A stretch of DNA of 63,798 bases, filler included. It is 5 parts of 5 records of this genome, joined end to end, with 100 filler letters (N's around TTAATTAATTAA, not from the genome) between each part and the next. Parts side by side here need not be neighbours in the genome. Positions count along the whole stretch, not along the records: positions 57,692 to 63,798 come from SRR20825019_587; 4 more parts are not named here. The stretch is one strand, 5' to 3'. The notes beneath the pieces were generated by a model. That model made no database searches. It was not told the origin of the DNA and worked only from the letters and a program-made list of their open reading frames with translations. The position numbers were made by a program, and so were the translations under genes. Of this stretch, positions 1 to 63,798 are shown one piece after another. Every line of letters starts with the position of its first letter. Within the stretch, counting starts at the first letter, position 1.

Positions 1-1
1 G

Positions 2-91
2 CTGGTCCGCGTGATGAGCTGGTACGACAACGAATGGGGCTTCTCCAACCGCATGCTGGACACCACCGCAGCGGTTGCGGCGACCCTTTAA
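2..91 (+). CDS. gap: Glyceraldehyde-3-phosphate dehydrogenase, 3' end (partial)
   Basis: Frame 2 reads LVRVMSWYDNEWGFSNRMLDTTAAVAATL*; WYDNExGxSxR is the GAPDH C-terminal signature; lies directly upstream of aldolase. Confidence 0.93.
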   Translation: MVRVMSWYDNEWGFSNRMLDTTAAVAATL

Positions 92-118
92 AGACCTGAG
101 AGAGAAGGACCGAAGGCG

Positions 119-1048
119 ATGAAAATCACCCAACGCGTCAAGCGTATCCTCGACAATTACGAAAGCGATTGCCCAGGCACCAAGGCCAACCTCGCCCGCA
201 TCCTGATGCAGGGCAAGCTCGGCGGCACCGGCAAGCTCGTGATCCTGCCGGTCGACCAGGGCTTCGAGCACGGCCCGGCCCGCAGCTTCGCGCCGAACCC
301 GGATGCCTATGATCCGCACTACCATTTCAAGCTGGCAATCGATGCCGGTCTCTCCGCTTATGCCGCTCCGCTCGGCATGATCGAGGCCGGTGCCGACACC
401 TTCGCGGGTCAGATCCCGACGATCATGAAGGTGAACAGCTCCAACAGCCTCGCCCGCGACAAGGACGGACCGAGCCAGGCGATCACCGGCTCCGTGCAGG
501 AAGCCGTGCGTCTCGGCTGCTCCGCCATCGGCTTCACCATCTATCCGGGCTCCGACAATGCCTTCGAGATGATGGGGCAGATTCGCGAGATGGCGGAAGA
601 AGCCAAGGCATACGGCCTCGCGGTCGTGGTCTGGTCCTATCCGCGCGGTGGCGATCTCACCAAGAAGGGCGAAACGGCAGTCGATATCTGCGCCTATGCC
701 GCCCACATGGCCGCCCTGCTCGGCGCCCATATCATCAAGGTGAAGCCGCCGACCGAGCATCTTGAGCTGGACGCCGCCAAGAAGTCCTACGAAGCCAACA
801 AGATCGCCATCGGCACCATGGCCGAGCGCATCGAACATGTTGTGCAGTCCTGCTTCAACGGCCGCCGCATCGTCGTCTTCTCCGGCGGCGAAGCGAAGGA
901 CCTGGACGGTCTCTACAACGAGATCCGCGGTCTGCGCGACGGCGGGGCCAACGGCTCCATCATCGGCCGCAACACCTTCCAGCGTCCGCGCGAGGAAGCC
1001 ATGGCGATGCTGAACACCATCATCGACATCTACAAGGGCAAGGCGTAA
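119..1048 (+). CDS. fbaB: Class I fructose-bisphosphate aldolase (DhnA/FbaB type)
   Basis: ILPVDQGFEHGP, WSYPRG, AHIIKVK (Schiff-base Lys), GSIIGRN motifs; glycolytic context. Confidence 0.93.
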   Translation: MKITQRVKRILDNYESDCPGTKANLARILMQGKLGGTGKLVILPVDQGFEHGPARSFAPNPDAYDPHYHFKLAIDAGLSAYAAPLGMIEAGADTFAGQIPTIMKVNSSNSLARDKDGPSQAITGSVQEAVRLGCSAIGFTIYPGSDNAFEMMGQIREMAEEAKAYGLAVVVWSYPRGGDLTKKGETAVDICAYAAHMAALLGAHIIKVKPPTEHLELDAAKKSYEANKIAIGTMAERIEHVVQSCFNGRRIVVFSGGEAKDLDGLYNEIRGLRDGGANGSIIGRNTFQRPREEAMAMLNTIIDIYKGKA

Positions 1049-1072
1049 ACCTCGCCCCATACCGCTTAGACG

Positions 1073-1104
1073 CGGCGCCCGCTCGCAAGGGCGGGCGCCG
1101 TTTT
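1073..1104 (+). terminator. Rho-independent terminator-like hairpin after fbaB
   Basis: CGGCGCCCGCTC-GCAA-GGGCGGGCGCCG followed by TTTT. Confidence 0.7.
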
Positions 1105-1123
1105 CATATCAGAGGCAAAAAAG

Positions 1124-1765
1124 ATGTCCGCTAAATCCGAGCCGAGCTGCGAGCTTTACCTGATCACTCCGCCAAAGATCGAGATCGATGCTTTTGCCGG
1201 AGATCTTGCCGCCGCCCTTGATGCCGGACCGGTCGCCTGCCTGCAGCTCCGGCTGAAAGATGTCTCCGACGATGAGATCAAGCGGGCCGCTGAAGCCCTG
1301 CTGCCGGTTTGCCACGAACGCGGCGTGCCTTTGCTTATGAATGACCGCCCGGACCTCGCGCTCCTCACAGGCTGCGACGGCGCCCATGTCGGCCAGCAGG
1401 ACACCCCCTATGCCGAAGCCCGCCGGATCCTCGGCGACGAAGCCATGATCGGCGTGACCTGCCACAACTCCGCCCACCTGGCGATGGAAGCGGCGGAAGC
1501 CGGTGCCGATTACGTCGCCTTCGGCGCCTTCTACCCGACAAACACAAAAGAGATCACGCACTACGCCGAGCTCGAGACGCTGCAAAGCTGGGCCGCTATC
1601 TCCACCATCCCCTGCGTCGCCATCGGCGGTATCAACCTGGAAAACGCACAACCGCTGATCGACGCGGGGGCGGATTTCCTCTGCGTGATCACAGCTGTGT
1701 GGAAGCACCCGGAAGGACCGGCTGCGGCGGTGAAGGCGTTTAACGCGTTGATGGCCCCCGCTTAA
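1124..1765 (+). CDS. thiE: Thiamine-phosphate synthase
   Basis: [42 protein letters not shown] motifs. Confidence 0.92.
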
Positions 1766-1767
1766 GC

Positions 1768-2310
1768 TTACTTGCTCGCGTGAGCCTCAAAGCTCCACAC
1801 CATACCGTGCCAATCGCCAACCTTCTGATATTTCAGGACAAAATCGAGAGACGGTCGGCGCTTTAGGTCAAGCTTGACGATGACAGCTTGGGATCGAAAA
1901 TTCTCGGCGCTCGTGTAGGACAGGATTTCCGTCAGGCCGACGACATCAACGGCATGAGTGAGAGCCGCTCTGGCGCTTTCCGTCGCATATCCAGATCCCC
2001 AGGCTGAGCGGGCGAGACGCCAGCCGATCTCGAAATGCCGCCCGAGGGGATGACCCGGCGCCATGCGCGGCATCACACCCGCGTAACCAAGGAAAACACC
2101 GTCTTTGTGCTCCACGGCCCAACGGGAAACGCCATACTCACTCAAGGCCGTCCGGTAGCGATCAAACTTGCGACGGCTTTCCTCCCGGTCAACGGGACCA
2201 CCGAGATCGGCCATGACCTCCGGATCTGCATGTAGATTTGCAAATGCCTCAAGATGGCACTCATCCCATTCGACAAGCCTGACACGCTCCGTCTCAATCG
2301 TCTTCGGCAT
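1768..2310 (-). CDS. GNAT family N-acetyltransferase (RimJ/RimL-like)
   Basis: IETERVRL N-terminus, EIGWRLARSAWGSGYATE acetyl-CoA-binding motif, ENFRSQAV. Confidence 0.88.
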   Translation of the reverse strand: MPKTIETERVRLVEWDECHLEAFANLHADPEVMADLGGPVDREESRRKFDRYRTALSEYGVSRWAVEHKDGVFLGYAGVMPRMAPGHPLGRHFEIGWRLARSAWGSGYATESARAALTHAVDVVGLTEILSYTSAENFRSQAVIVKLDLKRRPSLDFVLKYQKVGDWHGMVWSFEAHASK

Positions 2311-2420
2311 GATCCGCTAACATCCCGAACTCCGGCAACATGGCCAATCAGCATACCGTCATCGCCGTCCTTTTCGAACCGGTCCCCACGCAACCTGATA
2401 CAAACATCAGGCAGCGAGCA

Positions 2421-4622
2421 TCACTTTGAAACAAAAGCCGCATCAAAATCTTCAATCGGCGTCGGGTACCCCAGCAGATAGCCTTGCCCCGTCTTGCAGC
2501 CAAGGAAGATCAGAGCCTGCTTTTGTTCTTCCGTCTCGATGCCCTCGGCAACGCAATCCACGTCAAGCACCTGCGTCATGCCGAGAACCACGGATGCCAG
2601 GCTTTCCCGGGCGGTTGAGGTTTTCAGGGCACTGACAAAGCTGCGATCGATCTTGATCATGTCGATGGGAAGGCTATCGAACTGTCTCAGTGACGAATAG
2701 CCCGTGCCGAAATCATCAAGCGAGATCCGGAAGCCTTCATCCGCGAGTGCCCGGATCTGCGTCTGGGCCCAGGCGCCCTTGTGCATGGCAATGCCTTCCG
2801 TCACTTCGAATTCAACGGCATCCGGCCCTAGCCCCGCGGCGGCCACTTCCCGCAACAGACGGGATGAAAATTCCGGCCGGTTCAGATCCGCCATGGAGAG
2901 GTTCACGGCAACCGGCACCGGGCTGTCCGGTTGCCGCCCCTTGACCCATTTCCCGACCTCCTGAATGACAAAATCCGTCAGGGGCGCCACGAGACCGATG
3001 GATTCCGCGATCGGAATGAATTCAGCCGGCGATACAGCTTCCCCTCCAAGGGTCCAGCGGAGCAGTGCTTCCGCACCTTTTACCTCCCCCGTCAGCAACG
3101 CCACTTTTGGCTGAAGATGAACGGAAAGTCCCTCACCACTTCCGGCAACGCGGCGCAGTTCAGCCAGCAGCCAGTCCCGCCGGTCGGTTTCGGCCCGCAT
3201 CCTCCGGTCATAGCGCAGGACCTTGCCCCGTGCCGTCTGCCGGACATGCTGCAGTGCCGACTTGGCCATTTTCAGGACGGCGGACGGGTCCGGCTCTATA
3301 TCCGCGAGATCAAGGATTGCGCTCGTCGCGCTCGTCGTGATCTCGACCCCGTCGATCAGACGCGGCCGCGTCAACGCCTCCAGCAAGACGTTCTCGTCAA
3401 TATCGTCCGATCGTCCCAGCACCGCGAATATTCCGTCACCGATACGGGCGACATAGGTCTTGCTGTTTTTCAGCTCTTCATAAATATCAACGAGATATTG
3501 ATGGGAAAGAGTAAATCCATAAGTCGCGACGATCGACTGGTATGAATCGATATTCGCAACGGCAACGCTCACAGGCCCCTTCGGCGACGAGAAATGGGTG
3601 CGGAGTTTTTGCTCAAACGCATTCAGGTTTGGAACATTGAGAAAGGGATCGAGATAGGCCAGCCCATCAAGCCTTTCGACCAGGGTCAGGTTTTCAAACC
3701 CGATCGCGATATTGGTCGAGAATAACTTGAGCAAGGCAAGATTGGGTTCCGTAATATCGCGCCCGGCCTCCAGAACGACAATCAGCCCACGCCCGTCGCC
3801 GGTCGTGAAATGCAGTGTCATATAGCCATCGCGTATCACCGGACTCCCCAGAATAGGCGCCGTCTCGATTATCTCCCGAATATCCGGGTTCGCGATCTCT
3901 TCCCTTGGCTTTCCGATCAGGCTGGCGAACCGCCCGGTTGCGCTGACGACATGCCTTTCCTTGTCGTTACCGGTTGGATAGGCATAGACCAGTCCATGAG
4001 CGGCGATGCCAAGAAGGCTGGCAATCTGGGTCAGCACGCCGCATGAGAAAAGCTCAAGATTCGTGCGCTGAAACAACTGGCTGGAGCTTTCGACAATCAG
4101 CTCCAGACCGGCGCGGCTTTGATCGATCGTGCAAAGCTGGTCGTAGGACCGGATCGCCGCGGTGAGAACCGTGAGCAAGCGGGCCCGGGTCAGCTCGCCC
4201 TTCGTACGATAATCATCGATCTCGTATTCATTGATAACGGACTGCTCCGGCGCATATCCCGGATGGCCGGTCCGCAGGATAATACGCATCTTCGACAGGC
4301 CGGCCCGACGAAACAGCTGAACCAGCTCCAGACCGGAATCCGGCATCTCCATCACAACATCGATGAATGCAGCCGCGACGTCATGCAGATCATCGATCAT
4401 CTTGATCGCATCCTCTGCCGATTCCGCATGTAGTAGTTCAAGTGGACGGCCGAGGACTTTCACATCCCGCAGAGCGAACAGAGTCGCCTGATGCACATCC
4501 GGTTCGTCATCAACGACAAGAATGCGCCACGGCTGCCTCTCGCCCTCGACATTGGCCGTGTCGCCATCCTCCACGATGGATATTCTGTCGTTCCAAGGAT
4601 CGGAGAAGCTGTCAGACATCAT
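2421..4622 (-). CDS. Response regulator REC-DUF3369-degenerate GGDEF-EAL (probable c-di-GMP phosphodiesterase)
   Basis: ILVVDDE...IDVVME...RIILRTG receiver; GGDEF site reads IGDGIF; EAL motifs intact (EALLRW, EVTEG, DDFGTGYSSL, KIDRSF, EGIET). Confidence 0.88.
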   Translation of the reverse strand: MMSDSFSDPWNDRISIVEDGDTANVEGERQPWRILVVDDEPDVHQATLFALRDVKVLGRPLELLHAESAEDAIKMIDDLHDVAAAFIDVVMEMPDSGLELVQLFRRAGLSKMRIILRTGHPGYAPEQSVINEYEIDDYRTKGELTRARLLTVLTAAIRSYDQLCTIDQSRAGLELIVESSSQLFQRTNLELFSCGVLTQIASLLGIAAHGLVYAYPTGNDKERHVVSATGRFASLIGKPREEIANPDIREIIETAPILGSPVIRDGYMTLHFTTGDGRGLIVVLEAGRDITEPNLALLKLFSTNIAIGFENLTLVERLDGLAYLDPFLNVPNLNAFEQKLRTHFSSPKGPVSVAVANIDSYQSIVATYGFTLSHQYLVDIYEELKNSKTYVARIGDGIFAVLGRSDDIDENVLLEALTRPRLIDGVEITTSATSAILDLADIEPDPSAVLKMAKSALQHVRQTARGKVLRYDRRMRAETDRRDWLLAELRRVAGSGEGLSVHLQPKVALLTGEVKGAEALLRWTLGGEAVSPAEFIPIAESIGLVAPLTDFVIQEVGKWVKGRQPDSPVPVAVNLSMADLNRPEFSSRLLREVAAAGLGPDAVEFEVTEGIAMHKGAWAQTQIRALADEGFRISLDDFGTGYSSLRQFDSLPIDMIKIDRSFVSALKTSTARESLASVVLGMTQVLDVDCVAEGIETEEQKQALIFLGCKTGQGYLLGYPTPIEDFDAAFVSK

Positions 4623-6501
4623 ACGTCCTTCCCAGAAAGCCTTCTCTGGCGGCAGGTGCCATAACCGGGAGACGGACAGACATTGTCGTTCCGTCTCCAG
4701 GAGCGCTTTTCGCGCGAATGCTGCCGCCCAGCGTAGCCGTCACGATATTATACGTTATGCTGAGCCCGAGACCGCTCCCTCCCTTGCCAAGCTGGGTAGA
4801 GAAAAACGGCTCGAATATCCGGTCAATGATATCCGCCGGTATACCACGGCCATTGTCCCTGACCTCGATCAGAACATATCCCGTCCCGTGTTGCCGGGCA
4901 TGCACGATGACCTTACCGGATTCGCGTCCGGCAAATGCATGAACCCGCGCATTCTCCGCCAGATTTATCAGAACCTGGGATAGAAGCCCCGGAAAACTGT
5001 CAATTTCCGCAGTCGTTTCGACCATTGTTTCCAGCGAGATATTGCCATGCCTGAACTGGCTTTGCAGAGACGCGGAAACATCCTTGAGCAAGTCTTTAAG
5101 CATAAAGCGCCGGCGCTGCTCACTCGTCTGATCGACCGCGACCTGCTTGAAATGTCCGATCAGCTCATGTGCCTGGCGCAATCCCTTGAGGATGATCATC
5201 ATGCCTTCCCGCGTGTCAGTGAGGAATGCATCGACCACGGAACGGCGCAACTCGCCGGAAGTGACCGCGGCATCGAACTCTTTCATCTTCTCGAACAGGG
5301 TGCTTGCGACGGTTACGGATGTTCCGACCGGCGTATTCAGTTCATGCGCAACACCGGCAACCAGACTGCCCAGACTGGCCATGCGTTCGTACCGGGCCAT
5401 CTCCTCCTTGGAGAGGCGATTGGCAGCCTCGGCTTCCCGGCGCTGGCTCACCGCCTGTGACAGGACAAAGGAAATCAACCCGATGACAATGAGCCCGGCG
5501 ATCGCCACCGGCAGATGATTAGCATTCCAGAGCGCAAAAAAAGTCACGCCGGGAACAAAAACCACAATTTTCCAGGCCGCGTCTTCGGACGCCACCGGCA
5601 CATCCCGCCCGACGGGACGCACCACATTTTCCGGGGTCACTGTCGTGAAGAAGGCCCACTGTCCCTCGAGTTCAACCTCCCCCTCGTCACTGGCGGTAAT
5701 GCCGCGCCAGGCCGCGGGGTTACTTTTCGCCATGGTGTCCTCACGGCCGAACATGAACCCCCAGAGCTTGTTGGCGGGCACTCCCGCGAGCCAGTAACCG
5801 TCTGCATTCAGAAGCTGAATCCGGGCATTGTCGCGCAAACGAACATTCTCGAATGAAGCCAGAAGCCGCTCGACATCCAGATTCATCACGACAATCCCGG
5901 CAACAGCCCCCTGGTCGCTATAGACCGGGGTTGCCAGCCGGATCATCGGTCGCCAGGGGATTTCAACACGGTCGAACTCGACATTGAGATCCATCGCGGA
6001 CACATAAAGCCCGCCCTTCGGCAAACCGATGGACTTCGTGAAGTAATAGCGCAGCGCCTTGTTCTGCAGTTCAGTCACCACAAAAATCGATCGCTGCCGC
6101 GGCCAACGGTCGATACGGATCTGCTCAACACCCTCACGGTCGATGAAGCGCAGCTGCGCGATCAGGGCATTTTCATCCGCGAACAGCCTGAAATCGGCAG
6201 TCACCGTATCGAGAAAATGCGTATCTCCCGACACAAAACGGCGCAGTGACTGCAGTCCGGCTGCAACCCTGAGATCCGTGGAGAAGGCATTCAGCGCCTC
6301 TTCCACAACCTCGCGCTGGGCCTGAACGGCGTCTGCCGCCGCAACGTGCTGCCGCTGGTTGTCTTCCCATTCGGCAAGATAAAGCGAGACGGACCAGATG
6401 GCGCAGAACACAGTAGACAAGACAAGAAACGTAAGCCCGAACAGCCTCAAGCTGAACGGCGTCGCTGAACCTGCAGGCATATCGACTGCGCTCATGTCCA
6501 T
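4612..6501 (-). CDS. Membrane sensor histidine kinase with Cache-like periplasmic domain
   Basis: Two TM segments; RYYF/YVSAMDLN/PMIRLATPV Cache-like region; H-box GVAHELNTP; NLAENA, DNGRGI, FEPFFST, GSGLGL boxes; overlaps the start of the downstream regulator. Confidence 0.9.
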   Translation of the reverse strand: MDMSAVDMPAGSATPFSLRLFGLTFLVLSTVFCAIWSVSLYLAEWEDNQRQHVAAADAVQAQREVVEEALNAFSTDLRVAAGLQSLRRFVSGDTHFLDTVTADFRLFADENALIAQLRFIDREGVEQIRIDRWPRQRSIFVVTELQNKALRYYFTKSIGLPKGGLYVSAMDLNVEFDRVEIPWRPMIRLATPVYSDQGAVAGIVVMNLDVERLLASFENVRLRDNARIQLLNADGYWLAGVPANKLWGFMFGREDTMAKSNPAAWRGITASDEGEVELEGQWAFFTTVTPENVVRPVGRDVPVASEDAAWKIVVFVPGVTFFALWNANHLPVAIAGLIVIGLISFVLSQAVSQRREAEAANRLSKEEMARYERMASLGSLVAGVAHELNTPVGTSVTVASTLFEKMKEFDAAVTSGELRRSVVDAFLTDTREGMMIILKGLRQAHELIGHFKQVAVDQTSEQRRRFMLKDLLKDVSASLQSQFRHGNISLETMVETTAEIDSFPGLLSQVLINLAENARVHAFAGRESGKVIVHARQHGTGYVLIEVRDNGRGIPADIIDRIFEPFFSTQLGKGGSGLGLSITYNIVTATLGGSIRAKSAPGDGTTMSVRLPVMAPAAREGFLGRTYDV

Positions 6502-6799
6502 GTTCTTCTTGCGGTTTAATTTAAATCAAATGCTAAATAACCACCTTGTCCAAAATTCCTTATCAGACGATTAACACCGGTCTATTTTTCGCGCTCCAGT
6601 CGCAAGACTCTCCTCTTAAGAGGGCTGTCCCACCATAGCGGGGAACGCAAGGTGGAAGACCAGCCATGCATCGCAGACCGGTGCTCCACCAATAGACTTC
6701 AGGAACGCAACCTGATAAAAGCGCGCCGCACCACTATTCAAGAACGCACGCGCGGATCCCGTGCGGCGTCGCCATTTCTACTGCTCGACGGACAGAGAC

Positions 6800-7366
6800 A
6801 TGAAAATCAACGGTAACGCCATCCGCATCGGTAATGTCATCGAACACAAGGACCGCCTCTGGGTCGCCATGAAGACCCAGGCCGTGAAACCCGGCAAGGG
6901 CGGCGCCTTCAATCAGGTTGAGCTGAAGGACATCCGGTCCGGCACCAAGCTTAACGAGCGGTTCCGTGCCGACGAGCAGGTCGAGCGGGTGCGTCTGGAG
7001 CAGCGGTCGGCACAGTTTCTTTTCGCCGAAGACGCGCTGCTGACCTTCATGGATAACGAGACCTACGAGCAGACCCAGATCGACAAAAACCTGCTCGGCG
7101 AGAACGTGGTGTTCCTGCAGGACGGCATGGAAGTGCAGATCGAAAGCCACGAAGGCGAGCCGCTTTCCGTGCAGATGCCGGAAACCGTCGTGCTCGAGAT
7201 CGTCGAGGCCGACGCCGTGGTGAAGGGACAGACCGCATCCTCTTCCTACAAGCCGGCTGTGCTGGAAAACGGCGTGAAGATCCTGGTGCCGCCGCATATC
7301 GGGACCGGTATTCGCGTCGTCGTGCGCACTGAAGACAGCACCTACGTCGAGCGCGCCAAAGACTAA
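6800..7366 (+). CDS. efp: Elongation factor P
   Basis: KPGKGGAF loop, [19 protein letters not shown] 6800 preferred over the upstream GTG. Confidence 0.96.
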
Positions 7367-7437
7367 GACTGGCCGAAACCAAGACTGGATGTCGGGATAG
7401 CCGGCACCGCCGATATTTTGTTTGAACTGGAGAGACC

Positions 7438-8241
7438 ATGGCGACCCGTTCGCCCGCAATCAACGTGATGGTGAAGGCCGCCATGAAGGCGACCCGCCAA
7501 CTGCTGCACGACTTCAACGAGGTCGAGCAGCTTCAGGTCTCAAAAAAGGGCCCGGCCGACTTCGTCTCCAACGCCGATACCGCAGCGGAAAAAACCATCG
7601 TCGACGAGCTGAAATATGCCCGGCGCGATTACGGTTTCCTGCTTGAGGAAGGCAGCGAGATCGAAAGCAGGGACGAGTTGAAACGGCGCTGGATCATCGA
7701 CCCGCTGGACGGCACCACGAACTTCCTGCACGGCATCCCGCATTTCGCGATTTCCATCGCGCTCGAGGAAGCCGGCGAGATCGTCTCCGCCGTGATCTAC
7801 GAGCCGACCCGGGACGAGCTGTTCTGGGCCGAAAAGGGCAAGGGCGCGTACCTGAACGACCGCCGCCTGCGCGTTTCGGCACGCCGGAATCTCGAGGACA
7901 GTGTCTTCGCCACCGGCATCCCGACCCTGCGCGGCACCGATCACGCCTTCTACCTGAAGCAGCTTGAAGCGGTGATGACCCGTTGCTCTTCGGTACGCCG
8001 TCTCGGCGCCGCCGCGCTCGACCTCGCCTATGTCGCGGCTGGCCGCTACGACGGCTATTGGGAACGTGGCCTCAGCCCGTGGGATGTCGCCGCCGGCCTG
8101 CTGATCGTGAAGGAAGCGGGCGGCTATTGCACCGATTACCGGAACCGCGACAAGGCTCTGGAAACCGGCGAGGTCGTCGCCGCCAACGATCAGGTTCACG
8201 GCAAGCTCCTGAAGGTGCTCCGGGACGCGACGAAAGCCTGA
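7438..8241 (+). CDS. suhB: Inositol monophosphatase family protein SuhB
   Basis: WIIDPLDGTTNFLHG and WDVAAG signatures. Confidence 0.93.
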   Translation: MATRSPAINVMVKAAMKATRQLLHDFNEVEQLQVSKKGPADFVSNADTAAEKTIVDELKYARRDYGFLLEEGSEIESRDELKRRWIIDPLDGTTNFLHGIPHFAISIALEEAGEIVSAVIYEPTRDELFWAEKGKGAYLNDRRLRVSARRNLEDSVFATGIPTLRGTDHAFYLKQLEAVMTRCSSVRRLGAAALDLAYVAAGRYDGYWERGLSPWDVAAGLLIVKEAGGYCTDYRNRDKALETGEVVAANDQVHGKLLKVLRDATKA

Positions 8242-8304
8242 TCCCGCCGTCCCCTTTGAAGAGAGGGCCGCAACTAAACCCGCAATTACTACGCGGTATT
8301 TAGC

Positions 8305-8320
8305 ATAATTTTTTATTAAC
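8305..8320 (+). promoter_or_regulatory. Putative CtrA box upstream of the chemoreceptor
   Basis: ATAA-N7-TTAAC, one mismatch to TTAA-N7-TTAAC, in an AT-rich island about 70 nt before the MCP start. Confidence 0.5.
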
Positions 8321-8391
8321 GAATCCCTGCGACCATCACCCACGGCTTGCGCGTCCTACCGTGAACGCGCCATAGGGAGCGGGGATTCGGG

Positions 8392-10338
8392 ATGAACCAG
8401 TTTAAGATTTCTCAGCGCGTTCAATTGATCAGCATCATCGCCCTGATCGGCTTTTTTGCCATCGGCGGTATCCTGTTTTGGGAGCAATCAGTCCGGTCGG
8501 CAAATGCGGAACGGCAACAGGCCGCGCTTGAGCGCATGGAGAAAATCACGTCCCTCTCCATGCTTTTTCTGAATGCCCGGCGCCGGGAAAAGGATTTCCT
8601 GCTCCGTTTTGATCCCGCCTATGTCGAGAAACACAGTCAGGTTTCCGCCAAGATCCACACGACTGTCGACACCCTGATGCCAGACCTATCAGGACAGGAC
8701 CTCGATCTCCTGAAGCAGATGACGGCGGAATACGATGCGTACAACGCACAATTCAAAATCGTCGTGGACAACTGGAGTCGCATGGGGCTGGACGAAAATT
8801 CCGGCCTGCGGGGCGAACTGCGGAGCGCCGTTCACAATGCGGAAGAACTGATCCATCAGCATGCGACCGACGATCTTATGGTGAAGCTGCTGATGATGCG
8901 GCGACACGAGAAAGATTTCATCATCCGCAAGGACCCTAAATATATCGGACGGCTGAATGACCGGATCAACGAATTCGGCAAAATTCTCGAAACCAAGGAG
9001 CTGGACGCAGCGATCAAGTCCGACATCCTAAACACCCTGAAAACCTACAAGACGAATTTTGCTGCCTTCACGGATCTGTCGCTTGGCATCAATGAGCAAA
9101 CCGCGATCATGTCTGACATCTATGCTCAGGCGGAACCGGTACTTGCCAAGCTCGAAGAAAATGTTTTGGCATCCTATGAATCCGAAATGACGAGCGTCGC
9201 CGCGGCGAACAGGCAAACCGTGATCGTCACATCCGCCCTCATCCTGGTAATCGCCATTGCCTGTCTCGCCATCGCCCAGCTCGTAGGTCGATCCATCAGC
9301 CGCCCGGTCGGAGCGCTGTCTGCCCAGATGCTGAAACTGGCGGAAGGTGACAAGACGATCGAGGTGCCAATACGAGGCAAGGACGAGATCGCCGAGATGG
9401 CGCAGGCGGTCCAGGTCTTCAAGGACAACATGATCAGAAACGACCAGTTGCAAGCCGAATCCCAGGCCAGGCAACAACAGGAACTGCAGCGGGCAAGCGA
9501 TGTGGATGCCCTGACCAGTTCGTTCGATGGCGATGTCGGAAAATTGCTCGAAGCCCTCTCCGCAGCCGCCGCCACGCTGCAAAGCACATCAGAGGAAATG
9601 ACCGAGACCGCCGCGGATTCCGGCAACCGGGCGACCGCCGTTGCCAGCGCCACCGAAGAAACCACGGCGAACGTGCAGACCGTCGCCACGGCCACCACGG
9701 AACTGTCCGCCTCGATCGCGGAAATATCCTCGCAGGTCGCCAACGCGACCGCCGTCGCCAATGAAGCGGCACGGCAGGCAGGCGAAACCTCCACCGTGAT
9801 CGACGCGCTCAGCGAAACCGCCAGCCGGATCGGCGAAATCGTCACCCTGATCCGCGAGATTGCGGAACAGACCAATTTGCTGGCCCTGAACGCGACTATC
9901 GAGTCCGCCCGCGCAGGCGAAGCAGGTAAGGGCTTCGCAGTGGTGGCCTCGGAGGTAAAGAACCTTGCCGGTCAGACCGGCAAGGCCACGGAAGATATCG
10001 CGGCCCAGATCGGCGCGATCCAGGAGCGTACCTCCGGCGCGGTCGAGGCTATCCGTTCCATCGTTCTCAAGGTCGAGGAAATGGAGAACATCACCGGCTC
10101 CATCGCGGCCGCGGTCGAGGAGCAGAACGCTGCCACTCAGGATATTTCCCGGAATATCGAGGATGTCGCGGCCGCAGCGCAGGAAGTCAGCCAGAATGTC
10201 ACCTTCGTCGGCGAGGCATCGCGAAACACCAGCCGCATGGCCGGCGACGTGCTGGGCGCCTCGTCGGAGATGAACGAAAAGTCTTCCACGCTCGGTCAGC
10301 GCATCAAGGACTTCCTGCAATCGGTCCGGGCAGCTTAA
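8392..10338 (+). CDS. Methyl-accepting chemotaxis protein (duplicated helical, HBM-like sensor; HAMP)
   Basis: Two TMs; RRREKDF/RRHEKDF duplicated sensor modules; [50 protein letters not shown] hairpin tip. Confidence 0.95.
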
Positions 10339-10446
10339 CTGACGAGACATCAACGACACGGTAAACAGGATCGGCTGTTGTCGCGAAAAGGCCTGTTGCG
10401 ATAAGGTCATCGGTGAGATTAACCCTCCATCCGAGGACGCGCAGAC

Positions 10447-11616
10447 ATGGCCGGATCAACTTCCCAGGGCAAATGCCCGGTGCTTCTTCTTCTTGCGGGC
10501 CTGATTGTGCTGCCGGCAGGGCAGGCGCTCAGTCAGGAAACCGTCTATGTCGGCGGCACCGGAAGTTCGGTTGAAGTCAATCTCGATGTGCTCGACCAGC
10601 TCGGCACGCCGCAGACGGTTCCGGACATGCTGCAACTCGATATCCGTCGAGGCCAGGCGGCATCCGGGATGCCGCTTCCGCTCCCGGGTGAAGCCCGCGC
10701 GGCTGTGTCCCGCGGCGTACCGATGCCCCCGCCAAGCAGGCAGGCCAGCAGTCAGACTCGCCGCCCGGCCATGGCGGCGGCACCGGCAAGCGCCGCCGCG
10801 TTGCCGAGCGCCAGGGCCCCGCGGCAGCCGACATTGCCGACCGCGCGCAGCACAATCAGAAGCGCGGCACCGGCGACCACGGCCCCCAATGTGACCAGAC
10901 CAAGCGTTCCGGCCCCGTCCCGGGTTGCAACGCCGGTGCCCAGCGCTCCGAAAGTGGCGCGCACACCGGCCCCGATCGTCGCCCCGCCGGCAAAGGTCGC
11001 CATCACCGCGCCCGAGCCCAGGGCGATTAAAGCCGCACCGCAGGCCGCCGCAAAGGCTCCCGAAAAGATCGCAGCCAGGACAGCAACGAAAATTCCGGAC
11101 ATCGTGATCCCGGCCGCACCCAAATCGACCACCAGCACGGCGGCCATCGTTCCGCCGCCGCCGCCGGCCGTGACAGCGCCTTCAGTGAGCGCGCCCGCGC
11201 CGCCCCCGGCCTCACCGTCGAAAGCGGCGGAGCCGATCAAGCGCGTTGCCGCCGCCTCCCCGGCACCGAAAGCGGTAGCTCCTGCGCCGAAGGCCTCCAA
11301 TGGCGGTGCCGCACTCAGCATCCCGTTCGATACCGACACCAAATCCCTGCCGGCGAGCGCCAGTGGCGCTCTGGACGATGTGGCGAAGAAGATGAACGCG
11401 GACAAATCGATGCGGGTGCAGCTTCTCGCCTTTGCCAGCGCCGGTGAACGCTCCGAGGCCAAGGCCCGGCGGCTCTCCCTGTCCCGCGCGCTTGAGGTGC
11501 GCTCCTACCTGATCAGCAAGGGCATCGCCAGCACGCGCATGGATGTGCGCGCGCTCGGCAACCAGTCCTCCTCAGGCTCTCCCGACCGTGTCGACATGAC
11601 CCTGGTCAATCGCTAG
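10447..11616 (+). CDS. Exported Pro/Ala-rich protein with C-terminal OmpA-like peptidoglycan-binding domain
   Basis: Signal peptide; long P/A linker; RLSLSRALEVRSYLISKGI...RMDVRALG...DRVD OmpA-C pattern. Confidence 0.82.
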   Translation: MAGSTSQGKCPVLLLLAGLIVLPAGQALSQETVYVGGTGSSVEVNLDVLDQLGTPQTVPDMLQLDIRRGQAASGMPLPLPGEARAAVSRGVPMPPPSRQASSQTRRPAMAAAPASAAALPSARAPRQPTLPTARSTIRSAAPATTAPNVTRPSVPAPSRVATPVPSAPKVARTPAPIVAPPAKVAITAPEPRAIKAAPQAAAKAPEKIAARTATKIPDIVIPAAPKSTTSTAAIVPPPPPAVTAPSVSAPAPPPASPSKAAEPIKRVAAASPAPKAVAPAPKASNGGAALSIPFDTDTKSLPASASGALDDVAKKMNADKSMRVQLLAFASAGERSEAKARRLSLSRALEVRSYLISKGIASTRMDVRALGNQSSSGSPDRVDMTLVNR

Positions 11617-11738
11617 GGACACCGACAGGTGTCATCAATCGCCGGAAAACCGCCGCATTTCTCATCCATAGGATTAAACAGACTACCGGGCATCAGGCTT
11701 AAACGGCCTCGCCCGGCCACAATCAGGGGATCGATCAG

Positions 11739-12176
11739 GTGACCAAACCCACGCGTTTTCTCGTCCGGATGGCGATCTTTCTGGCGCTTGTCACCGTGGT
11801 CGCGGTGCTTCTGGTGGGCGCGCTGCTGGACGCTTTCATGGCGAATGCCGCTCTCAACGGCATGATCCTCGCCACGCTGTTCATCGGCATTCTCTACATC
11901 GTCCGGCAGGTCATGTCCCTCGCCCCGGAAGTTACCTGGATCGAGTCCTACCGGACCGGTCAGCCGGGCCTCTCGATGCAGCAGGCACCAACCCTGCTCG
12001 CCCCTGTCGCGACCATGCTGGGCGAACGCCGGGACGACCGGGTCAGCCTGTCCGCCATGTCCCTGCGCTCCCTGCTCGACAGCATCGATTCCCGGCTGGC
12101 GGAAAGTCGGGACATCTCGCGCTACATCATCGGCCTGCTGATCTTCCTCGGCCTGCTCGGCACCTTCTGGGGCCTG
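11739..12176 (+). CDS. MotA/TolQ/ExbB-like membrane protein (partial, cut by contig end)
   Basis: Hydrophobic N-terminus and LIFLGLLGTFWGL motif; usual alphaproteobacterial position downstream of suhB. Confidence 0.8.
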
Positions 12177-12276
12177 NNNNNNNNNNNNNNNNNNNNNNNN
12201 NNNNNNNNNNNNNNNNNNNNTTAATTAATTAANNNNNNNNNNNNNNNNNNNNNNNNNNNNNNNNNNNNNNNNNNNN
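12177..12276. other. Artificial contig linker
   Basis: N44-TTAATTAATTAA-N44 (stops in all six frames). Confidence 0.98.
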
Positions 12277-12316
12277 TGATGATGTGATGATGTGATGATG
12301 TGATGACGTGATGATA
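12277..12316 (+). repeat. Tandem 8-mer microsatellite (TGATGATG)x5 at contig edge
   Basis: tgatgatg tgatgatg tgatgatg tgatgacg tgatgata. Confidence 0.8.
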
Positions 12317-12345
12317 TATCTTGTTGTTGATTCTTCATAAACGCC

Positions 12346-13700
12346 GTGAGATTAACCGCAGCACAGAAAACAAGGGAGCTGCAGCCAAGCCACGTGGCCA
12401 CTCTGGAGTACAGCGAGCTACTGGAAGGGCGATCAAAGTCCATGGTGCGGAGCGGGTCCAAGGGCCCATCGAAGGATGCGCAGTCCCCCAGGGTGCGCCG
12501 TGACCAATCCTTCGCGCGGGCATCGCAGGGCCGGGCCGCGATGGTGAAGCCCACTGCGCCGACAGGCGCCAAGGCCACGGGCGCGAGGTCCAAGGCGGAT
12601 GACGGCACCGCGCCCGCGCATGCCTTGGCGGCAGTCAAGCCGCGGAAAGTTGTGCCACTCCCCGTGCGGCCGGACGACTACGTTCCAATATGGCTCCGGC
12701 ATGACACGATAGCAACCAGTGGCTCCCGCAAGCCGCGGCGATTTGGCGGGGGCGGCGCGATCAAGGACCCGGACGTGGTATGGTCCGGCGCGGGGGACAA
12801 GAGGGGCAGCAGGGTCTATCTCAGCCCCAAGAAGAGTGCTCCCGCACAGACAAAGCCATCTCCTCCAAAGCGCCCGGCCCCGCTCAACAGCCCCCTTTTG
12901 GGGAGATGGGAAGAGGCGGCCGGGCTCGATGACGCCGAGGCCGCGGCGGTGCGGGTGATGCTGGGCGATCCCAATGTTGCCCTGCGGAAGAAGCCGGGGG
13001 GGCGCCCCCCTCCGCTAGACCGGACCAAGGGCGGCCGTGGTGTCACGGTGTTTGTGGAGAATGGTGTGTGGAACTTGTTGTACTGGCCGCTCGCTGCTAA
13101 TAGTGATGCAACGCAGGTGACTTCAGGATGAGTGAGTTGGACGAGTCTACCATGGTTTGGTGCCGTGTGAGGCTAGAGGCCGATCGCCTGGTAAGCACGC
13201 TGTTGTCATCTGGTTGCATGTATGGGTGCCTGACTCGGACCCACCACACAGCCCGGCCACGGCAAGGACACCGCGCGGGTGGCCGGCTCGGACCATATGG
13301 AGTGGAATGAGGCCGTGCAGTTTGAAGCGGTTCTTCCGACGGATGTGGTGGAGGTACGGGTGATGCAGGACCATGGAGACGGGCACAAGGCGGTTGGCTC
13401 GGTGTTCATCCCTGTGCGCCGCTTCAAGGCCGAGGTGAGTGAATGCACGCCGTAGTGTTGACAATGAGACCACAAGTACTGACGCGAGGGCCGGGGTAGG
13501 GGGGTAAATTACAGTGTATTCTAACGGACCGGCGCCATCCGCTCAAGCGGAAGGGGCTGCTGCTTCGTGGGTCACCGGCGTGTGATGATGGTGGGGCCGA
13601 CTGCCTGAGCGTTCGGCTGGTCTATGACAAGGCCAGCCCCAGCCCCAGTGCCGCCGAGGGCTCCTCAACAACCTCCACGCCAACGTCGTCTGCGAGCTAG
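12346..13700 (+). CDS. Spliced eukaryotic gene: low-complexity N-terminus plus C2 domain (5' end uncertain)
   Basis: GT-AG introns about 13064-13116, 13191-13251 and 13435-13499 join VTVFVENGDF...WCRVRL...TARVAGSDHMEWNEAVQF...VEVRVMQD...VGSVFIPV (C2-like); stop TAG at 13698-13700. Confidence 0.7.
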
Positions 13701-13807
13701 AGGGATGTTGACACCGCAATAGATGTGCCCCTCCCCCCGCCACAGGAGGTACGCCCTGGCGCCAAGGTCTCTGGTGAGAGTAATCGCGGGCACCACGCCC
13801 CGGATGA

Positions 13808-15133
13808 TCAGTCGAAGGTGCGAAGGATTCGGTCGATCTTGGCGTTGCACATGGGGCACTTGCCCCTGGATGATCGCAGCCTGTTGGCATCCTGAACGCA
13901 AAAGCGATGGCCGCTGTCGGATAAAAAAATGACATCAGCTATTGCGGTGCTGGGCCAACCGCTCGAATCGACTCACCATGGGATCAGTGCCGCGTCCTTG
14001 GCACGGTCGAAGCAAATGGAGCACGCGTCTGCCTCCCTCAGGCCTCCACCCGGCGGGTCGGGTTCACTCGTGGGAGGTGCCGGATCTTGGCAGGCCTGCA
14101 CAGGCACGGCTGCTCCCTCGGCGATCAGAAGGGACACCATCCGCAGAGCACGGTGTTCCATTGCCCAGTCAAGCGGGGTTGCCCCTGTGGACGCTATGGT
14201 CATCGAGCGGTCGGCGCCGTGCTCCAGCAGCACCTTTCCAACGGCGTCCGACTCGTTCACCGCGGCCCAGTGGAGTGCGGTAGCCCCAATGTTGGAGTCA
14301 CGGGCATTGGCCGAGACGCCCGAAGCCAGCAGAGCCAGTACCTCCTCCACGCTTCCTTCCGACACTGCGCCGCACAAAAGGTCGCCGTCCGACGGCCCGT
14401 CATTGCCATCCCCATCCCGGGAATCCGCACCGCCCTCCACCTGCGCGCCCTCCGTGATGCCCAGCTCCGCCATCAGCCGTCTCCCCTCGGCAGCCTGGCT
14501 TCGGATCGCTGCAATGGGGTCCAAGTCCCCGGAGCTGGCCGCTAACACGCCCTCAGCACCCCCAGATTCAACATTATGCGAAGGAATGTCCCGGCGCCAA
14601 CCCGCACTTATGGGCATGATCCCACCTTCATCTGATACCTCATCATCGTCGCTAGACCCCACCGTGTACTCCTCCGCAGAGCTGGCACCCGCATCATTGC
14701 CGGTGCCGGGCCGATGGTCGTGGCGCGGCGCAGCGACGGTGCCAGTATCGAGCGAAACACCAGTGGCCGCGGAGCGTCTGTCCTCCTCGAATCGGCGGCG
14801 GTCCGCGGCGTACGATTCCGCGCGTCTCTGAGCCTCCGTCTCGAGTCTCAAGCGCTCCCGCATAAGATTGTCCTGGTACCGCCTATCCTCAAGATCTTGC
14901 ATTCTCGCCACGTAGTCATCCTCGTTGTCTCCACGCCGCGCCGCCGCCCGCCCCGTCCCCCGACCACCTCCATGCGCGGCGCGCTCAGTGGGCCTCGTGC
15001 GAGCGAGCACCACCGCGCCGTCCCGCCGCACCCAATCTCCATCCACAACCTCATCACCATCGTGCTCTCCTGGCGCGCTATCGGAGCTTTCAGAGCTCGG
15101 GCCTCCTTGAGTGGGCCCCGCCAGTCTGCGCAC
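13808..15133 (-). CDS. Spliced ankyrin-repeat plus RING-finger protein (probable E3 ligase); 5' exons probably extend towards ~15600
   Basis: GATALHWAA and GATPLDWA ankyrin repeats; a 63-nt intron at 13914-13976 completes CSICFDRAKDAALIPCGHRFCVQDANRLRSSRGKCPMC; stop at 13808-13810. Confidence 0.82.
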
Positions 15134-16652
15134 ACGACGTCAGATATGCCGGTCCGCCGTCACGGGATGGGTCTGAGTGCTAGCGACTCCCTCCATGAAC
15201 ATGACTAATCAACATGACGGAAATCGAATGAACACTGAACATGAATAATGACTAAGACTAATAACAATCGTCACCCACCCAGTGCTCGTGGCCCAGCCAA
15301 GAGATGAACGGGCGGCCCCACCACCCCGCCGCTCCAGCATGCGCTGTCTCCGCTCTTCACGGTGGCGCTGCCGTCGGCCCATGACAGCCCGCCGGCTTCC
15401 ACCTTGGCCGTTCGTGGGGCTGGGATTGGGCTGAGTGGGCCGGCTAGTTGGAGGCCGGGCTCCTCGATCGGAATCTCCGGGCGGCGCGCCGTACATCCCC
15501 TGCGGTCGGCGTTGCCAGTCATCCTCCCTCCCTCGCCGCACGAACACCTCCCGGTCCTGGCTCGTCTGAGAAGGACCCGAACCACCGTCGCGTTCCTCCG
15601 GCTTCTGTAGGCATCGTCAATCACTTCACAAACCTAAACACAACTAGGGGGAGAGGGGGGATGGGCCAGGGTGCAGGGTTGAGAAGTTCATAGGCGCGCC
15701 GGCCAATTAATGCTTGAAAGGTGCGTGTTGTTTGTTTTTGCGTGTGTGCGTGCGGGGAATGCAAGGAGACGAGATGGGAACCGTTTACTCACAGTGAAAG
15801 CCTCCTTGACGGAACGGGCCCAGTCCTTCACGACCGAAGACAGGTTCTCCATCCCGCAACCTCCCCTTGCCGGTATGTGATCATTCTTACTAGCAGTTCA
15901 TGGCGCAATGATATGTGTGTGCAACAGTTGTGAACCCCGCTGACGGCCCGGGCTCACCAGCACGCTCGTCGTCGCCAAACGAGGAGGCACGCCGCGGGGC
16001 CCGTGCTGGCGCCTCACACGGCGAGCGCGCGGGCGGCCTGGCCCCGGCACTCGTGAGGCGTCGGCCGCGTAACTGACCCCGGCCGGCCGCCCGGCGGCCT
16101 ACGTACCCTACCCCGCCGGCAGGCCGGGGCGGCCCCTCACGTGACCGGGCCGGGCCCGGGCGCGAGCCTTGGCACCGCCCTTGTCAGTTGCAACGGCGGC
16201 GGCCGGCCTGGCCGCGCGGCCCGCGGGTGGCCTCTCGCCCTTGCCTGAATTCCGTTCCTCGCCACTGCCCCGATGGTGCCCGGCGTGCCTGAAGTGACGG
16301 CCTGCCAGAGGGCCCGCCCCGCACTCGGCGCACCCCGCCCGGCCGTCAGTCAGTTCCCGTTCGGTTCGGTTCGCCGGGTGGCGCGGCGGTGCCAAGCGAG
16401 CGCCACCCGCAGCCGCACCGGCCGCGCCCCCGGCCCGCCCGGCCGGCGGCGGCCCCGGGGGCGCTGCCGCCGCCTGGCGCCCCAGCCGCCCGCCGGACCC
16501 CGGCCCCCCGGCCAAGCCAGCACGGTGATTGCGGTCGAGCCCCGAGCGGCAAGCCCGGAGCCCAGTGCTCGGAGATGTCAAGCCGTTGCCGGCAATGAGT
16601 ACAAGTAGCCCTTTCAGCGCGGTGTTGGCTCCTAACACACACGTGAAGTAAC

Positions 16653-17180
16653 ATGTCTGGCAAGAAAGACACCAAGCCTGACTCCGTGACCGTCGCCATC
16701 CGCCCGCCTGTCTTTACGATGGGCCTCTCCTGCGTTGCGGGTGCGGTCGCACAAGTCACCGACCGCCGCCCCATTCACAACTACGAGGTGTCACTCGGAC
16801 AGGTCGGCGGGCGCTCGGTGTCTCTGGGGCAGCTGCTTGGGTCCGGTCTGATGGTGGGCGCGTTCGCCTTCGTGAAGAAGGCCAAGGCATACATGATCTC
16901 GAAGGGGACACATCCCCGGCACGGCAACAAGGTGGCCGGGCTCATCCGGGGAGGTCCGTTTGAGTATACGCGGAATCCGATGTATGTCGGGCTGCTCGCG
17001 GCCTTGACAGGGCCGGCCATCATGAGCAACAACTGGGTGTGGGCAGCCGTGCCGCTCATCAGCTGGGTTTACCTGCACTTCTACATCGTGCCAAAAGAGG
17101 AAGGGTTCATGCGGACAGCGTTCGGTAACGAGTATGAAGCCTATTGCGGTGAGGTGGGTCGCTGGGTGTTCTTTCTGTGA
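16653..17180 (+). CDS. ICMT/PEMT-family membrane methyltransferase
   Basis: LIRGGPFEYTRNPMYVG and EE..M...FG.EYEAYC..V.RW motifs; several TM segments. Confidence 0.85.
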   Translation: MSGKKDTKPDSVTVAIRPPVFTMGLSCVAGAVAQVTDRRPIHNYEVSLGQVGGRSVSLGQLLGSGLMVGAFAFVKKAKAYMISKGTHPRHGNKVAGLIRGGPFEYTRNPMYVGLLAALTGPAIMSNNWVWAAVPLISWVYLHFYIVPKEEGFMRTAFGNEYEAYCGEVGRWVFFL

Positions 17181-18239
17181 TGCGGATGTAGTCTCTGGCG
17201 GCACCAGCCTCGAACGGTGGATATATACTATTATATACTGGCCGGTTGGTGTCACTGCTGAGTGCCCAGGCATCGTGGCTTAATGAAAGAACCAACCGGA
17301 CGCCATCAAATGAAATAATAGTGGAGACTCTTTCTGATATATGGTGCAGCTAGGGGCTATCCCACACAGTGTATATACGCGTTGGCAATGTCCAAATTGT
17401 TTATCGAGGATGGGCTGTCAGTCACAGCGTTGTGCTGCGGATCTTGACCAAGAGCAATGGAGTTGGCCAACTTAAGTGAAGCGCTGAAGCATTCCTCGGT
17501 TCTCTTTTGGGGGGCCACTGCCCTTGGGCAGTCTTGGCGAAGAGTTGTTAGCGAACCTTTGGTGTATGTGTGTTACCCGTGTGTTAGAAAGTTGTGACTT
17601 CCAAGCATGCCGTACACATACTTAGGTAGTCAGACTACAGTCACGCCAGCCGGCCCGGCGGCCTCCGCAGTCCGCCCCCTCTGCCGCTGACTCAGTCGCC
17701 GCCGGCACCGCATCGGGGTTCATTACCTCCGCCGGGACCACACTCACACGGTATCGATCGCCAGCAAGCAACACCTAAACATATCAATTTATGTGGAAGC
17801 TTTAAATACGATGTCTTCCCACTGGATCCAAAGGTGCAACCGTAATTTGGAGACAGTTTGTGTTTGTCAGTTTGCCTACGCACTGTGTCCGAACCGGCGG
17901 GCTTGAGGGACCTCACTGACTGGCCAGAGCATCAGGCATTCCCGGTCCGGTCAGTGACTGCACGGCAGGCCGTGACCCAGGGCAGCCCAGGCCCGCTGGC
18001 CGCCGCCGTCCGCCGCGGCGCAGGGCGGGCCGCCCCCGGAGACGCCCCTGTCCGAGCCCCCGGCCGGCCTGCCGCCCGGCGGTCACGGCGGTAACCTCCG
18101 CTGACTCAACAGTCACCAGTGCCGGAATACCGGAAAAATACTCTTCACCAGGAGCCTGGGTTGTACCCTGTAGTACTTGATACCTCACGTGTTCATATAC
18201 CCACTCCACTCCTGTCCTCCTTGTTATAGGACTCTCACC

Positions 18240-20889
18240 ATGCGCAACCTCACCTGTGCTGTGGCGGTGTTGGCTGTGCTGTGTCTGGCGGCCTCTGTCC
18301 GTGGCGGGGCTAGTGGCGGCAAAGAGTTCACCATCGACGTATTCCCGGACGAGTTCTTCCCCACTTCAGATGTGAAGTTCGGCCTTGGGGATAAAGTTAC
18401 GAAGTTGATAAAAAATTCGGTGAGTGCCCCCCCCCCCCCCCCCAATGAATCGGGTGGGCGCAACGTCGAGCTGACCAATTTTTTGAAGCTTGATGATGTT
18501 GGGAAGTGCCTAGTCTGCCAGTCGCTGGGGAAAAGCCCCAATCTCCAGGATCCCTGTTCCTCCCCTAACTATGACTCCGCGAGTTTGTTGTCGAAGAGTG
18601 AGGTGCGTTACATGTTATGAAAGTTGGAGTAGTGAGTCTGATCTTTGTATCAGTGCGAGAGTTTTGTGAGTGGCGCTGCAGGTAACCGTGTAAAGGCGAC
18701 TATAGTGATGGGGCTTTCGAACAAGCAGATGACCACAGATGAATATCAGTGGTTCTGCCAGCATTTTAAGTTGTGGAATAGCGAAATGTCCAGCAAGTGC
18801 ACGCCCAACGATCCAAACTCTAGGGGCTGCCGTACCTGTGCGTACATTCTGAAGAACTTTTACCGGTTCTATGGCGACTGTTCTCCGCCGTTTTATACCC
18901 CAGAAGACACCGATGACGTCTCCGAGGCCATGCTATACCTCACGTATGAGCGGTGCTTCAAGGTCGCCAAAAATTTGGTGAAGAATGAGAGCAAAGCTAT
19001 TAAGAAGTGCAAGAAATACTGCGATAAAACCAAGAAGAAGTACACGCAGGCTGACATCAACGGCACAATTCTAAGCAACCAGCGGAGACTGGACGATAGT
19101 CCCATTGGCATCAAGCTGCGCGAGGCATTCTCTGCCATCTTGAGAGAAAAGGAGCAATTCGAGAGAATGAAGGAATACAAGGAGGAATTTGCAGCCGAAC
19201 CGGATGCTGATGATGGCGGGAAAGCTGTTGCAGAGAAGGTCTCCCGCAAGCTGGCTAAGTATAACACGAAGGAGCTGGAAGACAAGGTTCTGTGGATCCT
19301 GGGGACTTTTGATAAGTGAGTCTGGCGGTTGTGCTGATTTTGGCTGTGGCGGCTCACTGTTCCCTCAGAGAAGTGTACGTTGAGACTGCGACAGCCTTGA
19401 AAAAGGTAGAAGAGATGGCAAATGGCTGCAAGAAGGACGGAGATCCTCGCTCCAAGGCGGACTTCTACACAAATACTGCTAACTCCATGAATTATATCGA
19501 AGGAGCTGTCAAGTAAGTGGGTTTTGGTGACGGTTTTGTGTTGGTGTGGTGCGAGTGGAGTGGCGGGGCAGTGATGAGTTCTGATGCCGAATCTTGTTGT
19601 TGCCCTTTGGGGGGACAAGAGGACTGTTGAAGGGAACCGTGTGCCGTGTACTAATGGAGACTGCAGGCATATGAACAACGAGATGCATCGTTTCAACGAG
19701 CATGATTTCCAGCCCATCATCGCCACGGTGAAGAGCCTTGCCGGGAACAAGATTAACGTTGAGGAGACGAATGCGAATCTCCGGGAGATGATAGTGGACC
19801 AATATATTAATGATCAGGTAGGTGTGGTGAGTCCATGGGCTTGCGAGTGCTGATGGAGGTTCCTGAAAACAGGAGCGGCGGTTCAACCATATTATTGAGA
19901 CCATACCCATACTGATCAAGACTAACTCTGACGCTGCGAAGATCTTGTTTGATGGGATTAGGGTTCATATGCCTGACCACTGGGCTCAAGTCTATGAGGT
20001 TCTCAAGAAACTGAAAGACGAGTCCGCCGGCAAGACCTTGAGCAACGGACAGGAGTTGCGCAGTCTTGATCCCATCTTCAAGGAGCTGAAGAGCGCGATG
20101 AATGCAATGGGCAAAAATGCTTTCCAAAAGGTGAATGTCGATGCGGACGTGGCCGATATGGAAAGAGTTCTCGATGAAGCGTCTTGGGCCGACATGCCAA
20201 CCGGCTGCATTGATCCGAGCAAGGTTTATGGAGTGGATGGTGTCATGCCTCTTGCTGAGGTGCTTAAGGCAAACCCCGTATCCTTTCGTGATGCGCGAAA
20301 GATTCATGACGCCTTGAAAATGTTCGAGGAGGTTGATTACCGCATCTATATCTCGATGTTTAATGGGGGTTTGCAAATGATGCTGGCGGGGGCCCGCGAT
20401 GCCCGCAGAGTACGTCTCCTCAAGGGCCTGGCCGGTGACGGCATCTACGATGAGAAGAACAGCGACGGTCACTTTGAAGTCGAACTCTTCTACTTTATAT
20501 ACGAGCTGGGTAGCGCCATCGATGCGTATAATAAGAAGATCGATGCCTGGACGGCCGATATGAAGAGAGCGCAGTGCACGGTCTACCGAGGTGCGACCAG
20601 TTCATACCTGGAGGCTGTCTTGGGTACACTCCGCGCCGTATCAGACTACGTCGAGAAGTTTGAAGGTAGACTGGATGAGGAAGTGGAGGGGAAGATATCC
20701 AACATGAATAGGCAACTGGAGGAGATCGGTTTGACGGACAAAGGCAAATTCTGCGGGGCTAGCCCGGAGGAAGCTGGCGTTGGCGGCGAGGACGGCGTTG
20801 TTGGCGCACCTCTCCGCTTGGACACCGACGTGGAAGGAACCGACGACACTGGCGGAGCAGAGGTTGATTCATACGGTGACCCCCAATAA
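18240..20889 (+). CDS. Multi-exon secreted Cys-rich protein of unknown function
   Basis: Signal peptide MRNLTCAVAVLAVLCLAASVRG; donor sites GTGAGT/GTGCGT/GTAAGT/GTAGGT near 18420, 18603, 19316, 19513 and 19817 link the successive + strand ORFs; CxxC pairs; exact exon limits uncertain. Confidence 0.65.
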
Positions 20890-21016
20890 GAATAAAGGTT
20901 GATCCTTCCGTTTGCCAGCATTCCTTGCTGTCGCCCTCTCCCGTAGCTCTTATGTGTGCCAGCGGCCGTGCGGGGTCCGTCCGGCCCATGGCTGCCGGTC
21001 AGTGGCTCAGTGACCC

Positions 21017-21116
21017 NNNNNNNNNNNNNNNNNNNNNNNNNNNNNNNNNNNNNNNNNNNNTTAATTAATTAANNNNNNNNNNNNNNNNNNNNNNNNNNNN
21101 NNNNNNNNNNNNNNNN
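21017..21116. other. Artificial contig linker
   Basis: N44-TTAATTAATTAA-N44. Confidence 0.98.
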
Positions 21117-21695
21117 AAGCGAGGCGAGGCTGAGAGACTTGGAAATAATTGAATCCATACAAAAGTTGTTCCCAAGAGCGGTTACCTTTTCAAAACCACT
21201 AAATACCATCGTCGACGAATCGCGAGTGATGAAATACGTATCGGGTACCATCGACCCCTGATTGGGCCCCCACTCGTACCGCACATGCTTCTTGTGGAGG
21301 TCCCAATTCTTAGAGATGCAGTACCAAGATTTATGTAGTTGGATGACACAGGAATGGTCCTTCTTAACCGCATCGAATCCATTCTTACACAAATACTTAT
21401 GACCAAGGGGGGCATGCATGAGAGCGGGCATACCCTTCGTTTTGTGGTCCTTCAGCTCGGCACAACAGGAGACGCTGTAGAGAGCCCGCAGTGCAACCAG
21501 CTCCTCATATGCGGTGAGCCCCACTTCACCGGCACATCGGCAGTACCCTTGGTGAACGGGCTGCACCATTGACATCACTCCCACCAGTATAGACATGTCG
21601 AATCGGAAGGTAGGATCTGTGACCTGCGTGCCCTTGGGGGTAAATACCCTCTTCTTTTCAACCTTCTTTTCCACCTTTACCTTCCGTGCTTGCAT
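21117..21695 (-). CDS. Hypothetical protein, probably running into BspA-type leucine-rich repeats (partial)
   Basis: Open to contig end; terminal FSGFEKVTALGNNFC...SLSLASL resembles the first LRR unit. Confidence 0.45.
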
Positions 21696-21915
21696 TCTAT
21701 GGTGTGTTATAATAAGTTAGGTGCTTGGAGCAGGGGGAATATTTGAAGAAGTTGGGAGGCAAATATGAAATGAAAAGGTAGTTACTGCATCATTCACAAC
21801 ACATTGGGCAGTATACTTATTTAATTATGTATATTTACATTGATGTGGGCGTGTATGTGTGTACATTAAAATAAATAAATACACATCAAATCCTTCTCAC
21901 ATATCAGTCCCATCA

Positions 21916-22257
21916 TTAGGATACCGGCATGGTAGTACCCCCCTCTATAAGGGGTTGTAGCCTACCGTTCTTGTAGAGCGCATCTACCTCATTGTACCCC
22001 CCTATCAAGGCACCTCCTATGTAAATAGCCGGGACGGTCTCGTGGCCAGTAGACTGTATGATGCGGTGGTGGATCGTCTCCCCCTGGGCCCCCATCTGGT
22101 CCAACTCGAACACCTTGATGTTCTTCGTCATGGGCATCAGCATTGCCTTTGCCCTCGTACAGTAAGGACATCTCACCCATGAGAAAATAACCACATGGGC
22201 AGCATGGATAGGCGGGTCGGAGGTGGTGGTGGGGGATGGTTGTTTGATGGCGCTCAT
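21916..22257 (-). CDS. Dithiol glutaredoxin
   Basis: CPYC active site, TVPAIYIGG, IGGYNEV; ATG 22257 preferred. Confidence 0.92.
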   Translation of the reverse strand: MSAIKQPSPTTTSDPPIHAAHVVIFSWVRCPYCTRAKAMLMPMTKNIKVFELDQMGAQGETIHHRIIQSTGHETVPAIYIGGALIGGYNEVDALYKNGRLQPLIEGGTTMPVS

Positions 22258-22499
22258 TTCCTCTGGTGAAGATAATGAGGAGGTGTGGTAGTATAAAAAT
22301 AAGTTATGTAGTCTACATGTGTTACAACAAAGTGAGAGAGAACAGGGAGGGAATGTATGTACAATGGGCCAAGGGATGAAATGATTCTGGTTTAAAGGAA
22401 GATACGAATTGTATTTAATGTGAAACATTCAAACTTTGCATTTGGATAAATGCATCTAATATAAGGAGGGGATGTGGAGTGTGGATACCCTCTCTATTA

Positions 22500-25400
22500 T
22501 TAAGCAATAACCTCCTTAGCGAAGGCGGTATCGAACCCCTCTGTGAACCCACCAAAGGACCCCACATACATGGGGGCCAACAGGTTGAGCCAACCCGCGC
22601 ATCCTGTGGCCGCCATGAATACATTATGTAGTAGCTCCAATGGGAACCCAGCTGGGAGGTGTAGTTGCTTAGCCACCTCTCGGTATCCAGTGGCATGTAC
22701 CTTGGGGGCGATATCCACCTCCACACGCCCGAAGCCCCCCACTATCAACTCACAGTCGGTGTTAACGTTGGAGTCGTTATCGCGTATGAGAGCACTGTGG
22801 CCGCAGCTAGGGTAGAAGGACCCACATGGATGGTGGGGGTGGGTATGATGCTGGGAGAGGAATGACTGATCAGGCTTGTCATCGTCCTCCCTATCATCAT
22901 CCGAATCTGAGTACCTACTCTTCTTCGTTCTTGATGGGGATATGGTAGGTGTGGGTGGAGAGGGCTCAAAGGGAGTGCCCCCCACACGGCTGTATATCAC
23001 CTTAAACAGCACCCTTGGATGGCTCGAATCCATCTGGGAGATGAAGCTTCTCAACTCCACACTACTCGGACCAAATGGGCTGCTGATACGTGAGTATATG
23101 GCCGTCTGGCGGGATGCCTCCGCGCTGTGTAGATTCACATCAGTGAAGGTGATGGAGGCTAGTAAAGATTGGTATAGTTTTATGTGGGGAAGGGGGTACA
23201 TGGGTAGGATGTTCATAGTAGGGGTGGCTGTTGTTGGGGGGACAACAGAGGCCGTCTGGTATGTATACGATGACATGACAGCAACGCCAGAATCAGAAGG
23301 TGGTGGTGGTGGGGAGGATGCCCCCTCTCTTTTATTGATAGCATCCAGGAGAAGGAACCGCTCAAGTAGGACGGCGGCCCTACGACGGTGGCCGTCCTTA
23401 GTAGTGCGGGTAACACCTACATTGGTGGTGGTAGTTGGGGTCGGATTGGTGACGATAAAGGGAGCGGTGATAGGCAACAGGCGGCTAAGGAGCTCCCCAT
23501 GGACTGCTGCAAAATCAACAACACCCACATCCGACTCCCCTTCTGCTCCCCCTCCTGTTATTGATGATGCGTCCTTGATGTGTCCCTTTGCCATAGTCTC
23601 GAGGGTGGTGTGTACTTCCGAGGCCACTGAGGTAACCACCTCCTTAGACACCCACACAGGGAACATCAATGCCGCCTCCAGCCTACCCTCCCACCAAGGA
23701 CCTCCTCCTCTTGCTACTAAAGGGTCGGTGTTGTTGGTATGTACTACCGAGCTCAATACAGGGGTGATGATGGGAGTACGATGATGTGTGGTGATGGCCA
23801 CGATATCATCTGGCAAATTACCCCTACTATGAGTATCCTCTCTCTCGTCGCCCTCGGGTGGTACATATCCTGTGACCATAGTAGGAGCCGCATGCAGTAG
23901 GGCAGGTAGGGGCTGAGAAGGCTGCAGGAACCGATCACTGACCACCTCTGCAACCGTCTGTAGATTAACCTCCCTCACTAGTACCGACTCTACTCCATAC
24001 AGCCCAATCCGCTGCCCCACCTCGAAGTTAGATATCAGCGACTCCAGTTCGTGGCGGATGGATTGGGGGTGGTTAACAAGAGATAGACCCGATAGGTGGA
24101 ACTTGGTCTGGAGGGATACATTAGCTATGTACGATTGGAAGAAGGGGTGTTGGTACCCCATCCCGTACAAAGGTGGAACTACTGATATTGTTGAGGATGC
24201 GTCCCCATCGGAAGTATTACTATCAGGGTGGTGGTGGTGTTGTAGTAGTAATACATTGTGGCTCCCTAGGGTAAGGTCTAGGGACTCCTCATCATCTCCC
24301 GTCATCATGCTTGTACGAGGGGTATCCTCACACCCACTACCAAGGGGCGCATTCTCTATTATCCTCCTCCCCCTAGCATCATGCCCACCTGGACCTACAG
24401 GCTCGATAAGGGGCTTCATATGAGGACCAGGGACAAGGAGGCGTTGTTGGTAGGATAGCCCCTCGCCAAAGTGCATAAAATACCCCCTAACCTCGGTAGG
24501 TAGTAATTGTTGGATGGGGGGATTTAGCACCCCTGCCTCATAGAATTCGGCATCCCAGCGGCCTCCGTCCCCGACAGGTGTGGTAGCTAGACGGATAGAG
24601 GAGGGTAGGGAACGGGCATTGGTAGGGTTAGATAGTACATCACTACCCCCACCATTATGATCAATACAGGTATTGTTCGTGGGAGGAGAAGATGGTGGTG
24701 TGGAGATTGCGGTAAAGACAGTACCGTCATCAGTGGTTACAACAGTGGTGGATGTAGGTGGGGATGCAGTTGTAGGGTGGGGGTGCTCACCCGATACGAG
24801 TCGGGCAGGGGCCGATATGAGAAAGGGCACACTGCCGTCCTGTAACCACCTATCCATCTCTGCACGCTTCTGTACCGCTGCTTCTACCCACCTCTCTGCC
24901 CAGAAGTCGGCTGTAGACTTACCCCTCCACCTAGGCACAAATACCTTGGGGACCGGCTTGGGAGGAGACGTGGATGATGACGACAGTGCCGCTGCTGATT
25001 GGGTTTTTATTTTAGCCTCCACGTTTGCCAACATCTCCTCTATTGTCTGAATGCGTCGTACTCCTGATGATGATTGGGCAGTGGACTTGCGGGAATTACC
25101 CACTGATGAGGCAGGCTGCTTTGGGGCCATAACCCGTCGCCTGGTGACCAAAAGTTTCCGTACTACTGCTCCATCGACGAGGGCGTCCGAGGGTGACCAT
25201 GGGGGTGGGGGAGCACGATCGGCAGATCCGAAGGAATACTGCCATCTAGCTGGTACTGCCTCATATCCCCCCTCTGTGACAACTAGGGGAGATAAATCCG
25301 ATGATGATGTATCAGTGGTTGGTAGGACGTTAATTTCATCAAAGCATCGCTTATTTAATAGTGATAGTGCATGTGGATCTTGTGTAGCACTACTGCTACT

Positions 25401-26075
25401 GTTAGCAGCTGCAGCTGGCCTGGGGGAACGGGTAGCGGCATGAAGGGCGGTAGACTGCCACTTGGATGGTGTTAGATCGACCCACGTACCCGCACACAGC
25501 CCCGCAAACCGTTTACATACAGTAGGGAGTAGACAGGTCTGGGTCAGCATACGTACATCTACATACGACAATACCCGCAGTACCACCTCAGCTGGTAGGG
25601 GGCTGAGGGTACCACATCCATTAGAGGTATCATCATCATCGTAATGATCATCGTCGTATTCACCGGCATCATCCCCAGCTGCTAAGCCAGCAAGAGTTGC
25701 AGAAGAAGAAGGGATTGGGGTTGATGCTGGAAGTAGTGACCAATAGGGTGTGTAACCCCAATACGTAATAGCAGTCTGCACATCGGCATCAGCCTCGGAA
25801 GTATCATTGGTTGCAGCATGTGCCATAGCCGCCCATATGGTGCAGGATAGGAGTGACCGGGGACCTCTACCTGAGTGAGTAGCGTCTCTACTCTCAGATG
25901 AGCTGCCCTTCTTATTGTTGTTATCGTCATCCGACGAGTCCCCATCAACACTGCCATCCTCACTACTACGACCCAACTCCCTAGCAAGGTATGCCGAGTC
26001 GACACTAGGCTCACTGGATAGGGATGATGAGCCACTTTCCCGTGGTAGGAGGTCCTCAGCTGGCAGTATGTTCAT
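22500..26075 (-). CDS. Large intronless F-box-containing protein
   Basis: LSPLPAEVVLRVLSYVD...VCKRF F-box motif; S/T/P/D-rich low-complexity inserts. Confidence 0.72.
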   Translation of the reverse strand: MNILPAEDLLPRESGSSSLSSEPSVDSAYLARELGRSSEDGSVDGDSSDDDNNNKKGSSSESRDATHSGRGPRSLLSCTIWAAMAHAATNDTSEADADVQTAITYWGYTPYWSLLPASTPIPSSSATLAGLAAGDDAGEYDDDHYDDDDTSNGCGTLSPLPAEVVLRVLSYVDVRMLTQTCLLPTVCKRFAGLCAGTWVDLTPSKWQSTALHAATRSPRPAAAANSSSSATQDPHALSLLNKRCFDEINVLPTTDTSSSDLSPLVVTEGGYEAVPARWQYSFGSADRAPPPPWSPSDALVDGAVVRKLLVTRRRVMAPKQPASSVGNSRKSTAQSSSGVRRIQTIEEMLANVEAKIKTQSAAALSSSSTSPPKPVPKVFVPRWRGKSTADFWAERWVEAAVQKRAEMDRWLQDGSVPFLISAPARLVSGEHPHPTTASPPTSTTVVTTDDGTVFTAISTPPSSPPTNNTCIDHNGGGSDVLSNPTNARSLPSSIRLATTPVGDGGRWDAEFYEAGVLNPPIQQLLPTEVRGYFMHFGEGLSYQQRLLVPGPHMKPLIEPVGPGGHDARGRRIIENAPLGSGCEDTPRTSMMTGDDEESLDLTLGSHNVLLLQHHHHPDSNTSDGDASSTISVVPPLYGMGYQHPFFQSYIANVSLQTKFHLSGLSLVNHPQSIRHELESLISNFEVGQRIGLYGVESVLVREVNLQTVAEVVSDRFLQPSQPLPALLHAAPTMVTGYVPPEGDEREDTHSRGNLPDDIVAITTHHRTPIITPVLSSVVHTNNTDPLVARGGGPWWEGRLEAALMFPVWVSKEVVTSVASEVHTTLETMAKGHIKDASSITGGGAEGESDVGVVDFAAVHGELLSRLLPITAPFIVTNPTPTTTTNVGVTRTTKDGHRRRAAVLLERFLLLDAINKREGASSPPPPPSDSGVAVMSSYTYQTASVVPPTTATPTMNILPMYPLPHIKLYQSLLASITFTDVNLHSAEASRQTAIYSRISSPFGPSSVELRSFISQMDSSHPRVLFKVIYSRVGGTPFEPSPPTPTISPSRTKKSRYSDSDDDREDDDKPDQSFLSQHHTHPHHPCGSFYPSCGHSALIRDNDSNVNTDCELIVGGFGRVEVDIAPKVHATGYREVAKQLHLPAGFPLELLHNVFMAATGCAGWLNLLAPMYVGSFGGFTEGFDTAFAKEVIA

Positions 26076-26332
26076 ATGCAGGTAGCGGGTTGTGTGAATA
26101 GCGGGTGTAATAGCAATGGGTGTGCAACGATAATTTATAAAATGTATAAGTGTGTGGCGGTATGATTGTGATTTAAAAGAAAATAATGTAGACTAATGTG
26201 GGGAGGGAAGAAGATCGTTCAGGAACATGTAGAAACATAAACAGGGTTTTTAAAGAGAAAAATTGGTGGATAATTACAACACATGATAGTAAATATCATG
26301 ATAGAAACGTGTGTGGATGGATGCGAAGCCCT

Positions 26333-26794
26333 TTAGTTAAAAGTACCTCCTCCTCCCTCAGGGCCAGCCTTGGCTTCTACCAGCGGCCTCCTCTCCTCCC
26401 TGGGTCTGCTCGATGCCCTGCTAGCACCACCACTACCGTGTGACATCTCCTCGTCATCATCGGCGTTGGCGTGGTACACCCCAAACATTTTATCTGTGTA
26501 GGCCCAGAAGGCTTCCACAGACATTTCTATAGAATGGCTGTCCTCCCTCCCCCAGACCCTCATCAACACCAGGTACGATACCAGCATCACCACCAACAGC
26601 ACTCCTGCCGCTACCATAATGGTGTTAGAGAGGGGGGTAAAGACGCAGCTGTAGGACCCGCTACCATCCCCCACGCATGTACTGATGGGACAGAGGCAAC
26701 TTTCAAAAGTGTAGTCATGGGCAGATACGAAACAGGCCCCGTTAGTAGTGGATACCCAATCACTGTGGCCAGCCCGACATGTTCCAAATACCAT
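26333..26794 (-). CDS. Small single-pass membrane protein with Cys-rich N-terminal region
   Basis: Six Cys before the hydrophobic segment IMVAAGVLLVVMLVSYLVLM; same strand as neighbours; pyrimidine tract upstream. Confidence 0.6.
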   Translation of the reverse strand: MVFGTCRAGHSDWVSTTNGACFVSAHDYTFESCLCPISTCVGDGSGSYSCVFTPLSNTIMVAAGVLLVVMLVSYLVLMRVWGREDSHSIEMSVEAFWAYTDKMFGVYHANADDDEEMSHGSGGASRASSRPREERRPLVEAKAGPEGGGGTFN

Positions 26795-27016
26795 GGCCGA
26801 TGTGTTAGTGGGGTTTTAGTTGCCTTTTATTGTAAAGAAGAAAATGTGAAATAGATGGAAACGGAAAAGTAAAAATAAAATAGAATAGACACTTGTCACA
26901 ATTGTAGCGATATATTTGATGATCAACAATAATTTGAAGGGGTTGTAATAAACCTAAATGGAGTTACTAAATATATATAATGGCGGTGTGTTGTGGTAGG
27001 GGGATACTTCCATCCT

Positions 27017-29236
27017 TTATGCGCTGACAGAGGTGGTGGGCACCTCATGTCGGACACGACGACGAGCAGAGCTGGAGCGAGATCGGAGCTGTTCGTGGAG
27101 GGGTACCATCTCAGTGATGGCGGTAGTATCACAGCCATGATCCCTTAGGGCCTTGATGACGTTGTGTAGTACCACGGGGTCGATTCCAACATTACAATCG
27201 AGGGCATACTTAGCTAGTCGATACACCGTATCCACATCCCCAGCCCTCGAGGCCCTTTCTACAATAGGTAGTACGAATTCAATCTCAACCCTACCAAAAG
27301 TAGAGGCCCGCTCAAGGAACCACATAGCCTCATCGATGTTCTCGTTGAGGACCGATTGGCGGATGACGAGGCGGAAGGTGAGAGAGTTGGGGGCAACGGC
27401 ATCCTCTAGCATTCTCTCGAATATGGCCCTGTGCATGGACGCCTTCCTCTTACCGACCGATGCAAGTAACAGGCAGTTATAGCTGTTGGTACGGGGTTGC
27501 ACTCCGAAGAGCTTAAAGCTGTCTAACGCCTCCAAGGCACGGGTCTCGTCGCCAATCTTACTACATGCCAGCACGACAGTATCGAGGGAGTGTACCGAGA
27601 CGCTCTTACCGTCCCGATGACGCTGGGTGAGGTAGTTGAAGGCCCGATCGACCAACTCCTTGGACCCCAGCATATCAGCAGCTGCCATTAAGTAGTGCCG
27701 ATCCATGGAGTGGGATACACTCTCAAGGGTAAACTTTTGGAAGGGGTCGGCCTTGGTGAGCAGCTCGCTCCGAGCCATGTGCTCGAGTGTATCGAATGCC
27801 TTCTCCACCTCCTCCGTCTGAGAGTACCCCCATACTAGTAGGGCAGGTATGTCCCCCTTCTTCTCTACGATGTTACGTTCCATTAGTGCAAGTATCCTCT
27901 CGGCTGTTTGGGTGTCACCGCTCTTGACACATCGGAGGAGCAGGTGGGCGAGGTGAGACTTCTGGATCATGTGCATAAGCACATACTCATCACATAGGCA
28001 TCTTAGCTCAAGCTGGAACAACATCCACAGCGCCATCTCAGGAGGCACATCGTCACTAGTACACCATGCCGCTGCTAACGACGCCATGTGGTTCTTGTCG
28101 ATTTTACCGCCCTCCAGGGCAGCCGATACGATTGAGAAGGCGTAGGAGACGTCCTTGGTGTGGGGGGCTACGTACTGTAGCATCCACTTGGAGGCGGCAT
28201 GGAGAGGCTTGCCAAGGGACTGAAGGGTATGCTTGGTAAGGAAGGAGGAGGAGGTAGACAACATTGCCTGTTGGTTTGTTGGTGATGATGTGGTGGTAGA
28301 TGGTGTGCTCAAGTTGAAGTTCACTAGATCGTCACCGCTTGATCGAACCAGCTCTGATAAGGTGGGGGAGGAGGATAGCGGTGTGTCGGCGGTTGGAGAG
28401 GTGGTACTAAGAGTAGTAGTAGTCACCGACCTCCCCTCGAACCCCGTCATCTCTGACCACAGCCCTATGGGGTCCTTCTCCATACGGAGGTGTAGCTCAG
28501 TAAGATATAGGTAGGTGAGGGGAGACTTGGGTATACCTGCGGTATCCATCACCCGTAATACGTAGAAGGCGTCGTCCCTACTGAAGTTGCTCCTCATAGT
28601 AAGGATATCCAAGTAGGTGTCTACAATAGCAGTACTATGGCTCTGGGCACATGTAGTGGTACTGGTATTGGAGGAGGAGGGCTTGGAGAAGCGAGGTGCA
28701 CGATGGAGGGCCTCAATGACAAGGTGGAAGACATCCCTGACGCCGTCGATGCGACCCTGGGCAGTGTAAGCACGCATAAGGGTGATAGCGACATCACGGG
28801 CATCGCTACCGTAGATGGAGAGGAAGGGTGCAGAGGTGGGAAGGGGGTTGGAGGTAATGGGGGTGAAGGAGTGAAGGTGATAGTTAATACGGTCAGCTTC
28901 GGTGGAGGGTGCGTCCCCAGGGGTACCACCTGCCTTAGCCGCCTGATCCTCCGACCCTGCCCTCATTGCCGCAATATGGCGGGTGAATAGTGCCTCAAAG
29001 GCATCAGTGGTACGTTTGAATGCACCTGCAAGCATCGACGACTGCATCTCCCCCAAGGACATCACCACCGCACCAGCAGAGGTAGCAGCCATGGTAGTTG
29101 TAGTAGTAGAAGTAGTGGGGGCATGTAGTACCCTGCCTGTTGACAGCGTACGGGGGTAAGAAGAGGTAGTGGTAGTAGTAGGGGGTAGAGCTCGCTGCAA
29201 ACACCTCATTCGCGTGCAGGTCGTGTATCTCAACAT
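27017..29236 (-). CDS. Mitochondrion-targeted pentatricopeptide-repeat (PPR) protein
   Basis: MLRY..R-rich presequence; PPR-like units such as GVQPRTNSYNCLLLAS and VAPNSLTFRLVIR. Confidence 0.78.
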   Translation of the reverse strand: MLRYTTCTRMRCLQRALPPTTTTTSSYPRTLSTGRVLHAPTTSTTTTTMAATSAGAVVMSLGEMQSSMLAGAFKRTTDAFEALFTRHIAAMRAGSEDQAAKAGGTPGDAPSTEADRINYHLHSFTPITSNPLPTSAPFLSIYGSDARDVAITLMRAYTAQGRIDGVRDVFHLVIEALHRAPRFSKPSSSNTSTTTCAQSHSTAIVDTYLDILTMRSNFSRDDAFYVLRVMDTAGIPKSPLTYLYLTELHLRMEKDPIGLWSEMTGFEGRSVTTTTLSTTSPTADTPLSSSPTLSELVRSSGDDLVNFNLSTPSTTTSSPTNQQAMLSTSSSFLTKHTLQSLGKPLHAASKWMLQYVAPHTKDVSYAFSIVSAALEGGKIDKNHMASLAAAWCTSDDVPPEMALWMLFQLELRCLCDEYVLMHMIQKSHLAHLLLRCVKSGDTQTAERILALMERNIVEKKGDIPALLVWGYSQTEEVEKAFDTLEHMARSELLTKADPFQKFTLESVSHSMDRHYLMAAADMLGSKELVDRAFNYLTQRHRDGKSVSVHSLDTVVLACSKIGDETRALEALDSFKLFGVQPRTNSYNCLLLASVGKRKASMHRAIFERMLEDAVAPNSLTFRLVIRQSVLNENIDEAMWFLERASTFGRVEIEFVLPIVERASRAGDVDTVYRLAKYALDCNVGIDPVVLHNVIKALRDHGCDTTAITEMVPLHEQLRSRSSSARRRVRHEVPTTSVSA

Positions 29237-29413
29237 GATGTTATTAACGTTACGTGTGTACGGACCTTGGAAGTTGGAGTAAAATAGTGGGGAAAGGGAC
29301 AGTACAGTTATGAGTTAAATAGCAACTTAATACGCTTAGAGTGACAGAAATGTACCAAAATGAGAAACAATAGGATTGTGTAAATAATAATCATCATATT
29401 TTGCTTAATATTA

Positions 29414-29863
29414 TTAGCGCTCCCACACGAAGCGTACATCCTTAGTTGCAAGGAGGGAAGCCCGTTCGGCCTTTCTCTTTTGTATTGCTGTCTCCCTCGC
29501 CACCTGGTCCCCCTCATAGTCAGTATCGTCTGGCATCTCCTGCTCCAGTGCCCTCAACTCGTCCAAATCAACCATTTTATACGCCCCTGCTGCAGATGCG
29601 TAGTCCAGAGATTTTACCTCCCCGCGCTGCTGATCCACGACCGCCTTGATGGCAGCGTCAGCCTTTAGGCTTGCAATGGTTGAACCTCCTGTACGTAGGC
29701 CCACACGGGCACCACCCAGTGAGGATGCGGTTACCCTCTTGCTCTTGGGGATGTACGCACTCTCCTCCTCCTCCTCGTCACTACCACCGTAGGCATCCTC
29801 CCTGGGCCTAACCACACCCGCAGGGGGGGCAGTCGATAATGATGAGGATGTAAGATTAGACAT
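29414..29863 (-). CDS. Hypothetical protein (acidic/basic, possibly nuclear)
   Basis: 149-aa ORF co-oriented with the array, flanked by AT-rich spacers. Confidence 0.6.
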   Translation of the reverse strand: MSNLTSSSLSTAPPAGVVRPREDAYGGSDEEEEESAYIPKSKRVTASSLGGARVGLRTGGSTIASLKADAAIKAVVDQQRGEVKSLDYASAAGAYKMVDLDELRALEQEMPDDTDYEGDQVARETAIQKRKAERASLLATKDVRFVWER

Positions 29864-30133
29864 CTCTATTGCGTTTTGAAACTAAGAACTTTTGATGATG
29901 TTACGAGTTTTAAAAATCGAAGGAAAGAAAGTAAATATTAATAACATAACTACAATAATGATCAGGATTTAAAGCAAGATAAGACCCCCCCCGACCAAAG
30001 AGCATATTATTAACTCTTTGAACTCTGGGCGTGGAGAGAATGGATTATATAAAGGTGAAATTGATGATAATGGTGTGTTGTGTTAGATTAGGGGTTATGG
30101 GCGCTCCATGAATAACTGTCAGTGATAAGACAA

Positions 30134-32563
30134 TTATGCACGCTTGGACCTGGGAACCCACTTAGCACCGGTGGGGGCAGCAGCCTCGGGGGCGGGGGCG
30201 GCCTCGGCAGCAGGCTTGGGTTGGGCGGCGGCAGCGGGGCGGGCAGAGACGGTCTCTCCGGCAAGGGCGGCAAGACGGCGCTTCTCGGCCTCGAGGTCCT
30301 CCTCCTGGGCATCGCGCTTGGTGACCTTCTGGGAAGCGGCGGCAACATCAACCTTCTCGGACATGTACTTGGTGGCCTCGTCACGGAAGGTGTTCATGAC
30401 GTCCTTCAGGGACTTGGCGGCATCGTACTTGGCGCGGTGCTGGTCCTTGAAGTTCTGGATACGCTTGGCCTGCTCCTCGCGGTGCTGAGCCTTGGCATCC
30501 TCGTCGTTCTCAAGGGCACGACGGAGGGGGACCTCGGTCTCACGCACGGCGCGCTCGTAGTAGTTGGCATCGCGGACGGCGCTGCTCTTAGCCTCCTCCA
30601 TCTTGACGGTGTGGGGGGCAAGGATGCGCACGCAGCTTTCAATGAAGCGGGTGGAGTCAAGGTTGGCGACGTTAGCAGGGATGTTGACACCAGGGTACTT
30701 GGTGGTAATGTGGGTGATGCACTGCTTGCGGCGGTGACCATCCTCGGCCTTGGCGAGCAGCCTCTTGGCCTCCTCGATGGTGCGCCTAGTCTGCTTCTCA
30801 CGCTGGACGATCTCCTGCTTCCTGGCGTCGTCGATCTTGGCGCTCTCATGATCACGGTTCTTCTGCTCGCGGTCCTTCTTGCGGTTCTCAGCACTATCGA
30901 GGCACTGGGTCTGCTGGGTGTTGATCTTCTCCATCAGGGCCATCTCGCGCTCCATCTGGACGGCAAGGGACTTACCGGCGGGGAGCTCACGGCGACGCTT
31001 AGCGACGGGGATGCTGAGGGCGCTGCCGACGGCGGCGTTGAGGGCCTCGAGGGAGGTGCGGATGGTGTTCTCGGAGGTGTTGAAGCAGGCGGTGTGGTCG
31101 ACAACATCAACGGTGGCACCGCAACAGATAGCGATGAGATGGACGTCGTTGACCTGGGGGAAGAGGACCTGGGTGGCAAGGGTGGCCATCTGGAGGACGG
31201 GCTTGGTAGTGAAGAAGAGGGTCATGTACTCCTCGAGCAGGGAGCGCTCAAGGGCAGCGAGGTAGGGAGCGCACCAGTCGCAAGACTTGAGGATGTTCAG
31301 GTGGGTGTACACGAAGTCGAGGTCGGTGACCTTGTTGTTGACGACGATGTCGAGGAGGGCGAGGGAGCTGGGGTGGGCCTTCTGGAGGTCGGGCTTCCTC
31401 ATGATCTCGGCGCGGAGGGACTGCTGGGACGGGAGGGCAGGGAGGCGGAGGATGCTGGCAAGATCGTCGCCGTTGTAGCTCTCGTTGGACTCCTTGATTG
31501 CCTGGTTGTTCTGGGAGTTGGATACACAGAGGGTGGCAAGGACGGCACGGTTGAGGACGAGCTCGCTGGTGGCGGGGGTGGTGAAGCGGGACTGCTGGAT
31601 GATGGAGTGGGCGTGGAAGACCCAGTTACGGTTCTCAAGGAAGACATCGGAGACGACGCGGAAACGTTGCTCGGCGATCTCGATCTTGGCAAGGGGGAAG
31701 TCGATCTTATCGGCCTCGGTCTTGTTGTGCTCCTTGACGGCGGTCTCAACCTCACCCCACAGGGAGGACAGCCTGCCGAGGGCCTCGCGCACGGCTCCCC
31801 AGTTTCCGAGGGAGAGGGCGGTGGCAAGCAGCTTGAAGCGCATGGCGGCAATGTCGGGGGTGTGGTTCTTGAGGGCGTCGGTGCAGTAGTCGTTGTTGGT
31901 CTTGAAGACATCGCAGAAGCCATTTACGGAGCGGCTGATGGCGAACACCTCACGGGGGGAGTTGAGGGTGATGCACATGTCGAGGAGACGGCTCACGCAG
32001 AACATGAACATCTTCTGGCTGATCTGGAAGAAAAGCCTGCGGTCGCAGAGCACGAAGCAGACGGCGTTGGGGAGCTTAAGGAATGGGCTGGAGGAGGCCT
32101 CCTCGTTGACACCAAGGGCGTCGAGAAGCTTAGACTCCTGGCTCTGGTTGGTGTTGCTGGTCTCTCCGCGGACGGCGGCGACCATCTCCTCGGCGCGGGA
32201 CACGAGGTACTTGACGGCCCTCTCGATGGGTCCGGATCCAACCTTGTTACGGCTGCAGCGCATGTGGTACTGCTTCATGGGCTCCTTGAGGCTGCTGACA
32301 CGATCGGTGGTGAGGCACATGTCGATGAGGAAGTACATGGCCATCTCCTCGAGGTTAGGGTCGACCTTACCGCGGGACTGGTTCTTACCAACCCATAGCC
32401 TGCTCAGGTCCTTTACGGCCTGCTCGTAGCGACGCTCAGAGAAGTCAGTGATGGCCTTCTCGACGACGGTCTCACCGCTACGATCCTCGATGCTGCGGAC
32501 AAGAGTGTCAAGGTTACCCTTGTGGATGGCGGCGATCTTGGCGGCAGAGTAGCCAGACGACAT
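30134..32563 (-). CDS. eIF3a: Eukaryotic translation initiation factor 3 subunit A (divergent)
   Basis: LEEMAMYFLIDMC...LKEPMKQY...C...IERAVKYLVSRAEE matches the eIF3a N-terminus; YYERAVRETEVPL matches the eIF3a C-terminal helix; strong C/G third-position bias; ATG 32563. Confidence 0.78.
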   Translation of the reverse strand: MSSGYSAAKIAAIHKGNLDTLVRSIEDRSGETVVEKAITDFSERRYEQAVKDLSRLWVGKNQSRGKVDPNLEEMAMYFLIDMCLTTDRVSSLKEPMKQYHMRCSRNKVGSGPIERAVKYLVSRAEEMVAAVRGETSNTNQSQESKLLDALGVNEEASSSPFLKLPNAVCFVLCDRRLFFQISQKMFMFCVSRLLDMCITLNSPREVFAISRSVNGFCDVFKTNNDYCTDALKNHTPDIAAMRFKLLATALSLGNWGAVREALGRLSSLWGEVETAVKEHNKTEADKIDFPLAKIEIAEQRFRVVSDVFLENRNWVFHAHSIIQQSRFTTPATSELVLNRAVLATLCVSNSQNNQAIKESNESYNGDDLASILRLPALPSQQSLRAEIMRKPDLQKAHPSSLALLDIVVNNKVTDLDFVYTHLNILKSCDWCAPYLAALERSLLEEYMTLFFTTKPVLQMATLATQVLFPQVNDVHLIAICCGATVDVVDHTACFNTSENTIRTSLEALNAAVGSALSIPVAKRRRELPAGKSLAVQMEREMALMEKINTQQTQCLDSAENRKKDREQKNRDHESAKIDDARKQEIVQREKQTRRTIEEAKRLLAKAEDGHRRKQCITHITTKYPGVNIPANVANLDSTRFIESCVRILAPHTVKMEEAKSSAVRDANYYERAVRETEVPLRRALENDEDAKAQHREEQAKRIQNFKDQHRAKYDAAKSLKDVMNTFRDEATKYMSEKVDVAAASQKVTKRDAQEEDLEAEKRRLAALAGETVSARPAAAAQPKPAAEAAPAPEAAAPTGAKWVPRSKRA

Positions 32564-32620
32564 TGTTAAACTAAATAAAAAAGGGAAATATATAAATGGT
32601 AACAACAAAATATAACAACA

Positions 32621-32720
32621 NNNNNNNNNNNNNNNNNNNNNNNNNNNNNNNNNNNNNNNNNNNNTTAATTAATTAANNNNNNNNNNNNNNNNNNNNNNNN
32701 NNNNNNNNNNNNNNNNNNNN
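32621..32720. other. Artificial contig linker
   Basis: N44-TTAATTAATTAA-N44. Confidence 0.98.
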
Positions 32721-33037
32721 TTGGATTGTAAGGAAAGCGCTTTTCTAACCGCTTTTTCCGCCTCCTCAAAACGTCCGAGACGCGCGAGCGAAGCGCTATG
32801 TGCCTGCAACCCGGGAGCCGACTTTTTATTGAGGCTTGTCGCCTTGGCCAACAGGGGTTCTGCCGCGGAATAGTCCCCCAATTGCAGCGCGACGACTCCA
32901 GTGAGATAATTGGTTTCAAAGACACGAGGTGCCGCGGTCCGTGCACGTTCGAAGGACGCCCCGGCCTCACGGAATCGTCCGGCACGGTGATGCGAAATCC
33001 CCGTGGATAAATGTTGCTGAACAGATTTTGGAAGCAT
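32721..33037 (-). CDS. TPR-repeat protein, N-terminal part (partial)
   Basis: HHRAGRFREA, LGDYSAAEPLL, LGRFEEAEKAVRKAL TPR units. Confidence 0.8.
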
Positions 33038-33245
33038 GAGGACGGTGGCCAGCAATCCGTTCGGAAAACGTTTTGATGGGCATCGGATTTGAGAGCGGAT
33101 CAGAAATTAGTCTTTGGAACCATGTTCGGTCCAATCTCCGCAAAACTTGAGTAAATTGATCCTCAAGCATCCGGACTCTGCGTCGATAACGTGGATACAA
33201 CCATGTGCCTTATCTTATCGTGGCCGCATGTGTCCTCTTTCAATC

Positions 33246-34172
33246 ATGTCAACTGACACCCAGCTCGATCCGGTGAAATCCCAGCCCTACTCTGACGAAA
33301 TCATTCGTTTGCGAATCAGGGAATGTCCCAAGCTGGCATCGCTGGAGAGCATCAACCGGGCCTTGGGCGAACTGCTCAGTTCGGAGAACCACGACGCCCC
33401 GCAGATCGCCAATATCATCCGGCGGGACCCCTCTTTGTCAGCCCGCTTACTGCGGATGGTTAATTCGGTTTATTTTGGATTAGCCACCCAGGTGAACAGC
33501 ATTGAAGAAGCGGTTTTTTTTCTCGGCCTTCGCCAAATCCGTGAGCTCGCCACCGCCACACCGGTGATTGAGGAAATGCAACGTTTCCAAAACAAGGAAA
33601 CGGCCAGCCTCGCGTGGAAAGATCTGTGGAAGCACAGCATCGGCACCGCCCTGCTCACTCGGGAAATTTTATCCAACACCCAAATGGCGGGTGACGACGA
33701 TACGCACTACCTCGTGGGATTGCTCCATAACGTAGGCAAAGTCGTGATGGCTTCATCCTTTGCCGAAGAGCTTCAATACCTTTCCACACTGCCGGCGGAA
33801 AGCATTCTTCATTGTGCCGAACTGGAGCGGCAGGTGATTGGCTGGGATCACGCCCGTATCGGGGCGCACTATCTCCGGCGTCACAGCCTGGCCGATGAGA
33901 TTTCCGAAGCCATCGAGTATCACAATGAGCCTGAACGCGCTCCCGAGCATCAGAACTATGCCGCCGCCGTGCAGATTGCGGATCACATGGTGCGCTACAG
34001 TGGAGTCAGCAATGGATTCGAGCAGGTGCCACCCATTGAAATCGATTCATGGTTGGAGCTTCCCGGATGGAAAATCCTCTACGGGACCAGTGAAAGCAAT
34101 GCCGCCCGGGCTCAGACCTCGCTCGCCCAGACCCTGCAGCGCCTGCCGATGATGGTGAACAACCTACTCTAA
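33246..34172 (+). CDS. HDOD domain protein
   Basis: IRRDPSLSARLLRMVNSVYFG, LWKHS, GLLHNVGK, DHARIG, AIEYH. Confidence 0.9.
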   Translation: MSTDTQLDPVKSQPYSDEIIRLRIRECPKLASLESINRALGELLSSENHDAPQIANIIRRDPSLSARLLRMVNSVYFGLATQVNSIEEAVFFLGLRQIRELATATPVIEEMQRFQNKETASLAWKDLWKHSIGTALLTREILSNTQMAGDDDTHYLVGLLHNVGKVVMASSFAEELQYLSTLPAESILHCAELERQVIGWDHARIGAHYLRRHSLADEISEAIEYHNEPERAPEHQNYAAAVQIADHMVRYSGVSNGFEQVPPIEIDSWLELPGWKILYGTSESNAARAQTSLAQTLQRLPMMVNNLL

Positions 34173-34179
34173 TTACCCC

Positions 34180-36093
34180 GTGAATGCTCCCTCCATCACC
34201 CTCGATACTCCGATGACAAATCAAGATGTTCATCTACCCAAGGAGTGGTTGACTGCCAATGAACCCGCCTATTGCCGGGATGCCGCGGGCCTTTTTCTCG
34301 CAGTCAACGAAGCCCTCTGCCGAAGGTTGGGGAAATCCGCCGAGGAACTGAAAGGGACACCGATCAGCGATTGCATGCATGAGCAGGATGCCGAACTGGT
34401 CAGAACTCTCTCCCCCGAATTAACCCGCCCACCCTTTCGCACGACCAGCAATCACCGCTGGGTCACCATTCAGGGAGAACGTTGGTTTGAATGGCAAAAA
34501 ACCGCTGTCTGCAATGAAAGCGATGTCGTCGTGGCCGTGCGCGCGATTGGTCGAGATATCACGAGACAGCGACAGGCCAATGAACAGTATTTCAAACTCG
34601 CACAAGCCGTGGAGCAGTCGCCGATGGCCATCGCCATCACTGATCTCGAGGGATGCGCTCAATACGCTAATGCGAAATTCACCGCTTTGACGGGCAGCTC
34701 GCTCGAAGAGATTCTCGATGGCAAAATGGACGTGCTTCGCTCCGTGCATGAGAGCGATGAATCCTATCAACGCATGATGGCGCTCGTGCGCGACGGACAG
34801 GAATGGGCACAGGACACCAAAGTAATCCGCGACGACAGCTCCGAATTCTGGGAGTCCATCAACGTTTCCGCCCTCAAAAGTCCACGCGGAGAAATCACCA
34901 ATCTCCTCTGTCTGCGGGAAAACATCACCGCACAAAAACAACTGGAGATGGAACTGCGACAGGCCCAGAAAATGGACAGCCTCGGCACCCTCGCCGGGGG
35001 GATCGCACACGATTTCAACAATCTCCTCGCCATCATCAGTGGCTATGCCGAGCTGAGTCTTGAGAGGGGTTTGGATGCGGAAACCACCAAGAAAAGCCTC
35101 TTGGAAATACGTCGCGCCACCCAACGTGCGCGCGGCCTCGTGCGGCAGATTCTCACTTTCAGCCGCAAGACGGAGTCGCGGCCCGCTCCATTCGATCTGA
35201 ACAATCAAGTGGCTGAACTGGTGCAAATGATGCAGGAAACTTTTCCGCGGACCGTGCAGATCATCCATAAGTCACCATTGGGTTTGCCCTCTCTCGTTGC
35301 CGACCAAAGCCAGATTCAACAGGTCATCCTCAATCTTTGCGTCAACGCCCGTGACGCGATGCCCGGAGGCGGCACCATCACAGTGGAAACCGGCATCCGA
35401 AGCGGATCCAGTATTCGACAGCTGAAAGTCGACCCTCGGAGGAATTACATTTCGATCGAAGTCACCGACACCGGCACCGGCATGAGCCCGGAAGTGCGCC
35501 AGCATATTTTCGAACCGTTCTACACCACCAAGAAAGGCAACCAGGGCACCGGTCTGGGACTCGCTGTCGTCTATGGTATCGCCACAGGCCACGATGGATT
35601 TCTCGAAGTCGATAGTGTGGCCGGTGAAGGCAGCACTTTCCGGGTATTCTTTCCCGAAATCGAAAGTGCCCCCTCCGCGGCCATCAATCCGATCGTCGAA
35701 GAAGTGGACTATCCCGGAGGATCCGAATCGCTCCTGGTCGTCGATGATGAAGCTTCTCTCCGAAACCTTCTCCAACGCGCCTTCAGTCGGAAAGGCTATC
35801 GCGTTTCCGTCGCCTCATCGGGACTCGAAGCCATTGAAGCTGTCAGCGATCCCTCGCTGAGAATTGATGCGATTCTCCTCGATTTAAACATGCCGGGAGC
35901 CTCCGGCTTTGACGTTTTAAAGACGATCCGGGTCGTGCGCCCGAAACTAAAGGTGCTCGTGCTCACCGGACATCTTACCTCCGACGCTCTCATGGAGTTG
36001 CACGCGCTGGGGCAGAAGGACTATCTCGCCAAGCCGTATCAGCTGGCCGAGCTCGGTCGGACACTCCGTGCTTTGATTGACCGCGAAGGGTAA
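34180..36093 (+). CDS. Cytoplasmic PAS-PAS hybrid histidine kinase (CckA-like) with REC
   Basis: Two PAS; GGIAHDFNNLL; NLCVNARDAM; DTGTGM; GTGLGL; C-terminal receiver LLDLNMP. Confidence 0.92.
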   Translation: MNAPSITLDTPMTNQDVHLPKEWLTANEPAYCRDAAGLFLAVNEALCRRLGKSAEELKGTPISDCMHEQDAELVRTLSPELTRPPFRTTSNHRWVTIQGERWFEWQKTAVCNESDVVVAVRAIGRDITRQRQANEQYFKLAQAVEQSPMAIAITDLEGCAQYANAKFTALTGSSLEEILDGKMDVLRSVHESDESYQRMMALVRDGQEWAQDTKVIRDDSSEFWESINVSALKSPRGEITNLLCLRENITAQKQLEMELRQAQKMDSLGTLAGGIAHDFNNLLAIISGYAELSLERGLDAETTKKSLLEIRRATQRARGLVRQILTFSRKTESRPAPFDLNNQVAELVQMMQETFPRTVQIIHKSPLGLPSLVADQSQIQQVILNLCVNARDAMPGGGTITVETGIRSGSSIRQLKVDPRRNYISIEVTDTGTGMSPEVRQHIFEPFYTTKKGNQGTGLGLAVVYGIATGHDGFLEVDSVAGEGSTFRVFFPEIESAPSAAINPIVEEVDYPGGSESLLVVDDEASLRNLLQRAFSRKGYRVSVASSGLEAIEAVSDPSLRIDAILLDLNMPGASGFDVLKTIRVVRPKLKVLVLTGHLTSDALMELHALGQKDYLAKPYQLAELGRTLRALIDREG

Positions 36094-36192
36094 TCTCAGG
36101 ACCAGCGCTTTTTCCCTCAAGCGTGGGAATATTGTGCCGATAACTGCTCAGGACAATCAGACAACACATGACACTGGACAGTCATCGACCAA

Positions 36193-36792
36193 ATGCAAAC
36201 GAGCAAACCCTCTCCCACTACGGGGGAATGGCCACGGCATATGCGAATCACTTCGCTCATGCTGATGTCGCTACTCACGCCCAAGCTCCACGCGACCTGG
36301 GCCCGACCGTATCCCATCGATACGGCGGCAAAACATAAACATCACTCTCATCAATCCAAACCTTACTTAACTGAAATTAATCCACCCGCCCTGCGCTTCG
36401 TTTCCGCGAAATCGCCATCCGAGCTCTTGAACCGCCCACCGATTGCGGCGGGCCCTCCGATCCTCGATTCACCGGAAAAGGTTGAGCACGACGAATCCCT
36501 TCCCCGGCCCTCTTCCGACACGGATCTTCCGATGGAGAAAACACCGGATACGATGGCAATGGAATCCAAGCCACCGGCAGCGACGAAACCTGATGAAATT
36601 CAAAAAATCAAACCGCCACCTTCCATCATCCCCGATGACATCCCGGAGCGAACCAAGCATGAGGACTTCCTCCCCTTCTTTCGATTCCCAGGCCAATCCG
36701 GAATCGATGTGACGGTGGCAGTGCCCGTTCCCGATCAACCTTCGCTTCCAACCAGGCTCCCGCCTAGTTCCGCGACCTATCAGCAACAATGA
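36193..36792 (+). CDS. Pro-rich hypothetical protein
   Basis: Fills the operon gap; ATGA overlap with the downstream TPR gene; start uncertain. Confidence 0.6.
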   Translation: MQTSKPSPTTGEWPRHMRITSLMLMSLLTPKLHATWARPYPIDTAAKHKHHSHQSKPYLTEINPPALRFVSAKSPSELLNRPPIAAGPPILDSPEKVEHDESLPRPSSDTDLPMEKTPDTMAMESKPPAATKPDEIQKIKPPPSIIPDDIPERTKHEDFLPFFRFPGQSGIDVTVAVPVPDQPSLPTRLPPSSATYQQQ

Positions 36793-38120
36793 CCCTCATT
36801 CTGTCCCGCCTGACCGGCACATCCCTGCGGATTCTGATCTTTGGCCTATGCCTCTTATCAGTTCGGGCCGAGCCGGACAGCGATGAAGTCAACGGAGCAA
36901 CCACCGAGGAAACCACTGAACAAGTGGTCTCTTCGGTGGAGAGTTCCCCGGAACACCACGAGGCGGCACCGAAGATCCCCAGCGAGAGCGAGGAACTTCA
37001 GGGGTTATTGAAATTGGGCCAGAGCCTGACCGATCGGGCCGATTACGAAGCCGGTGAGATCGCCTACCGCCAGGTTTTGAAACGCGCGACTGACGACGAA
37101 GAGGTCCTCGCGGCCCTCTTCGGCCTCGCTCAACTCCATCGCAAGGAAGGATCGTTGATCAAATCCATCGCGATCTACCAACGGTTAATCAAGGACTACA
37201 AAGACGATCCTTTGTTACCCGACGCGCTGCTTGAACTCGGTCGAGCGCAACGAGCTACCGGAGCGCACAAGTCCGCCCTCAGCAGCTTCTACAGTGTAAT
37301 CAACTCCACCCTCAAGATACCCGCCGATCAATTCGACCACTATCAACTTTTGGCCAAAACGGCGCAGTTCGAAATCGCGGAAACCCATTTCATGGCCGGC
37401 AATTTTACTGAGGCCGCCAAATTTTTCACCCGGGTTAGACTGCTCGATTTGGCGCCGAATGATCGCGCGCGCGCGCATTTCAAATCCGCCTACGCCCAAC
37501 AACTTGGCGGCCATCTCAGCGAGGCCGTCGTTACGCTCAAGGCGTTCATCGAACAACATCCTCAGGATGAAAACGTGCCCGAAGCCCGCTATTTGCGCTC
37601 GACGATTCTGCGGAAACTCAACCGATCCGACGAAGCCCTCGCCTCCACGTTGGAGCTGCTCCGCCTGGAACAATCCCACACTCAAACCAACCCAAGACGC
37701 TGGGCTTTCTGGCAACGACGCACCGGCAATCAACTCGCCAATGAGTTCTTCGCAGCTGGCGATACCATCAATGCTCTCTCCATTTATCTCAGTCTGACCG
37801 CGCTATCCGAAGATATCCAATGGCGACTGCCCATCGTTTATCAAACCGCCCTCTGCTACGAACGCCTGCGGCAAATCGACGAAGCGAAACATGCTTACGA
37901 AAGCATTATCCAAACGATCAACCAACAGGAGGCGATTCCTCCGACAGGCGAACTCGCGAACCTGTTGCGCATGTCCACTTGGCGACTCGAACATATCTCG
38001 TGGCGGGATACTGCCGATCGACAGCTTTCCAATCTTTTCGAGACCATCACCGGTAAAACGCCCGCAGTTCTCGAAGAAAAAGAAGAGGAACCCTCCCATG
38101 ACAGCCGAGAAAATACTTAG
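36789..38120 (+). CDS. Exported TPR-repeat protein
   Basis: Signal peptide; multiple TPR units (PDALLELGRA, PEARYL, YQTALCYERL). Confidence 0.82.
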   Translation: MTLILSRLTGTSLRILIFGLCLLSVRAEPDSDEVNGATTEETTEQVVSSVESSPEHHEAAPKIPSESEELQGLLKLGQSLTDRADYEAGEIAYRQVLKRATDDEEVLAALFGLAQLHRKEGSLIKSIAIYQRLIKDYKDDPLLPDALLELGRAQRATGAHKSALSSFYSVINSTLKIPADQFDHYQLLAKTAQFEIAETHFMAGNFTEAAKFFTRVRLLDLAPNDRARAHFKSAYAQQLGGHLSEAVVTLKAFIEQHPQDENVPEARYLRSTILRKLNRSDEALASTLELLRLEQSHTQTNPRRWAFWQRRTGNQLANEFFAAGDTINALSIYLSLTALSEDIQWRLPIVYQTALCYERLRQIDEAKHAYESIIQTINQQEAIPPTGELANLLRMSTWRLEHISWRDTADRQLSNLFETITGKTPAVLEEKEEEPSHDSRENT

Positions 38121-38463
38121 CCAGCATCACGAGATCTGCGGCGAATTGCATACCCTAGCTCTCGATGAAAATCGCCACCTCCGCTTGCATCAATGCGCGC
38201 CCAATACGGAGCACGCTGATCGAAAACGAGAGCTGCTCGCCAAGCTGGATAAGTCACTCGCCGCATTGCAGACGCTGCCGGCTGATCGCAATCCGCAGCA
38301 GAAAGAAATCATCGAGAAAACCCGTGATAAAACTCTGCAGATCATGGAACTGAACCGCGAAAACGAACAACTTCTGTTGCGCTGCAGCCTTGCCCGCTCC
38401 GAGACCACCCCACCGGTCATGCCGGCCGCCATGCTCCAGAACGTCTATGGTCGCACCAAGTAA
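38098..38463 (+). CDS. FlgN-like flagellar export chaperone
   Basis: 121-aa helical protein with ELNRENEQLL near the C-terminus; flagellar neighbourhood. Confidence 0.55.
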   Translation: MTAEKILSQHHEICGELHTLALDENRHLRLHQCAPNTEHADRKRELLAKLDKSLAALQTLPADRNPQQKEIIEKTRDKTLQIMELNRENEQLLLRCSLARSETTPPVMPAAMLQNVYGRTK

Positions 38464-38736
38464 TCGGACCTCGCCGGTGCAATCGGGCTCGATTTTCGCT
38501 CAAGCCACCGCCCCACCGTTCCGATTAACAACGTAAACCCCTTTGTGCCCCATGCCTCAGACACCCCATCATCCCGTTCGCCCACCTGCGTTTAGAGACA
38601 TCATCTGGGGACGACCTGTTTTCAAAGCTCCCGAACTCAGCAACCCTCGCTCCCTATTCGATCCGCAACCGTTTCGCTACGGCCTTTTCTCTGTGCATCG
38701 GAAAATCTCGGAAAAGCGGTCGATTCTCAACGTGTC

Positions 38737-39714
38737 TCACCCGGTCTGATCGGCCAGTGGCAAGACCACACGGAAAATCGATCCCTGCCCGACTTCACTT
38801 GTAACCGCGAGCGCACCTCCGGCAGCAATCACGGTGTCACGGACCGCGGCCAGACTTAGTCTGCGGCCAAGTCGCTTCGGTGGTAAAGAGGACGTGAAAG
38901 CATCCTCCAACGCATCCTTCTCAAGCGCCGACCCGCTATCCTGCACTTCCAGAAAAACATAGTCACCAAGCGGCAACCCGGGCTTCGATTTGGCTTTCTC
39001 CAAAAAATCGCGATCCACATCCATGCGCCCCGTCCTGATGGTAATGAGTCCCTGGTCTTCGCTGATCGCCCCAGCCGCATTCAGAACCAAATTGAGCAAG
39101 ACCTGTTTGAGCTGTTCCCCATCGCCATTCACCGCGGGTAGTTCATCCGCCAGTTCCAACGACAACACCGTTCCTTGTTTGGTGCTGATGTCGAGCAGCC
39201 GGGAATTCTCATGCAGGAGTTCATTCAAATCAATTCTCCCGCTGTGAACTGAATCGTCCCCTGAATAGGCAAGTATCTGTCGGCATAACTCCGAGCCGGA
39301 TTGAATGGCCCGCTCCATCATCTTCAAATGCTCCTGCACCGGTGAATCCTCCGGCAAGTCTTCCCGGGACAGTTCAATATAGCCGGCGATTCCCGCCAAT
39401 ACGTTATTCAAATTATGGGCAACACCGTTCGTGAGCATTCCCATCGCTTCAACTTTTTGGTCCTCAATCTTACTTTCCTCAAATATCGCATCCGCTTGCC
39501 CGATTCCTCGCGAGAGGGGGATATCCGCCCGATTGCTGGTGGGTGACTTCAAGTGGTTCAGCAAAAGATCACAATCCCCTTCACCGGCCAGATAAGAAAG
39601 CGCCTCTTCCCATGTGCTCACGCGAGTGAATTTCACGTCAGAGCCAAGCTGCATCAGATGCTTTCGCGCCACCCCGGCATCCATCGCATCATCTTCTACA
39701 TAGAGGACATTCAT
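38737..39714 (-). CDS. Atypical histidine-kinase-like protein (truncated pseudo-receiver, HisKA, degenerate HATPase)
   Basis: VLYVEDD start, but the phospho-Asp site reads LLLNH; H-box GVAHNLNN; G1 DSGSAL and G2 GRRLSL degenerate. Confidence 0.75.
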   Translation of the reverse strand: MNVLYVEDDAMDAGVARKHLMQLGSDVKFTRVSTWEEALSYLAGEGDCDLLLNHLKSPTSNRADIPLSRGIGQADAIFEESKIEDQKVEAMGMLTNGVAHNLNNVLAGIAGYIELSREDLPEDSPVQEHLKMMERAIQSGSELCRQILAYSGDDSVHSGRIDLNELLHENSRLLDISTKQGTVLSLELADELPAVNGDGEQLKQVLLNLVLNAAGAISEDQGLITIRTGRMDVDRDFLEKAKSKPGLPLGDYVFLEVQDSGSALEKDALEDAFTSSLPPKRLGRRLSLAAVRDTVIAAGGALAVTSEVGQGSIFRVVLPLADQTG

Positions 39715-39932
39715 TGGACTTAGTTTTTAAATCCGCACTCCCACCGCAACTCTATCCACCATTCTATTTGCATCTCGATGACGTTCTCATCGGCAAACGC
39801 GACGCCTCATTTTTCGATGCGTGAAACCTGATCGTCACACAAATCGCTAATGCAATGCCATCACAAGAAAGCCTTTACCTACAATCATGTTGCCGGTGGC
39901 GTGTCTTAATCGTAGCTTAATCAGCTCACGTC

Positions 39933-42900
39933 ATGATACCCCATACGCAGATTGTGCCCATCGGGCGACTCCTTCTCCGAGTCACTGCTTTTGCCGGACT
40001 CGCTGCCTTCGCGCTTTTCCATGTGGCCTACTGGTTTCGTGAAACAGTTCCCTTTCTACTGGTCATCAGTCCTTCGCCTACCTCGGGATTGTGCGCGGCT
40101 CTTTTTGGAGCTGCTTTGTGGACCCGCGACCGCTACTCAGGCGAACGGACGAAACAAACTCTCGCGTGGTTGACCGCAGGCGCACTTCTCATCACGGCCG
40201 CGGATTACTCCGCCAGCTTTACCCCGACATTCACCGCATTACGTCCCACGCGGGAAGTCGCTTTCGCGATCTTCTTTCCCTTATCCCTCGCCGTCGTCGC
40301 CTTGCTTCTGAACGCACCCAAGGGACGTTCCCACCGACGAAATTCAGTCATCGCCTGGTTGTCACTCAGCGCCGTCATTCTGGCATTCACCAATCTGGTC
40401 ATCTCGATCAATGCGTTTGTGTTCGGTCTGGCCCCCCATAGCATCTCCGAAGCGCGGCCCGCCATGGTGTTCCTCACCCTGTTGTGCGGGATCAGCCTGA
40501 TATTGTTCGAATCACGCAACCCCTGTCTGAACATGCTGTTTCAGCGCAGTGCCGGTGGCATGATTTTTCGACGGCTTTTCGCCACCTTGCTCTTGCTGCC
40601 CGCGTTTCTTGTCACCTTCCACATCATCTTCGATCCCGCCAGTTGGCTGTTCATCCCGAACCTACTGATCACCACGGGAACTGCTCTCTACATTTTGTCG
40701 GTCTCCGGCATGATCATTGCCGCCGCCAATTCCGCCGAGGAATTGGAGACCAGGCAAAAGCAAGCCGAGGTAAAACAACACGACTTGGCAGTGGAATTGC
40801 AGCAACACGCCGAGCGTCTGCAAATCGATGTAGAGGAGCGCACCAGTGAGCTCAAACAAACCAATCAACGATTACGCTTCGCCCTGCGTGCAGCGGGATT
40901 CGGGGTCGCCGAATGGGATCAGACCACCGGTCGAATCACTCGCGATGATGGTGTTCACGGTATCTACGGCACGACACCGGAAACTTTTCCAGAGACCCTT
41001 TCCGGATGGATTGAACGGATACATCCCGATGATAAGGAAAAAACCCGTCAGGCACACGAACGGATCCAAAAAGGCAAAGATGAGGAGTTAATTCTCAACT
41101 ATCGCATCCTCACAGATGAGCTCGCCGTCCGTCATGTCGAAACACTGCTCTCCACATCTTATGACAAGGACGGCAAAAAAGTAGGCGCGATCTCCCTTGA
41201 TCGTGATGTGACTGCGCAACGCGAAGCAGAGCACAAGTTGAATCAAACCCATGATCGCCTGCAATTTGCCCTGACTGCTTCGGGCTACGGCGTCTGGGAA
41301 TTCAATCTCCTCAGCCATGAGCTGGTTTGGGATGCCAGTATGTTCGAGCTGCACCAGATCAAACAGGAAGATTTCAAAGGGACACTCGGGAATTGGCTGC
41401 TCTGCGTTCACCCCGAAGATCGAACCCGTGCCACCGAACAGATTGCGCGGACGATCGCCGGCCAACAAAGCAGTTACGCCATGGAATTTCGAATCGTCTG
41501 GCCTGGTGGAGAGATTCGTCACGTGCATGTGCGCGGGCAGTTGGAACTTACCAAAATGGATTCACCTCTCCGGCTGATTGGCTTATGCCGAGATATCACA
41601 ACGGAAAAGAACCTCGCACATCGACTTGCCCGTGAGGAGGAAATGGTGACGGAAATGAGCCGACTCGCCCGGATTGGAGCCTGGGAAGTAGATCTAAAAT
41701 CGCTCAAACTCGCGTGGACTCCGCTCGTTTACCACATCCACGAAGTCGATGCCGGGACCTACGCCCCGACCTTGGAATCCTCCCTCCAGTTCTTCGCACC
41801 CGAAGACCGCAAAACCTATGAGGCCGCCATCAACGCCGCCATCAAACAAGGGCACGCTTTCGATTTGGAGATCCCGCTCAAAACGGCAAAGGATCGAACT
41901 ATCTGGGCCCGGATCCTCGGGCACGCGGAATGCAAAGATGGACACGTCATCCGAGTCTATGGAGCCTTCCAGGATGTCACCGTCCGACACGAATCGGAAG
42001 CCGAGCACCGCAAGTTGGAATCCGAACTCGCCCAAGCCCAGAAGATGGACACCTTGGGCGCTCTCGCGAGTGGCATCGCTCACGATTTCAACAACCTCCT
42101 CACTGGGATTATCGGCTATCACGAACTCGCGGCCGATACGGTCCCCGAGGATAATCCCGCTCATGAGTGCCTGGTCGAAGCTTATGCAGCCAGTAATCGT
42201 GCCCGTGATTTGGTCGCGCAGATCCTCGCCTTTAGCTATCAGCACTCTGACAGCGAGAGATCGGTCACCAATGTCACTTCCGTCATGGAAGAGGCCCGGG
42301 GCTTTCTGAGGGCCAGCATTCCTTCGACTACTCAAGTCGTTCTTGAGATCGCCCCTGAGTGTCCGCAAGTGCGGATTGATTCGACCCAACTCCTCCAAAT
42401 CTTGATCAATCTGGGAGCAAATTCCGGACACGCCATGCGTGAACGCAGCGGCCATATCGCGCTAAAAGCTGAACCCCAGGAGCTCGATCTTGAGCGCACC
42501 GGCGAACTGGGCTTGGGCTTCAGTGGTGTTTACGTCTGCCTTATTGTGGAGGATACCGGACACGGCATGCGACGCGACACGGTGCAACACATATTCAATC
42601 CCTTCTTCACGACCAAACCTGTGGGGGAAGGCACCGGCATCGGCATGTCGGTAATCAAGAATATCGTAAAAACCAATTGCGGCGCGATCGAAGTGGAAAG
42701 CCAGTTGGGCGTTGGCACCACGATCAGGATTTATCTCCCGGCAGCGACCACCAACGACATCCCGATCGATCTCTCGTCGCCAGCGAATAAATCATCCCCT
42801 TCCACCGGAGTCGGTGAGCATATCCTAATCCTCGATGACGAGCACTACGTGCGAGAATTCGTCCGTATCTCGCTCTCCAGATTAAACTATAATGTGCAGG

Positions 42901-43232
42901 TCTGTGAGTCCGCAGAGACTTATTTGGAAACCATCAAACAGAACCCCTCGAAATGGGATCTCCTGATCACAGATCAAACCATGCCCGACCTCACCGGCAT
43001 AGAACTAATCTCCCAAATCAGGGATATCTCCACCAATCTTCCGGTTCTGTTAATGTCCGGATCGTTCACCAACAGTGCCCGTGACGAAAGCGAAAAGCTG
43101 GGAGCCGTTACCCTTATCAGTAAACCGTTCACAGCCGGCGAGCTCGCCACGACAATCCGCCGGATCTTTCATCCCGGTCAAGTGCCCGCGACCACTGCCG
43201 GGCGCTCGGAATCAGCCGGCGGGATCAGCTGA
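39933..43232 (+). CDS. Membrane multi-PAS hybrid histidine kinase
   Basis: About 7 TM N-terminus; three PAS_3 units (IHPDD, VHPED, FAPED); GIAHDFNNLL; GTGIGM; REC ITDQTMP. Confidence 0.92.
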   Translation: MIPHTQIVPIGRLLLRVTAFAGLAAFALFHVAYWFRETVPFLLVISPSPTSGLCAALFGAALWTRDRYSGERTKQTLAWLTAGALLITAADYSASFTPTFTALRPTREVAFAIFFPLSLAVVALLLNAPKGRSHRRNSVIAWLSLSAVILAFTNLVISINAFVFGLAPHSISEARPAMVFLTLLCGISLILFESRNPCLNMLFQRSAGGMIFRRLFATLLLLPAFLVTFHIIFDPASWLFIPNLLITTGTALYILSVSGMIIAAANSAEELETRQKQAEVKQHDLAVELQQHAERLQIDVEERTSELKQTNQRLRFALRAAGFGVAEWDQTTGRITRDDGVHGIYGTTPETFPETLSGWIERIHPDDKEKTRQAHERIQKGKDEELILNYRILTDELAVRHVETLLSTSYDKDGKKVGAISLDRDVTAQREAEHKLNQTHDRLQFALTASGYGVWEFNLLSHELVWDASMFELHQIKQEDFKGTLGNWLLCVHPEDRTRATEQIARTIAGQQSSYAMEFRIVWPGGEIRHVHVRGQLELTKMDSPLRLIGLCRDITTEKNLAHRLAREEEMVTEMSRLARIGAWEVDLKSLKLAWTPLVYHIHEVDAGTYAPTLESSLQFFAPEDRKTYEAAINAAIKQGHAFDLEIPLKTAKDRTIWARILGHAECKDGHVIRVYGAFQDVTVRHESEAEHRKLESELAQAQKMDTLGALASGIAHDFNNLLTGIIGYHELAADTVPEDNPAHECLVEAYAASNRARDLVAQILAFSYQHSDSERSVTNVTSVMEEARGFLRASIPSTTQVVLEIAPECPQVRIDSTQLLQILINLGANSGHAMRERSGHIALKAEPQELDLERTGELGLGFSGVYVCLIVEDTGHGMRRDTVQHIFNPFFTTKPVGEGTGIGMSVIKNIVKTNCGAIEVESQLGVGTTIRIYLPAATTNDIPIDLSSPANKSSPSTGVGEHILILDDEHYVREFVRISLSRLNYNVQVCESAETYLETIKQNPSKWDLLITDQTMPDLTGIELISQIRDISTNLPVLLMSGSFTNSARDESEKLGAVTLISKPFTAGELATTIRRIFHPGQVPATTAGRSESAGGIS

Positions 43233-43745
43233 CATTGAAAATGAAACATCACCGGTCGGCGTCTTTAACGAAACCAATCCGGTATTGATTTCGAGGTGCA
43301 CCGTCCGGTTAACCGTCCCTCCCAGGTGCATCCCATGAACCTCCATTCCGTGATTTCGAAGCCAGTTGAGCACCGCCTGCGAATTACGCTCGCCGATCCT
43401 GAACGGATCATGGCCATTGAGCACACTGGCACCACCTGCGAGATAGATCCGAACGCAGCTCAAATCCGCTTTTAAGCGGCCGAGTGCTTTAAAAAAAAGC
43501 GGTAAACCGGTGTCTGCGAACATGGCCGGCTGAACGGCTGCCCTTTCCGCCGATGACCTCGAATCGGGGAGAATCAAATGCAGAAGTCCGGCCACCTTGC
43601 CGATGGGATCATAAACCAAAACCCCCACGCACGATCCCAAACCGTAGGTGGTCAAAGTCGTCTCGATCGTGTTGGCCACAGCCAGATCACCTACGCCGAC
43701 GACGACACGTTCAAATGAAGGTGCCTCAATCTCGGGTGATCCCAT
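43212..43745 (-). CDS. cheD: Chemoreceptor glutamine deamidase CheD
   Basis: TYGLGSCVGV (catalytic Cys), GLLHLILP (His), FADTG, GGA, IGERN. Confidence 0.92.
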   Translation of the reverse strand: MGSPEIEAPSFERVVVGVGDLAVANTIETTLTTYGLGSCVGVLVYDPIGKVAGLLHLILPDSRSSAERAAVQPAMFADTGLPLFFKALGRLKADLSCVRIYLAGGASVLNGHDPFRIGERNSQAVLNWLRNHGMEVHGMHLGGTVNRTVHLEINTGLVSLKTPTGDVSFSMSADPAG

Positions 43746-43785
43746 TGTCAGCTGCTAATTTTAGGAAACAAGACATCCGTGCTTC

Positions 43786-45042
43786 TCAGGAGTAGACCAG
43801 CAGGCGCTGGCTAATCGGAGCCACTCGATCGTGGCTGCGGATCTTGGAAATGGCCTGGCCGTCGAGTGCCTGGCCTTCACCGATCAGCAGCAATCCATGC
43901 GGGCTATAAATGCCACTCGCCAACACCATATTCGGTTTTAACTCATCAAGCAGCACCTCACGCACCTGTCGGGGTAATTCCACCAAATGCATCGTTTTCA
44001 GAAACAGGCGGACCGCCTCGGGATCATACATCGATCCGGATCGCGAGAGCACCAGGTCCATCGCCTCCTTCCGATCGCGGCCCGATTCGACAAAACCCAC
44101 CGCCACCGCCAGACAGCGCGCCGTCCACGGTATCCGCTTGTCCGCCAATCCATCGGGAAACCCGAAGCCGTCGAACTGCTCATGATGCGATCGTATCGTC
44201 TCGGCAACATCCCCATCATCATCAACCAAGGTGGCCAAAGTTTGGCTATAAATCGGATGGTTATGCATCATGCCCCTTTCATGATCTCCCAAGCGGTCCG
44301 GATGCATTCGGAAAGCGCGCAGCAATTCCCGCGGCACCCCAATGAGTCCCAAATCGCACAACCAGGCTGCCGTCCGCAAAGCCCGGCGCTCCTTATCCGA
44401 AAAACTGTCCGACTCCGCCATTTTATCGGCGATCTCAACCAACGCTCGCGTCTGCCCACCAAGAATCGGATCAAACGCTGTCAGAATACGGCGGGTCAGC
44501 TCCAGAGAGTTCTCGTAGCGGCGGAGCAAAGTCTGATTGGCATGATCGAGTTGAGAACGCTGTTCTTCCAAATCCCGCACCCGCTCCGCGAGACTCTCAT
44601 TGGCTACGGTTAACTCGTCATTCAGATGCTGAGTCTGGGTCTGTAATGTCTCGTTGCTCGTCACCAGCTGATGTCGATCCACGGCATTGCTTACCGTCAC
44701 CAATAACTCCTCGCGGAGCCAGGGTTTCGCGAGAAACCGGAAGATTTCCCCCCGGTTGATCGCCTCGACAATCGTGGGCAGAGAAAGGATCGCCGTGATC
44801 AGAATACGGGAGGCATGCGGCAGTAATCGGCGCGACTCGATGAGGAAATCGAGACCGGACATTCCCGGCATTTTGTAATCCGAAATGATCACCGAGAAAT
44901 CCTTCTCATTCAGCAACGTCAGTGCCTTCAACGGATCCCCGCAGGCCACCACCTCATATTTTTCCCGCTCCAGAGTTTGCCGGAGAGACGCCAAGACAAT
45001 GGGCTCATCATCCACGATGAGGATACAGGGAGAGGAACTCAT
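43786..45042 (-). CDS. Response regulator with degenerate HD-GYP domain
   Basis: Intact REC (IISDYKMPGM), coiled coil, HD-GYP-like region with CD replacing HD and GFP replacing GYP; C-terminal ELKPNMVLA..IY..G.LLI module. Confidence 0.85.
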   Translation of the reverse strand: MSSSPCILIVDDEPIVLASLRQTLEREKYEVVACGDPLKALTLLNEKDFSVIISDYKMPGMSGLDFLIESRRLLPHASRILITAILSLPTIVEAINRGEIFRFLAKPWLREELLVTVSNAVDRHQLVTSNETLQTQTQHLNDELTVANESLAERVRDLEEQRSQLDHANQTLLRRYENSLELTRRILTAFDPILGGQTRALVEIADKMAESDSFSDKERRALRTAAWLCDLGLIGVPRELLRAFRMHPDRLGDHERGMMHNHPIYSQTLATLVDDDGDVAETIRSHHEQFDGFGFPDGLADKRIPWTARCLAVAVGFVESGRDRKEAMDLVLSRSGSMYDPEAVRLFLKTMHLVELPRQVREVLLDELKPNMVLASGIYSPHGLLLIGEGQALDGQAISKIRSHDRVAPISQRLLVYS

Positions 45043-45375
45043 CGGCTAACTTGGGTTTCGGTCGCAATGAATCTCACGTAATCGCTTAACGAGTTGCCCG
45101 GATGCCAGCCAGGTCTTGCCCCGTCGTAAATGGACAGGGCCGTTGCCGGAAATCAAAATTCGGGAAAATGCGGATTCGAGGGCTCTCATTGTAATCGTTT
45201 TCCCTATATCGACGCACTGGAGCGAGAATAAAGGAATCGCCTGAATTTTCTCTGCTGACTCGAGTGGAAAATATTGCCGCAAGCCTCCTCAGGAAAGTTC
45301 TCCGAGGCAGGAAGGATTGGATATTAATTTTTTAATCATTTATTAATTAGTATCTTACAAATCTTAAAAATCAAC

Positions 45376-45391
45376 TGGCACCGGGTTTGCT
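45376..45391 (+). promoter_or_regulatory. Sigma54 (-24/-12) promoter of the flgB operon
   Basis: TGGCAC-CGGGT-TTGCT, a perfect consensus 13 nt before the flgB ATG, preceded by an AT-rich tract. Confidence 0.88.
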
Positions 45392-45404
45392 AATGGGGAG
45401 ATGC

Positions 45405-45794
45405 ATGATAGACCCAATCTCGAACTCCGACAATTACCTGGCTGCGCGAAAGATGCTCGATGCCGCGGTTCTGCGCCAGGAGGCCATTTCCGCAAATATC
45501 GCCAACGTCGAGACCCCCGGTTACCGCCGCGTCGATGTTAATTCTGATTTCCAGGCGAAGCTGAAATCCATGTTCGAGACCGGGAACCTCGCCAAGGAAG
45601 CAAACCTCCTTCAACCCACCCTCGCTCAGGATATCCACGCGCGGAGCCTGGGGCCTGATGGCAACACCGTGGAACTGGAAAGCGAGCTCGTGGCGATGAA
45701 TCGCAATATCATCGATCACGAATTTCTCACACAAATCGTCACCGGCCATATCAAGCAACTCAAAGTAGCCATCACCGGCCGCATCGGCGTCTGA
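45405..45794 (+). CDS. flgB: Flagellar basal-body rod protein FlgB
   Basis: RQEAISANIANVETPGY; DGNTVELESE. Confidence 0.93.
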   Translation: MIDPISNSDNYLAARKMLDAAVLRQEAISANIANVETPGYRRVDVNSDFQAKLKSMFETGNLAKEANLLQPTLAQDIHARSLGPDGNTVELESELVAMNRNIIDHEFLTQIVTGHIKQLKVAITGRIGV

Positions 45795-45813
45795 CCCATC
45801 CACCCCAACTGCA

Positions 45814-46236
45814 ATGAATCTCATCTCCGGTATCAACATCACTTCCAGCGCCCTCACCGCGCAGAAAACGCGACTCGATATCGTCGCCCAAAATATCGCC
45901 AACGCCCAGGCCACCCGGACTCCCAACGGCGGGCCCTACGTCAGACAGGTCGTCTCTTTCGAAACGGAGCTCGCCCGTCAGGCCGGCGGATCAGGAGGCC
46001 AGAGCCTTGAGACCGTGCGGGTCGCCTCCATCTCAAGTGATAAAACTCCGGGCGAACAGGTATTCAATCCGCAGCATCCCGATGCCGGACCCGACGGCCT
46101 CGTCACCATGCCCAACGTCAATCTCTCCTATGAAATGGTCGATCTCATCACCGCTTCCCGTTCCTACGAAGCCAATCTCTCGGTCCTGAAAAATGCACGG
46201 GAGATGGCGATGAAGGCACTCTCAATCGGCAAATAA
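45814..46236 (+). CDS. flgC: Flagellar basal-body rod protein FlgC
   Basis: NIANAQAT, PQHPDA, MPNVN, EMVDLITASRSYEAN. Confidence 0.95.
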   Translation: MNLISGINITSSALTAQKTRLDIVAQNIANAQATRTPNGGPYVRQVVSFETELARQAGGSGGQSLETVRVASISSDKTPGEQVFNPQHPDAGPDGLVTMPNVNLSYEMVDLITASRSYEANLSVLKNAREMAMKALSIGK

Positions 46237-46250
46237 GCCGTCCTCTTACG

Positions 46251-46583
46251 ATGTCTCCCATCTCCAATATCGCCGCCTCGCCGTCTCCTCTGATTGGCCG
46301 ACTTGATGCACCCAACAGCGTCAAGGTTCCGAGCATCACCGGCACCCCTTCCGCTCCGGTGGGAGAAGGCTTTGGCCAATTACTGGATGGGCTCGTTTCC
46401 ACCGTCGGCACGAAACAGGCCGAAGCCAAGGCGGCCATCCAATCCGTCCTGCTCGGTGAAACCGATCAAGTGCACCAAAGCATCATTGCGATGCAAGAGG
46501 CCTCCGTGGCCTTCAGTCTGATGGTCGAGGTGCGCAACAAACTCGTCGAGTCCTACCAGGAGCTCATGCGGATGCAGGTATAA
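46251..46583 (+). CDS. fliE: Flagellar hook-basal body protein FliE
   Basis: EVRNKLVESYQELMRMQV C-terminus. Confidence 0.95.
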   Translation: MSPISNIAASPSPLIGRLDAPNSVKVPSITGTPSAPVGEGFGQLLDGLVSTVGTKQAEAKAAIQSVLLGETDQVHQSIIAMQEASVAFSLMVEVRNKLVESYQELMRMQV

Positions 46584-46601
46584 TTCTTTCCTTTTTAGAA
46601 C

Positions 46602-48194
46602 ATGCAAAAATTCATCCAATCCCTTTTGGACCTGTGGAAACAGCTCGGCCTGAATCAGCGGGTTTCCCTGTCGCTCGCGGCTCTCGTCGTCGTGGTGGGC
46701 ATGGCTGGTCTCGTCATTTGGTCGCAACGACCAGCCTACGAACTACTTTTCGCCAAGCTCTCTGAAAAAGACACCGCCGCCGTTATCAGTCATCTCCAAA
46801 CGGTTAACATCCCCTACAAGACCACGGCCGGCGGATCCACCGTCTTGGTGGCTGCCGATGAAGTTCACAAGGTTCGGATGGATCTCGCCTCCAAAGGACT
46901 CCCCACCGGTGATGGAGTCGGATACGAGATTTTCGACAAAGGACAATTCGGCCTCAGCGATTTTGTGCAGCGCACCAATTACTTCCGTGCAATTCAAGGC
47001 GAGCTCGCGCGCACCATCACGCAACTCCACGGCGTGCAAGGCGCCCGCGTCATGATCGTGCAGCCGGAGAATCGGCTCCTCCTCACCGATCAGGGCGTCA
47101 AGGCCACCGCCTCCGTCTTTGTTGATTTGGGCGGAAACCGCATGGAGATCGATCAGGTCAATGCCATCCGTCACCTCGTGGCCAATTCCGTCCAAGGCCT
47201 CCTCCCGGATCAGGTCGCCGTGGTTGATAATCGCGGCCGGGTGCTCTCCGAGGATCTCAAGCAGGATCCCACTCTCGGCACCGCCACCTCCCAGATCAGA
47301 TACCGCCAGCAGGTTGAAAATTACCTTTCCAAGAAAGTGGAAGGCATGCTTGCCCAAGTTATCGGGCCCGGACAGGCCGTCGTGCGCGTCTCCGCCGAGA
47401 TCGAAACCGAATCCATCACCTCAACCTCCGAGCGATATGATCCCGACGGTCAGGTTGTCCGCAGCCAAACCATCACCGAAGATATTTCCAATACGGCTGA
47501 ATTGCGCTCCTCCGGTGGAGCCACCGGCGTCAGTGCCAATGTTCCGGAAAAATCGCAGGGCGTCGCCAATGTCGGAAGGCCCACGTCTTCCACCGAACAG
47601 AATCGGAAAAACCGCACCACCACTTACGAAATCAATCGCACGACCACGAATACCGTTCGAGCTCCGGGCACCCTGAAAAACGTCACGGCATCCGTCTTCA
47701 TCGCGCAACGCAACGCCCCCGTCGCCGAGGATGGCACGGTGGGAGAACCACTGAAACGCACTCCGCAGGAGCTTGAAGGATTGCGCCAAATCGTGGTCAA
47801 CGCCCTCGGTCTCAAATCCGAAAGAGGACAATCAACCGACAGTATGATCAGCCTGCAGGAAATCCCCTTTGCCGCTTCAACCGCCGGGATCATCACGCCG
47901 GAAATGCAAGCTCTGGAAACGGAACATCGCTGGCAGGATTGGTTGGGTGCGGCGAGCCGTTGGAGTGCCGTGGTCTTGGCTTTGGGAATTCTCGCGATCT
48001 TCTGGCGCCAACTCAATCGCCAGAACATCGAGCCTGTCCCCGTCGAAGTTCTCTCCCTCTCTCCCGAGGCTGCCAGCCGGGCCCTTCCCTCAAAAAACGG
48101 TCTCACTCCTGAAGCTCTCAACGAGCTTATCCATCAAAAACCGGCCAATGTCGGTGTGGCGCTACGCGATTGGGTCACGGTTAATAAAAACTAA
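46602..48194 (+). CDS. fliF: Flagellar MS-ring protein FliF
   Basis: GYEIFDK, RAIQGELARTI, ATASVFV, YEINR; two TMs. Confidence 0.95.
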   Translation: MQKFIQSLLDLWKQLGLNQRVSLSLAALVVVVGMAGLVIWSQRPAYELLFAKLSEKDTAAVISHLQTVNIPYKTTAGGSTVLVAADEVHKVRMDLASKGLPTGDGVGYEIFDKGQFGLSDFVQRTNYFRAIQGELARTITQLHGVQGARVMIVQPENRLLLTDQGVKATASVFVDLGGNRMEIDQVNAIRHLVANSVQGLLPDQVAVVDNRGRVLSEDLKQDPTLGTATSQIRYRQQVENYLSKKVEGMLAQVIGPGQAVVRVSAEIETESITSTSERYDPDGQVVRSQTITEDISNTAELRSSGGATGVSANVPEKSQGVANVGRPTSSTEQNRKNRTTTYEINRTTTNTVRAPGTLKNVTASVFIAQRNAPVAEDGTVGEPLKRTPQELEGLRQIVVNALGLKSERGQSTDSMISLQEIPFAASTAGIITPEMQALETEHRWQDWLGAASRWSAVVLALGILAIFWRQLNRQNIEPVPVEVLSLSPEAASRALPSKNGLTPEALNELIHQKPANVGVALRDWVTVNKN

Positions 48195-48196
48195 GT

Positions 48197-49213
48197 ATGG
48201 AGAAGATCGATTACAGCAAATTGAGCCGTCCGCAAAAGCTCGCCGTTTTCCTGATCGCGATCGGTCCGGACTCCGCCGCGGAAGTGCTGCGACAATTTGA
48301 GGATGCGGAGGTCGAAATGCTCTGCCGGGAGATGTCCCAGCTCCCGATGATTTCGGCCCGGCTGAGAACTCAGGTCCTCGAAGAGTTTTCCACCCTCGTG
48401 GCCAACAGTGCCTCTTCGGCCCTCGGCGGGTTTTCCTACGCCCAACGGACGCTCTCCATCGCCAAGGGTGATTACAAGGCATCCTCGATCCTTGGCCGGG
48501 TCGGTCCCGTCGGCACTTCGGTGGATGTCGTCAAAGACATCAGCGAGATGGAAGGCCGACAAATCTTCAACCTGATCAAACACGAACAACCGCAGACCAT
48601 CTCCTTTGTTCTCTCCTATCTGGACAGCAGTAAGGCCTCGGAAGTTTTCAGTCTGCTCACGATCGAATTGCGTGAAGAGGTTATCGAACGCCTCGGCACC
48701 ATCGAATCGACCTCCCTCGATCTCGTTGGCAAAATCGTCCGCAGCCTCGGCAAGCATTTTGATTCCAAGGAACAACCCTCGTTTCACCGGAGCGGTGGAG
48801 TCAGTTCTGTCGCCGATCTGCTCAACAAGATGGATAAGAGCGAGAGCAAAACACTCCTCGCTCGCCTGGAAGAACGAAACACCCCACTCGGCCAGGCCGT
48901 GCGCAAAAAGATGTTCAGCTTCGAGGATATCGGTCGTCTGATGAATGCCGATCTGCAGCTCATTCTGCGCGAAGTCGATTCGTCCAATCTGGCGATCGCG
49001 ATGAAATCCGCCAGCGAATCCCTCCGTGAAAAATTCTATGGAGCGATCTCGAAACGCGCCGCGGAGAGCCTGCGTGAGGAAATCGAGTTCCTCGGTCAAG
49101 TGCGCCTCAAGGACGTGGAGATCGCCCAGGATGCGATCATTCAAGTCGTTCGCCGTCTCGAAGACGAAGATCAGATCACCATCGATGCCGACTCCGAAAC
49201 CCAGATGGCCTGA
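48197..49213 (+). CDS. fliG: Flagellar motor switch protein FliG
   Basis: EQPQTI, GG linker, MFSFEDI, VRLKDVEIAQ. Confidence 0.95.
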   Translation: MEKIDYSKLSRPQKLAVFLIAIGPDSAAEVLRQFEDAEVEMLCREMSQLPMISARLRTQVLEEFSTLVANSASSALGGFSYAQRTLSIAKGDYKASSILGRVGPVGTSVDVVKDISEMEGRQIFNLIKHEQPQTISFVLSYLDSSKASEVFSLLTIELREEVIERLGTIESTSLDLVGKIVRSLGKHFDSKEQPSFHRSGGVSSVADLLNKMDKSESKTLLARLEERNTPLGQAVRKKMFSFEDIGRLMNADLQLILREVDSSNLAIAMKSASESLREKFYGAISKRAAESLREEIEFLGQVRLKDVEIAQDAIIQVVRRLEDEDQITIDADSETQMA

Positions 49214-49215
49214 CC

Positions 49216-49803
49216 ATGGCGCATTCGAATCTCATCTCTTTTGATCGCCCGCTGATCAGTGCCACTCTCACGGGACAAGGCGGACGGCTCTACACGGAAG
49301 CTGAACTCAATGCACGTGAGCAGGAAGCTTATCAGCGTGGAGCCGATGAGACCCGCTCGTTCACCGATCAGCAAATGATGGAGCAACGCACCGAAACAGC
49401 CCAACTGGGCGATGGTATTTTCAAGAGCCTGACCAATCTGGAACCCACGTTGCTCGCCCAACTGGAGGAGCAACTCCCGACCCTCGTTTTGGAGGTCAGC
49501 CGACACCTGCTCGCGGGCTACGAACCATCGGACGACATCGTCTCGCGCATCTGTTTGGAAACACTCGAGCAACTTTATCCGGAGCGTGAAAATCTCGAGC
49601 TCCGGTTGAGCCCGCGTGACACCGAACTGTTGACCAAACTGGATCCCGATTGGCTGAAACGTTATCCCGGCCTTCGCATCGTAACGGACAATCATCTCGT
49701 CACGGGTGACTGCAAAGTGCACAGCCGCTTCGGGCTGACCGACGCCCAGCTGGAAACCAAACTCTCCGCGCTCCAACGCCATCTGGCTCCCTCCGCGTCA
49801 TGA
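49216..49803 (+). CDS. fliH: Flagellar assembly protein FliH
   Basis: AYQRG motif, LSPRD, GDCKVHS; located between fliG and fliI. Confidence 0.85.
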   Translation: MAHSNLISFDRPLISATLTGQGGRLYTEAELNAREQEAYQRGADETRSFTDQQMMEQRTETAQLGDGIFKSLTNLEPTLLAQLEEQLPTLVLEVSRHLLAGYEPSDDIVSRICLETLEQLYPERENLELRLSPRDTELLTKLDPDWLKRYPGLRIVTDNHLVTGDCKVHSRFGLTDAQLETKLSALQRHLAPSAS

Positions 49804-51122
49804 CTCCGACGGTCGCACCACTCTTTGAAACGATTCGCACTCAGGTGCGTCACTTGCCGCCCGTGCAACGCGTCGGCGCCGTCACCGGTGTCGCCGGTCT
49901 CGTCATTGAATCCGACGGTCCCAATGTAGGCCTCGGGGAACTCTGCCGGATTCATTCACCCCGCACCGATTTTTCCGTCCGCGCCGAAGTCGTCGGCTTT
50001 CGCGAACATCGCGTGCTCCTCATGCCCCTGGGAGAGACCCATGGTCTTCACGTCGGTTGCGAAGTCGCAGCCATCGATCGACCCGCGCTTCCCCGGCCCG
50101 GACCGGAAATGTTGGGCCGCGTGCTGGATGCATTCGGAGCTCCGCTTGACAGCAAAGGAATGCTCGCGGTGGATCGCACCGCCAACACCAACGCGACGCC
50201 TCCCCATCCCCTCAAACGTCAGCGTATCCATGAACCGCTCACCACCGGGGTGCGTGCACTCGATGTTTTCACGCCGATTGGCCATGGGCAACGGCTCGGG
50301 CTGTTCGCCGGGTCCGGCGTCGGTAAATCCACCCTGCTTGGCATGATCGCGCGAGGCGCCTCGGCTGATGTCATCGTAGTTGGCCTCATCGGGGAACGTG
50401 GTCGGGAAGTGCGCGAATTCATTGAGAAGGATCTGGGACCGGAGGGGATGAAACGTTCCGTCATCGTGGTCGCCACTTCCGACACCCCGGCGCCACAACG
50501 TCTGCGGGCGGCGTTTACCGCCACGGCCATCGCGGAAGCCTGGCGCGATGCCGGCAAAAGCGTGTTGCTGCTCATGGATTCCGTCACGCGTTTCGCGATG
50601 GCCCAACGTGAAATCGGTCTCGCCATCGGGGAGCCCCCCGCGACCCGCGGTTACACGCCCTCCGTCTTTGCGCTCCTCCCCCGATTGCTGGAGCGATCAG
50701 GAGCGGGCGAACGCGGCACGATCACGGCCCTTTATACCGTCCTCGTGGAAGGCGACGACCTCAATGAACCCGTGACCGATGCGGTTCGCGGTATTCTTGA
50801 TGGTCATCTCGTGCTCTCCCGGGCGCTTGCGAATATGAATCACTATCCGGCAATTGATGTGCTCGATAGTGTCAGCCGACTCACGCGCGACCTCTGCTCT
50901 TCCGAGGAATTGAATATCATCGCCCGAGCCCGCGAGCATCTCGCCCTTTATCGGAAAAACGAAGACCTCGTTTCGATTGGAGCCTACCAAAAAGGTTCCA
51001 ATCCCGAACTCGATCGCGCGGTTGAGCTGCACCTCCCCCTGCGCGGTTTTCTCCGTCAGGACACACAAGACCACGTCGCCCGCGAAGAGAGTTTTGCCGG
51101 GCTTAACAAAATCCTCACATGA
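49800..51122 (+). CDS. fliI: Flagellar export ATPase FliI
   Basis: Walker A AGSGVGKST, GERGREV, DSVTRFAMAQRE. Confidence 0.96.
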   Translation: MTPTVAPLFETIRTQVRHLPPVQRVGAVTGVAGLVIESDGPNVGLGELCRIHSPRTDFSVRAEVVGFREHRVLLMPLGETHGLHVGCEVAAIDRPALPRPGPEMLGRVLDAFGAPLDSKGMLAVDRTANTNATPPHPLKRQRIHEPLTTGVRALDVFTPIGHGQRLGLFAGSGVGKSTLLGMIARGASADVIVVGLIGERGREVREFIEKDLGPEGMKRSVIVVATSDTPAPQRLRAAFTATAIAEAWRDAGKSVLLLMDSVTRFAMAQREIGLAIGEPPATRGYTPSVFALLPRLLERSGAGERGTITALYTVLVEGDDLNEPVTDAVRGILDGHLVLSRALANMNHYPAIDVLDSVSRLTRDLCSSEELNIIARAREHLALYRKNEDLVSIGAYQKGSNPELDRAVELHLPLRGFLRQDTQDHVAREESFAGLNKILT

Positions 51123-51577
51123 AGCGTTATCATTTCCCATTGCGCCCCGTAGGAGTATTGCGAGCCCATCATGAAATGCGGGCTCGCGAGGTGTTTGCCG
51201 CTTCCGTCCACAAATACGCAAGTGCTCGTGAAACGCTGGCGGGTATCCGCGCCGAGAAGACCCGGTTGGAGGCCGCTCTTATCCAACGTGCTAAAGGGAA
51301 AGCACACGCGTCGGAGACGTCGGCGTTCTATCAGGCCTACCGGCAGAAATGCGCAGCCGAAGTCGCCGCCGAACGCGCCCTCAACGCAGCAAAGGCCGAG
51401 ATGAATACCAACCGAAAAAAATACACCGAAGCTAATCGAGAGGTGAAAATCATTGAACGTCTCGAGGAAAAACATCGCACCACCTACCGGCTGGAAAGTG
51501 ATCGGGCCTCCCAAGCGGAACTGGATGATTTCGCCGGTCATCGCTTCATCCGGGAACGCGCCAAATCTGAACAATGA
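51119..51577 (+). CDS. fliJ: Flagellar export protein FliJ
   Basis: MKRYHFPL start, coiled coil, ERLEEK...Q.ELDD; follows fliI. Confidence 0.85.
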   Translation: MKRYHFPLRPVGVLRAHHEMRAREVFAASVHKYASARETLAGIRAEKTRLEAALIQRAKGKAHASETSAFYQAYRQKCAAEVAAERALNAAKAEMNTNRKKYTEANREVKIIERLEEKHRTTYRLESDRASQAELDDFAGHRFIRERAKSEQ

Positions 51578-52191
51578 AAACATTCCTCCCTTCCCTATTG
51601 ACCATCCTTTTGGGCGTCTTCTCCGGTGTCGGCACCAGTGTCTATGTGTTCTGGCGTTCCGCGGAACCTCTCTTCGCACAAGCCATCCTCGAACGGGAAC
51701 AAGCTCAGGAACAGATCCCCGAGGAGGTTCTCGAAAAAGGTTGGGATTTTTGGACCATTGAAATTGAAAACCTCGCTAACGAGCTCCGCGGTGAGAAAGA
51801 GCGGTTCATCCTTGAAACCGAGCAAGCCGAGCAACGCAGCGCGCACATCGCGACCGAACAGCAGGAGCTTGATGCACTCCGCCGGGAAATCGAAACCCTG
51901 CGCCGGGAAATCAGCGAGCGGGTCATTGAAATCCGCGCCTCCGAAAAGAAGAACATCCGCACGTTGGCGCTGACTTACACCAATCTCTCCCCAAGTGCTG
52001 CCATCGCCCTGATCCGGGAATTGGACGATGTCACCGTTGTTAAAATCCTCTCCCAAATGAAACCCGATGTGATCGGGCCCATCTTCGAAGAAATGAGTCA
52101 GCTCACTGCGCCCGGCAATAATCTCGCCCAACGAGCCGCGCTCTTGTCGGAGAAAATCCGGCTGATGCAGACCGCGACTGTAGAGCCCTGA
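51574..52191 (+). CDS. MotE/YlxF/FlbB-like protein (MgtE-N-like C-terminus)
   Basis: N-terminal TM, coiled coil, LALTYTNLSPSAA...ILSQMKPD; position between fliJ and fliK. Confidence 0.75.
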   Translation: MKTFLPSLLTILLGVFSGVGTSVYVFWRSAEPLFAQAILEREQAQEQIPEEVLEKGWDFWTIEIENLANELRGEKERFILETEQAEQRSAHIATEQQELDALRREIETLRREISERVIEIRASEKKNIRTLALTYTNLSPSAAIALIRELDDVTVVKILSQMKPDVIGPIFEEMSQLTAPGNNLAQRAALLSEKIRLMQTATVEP

Positions 52192-52198
52192 TATCACG

Positions 52199-54010
52199 AT
52201 GCTTCCTCTCTCGACCAAACCCCTCGCCATGACGCCTCAAGCGCATTCGTCATCCCAGGTCGAAGGGGGTCATCCCGATCACCAATCCCATGGCTTTATG
52301 GCTGTCTTTCTGGGAGTTGCCAGCAGCTCTCAGAAACCCGGAGTGACCGCAATTTTCGAAAAAATGATGGGGCCTCTTCAGAAAACCAAAGAAGCCACGG
52401 CCACCGACACTGCCTTGTTCTCTCCTCCGACCCTTCCGACATACCAACCGCCCATGGAGCCGCTTGCTCCCCAGGCAGTGGGTCAGAGTTTGACGAAGAG
52501 CCCCGGGGAAACAGACGAATTTCAGCCAACAAGTGAGCAGAGTCCCCCACTGCCTCCACAGCTTCCACGCAAGACGACAAAGTCCATCGGAAACCACTCC
52601 CGTAGCGCTCCCAGTCCAATCGTCACGGCTCAGCCCGTCAGTCTGAACACCACGCCCTCCCCACCCGGGCCACCAGCCGTGATCCAATCCCCCGTTCCCG
52701 CGAGGCTATCAACTTCGGAAACTACCGGGAATGGACCTGCCGCCGGCGCTCAAATTGATCACCCTGCTACCGCTCAAACGGCGGTCACTGCATTGCCTCA
52801 ATCAGAACGAGCCAAGGAAAATAGTTCTCTCACTTCTCGACCCAGCGTTGTAGTCAGCCAGACCGAGATCCCTGGCGTGAGCTCCCCACCGTCAACCGCC
52901 CGAGCCACGTTCCCTTCAGTCGTTTCAGGAAGCACTCCTTCTGTAACCGGGAACGCTCCCGGCGAACCTCACACACCGGAAAATATTTCCACTTCCGCAG
53001 TCGCCAGGCATGAAGCGCCAGCACCTCTCCAATTGTCAGCGACAGGGCAGTCAGCGAATCATGCGGCCAAAATCAGCAGCCAGACATCGTCTGATGTGCC
53101 GCAGTTAAAACCCTCATTAGATAACCAACCCGCTGGTGCGCCCTCCACTACCGCGCGTCAGCCCGCACAAAGCAATGAGATCAGCTCCACTCCGGAAATC
53201 CCTCCCGATCTCAGCCCCAAAATTCTGCCGGATTCTGGTCGCGCTACCCAGCCCAATGGGGTGGGTCCAAAGACAGAGGTAAAAATTTCCCTGCCCTCGG
53301 CGGAGCCATCTCCAGATGCCAACAATCCCGCAAAGGAAACATATATTACAGGTGTAACCAACCGAATGACAACGACTAATAAATCAACTGAACCAGTTGG
53401 CATCGACGTTGCTATTAAAGAATCCTCAATGCCTTCCCCTTCCGTTCAAATCCATTCCGAATCATCGGAAACCAAGACCGAGACAATGCAAAGTGTCTTC
53501 TCCGCAACGGGTGGTCTGAAGGACGGAGCATCCCCCCTTCCGCAGGAACCGGTTTCCGCCGCCCGACAAGTGCTCGGGACCATTCTCAGAATCGTCGATC
53601 AACCGGAACGTGCCGAACAAACCAAAGTAGACCTCCATTTCTCTTTCGGGAAAGACACCCTCGCGGTGCGGGTCGGCATGCATGCCGGCGAGGTGCATAC
53701 GACCTTTCAAAGTTCCTCAGCCGAACTGCGCAATACCCTCGCCAATCAATGGCAGGGATTCACCGAGCACCTGCCTGAGAACACCCGCGCCCTCCTCGAT
53801 CCCATTTTTAAGGACTCCACTTTCTCTCATTCCGGATCACCGAATCACCAGGAATCTTCCGGGCAGCAGTCCGCTTCTCGTCATCGGGAGACACCCTTTC
53901 AACGCCACCCCAACCACCCTCAGGGCGAATCAAATGAGGAGGAATTCACGGCTTCCCATCGCCCCTCAGCTTCCTCAACCGGCCGGCAACTACTCAACAC
54001 CTTAGCCTGA
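52199..54010 (+). CDS. fliK: Flagellar hook-length control protein FliK-like
   Basis: Long P/S/T-rich region and C-terminal T3S4-like beta segment ([27 protein letters not shown]); precedes flgD. Confidence 0.72.
53398..53413 (+). promoter_or_regulatory. Putative internal sigma54 promoter within fliK
   Basis: TGGCAT-CGACG-TTGCT with an AT-rich upstream stretch. Confidence 0.65.
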
Positions 54011-54017
54011 TTTTATC

Positions 54018-54479
54018 ATGTCTATCACAACCGCTACCGACAGCACCTCCCAACAGGATACCCTCGCGACGGCCACTCCGCGCAAAGCCACCCTCGATTC
54101 AACTGATTTTCTGAAACTCCTCGCGACCCAGTTTCAAGCGCAGGATCCCATGAACCCCATGGAAGACACCGCGTTCATCGCGCAAATGGCTCAATTTTCC
54201 GCGCTCGATCAAAACCAAATGCTCGTCACCCAAATGGGGCTCTTGCGTGAAGATCAGGAACGGATGGCCGCCACGGCCTATCTCGGCCGCAGTGTCACCA
54301 TGACCAATGAGGACGACACGGTAACCACCGGGGTCGTCACGGCGGTTGATACGAGTGGGGACACCCCCCGTCTCGTCGTGGGAGACAAGTCCTGGCCGCT
54401 CTCCTCAGTCGTGCGCGTCGAGCCTGACCCCAGTCCCACTTTCACACCTCTCCCATCTGATCAACAAACCTCCGCCTAA
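54018..54479 (+). CDS. flgD: Flagellar hook capping protein FlgD
   Basis: [31 protein letters not shown]. Confidence 0.95.
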
Positions 54480-54500
54480 CATTTAACCCTACTTAAAATC

Positions 54501-55373
54501 ATGTCACTTATCGGCACACTCACTTCTGGCGTCAGCGCCCTCCGCACCTTCAGCAAAGGTCTCGAAGTTATTGGTAACAACATCGCCAATATTAACACCA
54601 CCGGCTATAAGAGCTCGCAGGCCAGCTTTGCAGAAAGCTTCAGCAATACCCTGCGCGGTTCCGCGCCATCGAACGGCACGGTTTCGAGCCAATCCTCGAT
54701 GCAGGTCGGCACGGGCGTGCAACTCGCCGCTATCACCTCTGATTTCACGCAAGGCGCCCTCAACAGCACGGGGATCACCACCGACCTCGGGATTTCCGGC
54801 AACGGATTCTTTATCGTCAAAGACGCCACCAGCGACACCCAATACGCCACACGCGACGGAGCTTTTCGGGTGGATGACAACGGCTACCTCGTCAGCCAAT
54901 CCGGCTTTCGCCTACAGGGTCTGGTCGGTGGCAGCACCACCACTGCCCTCGGCACCACGGTTGGCGATATCCTGATTGGTCAAAATGCCCCCGCCTCAAC
55001 CCAGCTGAAATCAATCAGTATCGATAAGCAGGGCAGCATCATTGAATTCTATTCCGATGGCAGCTTTGCCACAACCAATCAGGTGCAGCTCCAAACCTTC
55101 AACGACACCACCGTGCTGACCCGTGAAGGAAACAATCTTTATTCCGGACTGGACTCCGCCGGTCCTACTGGCGGCTCCGTGCTCGGAGGCGATAACTCCC
55201 CCGGTTCCAATGGCCTCGGTTCGGTGATCTCCGGCAACCTCGAACAATCCAATGTCGATCTTACCCAGCAATTCTCGGACCTCATCACGACGCAGCGTAG
55301 TTTCCAGGCGGGATCACGCCTCATCACCATTTCTGACACTGTCCTCGAAGACATCGTCAACCTGAAGCGGTAA
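54501..55373 (+). CDS. flgE: Flagellar hook protein FlgE (short form)
   Basis: GNNIANINTTGYK, DLGISGNGFF, TRDGAF, LEQSNVDL, QRSFQA; follows flgD. Confidence 0.88.
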   Translation: MSLIGTLTSGVSALRTFSKGLEVIGNNIANINTTGYKSSQASFAESFSNTLRGSAPSNGTVSSQSSMQVGTGVQLAAITSDFTQGALNSTGITTDLGISGNGFFIVKDATSDTQYATRDGAFRVDDNGYLVSQSGFRLQGLVGGSTTTALGTTVGDILIGQNAPASTQLKSISIDKQGSIIEFYSDGSFATTNQVQLQTFNDTTVLTREGNNLYSGLDSAGPTGGSVLGGDNSPGSNGLGSVISGNLEQSNVDLTQQFSDLITTQRSFQAGSRLITISDTVLEDIVNLKR

Positions 55374-55393
55374 TTAATCTCCCTTATCCTGTC

Positions 55394-55948
55394 ATGGCAG
55401 ATCAGACCGATACTCCCGTCTCCGAGAAGGCACCGATGGACAACGCCAAAAGCAAAGGTGCCATCTCCAGCCTGATGCCGATTCTCGCCGCCGTCGTGCT
55501 CGCGCCTGCCGTCAGTTGGGCGATGGTCGAGTTTGTCCTGTTGCCCCGGCTTCAGGAACAACTCGCTCATCCGGTCGCTGCCAGTGCTTCCCACGGTTCC
55601 ACTTCGGGCCATGGCAGCAAGGCGGAACATGGCAAAGAAGGCGGCCCCGCGGCATCCTATGAGTTCACCAATGTCGTGGTGAACCTCGCTGGCACCATGG
55701 GCACTCGCTACCTCAAGACCAGTTTCCTTGTCACCGGTTCTGACCCTCAGATCAATGGGCTCTTTGAGGATCAGAAACCCAAGATGACCGACGTCACCCT
55801 CAATGTTCTGTCGTCCCTGTCGCTGGCCGATTTGGAAGAACCCGGAGCCAAGAACGTTCTGCGCGAAAAACTCGTCACCGCTTACAACCAAGCCATCGGG
55901 CGCAAAGTGGCCGAGCAGGTGTATTTCTCCGACTTCGTAGTCCAATAA
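55394..55948 (+). CDS. fliL: Flagellar basal body protein FliL
   Basis: Single TM, VVVNLA, RYLK, VYFSDFVVQ. Confidence 0.92.
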   Translation: MADQTDTPVSEKAPMDNAKSKGAISSLMPILAAVVLAPAVSWAMVEFVLLPRLQEQLAHPVAASASHGSTSGHGSKAEHGKEGGPAASYEFTNVVVNLAGTMGTRYLKTSFLVTGSDPQINGLFEDQKPKMTDVTLNVLSSLSLADLEEPGAKNVLREKLVTAYNQAIGRKVAEQVYFSDFVVQ

Positions 55949-56997
55949 TGAGCGACGAAGAGTCACCTGCTATTCTTGATCAGCCGGATACCGACCGACT
56001 GCCCAACGAAACGTCCGGAGAGCTACCGTCCAAGGTGGTGCACCTTCGCGCCAATGGTTCTCGCTTCACCGAAGACAGTCAGTTCAAACCTGAATCTTAC
56101 GATTTCAGAAACCCGGTTTTTCTCTCGGAACCGGAGCTCCGGCACCTGAGAATTCTGCACGAAGATTTCATTCGTTACCTCGGGGCGCGCCTCTCGCTTT
56201 TCCTGCGTATGGAGATTGATCTCAAAATGGCCGATCTCACCACGGTCGCCTATTTGAAGTTCACCGAGAATCTTCCCAATTCCACGCACCTTTGCCTCTT
56301 CAAAGCCGATCCACTGACCGGTGTCGGCATTCTGGATATCAACCCGCAGCTTGCGCTTACTTTTGCCGACCGCCTCCTCGGAGGACGCGGCAACTCCGTC
56401 AAAACCGAGCGCTACCTCACCGAGATCGAAATCGCCCTGCTTGAGGATGTCACCACCATCATTCTCGAAGAATGGAGCAACCAGTGGAAAAACGAACAGG
56501 AGCTCCACCCGCAAGTTATTGGCCACGAGAACAACGGCCGTTTCTTGCAAACCTCCCCCAAGGATGCCGTCATCCTCGCGCTCGCGATCGAAGTTACCTT
56601 TGGCGATTGCACCGGCCAGATTCAGCTCGGGGTTCCCTACTACACCATCGAGCCGCTGGTGAAAGCCATGCAGAGTCGACGTCAAAAAGACGCCGTCACT
56701 TCTCAAGCTGAGAAAACCTCTTCCTGGCGGCCTTCCTACGACAAAATCGATCTGCCCATCCGCGCGGAGTGGGAGCCCTTTCAACTCACCCTCCGTGAAA
56801 TCGCCTGCCTCCGGGTGGGGGACCTCATCGAGCTCCCCTGCGAGCTCATCGATCATACCCGAGTGCTCGTCAATGACACGCCGCTGTTTAAGGGCACCGC
56901 CGGACTCGATGACCAACGCATCGTGGTGAAACTTTCCGAAAAGCTAAACAGCAACAAAACCTTACTCGAGACTCCCGATGGACCCAAAATCACTTGA
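55948..56997 (+). CDS. fliM: Flagellar motor switch protein FliM
   Basis: YDFRNP, DRLLGG, LTEIE, C-terminal SpoA domain. Confidence 0.92.
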   Translation: MSDEESPAILDQPDTDRLPNETSGELPSKVVHLRANGSRFTEDSQFKPESYDFRNPVFLSEPELRHLRILHEDFIRYLGARLSLFLRMEIDLKMADLTTVAYLKFTENLPNSTHLCLFKADPLTGVGILDINPQLALTFADRLLGGRGNSVKTERYLTEIEIALLEDVTTIILEEWSNQWKNEQELHPQVIGHENNGRFLQTSPKDAVILALAIEVTFGDCTGQIQLGVPYYTIEPLVKAMQSRRQKDAVTSQAEKTSSWRPSYDKIDLPIRAEWEPFQLTLREIACLRVGDLIELPCELIDHTRVLVNDTPLFKGTAGLDDQRIVVKLSEKLNSNKTLLETPDGPKIT

Positions 56998-57229
56998 TAT
57001 CGTTATGGACGTAAAAGTCCGCGTCACCGTGCAGCTCGGCTCGTCCGTGCTCCCCATGAGCGACGTGCTCGAATTGAACGTCGGCTCCGTGGTGCAGATG
57101 AACCAAAACGCGGCTGATCCCGTCGGCCTTTACGTCAATGACAAGCTCGTTGCTTACGGTGAAGTCGTTGTGGTGGAGGATAATTTCGGCATCAAAATCA
57201 CTGAGCTCGTCGGCCGTGCCGAGTCATGA
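56978..57229 (+). CDS. fliN: Flagellar motor switch protein FliN
   Basis: DVKVRVTVQLG...GEVVVVEDNFGIKITE. Confidence 0.94.
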   Translation: MDPKSLDIVMDVKVRVTVQLGSSVLPMSDVLELNVGSVVQMNQNAADPVGLYVNDKLVAYGEVVVVEDNFGIKITELVGRAES

Positions 57230-57591
57230 GCACTCCCTTTCGCAATCTCTACTCGCGACGTGTCTGCGCTGCGTTGATGCTCACGCTGACCCTGTCATTC
57301 GCGGCCCGGGCGGAAACACCGGCGAAGCTTGATCCCGACGCGGTTCTCTATCCACGCGAGACCCTGATCGATCACCCCCAAGGGACCGACACTCCCGTGC
57401 CCGGTTCAAGCCCAACCATCATCATTGCCGGAGTAATCCTGCTAGCGACCGGAGCATGGCTGTGGTGGAAATTCCGCGTGGGCCCGGCTGGTCTGATGGC
57501 ACGCACACCATCTCATTTGGCCATCGAAGAAACCCGCGCGCTCGGGAATCGGCAGTTTCTTCTCGTCGTCTCCCACGAAAAGAGACGGTTC
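57226..57591 (+). CDS. fliO: Flagellar biosynthesis protein FliO (partial)
   Basis: TM segment then IEETRALGNRQFLLVV; follows fliN. Confidence 0.8.
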
Positions 57592-57691
57592 NNNNNNNNN
57601 NNNNNNNNNNNNNNNNNNNNNNNNNNNNNNNNNNNTTAATTAATTAANNNNNNNNNNNNNNNNNNNNNNNNNNNNNNNNNNNNNNNNNNNN
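57592..57691. other. Artificial contig linker
   Basis: N44-TTAATTAATTAA-N44. Confidence 0.98.
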
Positions 57692-57949
57692 CTCGCGGTT
57701 GCGGGCCTGGCTGCGGGTCTCTTCGCACTGGATCACCAGCGCACCCTCATTGGTCCAGCGCCGTCCTGCCAGCCGCCTGAGCCGGGACTTGACCGGATCG
57801 GGCAAATTGGGGCTCCGGGCGGCCTCGAACCGCAGTTCGACCGCGGACGACACCTTGTTCACGTTCTGCCCACCGGGACCGGACGAGCGCATGAACGTTT
57901 CGGTCAGTTCCCAGTCTTCGATGGCGATGGTGTCATTGATGCGCAGCAT
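57692..57949 (-). CDS. arfB: Alternative ribosome-rescue factor ArfB (partial)
   Basis: RSSGPGGQNVNKVSSAVELRF; RSQARNRE. Confidence 0.93.
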
Positions 57950-58020
57950 GGCCGCAGTATCGCATCGGAACGATCCGGCGGGAAGGGGCGTTTGTCTGCG
58001 AACCCGCACAGGAGACCCCC

Positions 58021-58407
58021 ATGCTGCAACTGCCATCCCTGATCCAGGTCGCCGCCAGCCGCGACGATCTGTATGTCTTCCGCATCACCGGCGAAGTCAG
58101 CGCCGAGGATATGTCCGAGCTTGCCGCTTATATGAACGATGTGTTCGACAAGCCGGGCAAGGTGGACCTGATGCTGATATTCGACCGCTATGACGGCGCT
58201 GAATCCGGCGCCTCGTTCAGCTGGGAAACGCTGAAATCCCGCCTGCGCGCGGTGTCGAACCTGAACAAATATGTGGTTGTCGGCGCGTCGGACCATGCCG
58301 CCGAACTGATCGAGGCAATGGGCAGCGTGATACCGGTCGATGCGGAAACCTTTGATGAGGAAATCAGCGCATGGCGGTATCTGGACGCCGAAGCGGTGGC
58401 TGCTTGA
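58021..58407 (+). CDS. SpoIIAA-like (STAS/SEC14) protein
   Basis: FRITGEVSAEDM, KYVVVG, AWRYL pattern; RBS GGAG. Confidence 0.8.
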   Translation: MLQLPSLIQVAASRDDLYVFRITGEVSAEDMSELAAYMNDVFDKPGKVDLMLIFDRYDGAESGASFSWETLKSRLRAVSNLNKYVVVGASDHAAELIEAMGSVIPVDAETFDEEISAWRYLDAEAVAA

Positions 58408-58417
58408 TCCACGTACG

Positions 58418-58450
58418 AAAAAGGGCCGCGTGGCGTTTGCCTGCGGCCCT
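58418..58450 (-). terminator. Rho-independent terminator (minus strand)
   Basis: AGGGCCGC-AGGCAAACGCCAC-GCGGCCCT followed by a T run on the minus strand. Confidence 0.8.
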
Positions 58451-58523
58451 CTCGAAAGTTTCAGGAGGCGGGGTCGGTTAGACCATATGGTCCACTTGGT
58501 GGATCACGTCGCCAAGGGCTGCC

Positions 58524-58580
58524 TTACCGGGCATTCCTCCAAGCTGTTCCGACACCTCTCTCCAATACCTTTCTGGACAC
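58524..58580 (-). CDS. Candidate 18-aa small protein MSRKVLERGVGTAWRNAR within a putative sRNA
   Basis: AAAGGAGGTG RBS (58586-58595) just upstream of GTG; TTGACA upstream; terminator downstream. Confidence 0.45.
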   Translation of the reverse strand: MSRKVLERGVGTAWRNAR

Positions 58581-58653
58581 TAGAGCACCTCCTTTCAATT
58601 GTTTCAGATACTTTAAGGTTGGCACGTAAGCGCGATTTGTCAAAACACTTTTT

Positions 58654-59265
58654 TCAGACAAAGCGACGTGTAATGGCCCGAAACGGGATAAGTGCCACCA
58701 AAGCAAGCAATAATTTTACCGACCAATCCGCAATCGCCAGGGACACCCACAGCGGGGCCACGGGCCCCACACCCAGAAGCGGCAGCATTTCAGCCGCCCA
58801 GCTGACGTCGGTGGCCGGATGGATGAACGCCAGCGATGATGCAAAGGCGATGGAAAAGAACAGGATCGTGTCAACGCTGCTGCTGACCAGCGTCGAGGCC
58901 AGCGGCGCACGCCACCACGCGCCTGTGCGTAGGGCCGAAAAGATCGCCACGTCGATAAGCTGCGCGGTCAGAAACGCCACGCCTGACGCAATGGCAATGC
59001 GCACGGTAACCAGTGGTCCGAACTCGCCCATGATCTGCGTGCCGATCAGGCTGCACACCACACCTGCGACAAAACCGGCCAGCACAACCTTGCGCGCGGC
59101 CGCAGCGCCATAGACGCGGTTCATGATGTCGGTGACCAGAAAGGCCAGCGGATAGGTAAATGCCCCCCATGTCAGCCATTGGCCGAACAGGAACTGGACA
59201 AGGATATTCGACGCCACGACGATGGCGGCCATGGCAATGATGCCGGGGATATGTGTGCGTTGCAT
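58654..59265 (-). CDS. yhhQ: Queuosine precursor transporter (YhhQ/VUT family)
   Basis: VVASNILV, LTWGAFTYPLAFLVTD, AFLTAQLIDV, VDTILFFSIAF. Confidence 0.9.
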   Translation of the reverse strand: MQRTHIPGIIAMAAIVVASNILVQFLFGQWLTWGAFTYPLAFLVTDIMNRVYGAAAARKVVLAGFVAGVVCSLIGTQIMGEFGPLVTVRIAIASGVAFLTAQLIDVAIFSALRTGAWWRAPLASTLVSSSVDTILFFSIAFASSLAFIHPATDVSWAAEMLPLLGVGPVAPLWVSLAIADWSVKLLLALVALIPFRAITRRFV

Positions 59266-59271
59266 GGATGT

Positions 59272-59320
59272 ATTCCGTTTTTACAAGGGTGCGGCGACTT
59301 GGCCCGCCATTATGGCAGAC
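59272..59320 (-). promoter_or_regulatory. Candidate preQ1-I-like riboswitch in the yhhQ leader
   Basis: CAAG-UCGCCGCACC-CUUG stem-loop, UAAAAA tail, then CGG able to pair with loop CCG and overlapping the RBS region. Confidence 0.6.
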
Positions 59321-59356
59321 GGGCGGTCCATAGGCCCAAGCGGGCCACCGTGCAAG

Positions 59357-60193
59357 CTATTCCGTCAGGGTGAATTCGACGATCTGGTTGCTTTGAAAGA
59401 TGTTAAAGTTGTCGTCGGCCACCAGCGACAGATGGGTGGTTCCGGTGCCATCCTGCCAAACGCTTAACCCTTCCAGGTTGCCATATGTGCCTGCGTCAGT
59501 GGTCAGCAATGTCGTCTCGGACAGGTCGGGCGCGGTCAGGTCGAAGCGCCGGATGCGGCTGGCAAAGCCGCGCAGGGACACGGCGCGTTCCAGAACATAC
59601 AACAGCCCGTCGGGCCCGAAGTCGGCACCCGTGATCAGAAACGATCCCTTGCGCGGCAATGCGGGGCCTTTGGTCCAGGTGCCATCCTTGTATTGATACA
59701 CCGGAAACGGCGCGGTGTTGGTTTCGGACGCCTCGGGCATCGTCACCAGCGTGCCGTCACCTGCAATTGCCAAGGCTTCCAACGCGCGGTTTTCCACCAT
59801 TCCTGCAAAGTCGGGGTGGGGCTTTAGCCGGTCAAAGCTGCCGTCGGCACGTTCCGCCATAACCGCCGCTGGCCCTTCCAGCGAGATATACAAGCGGCCC
59901 TTCGCATCCACCGCCATCCCTTCGGTGTCGCCCAGGTGGGTGGTGCGGTCGTCAGGCGTGGCATCGGTGACGGCAAGCGTGTCGCCGCTGCGATCCAAGG
60001 TCAGGTGAAACAATCCACCCCGATCCGACAGCACCAGCGCTTCGGCGCCGCCATCGGACATTTCGATCGCCGACAGCCCGCCAAAGCTGTCCGACAGACG
60101 TGGCAGGGGGGTCACCCCGTCCAGCGTCAGTGTCGGTTCAGCATTCGCACAGGCCGCCGCGCAGATCAGCGCGAGGACAGAACGCCAGAGCAT
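59357..60193 (-). CDS. Esterase-like activity of phytase family protein
   Basis: FGGLSAI, LSDRG, DTEG, LEAL, GNLEGL, ADDNF; signal peptide from ATG 60193. Confidence 0.85.
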   Translation of the reverse strand: MLWRSVLALICAAACANAEPTLTLDGVTPLPRLSDSFGGLSAIEMSDGGAEALVLSDRGGLFHLTLDRSGDTLAVTDATPDDRTTHLGDTEGMAVDAKGRLYISLEGPAAVMAERADGSFDRLKPHPDFAGMVENRALEALAIAGDGTLVTMPEASETNTAPFPVYQYKDGTWTKGPALPRKGSFLITGADFGPDGLLYVLERAVSLRGFASRIRRFDLTAPDLSETTLLTTDAGTYGNLEGLSVWQDGTGTTHLSLVADDNFNIFQSNQIVEFTLTE

Positions 60194-61083
60194 TGCTGGG
60201 GCAGATCGGCAACGGTCAATTCGCGGCGCGGTTTCGGTTTGGGTGCGTTGGGGTTTGGCGGCGGCGGGTTCAGAATGTTGTTCACCCATTCCTGCGCATC
60301 GGCACAGCCGTCACCGGCGGGCGGCGGTGTCTGATCGACACAGCCGCGCGCGCCCTTGGGGCAGGCCAGCCGGACATGGAAATGGTAATGGTGCCCGTAC
60401 CACGGACGCACCTTGCGCAGCCACGACCGGTCGCCTTTTTCATCCTTGCACATCTGCACCTTGGCCCCGGGAAAGACAAAGATCCGCGCGGTGCGGCTGT
60501 CCTGTGCGGCGGCCTTGATGATTTCGTGATGGGCGCGGGTCCATGACCCGTTGGTATAGGCCCCGTTGGCGCGGCGGGTCGAGATCGACGAGATGTTCTC
60601 GCGCTCGGCCACGCTGAGGTTCAGGTTGGCGGCGGGCAGCATCCAGATATCGGCGTCCAGCCCGATCTGGTGGCTGGCGTGACCGGTCAGCATCGGACCA
60701 CCACGCGGCTGGCTCATGTCGCCCACGTAGATCCCGTTCCAGCCCGGTTGCTGCGCGGCCTTGCGGCTGAGTTTCTGGATGAAATCGACCAGCTCGGGAT
60801 TGCCCCAGTTCCGGTTGCGCGACAGGCGCATGGCTTGCCAGGTTGGACCGGTTTCTGCCAACTGCACCGATCCGGCGGCACAGCCCTTGGCATAGCTGCC
60901 GTAGGGCGCAGGCGATTGTTGCGATCCGACACGCTCGGCGCCAAAGGCAGCCTTGGCCGATCCGCGCAACAGCGCCGGGTCGATGTCCGGCAGCGGTGTG
61001 CCGTCAATGTTGGTGTCGGACTGGCCGCTGCACGCAGCGGTTACGACCATCAGGACAGCGATACAAATACGACGCAAATACAT
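60166..61083 (-). CDS. mepA: Penicillin-insensitive murein endopeptidase (lipoprotein)
   Basis: GSYAKGC, RNRNWG, GHASHQIGLDADIW, HHYHFHVRL; lipobox TAAC. Confidence 0.92.
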   Translation of the reverse strand: MYLRRICIAVLMVVTAACSGQSDTNIDGTPLPDIDPALLRGSAKAAFGAERVGSQQSPAPYGSYAKGCAAGSVQLAETGPTWQAMRLSRNRNWGNPELVDFIQKLSRKAAQQPGWNGIYVGDMSQPRGGPMLTGHASHQIGLDADIWMLPAANLNLSVAERENISSISTRRANGAYTNGSWTRAHHEIIKAAAQDSRTARIFVFPGAKVQMCKDEKGDRSWLRKVRPWYGHHYHFHVRLACPKGARGCVDQTPPPAGDGCADAQEWVNNILNPPPPNPNAPKPKPRRELTVADLPQQCSGVLSSR

Positions 61084-62453
61084 TACTCAATCTCTCCATC
61101 CGGTTTCACCCAGATTAACATGATCAGCCCGATTGCAAAGAGGCCGATCAACGGCGTGACGCCAAAGCGCTGGCTTCCGCTTATCTGCGACGCGACAGCG
61201 ATCAGTGCAGGCGCAACAAAGGTCGTGGCCTTGCCCGACAGCGCATACAGGCCAAAGGCTTCGGTCATCCGTTCGGAATTTCCCTGACGGGTCAGCATGT
61301 TGCGGCTGGCACTTTGCAGAACCCCGCCCGCGGCTCCGATCAGCATCCCGGCGACATAGAACAAGATGTCGGGCAGGCTGGACCCTTCGGCAAGCTGGAT
61401 GCCAAAGGCTGACGTGGGCGACAGCGACACGATCAGGATGGCGGTGCCCATCAGGATCAGACAGCACAGGATAATCAGCGGCTTTGGCCCCAATGCGCTG
61501 TCGGCATAGCCGCCCAGCCAGCAGAACAGCGCGCCACTGGCCGCAGCGATGATGCCGAAAATTCCCACTTCGGTGATGCTCCAGTTCAGCACACCCAGCG
61601 CGTAGATGCCGCCGAATGTGTACATCCCATTCAACGCATCACGGTAGAACATGGACGACCCCAGATACGCCAGCAGGCTGGGATTGCCCGGCAGGTTCAC
61701 CAGCGTCTGCTTCAACTCGCGCAGGCCATTGCCGAACTTGTATCGCAGACGCGGCGCGTTGGGCGGCGTCTCTTTGACCCACAGAAAGAACGGGATCATG
61801 AACACGGCGAACCAGATCGCGCTGAAAGGGCCGACAAAACGGGTATCGGCCTTGGTCGCCGGGTCCAGTCCGAACAGCGGCTCCAGGCCTGCCATCGTGC
61901 GGCCGGACTCTCCGGCCTGAAACAACGCCAGCATCAGCAGCAGCGCCAGAACACCACCCGCATAGCCAAACCCCCAACCTGTGCCCGAAATCTTGCCCAG
62001 ATCGTCCCTGTCTCCAAGCGACGGCAGATAGCTGTTGGTAAAGATCGTGGCGAACTCCATCCCGATCAGACCGATGCCGAAAAAGAACAGCGCCCAAAGC
62101 GCGGAGAAATCCTGGGGAGCGGTCCACCACAAGCCATAGGCACCGATGAAATACAGCGCGGAAAACAGCCAGATCCACGGCAGCCGCCGCCCTGTGCTGT
62201 CAGCAATGCCGCCCAGAATGGGGGCCAGAATGGCGATTGTTATGCCTGCAACGGTCAGCCCGTAGCCCCACAACGCCTGCGCCTGCGCCTTGGCAAGGTT
62301 CTCGGCCATGCCGCCCGCCATCAGCTGTGCTGCGGCGGTCTGGGCAAAGTAGGGGCCAAAGATAAACGTCAGCAGCAGCGTGTTGTACGGCTGGCTGGCC
62401 CAGTCGAAGAAATACCAGCCCCAGATCCGCTTTTTCAGTGATACGTCAGCCAT
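61083..62453 (-). CDS. MFS transporter (UMF1/Atg22-like)
   Basis: WYFFDWASQ, SGTGWGFGYAGG, FGLYALSGK; about 12 TMs. Confidence 0.88.
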   Translation of the reverse strand: MADVSLKKRIWGWYFFDWASQPYNTLLLTFIFGPYFAQTAAAQLMAGGMAENLAKAQAQALWGYGLTVAGITIAILAPILGGIADSTGRRLPWIWLFSALYFIGAYGLWWTAPQDFSALWALFFFGIGLIGMEFATIFTNSYLPSLGDRDDLGKISGTGWGFGYAGGVLALLLMLALFQAGESGRTMAGLEPLFGLDPATKADTRFVGPFSAIWFAVFMIPFFLWVKETPPNAPRLRYKFGNGLRELKQTLVNLPGNPSLLAYLGSSMFYRDALNGMYTFGGIYALGVLNWSITEVGIFGIIAAASGALFCWLGGYADSALGPKPLIILCCLILMGTAILIVSLSPTSAFGIQLAEGSSLPDILFYVAGMLIGAAGGVLQSASRNMLTRQGNSERMTEAFGLYALSGKATTFVAPALIAVASQISGSQRFGVTPLIGLFAIGLIMLIWVKPDGEIE

Positions 62454-62519
62454 TTCCGTCCCCAGCCCAGTTGTTGCCGCGATTAGAAACAGGGCCGGAG
62501 GGCATAGGCAAGGAAAGGT

Positions 62520-63083
62520 TTACGCAGGGTGCGCAATCTCGTCCTGCATGGGAGGCCATGGACGTGTTGCTTCGGCGTCGATCCACGCTGCGATCCAGCC
62601 GGGAACCGGCGGGCTGACGGGGCTGTGCCCCAGCGCTTCGGCGGCGCGGGCGGGATTGATGGCGCGGCCATTCTCCAACAAGGCAGAGCGGTACAGCACA
62701 TGGCTGGCGCATTCGCCGTTGGTTTTCCACATCGACTGTTCCAGATACATGAACCGGTCGTCCCAACACACCAGACGTGATTTCATCGTGAACCGTTCGA
62801 ACATCGTGATCCGGCGGCGGTAGCGCACGGATGCGCCGGCCATGGTCAGCGCCCACTTTTGCTTGAACAACACCGCAACCAATCCGCCCCGCTGCGCCAT
62901 CGCCAGCCGGCCCAGATCATACAAGGTCAGCGTGCGGCCGTTGTTCAGCTCGCCGAACATATCAATGTCCCATGGCCAGCAGATGTGATGGCTGGTGTGC
63001 ACGTCGCCGAAATGTTCCAGCGGCGGCAACCGGCGGGCAATCAGCATGTCCTTGATCAGACGGACGAAGGGGAACATCGGCAT
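62520..63083 (-). CDS. Thioesterase-like (4HBT family) protein
   Basis: WPWDIDMFGELNNGRTLTLYDLGR, VRYRRR, WDDRFMYLEQ; AGGAG RBS before ATG 63083. Confidence 0.85.
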   Translation of the reverse strand: MPMFPFVRLIKDMLIARRLPPLEHFGDVHTSHHICWPWDIDMFGELNNGRTLTLYDLGRLAMAQRGGLVAVLFKQKWALTMAGASVRYRRRITMFERFTMKSRLVCWDDRFMYLEQSMWKTNGECASHVLYRSALLENGRAINPARAAEALGHSPVSPPVPGWIAAWIDAEATRPWPPMQDEIAHPA

Positions 63084-63201
63084 GGCTCCTTTTCGGCCCT
63101 GTTCAGTGCAGCGCGGCCACGCTGTCAACCATCACCTCGCGGCAGACTTGCCCTTTTGCCGGTGCATGACTAGTTGGAGTGCAATCAAAGAGGTGTGTCC
63201 G

Positions 63202-63492
63202 ATGCAATCGCTGTTCCAAATCCTGATGCTGCTGCTGAATATCGTGTGGTTCTTCATCATTGCCCACGTCGTGATGAGCTGGCTGATCAACTTCCAGGTG
63301 CTGAACCTGCGCCAGCCGATCGTGGCGCAAATCTGGTATGGGCTGAACCGCCTGCTTGAGCCGGTCTATAGCCGCATCCGGCAGATTCTGCCGCCCATGG
63401 GTGGTCTGGATCTGGCGCCGCTGGTGTTGCTGGTGGGCGTGGCCGTGTTGCGGATCGTGCTGATGAACAATGCGGCTGCGTTCTATTACTAG
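63202..63492 (+). CDS. yggT: YggT family membrane protein
   Basis: MSWLINF, LEPVYSRIRQILPPMGGLDLAPLV. Confidence 0.9.
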   Translation: MQSLFQILMLLLNIVWFFIIAHVVMSWLINFQVLNLRQPIVAQIWYGLNRLLEPVYSRIRQILPPMGGLDLAPLVLLVGVAVLRIVLMNNAAAFYY

Positions 63493-63500
63493 GCGGATCA

Positions 63501-63557
63501 GGGGGCACCGCCCCCGGCGCTGCGCGCGTATCCTGGGATTTTTTTGAGCCAGACAAG
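63501..63557 (+). repeat. Putative REP-like intergenic palindromic element
   Basis: GGGGGC-ACC-GCCCCC hairpin followed by GGGATTTTTTTGAGCCAGACAAG; single copy in this window. Confidence 0.4.
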
Positions 63558-63633
63558 CGGCAGACCTTGTTCACGGAATCTTAGTGTGTGATTCTGCATC
63601 AAAAGAGCAGATAAATCACATCAAGGTTTCCCT

Positions 63634-63798
63634 ATGACAGGCGTTGCCACGCTTTTGTCCGACGTTTTCGGCTTTGACGCCTTCCGCCCCGGGCAGGAAG
63701 AGATCGTGCACGCCGTGGCGAACGGTGAAAACGTGTTGGCCATCATGCCAACGGGTGGCGGTAAATCCCTGTGTTTCCAACTGCCTGCGCTGATGCGC
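63634..63798 (+). CDS. recQ: DNA helicase RecQ (5' part)
   Basis: LSDVFGFDAFRPGQEEIV...MPTGGGKSLCFQLPAL. Confidence 0.95.
   Translation, partial: MTGVATLLSDVFGFDAFRPGQEEIVHAVANGENVLAIMPTGGGKSLCFQLPALMR

Follow-up and report, generated by a model that had tools for sequence, protein, structure and literature searches.

The gap between a SpoIIAA-like gene and yhhQ in the window (the whole 63,798-nt stretch of DNA analysed here) raises the question of whether it holds a gene of its own and, if so, which one. A sequence-only reading had proposed a new unit on the minus strand at 58418-58643, an unannotated small RNA or small-protein gene. Its picture of a stand-alone unit, in which a structured small RNA carries, after a ribosome-binding site of exceptional strength, an ORF of 18 codons, agrees with the published gene rreR, but the novelty claimed for it does not survive, because the unit falls into the published rreR family and also into the Rfam family RF01867, below the threshold of that model. 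The unit is very likely the rreR orthologue of Sulfitobacter; rreR represents the alphaproteobacterial rre ("ribosome-regulated expression") genes, which encode small mRNAs, in the Rhodobacter/Roseobacter clade. Since rreR was described by Hahn et al. in 2016, the unit at 58418-58643 belongs to an already published gene family and is an ordinary orthologue, not a new element.

The minus-strand TTGACA, CAACCT, AAAGGAGGTG, GTG...TAA frame, palindrome and T-run stem are all found where that reading had put them. Upstream lies yhhQ, encoding a Vut_1 family transporter (58654..59265, minus strand; Pfam PF02592, E = 1.9e-27). The -35-like hexamer TTGACA of the putative rreR promoter is read on the minus strand at 58638..58643, 11 nt past the yhhQ stop codon, and the putative -10, CAACCT (58621-58616, minus), follows after a 16-nt spacer and is not a consensus -10. 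AAAGGAGGTG is read at 58595-58586 (minus). The extended Shine-Dalgarno (SD) region, named "17c region" by Hahn et al., is GAAAGGAGGTGCTCTAG at 58580..58596 (minus), and its last base is the G of the GTG start. The rreR sORF (58524..58580, minus) runs from this GTG (58580-58578) through the 18 codons of MSRKVLERGVGTAWRNAR to a TAA (58526-58524). Beside the stop codon is a conserved GGCAGCCC motif (58516-58523, minus; alignment A1), and the unit ends in an intrinsic-terminator-like hairpin, GGGCCGC...GCGGCCC followed by UUUUU (58418..58449, minus), which is seen both in the sequence and in the fold. Promoter and terminator consensus scans of 57900-59400 made no call of either kind; the loop of the rreR terminator exceeds the length allowed by the simple scan that missed it.

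The assignment to rreR rests first on the extended SD. The 16S comparison was made in G001, the genome of a 99%-identical relative. The 17-mer CTGGATCACCTCCTTTC occurs there exactly twice, both times at the 3' ends of Rfam-called 16S genes, and the sole other site in that genome with at most two mismatches is the complement of the rreR region. The window's 17-nt region reads GAAAGGAGGUGCUCUAG and forms with the 16S tail 11 contiguous pairs, a C-U mismatch, two pairs, a G-U and two further pairs, which makes 15 of 17 Watson-Crick pairs (11 contiguous) plus one G-U. It carries two substitutions relative to the perfect 17-mer, A to C and C to U, the second of which is G-U compatible with the 16S rRNA. 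The complementarity had been called perfect, which is true for the 11-nt GAAAGGAGGUG but not for the full 17-nt region, which differs at these two positions. The strict search criterion of the original paper was at least 16 nt of perfect 16S complementarity (PMC5711450), and the window copy falls short of it; the region is homologous nonetheless. Of 79 orthologues, 20 carry the perfect 17-mer and three have the variant seen in the window. The complementary region ends in the GTG start codon's first base (GAAAGGAGGTGCTCTA-GTG in the window), as in the definition of rreR.

As published, rreR is a gene of the Rhodobacter/Roseobacter clade with an extended 16S-complementary region, a GTG start and 18 codons (Hahn et al., RNA Biol 2016;14:1353, PMC5711450). 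The window unit resembles it in the extended SD ending in the G of GTG, the 18-codon sORF, the clade and the predicted small terminated transcript; it differs in the two substitutions of the 17-nt region, and Sulfitobacter is not among the species of the Fig. 8 legend. In the text of that paper, the family's only experimental data come from rreB of Bradyrhizobium japonicum, a 165-nt mRNA whose 17-nt SD region is complementary to the 16S 3' end. Its transcription start has been mapped and its promoter is RpoD-like, its SD and start are predicted to be partly base-paired, and its RNA co-sediments with 30S subunits and is translated weakly, as detected by egfp fusions. Translation is limited both by the extended SD and by GTG, and replacement of the start codon stabilises the RNA (PMC5711450). 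The window unit has the same architecture as rreB, although rreB has 14 codons, encodes a peptide with no similarity to RreR and lies between tRNA-Gly and sensor kinase genes (PMC5711450). A role as ribosome sponge, which had also been suggested for the unit, is not borne out by its homologue rreB: overproduction of the ribosome-binding rreB RNA was without effect on growth, which argues against a simple sponge, and the authors reject simple ribosome recruitment as a major function (PMC5711450).

The unit is also recognised by a second, non-coding model. In the Rfam scan, RF01867 (CC2171 sRNA) matches at 58422-58604(-) over its full length (model positions 1-159) with 29.4 bits and E = 1.7e-4, below its gathering threshold of 75 bits; the best scores in the genomes G001-G004 are 28-43.8 bits. 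Because of this score, we call the unit an apparent homologue of RF01867 under the curated threshold rather than a curated member. Like CC2171, it has the conserved 5' motif cAAcaAucGAAAGGAGGUGAUCCAGUGUC and the terminal hairpin, and its first 28 nt are nearly identical to the consensus (26 of 28 positions agree by manual count on the Rfam alignment); unlike the window unit, CC2171 is filed by Rfam as a non-coding sRNA gene. With 16.3 bits (E = 0.85), RF02552 (CCUCCUCCC-motif sRNAs of the RcsR1/CcsR type) did not rise above noise, its threshold being 60. RF01867 matches were found in 22 of 151 sampled alphaproteobacterial genomes, five of them above the threshold. The rre motif is present in 21 of the 22 class-wide loci fetched, and all 21 of these RF01867 loci show rre hallmarks. 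By sequence, CC2171 and the rre genes appear to be one family. CC2171 is said to have been first reported by Landt et al. in 2008. This Caulobacter sRNA has been validated by Northern blot in Methylorubrum extorquens (bioRxiv 10.1101/2022.01.24.477521). The literature search found CC2171 papers, none of them tying CC2171 to rre, and for later work on rreB or rreR it returned the original Hahn et al. paper alone, the remaining matches being to the unrelated RREB1.

Weak RF01867 matches of about 17 bits were also seen at 16S 3' ends (G001:C2:778580-778628 and G001:C3:4311-4359), because the 5' motif of the model is the complement of that end. The same complementarity probably explains the matches with E <= 1 in unrelated control genomes, for example Bacillus and Thermus.

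Conservation among relatives was examined through the neighbouring gene. A YhhQ search with one genome per species gave 80 loci, all Roseobacter-group or Paracoccaceae. The host lineage fits the rreR clade: the YhhQ search has its best match, at 99% identity, in a Sulfitobacter record, and the other 79 yhhQ loci are Roseobacter-group or Paracoccaceae records. An rreR profile (nhmmer) was found in 79 of the 80 loci, in each case immediately past the yhhQ stop and on the strand of that gene, with E values of 3.9e-29 or better for complete copies and of 3.4e-33 and 1e-38 for L064 and L067, which are cut by the locus end. Conservation extends to the putative promoter, the SD, the start, frame and stop, the fold and the terminator. 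The recurrence in relatives for which the sequence-only reading had asked is thus seen for the unit as a whole. All 79 copies have a TTGNNN hexamer at a distance of 50-55 nt upstream of GGAGG, and in 29 of them it is TTGACA. The sole locus without rreR is L017:3100-3480, from a Pseudophaeobacter MAG, in which arfB begins about 110 nt after yhhQ; since L017 keeps yhhQ-arfB, loss of rreR need not disturb the flanking order.

RNA-library contigs cover the unit in four of four runs, from four studies, although such contigs give no ends, strand or level and may contain DNA; 23 runs were listed, seven were recorded as RNA, and the contigs of four were examined. One of them, X3 (364 nt), extends from 58435 into yhhQ. 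This contig, and the position of rreR on the same strand directly after yhhQ in 79 of the 80 loci, would suit a product derived from the yhhQ 3'-UTR or from read-through, not an independent unit. Such an origin is highly improbable, because the TTGNNN stands at a fixed distance from GGAGG in every copy, contigs cannot show single transcripts, rreB has a mapped transcription start and an RpoD-like promoter (PMC5711450), and the family is stand-alone elsewhere, among unrelated neighbours. In the 21 class-wide loci, yhhQ was found within 1.5 kb in none and arfB in one, there on the other strand, and the Pfam neighbours (111 ORFs of at least 200 aa scanned) are mutually unrelated. Since the neighbours outside Rhodobacterales are unrelated and yhhQ is absent there, the rreR unit is a gene of its own. 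A leader sensing queuosine-modified tRNA, which the queuosine link of yhhQ brings to mind, was dropped as a candidate: yhhQ is adjacent in Rhodobacterales only and in 0/21 loci class-wide, and the other neighbours are unrelated.

Whether this gene encodes a peptide is the point on which the rre and CC2171 descriptions part. It is rather unlikely that the unit is purely a non-coding regulatory or ribosome-binding RNA, as Rfam files CC2171, whose 16S-complementary 5' end serves as a 30S-docking seed and whose frame is open as ribosomes sit there, the peptide having no role. Against it stands the first part of the frame. The frame has 18 codons in 76 of the 79 orthologues (the rest have 17 codons, 20 codons and one cut by the locus end), and the start is GTG in 78. 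Among 70 distinct 18-codon copies, in-frame stops number 0/70 compared with 15/70 and 25/70 in the other frames, and the terminal codon is always a stop (TAG 36, TGA 20, TAA 14). In these copies, every third base is found in the TCN of codon 2, and codon 8 alternates between AGA (30) and CGA (23); the synonymous alternations in the rreR frame are TCN, AGA/CGA, TTG/CTG, GGT/GGC and GGA/GGG. Over codons 2-12, pairwise amino-acid identity is 0.767 in frame and 0.667 and 0.583 out of frame, and the N-terminal consensus of RreR among the orthologues is MSR-x-x-LERGVGT.

The last third of the frame behaves differently and favours the non-coding alternative. In codons 13-18, amino-acid identity is no higher in frame (0.278) than in the two other frames (0.314 and 0.341), and third positions are the least variable there. 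As the 5' strand of a covarying helix is made up of these codons, the constraint on them comes from the RNA and not from the peptide.

In Pseudoruegeria aquimaris (L026:3169-3369), the SD extension is shortened, the start is ATG and the 18-codon frame is the unrelated MIIGKQEQLVKVTSEVKV on the same RNA scaffold; the peptide has been replaced and the length of the frame retained.

The fold itself, conserved with compensatory changes, is likewise compatible with an RNA that acts without its peptide. A 221-nt stretch of the window folds at -87.0 kcal/mol, compared with -67.2 +/- 4.3 for 200 shuffles (z = -4.64; 0/200 as good). The consensus fold was obtained with RNAalifold on 77 copies (alignment A1) and consists of four helices: the SD core with CGCCUCC, the start-codon hairpin, an internal helix and the terminator. 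Overall, 94.9% of the cells of these helices are paired; sliding the partners by 1-3 columns lowers this to 43.5-55.0%. Both-sided changes occur in 12 pairs, and 0/500 shuffles reach any of the five measures.

In the first helix, the anti-SD-like CGCCUCC (58464..58470, minus) pairs with the SD core GGAGGUG (58586-58592), both in RNAalifold and in the window's MFE fold. Across the alignment (columns 20-26 with 186-192), 97.3% of its cells are paired, the 3' strand varying (C/U, G/A) with pairing kept. The start-codon hairpin (58561..58584, minus; UCU.GUGU with ...UAUU.GGA) encloses, in the RNAalifold model, the start codon together with the 3' part of the extended SD, and is paired in 98.3% of cells (columns 28-35 with 44-51) with one-sided changes only. 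These two of the four helices use the invariant 5' region and vary on one side only. The other two change on both sides. The internal helix (58494..58544, minus; GCUUGG 58544-58539 with CCAAGU 58499-58494) encloses the stop codon and GGCAGCCC; it has both-sided changes in five of six pairs and 83.1% of cells paired (columns 83-88 with 134-139). The terminator helix (columns 226-234 with 246-254) has them in seven of nine pairs and 98.2% of cells paired. The terminator recognised earlier from its letters, a GC-rich stem with a T-run, is present and its helix covaries, although the simple scan did not call it.

The two substitutions of the window copy can be read against this fold. The A-to-C change gives an extra C-G pair in the start-codon hairpin, beside a weakened U-G pair, and in other Sulfitobacter copies of A1 the same C-to-U change is accompanied by a U-to-C that turns the G-U into a G-C. 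The palindrome GACCATATGGTC (58481..58492, minus), which had been singled out as a perfect 12-bp element, is indeed there and forms the stem of a small variable hairpin, but its sequence is unconserved: a perfect palindrome of at least 10 nt occurs in 2/77 copies, and a hairpin of at least 4 bp at this site in 54/77. It is followed by a conserved CUAACCG (58475-58481, minus; A1). In the 21 class-wide sequences, no pairing of the SD core with a 3' CCUCC was seen by eye; Rhodobacterales have this pairing.

The class-wide loci bear on the peptide in both directions. Their frame-0 ORFs have 18-32 codons in 21/21, whereas the other frames are shorter than 18 codons in 9/21 and 11/21, and the second codon is TCN in 20/21. 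The start position is always ATG (12), GTG (7) or TTG (2), which speaks against an RNA without a coding function; the peptides, however, share Met-Ser only, over frames that vary from 18 to 32 codons, as expected for one. Since the peptides have only Met-Ser in common and the frames are all open, it is the frame that is conserved, and the peptide just within lineages: initiation and a short open frame appear to be conserved across the class, and the peptide sequence within lineages only. A non-coding function is also favoured by the position of the stop, which in Rhodobacterales precedes the GGCAGCC hairpin motif and elsewhere follows it, by the weak translation of rreB and by the finding that synthetic RreB and RreR peptides are unstructured (PMC5711450). 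On the other side, translation of rreB was detected with egfp fusions (PMC5711450). With the absence of in-frame stops, the TCN and AGA/CGA alternation and the higher frame-0 identity in codons 2-12, we prefer to regard the window unit as rreR, a presumably translated small mRNA.

Two features of the class-wide loci may be added. ATG is the commonest start among L089-L109 (12/21), while Hahn et al. call the ATG-starting Azospirillum unusual (PMC5711450). The GAGCAGCC/GGCAGCC hairpin motif is common to the class, and lies inside the frame (E-Q-P) in some lineages and just past the stop in Rhodobacterales.

Downstream of rreR, the window departs from its relatives. The SpoIIAA-like gene (58021..58407, plus strand; Pfam PF11964, E = 8.7e-14) is convergent with rreR, and beyond it is an arfB-like gene with an RF-1 domain (57692..57949, minus; Pfam PF00472, E = 4.6e-18). 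A masked stretch at about 57598-57691, read as X in translations, cuts off arfB in its 3' part and, on the far side, the end of the next gene. Among the 80 loci, arfB is downstream on the same strand in 72, in the order yhhQ-rreR-arfB, rreR and arfB occurring together in 71. A SpoIIAA-like homologue lies between rreR and arfB in just four of the 80 loci (L001, L002, L015 and L033), and the SpoIIAA-like gene is an insertion that breaks the order yhhQ-rreR-arfB in the window. The translation-related surroundings noticed in the sequence-only reading are real as far as arfB is concerned, but the linkage to yhhQ is confined to Rhodobacterales.

The start of arfB is 180-384 nt past the SD in 64 of the 71 loci with both genes, and about 13-64 nt past the terminator T-run in 47 of 63 measured loci, where the gaps come from a crude pattern that gave no terminator call in nine loci and mis-set a few (for example L007 and L059). 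This closeness, and the speculation of Hahn et al. on trapped ribosomes, rreB cleavage and ribosome rescue (PMC5711450), could be taken to mean that rreR is a ribosome-sensing leader or attenuator of arfB, in which ribosome binding or translation of the sORF sets the read-through of the terminator and the short RNA is the terminated product. We regard this as very doubtful. The convergent SpoIIAA-like gene separates rreR and arfB in the window, L017 keeps yhhQ-arfB without rreR, and the single arfB near a class-wide locus (1/21) is on the other strand. In the window and relatives, moreover, a promoter-like -35/-10 ends 6-8 nt before the arfB ATG, as judged by eye and unscored.

That promoter-like element (CTTCMC... 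then GCGMTAYGAT-like) was read by eye, unscored, at 57949-58000(-) in the window and in L004, L010, L012, L023, L028, L042 and L077; between its end and the ATG there are 6-8 nt, and no SD can be seen. By its sequence, arfB would have a promoter of its own and its mRNA would perhaps be leaderless, the gene fitting closely behind the rreR terminator. A further argument against an attenuator is the outcome for one candidate antiterminator, in which GGCAGCCC would pair with the terminator's 5' strand; it found no support: 74.1% of its cells are paired compared with 73.8% in shuffled alignments, 152/500 shuffles reach it, and one pair is mismatched in 74/76 rows.

Leader-peptide attenuators and dual-function sRNAs (SgrS/SgrT, RNAIII/hld) also place a short translated frame in a structured, terminated small RNA. 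The window unit differs from them in that it comes without a regulated downstream gene, a supported antiterminator or a known base-pairing target.

As an orthologue of rreR, the unit would work as follows. A promoter right after yhhQ would give rise to an independent RNA of about 185-190 nt, starting some 8-12 nt upstream of GAAAGGAGG and stopping at the intrinsic terminator. At the 5' end of this RNA, the 17-nt region would pair with the whole single-stranded 3' tail of the 16S rRNA, followed by the GTG and the 18-codon frame. In the free RNA, the SD core is predicted to be paired to the 3' CCUCC segment and the start codon to lie inside a hairpin, so that the 30S subunit would have to invade from the single-stranded GAAA/AACAA 5' edge. 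If the window copy behaves as rreB does, its RNA would bind 30S subunits tightly and be weakly translated to the 18-residue RreR, with initiation at the start codon governing the lifetime of the RNA. From the analogy to rreB, we infer that 30S binding, weak translation and start-codon-dependent decay hold for the window copy.

The order yhhQ-rreR-arfB is of note because Hahn et al. speculate on trapped ribosomes and rescue and do not mention arfB; in the text of the paper, yhhQ, arfB and Rfam each have no occurrence (PMC5711450). A functional tie of rreR to ribosome rescue, in which the near-invariant order would reflect an RNA that is either ArfB's natural client or the sensor by which ArfB is tuned, is quite unlikely. 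It would have an over-stable duplex of SD and anti-SD tether or stall ribosomes on a very short frame, and read-through of the terminator or ribosome-dependent cleavage of the rreR RNA would be conceivable. If the tie were true, the rre/CC2171 family would monitor free or stalled ribosomes.

As a discovery, the unit is of small weight, the family having been described in 2016 and the window adding one more orthologue. For annotation it has some value. Pipelines leave an 18-codon frame uncalled, and copies of the Rhodobacterales branch escape the Rfam model (28-44 bits compared with 75), so that rreR is invisible in hundreds of Roseobacter-group genomes. The additions to Hahn et al. are increments only, namely the link to CC2171, the pairing of the SD with a 3' CCUCC and the order yhhQ-rreR-arfB. 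Together with the compensated start-codon hairpin, the equivalence to CC2171, the CCUCC pairing and this gene order may aid work on the function of the rre genes.
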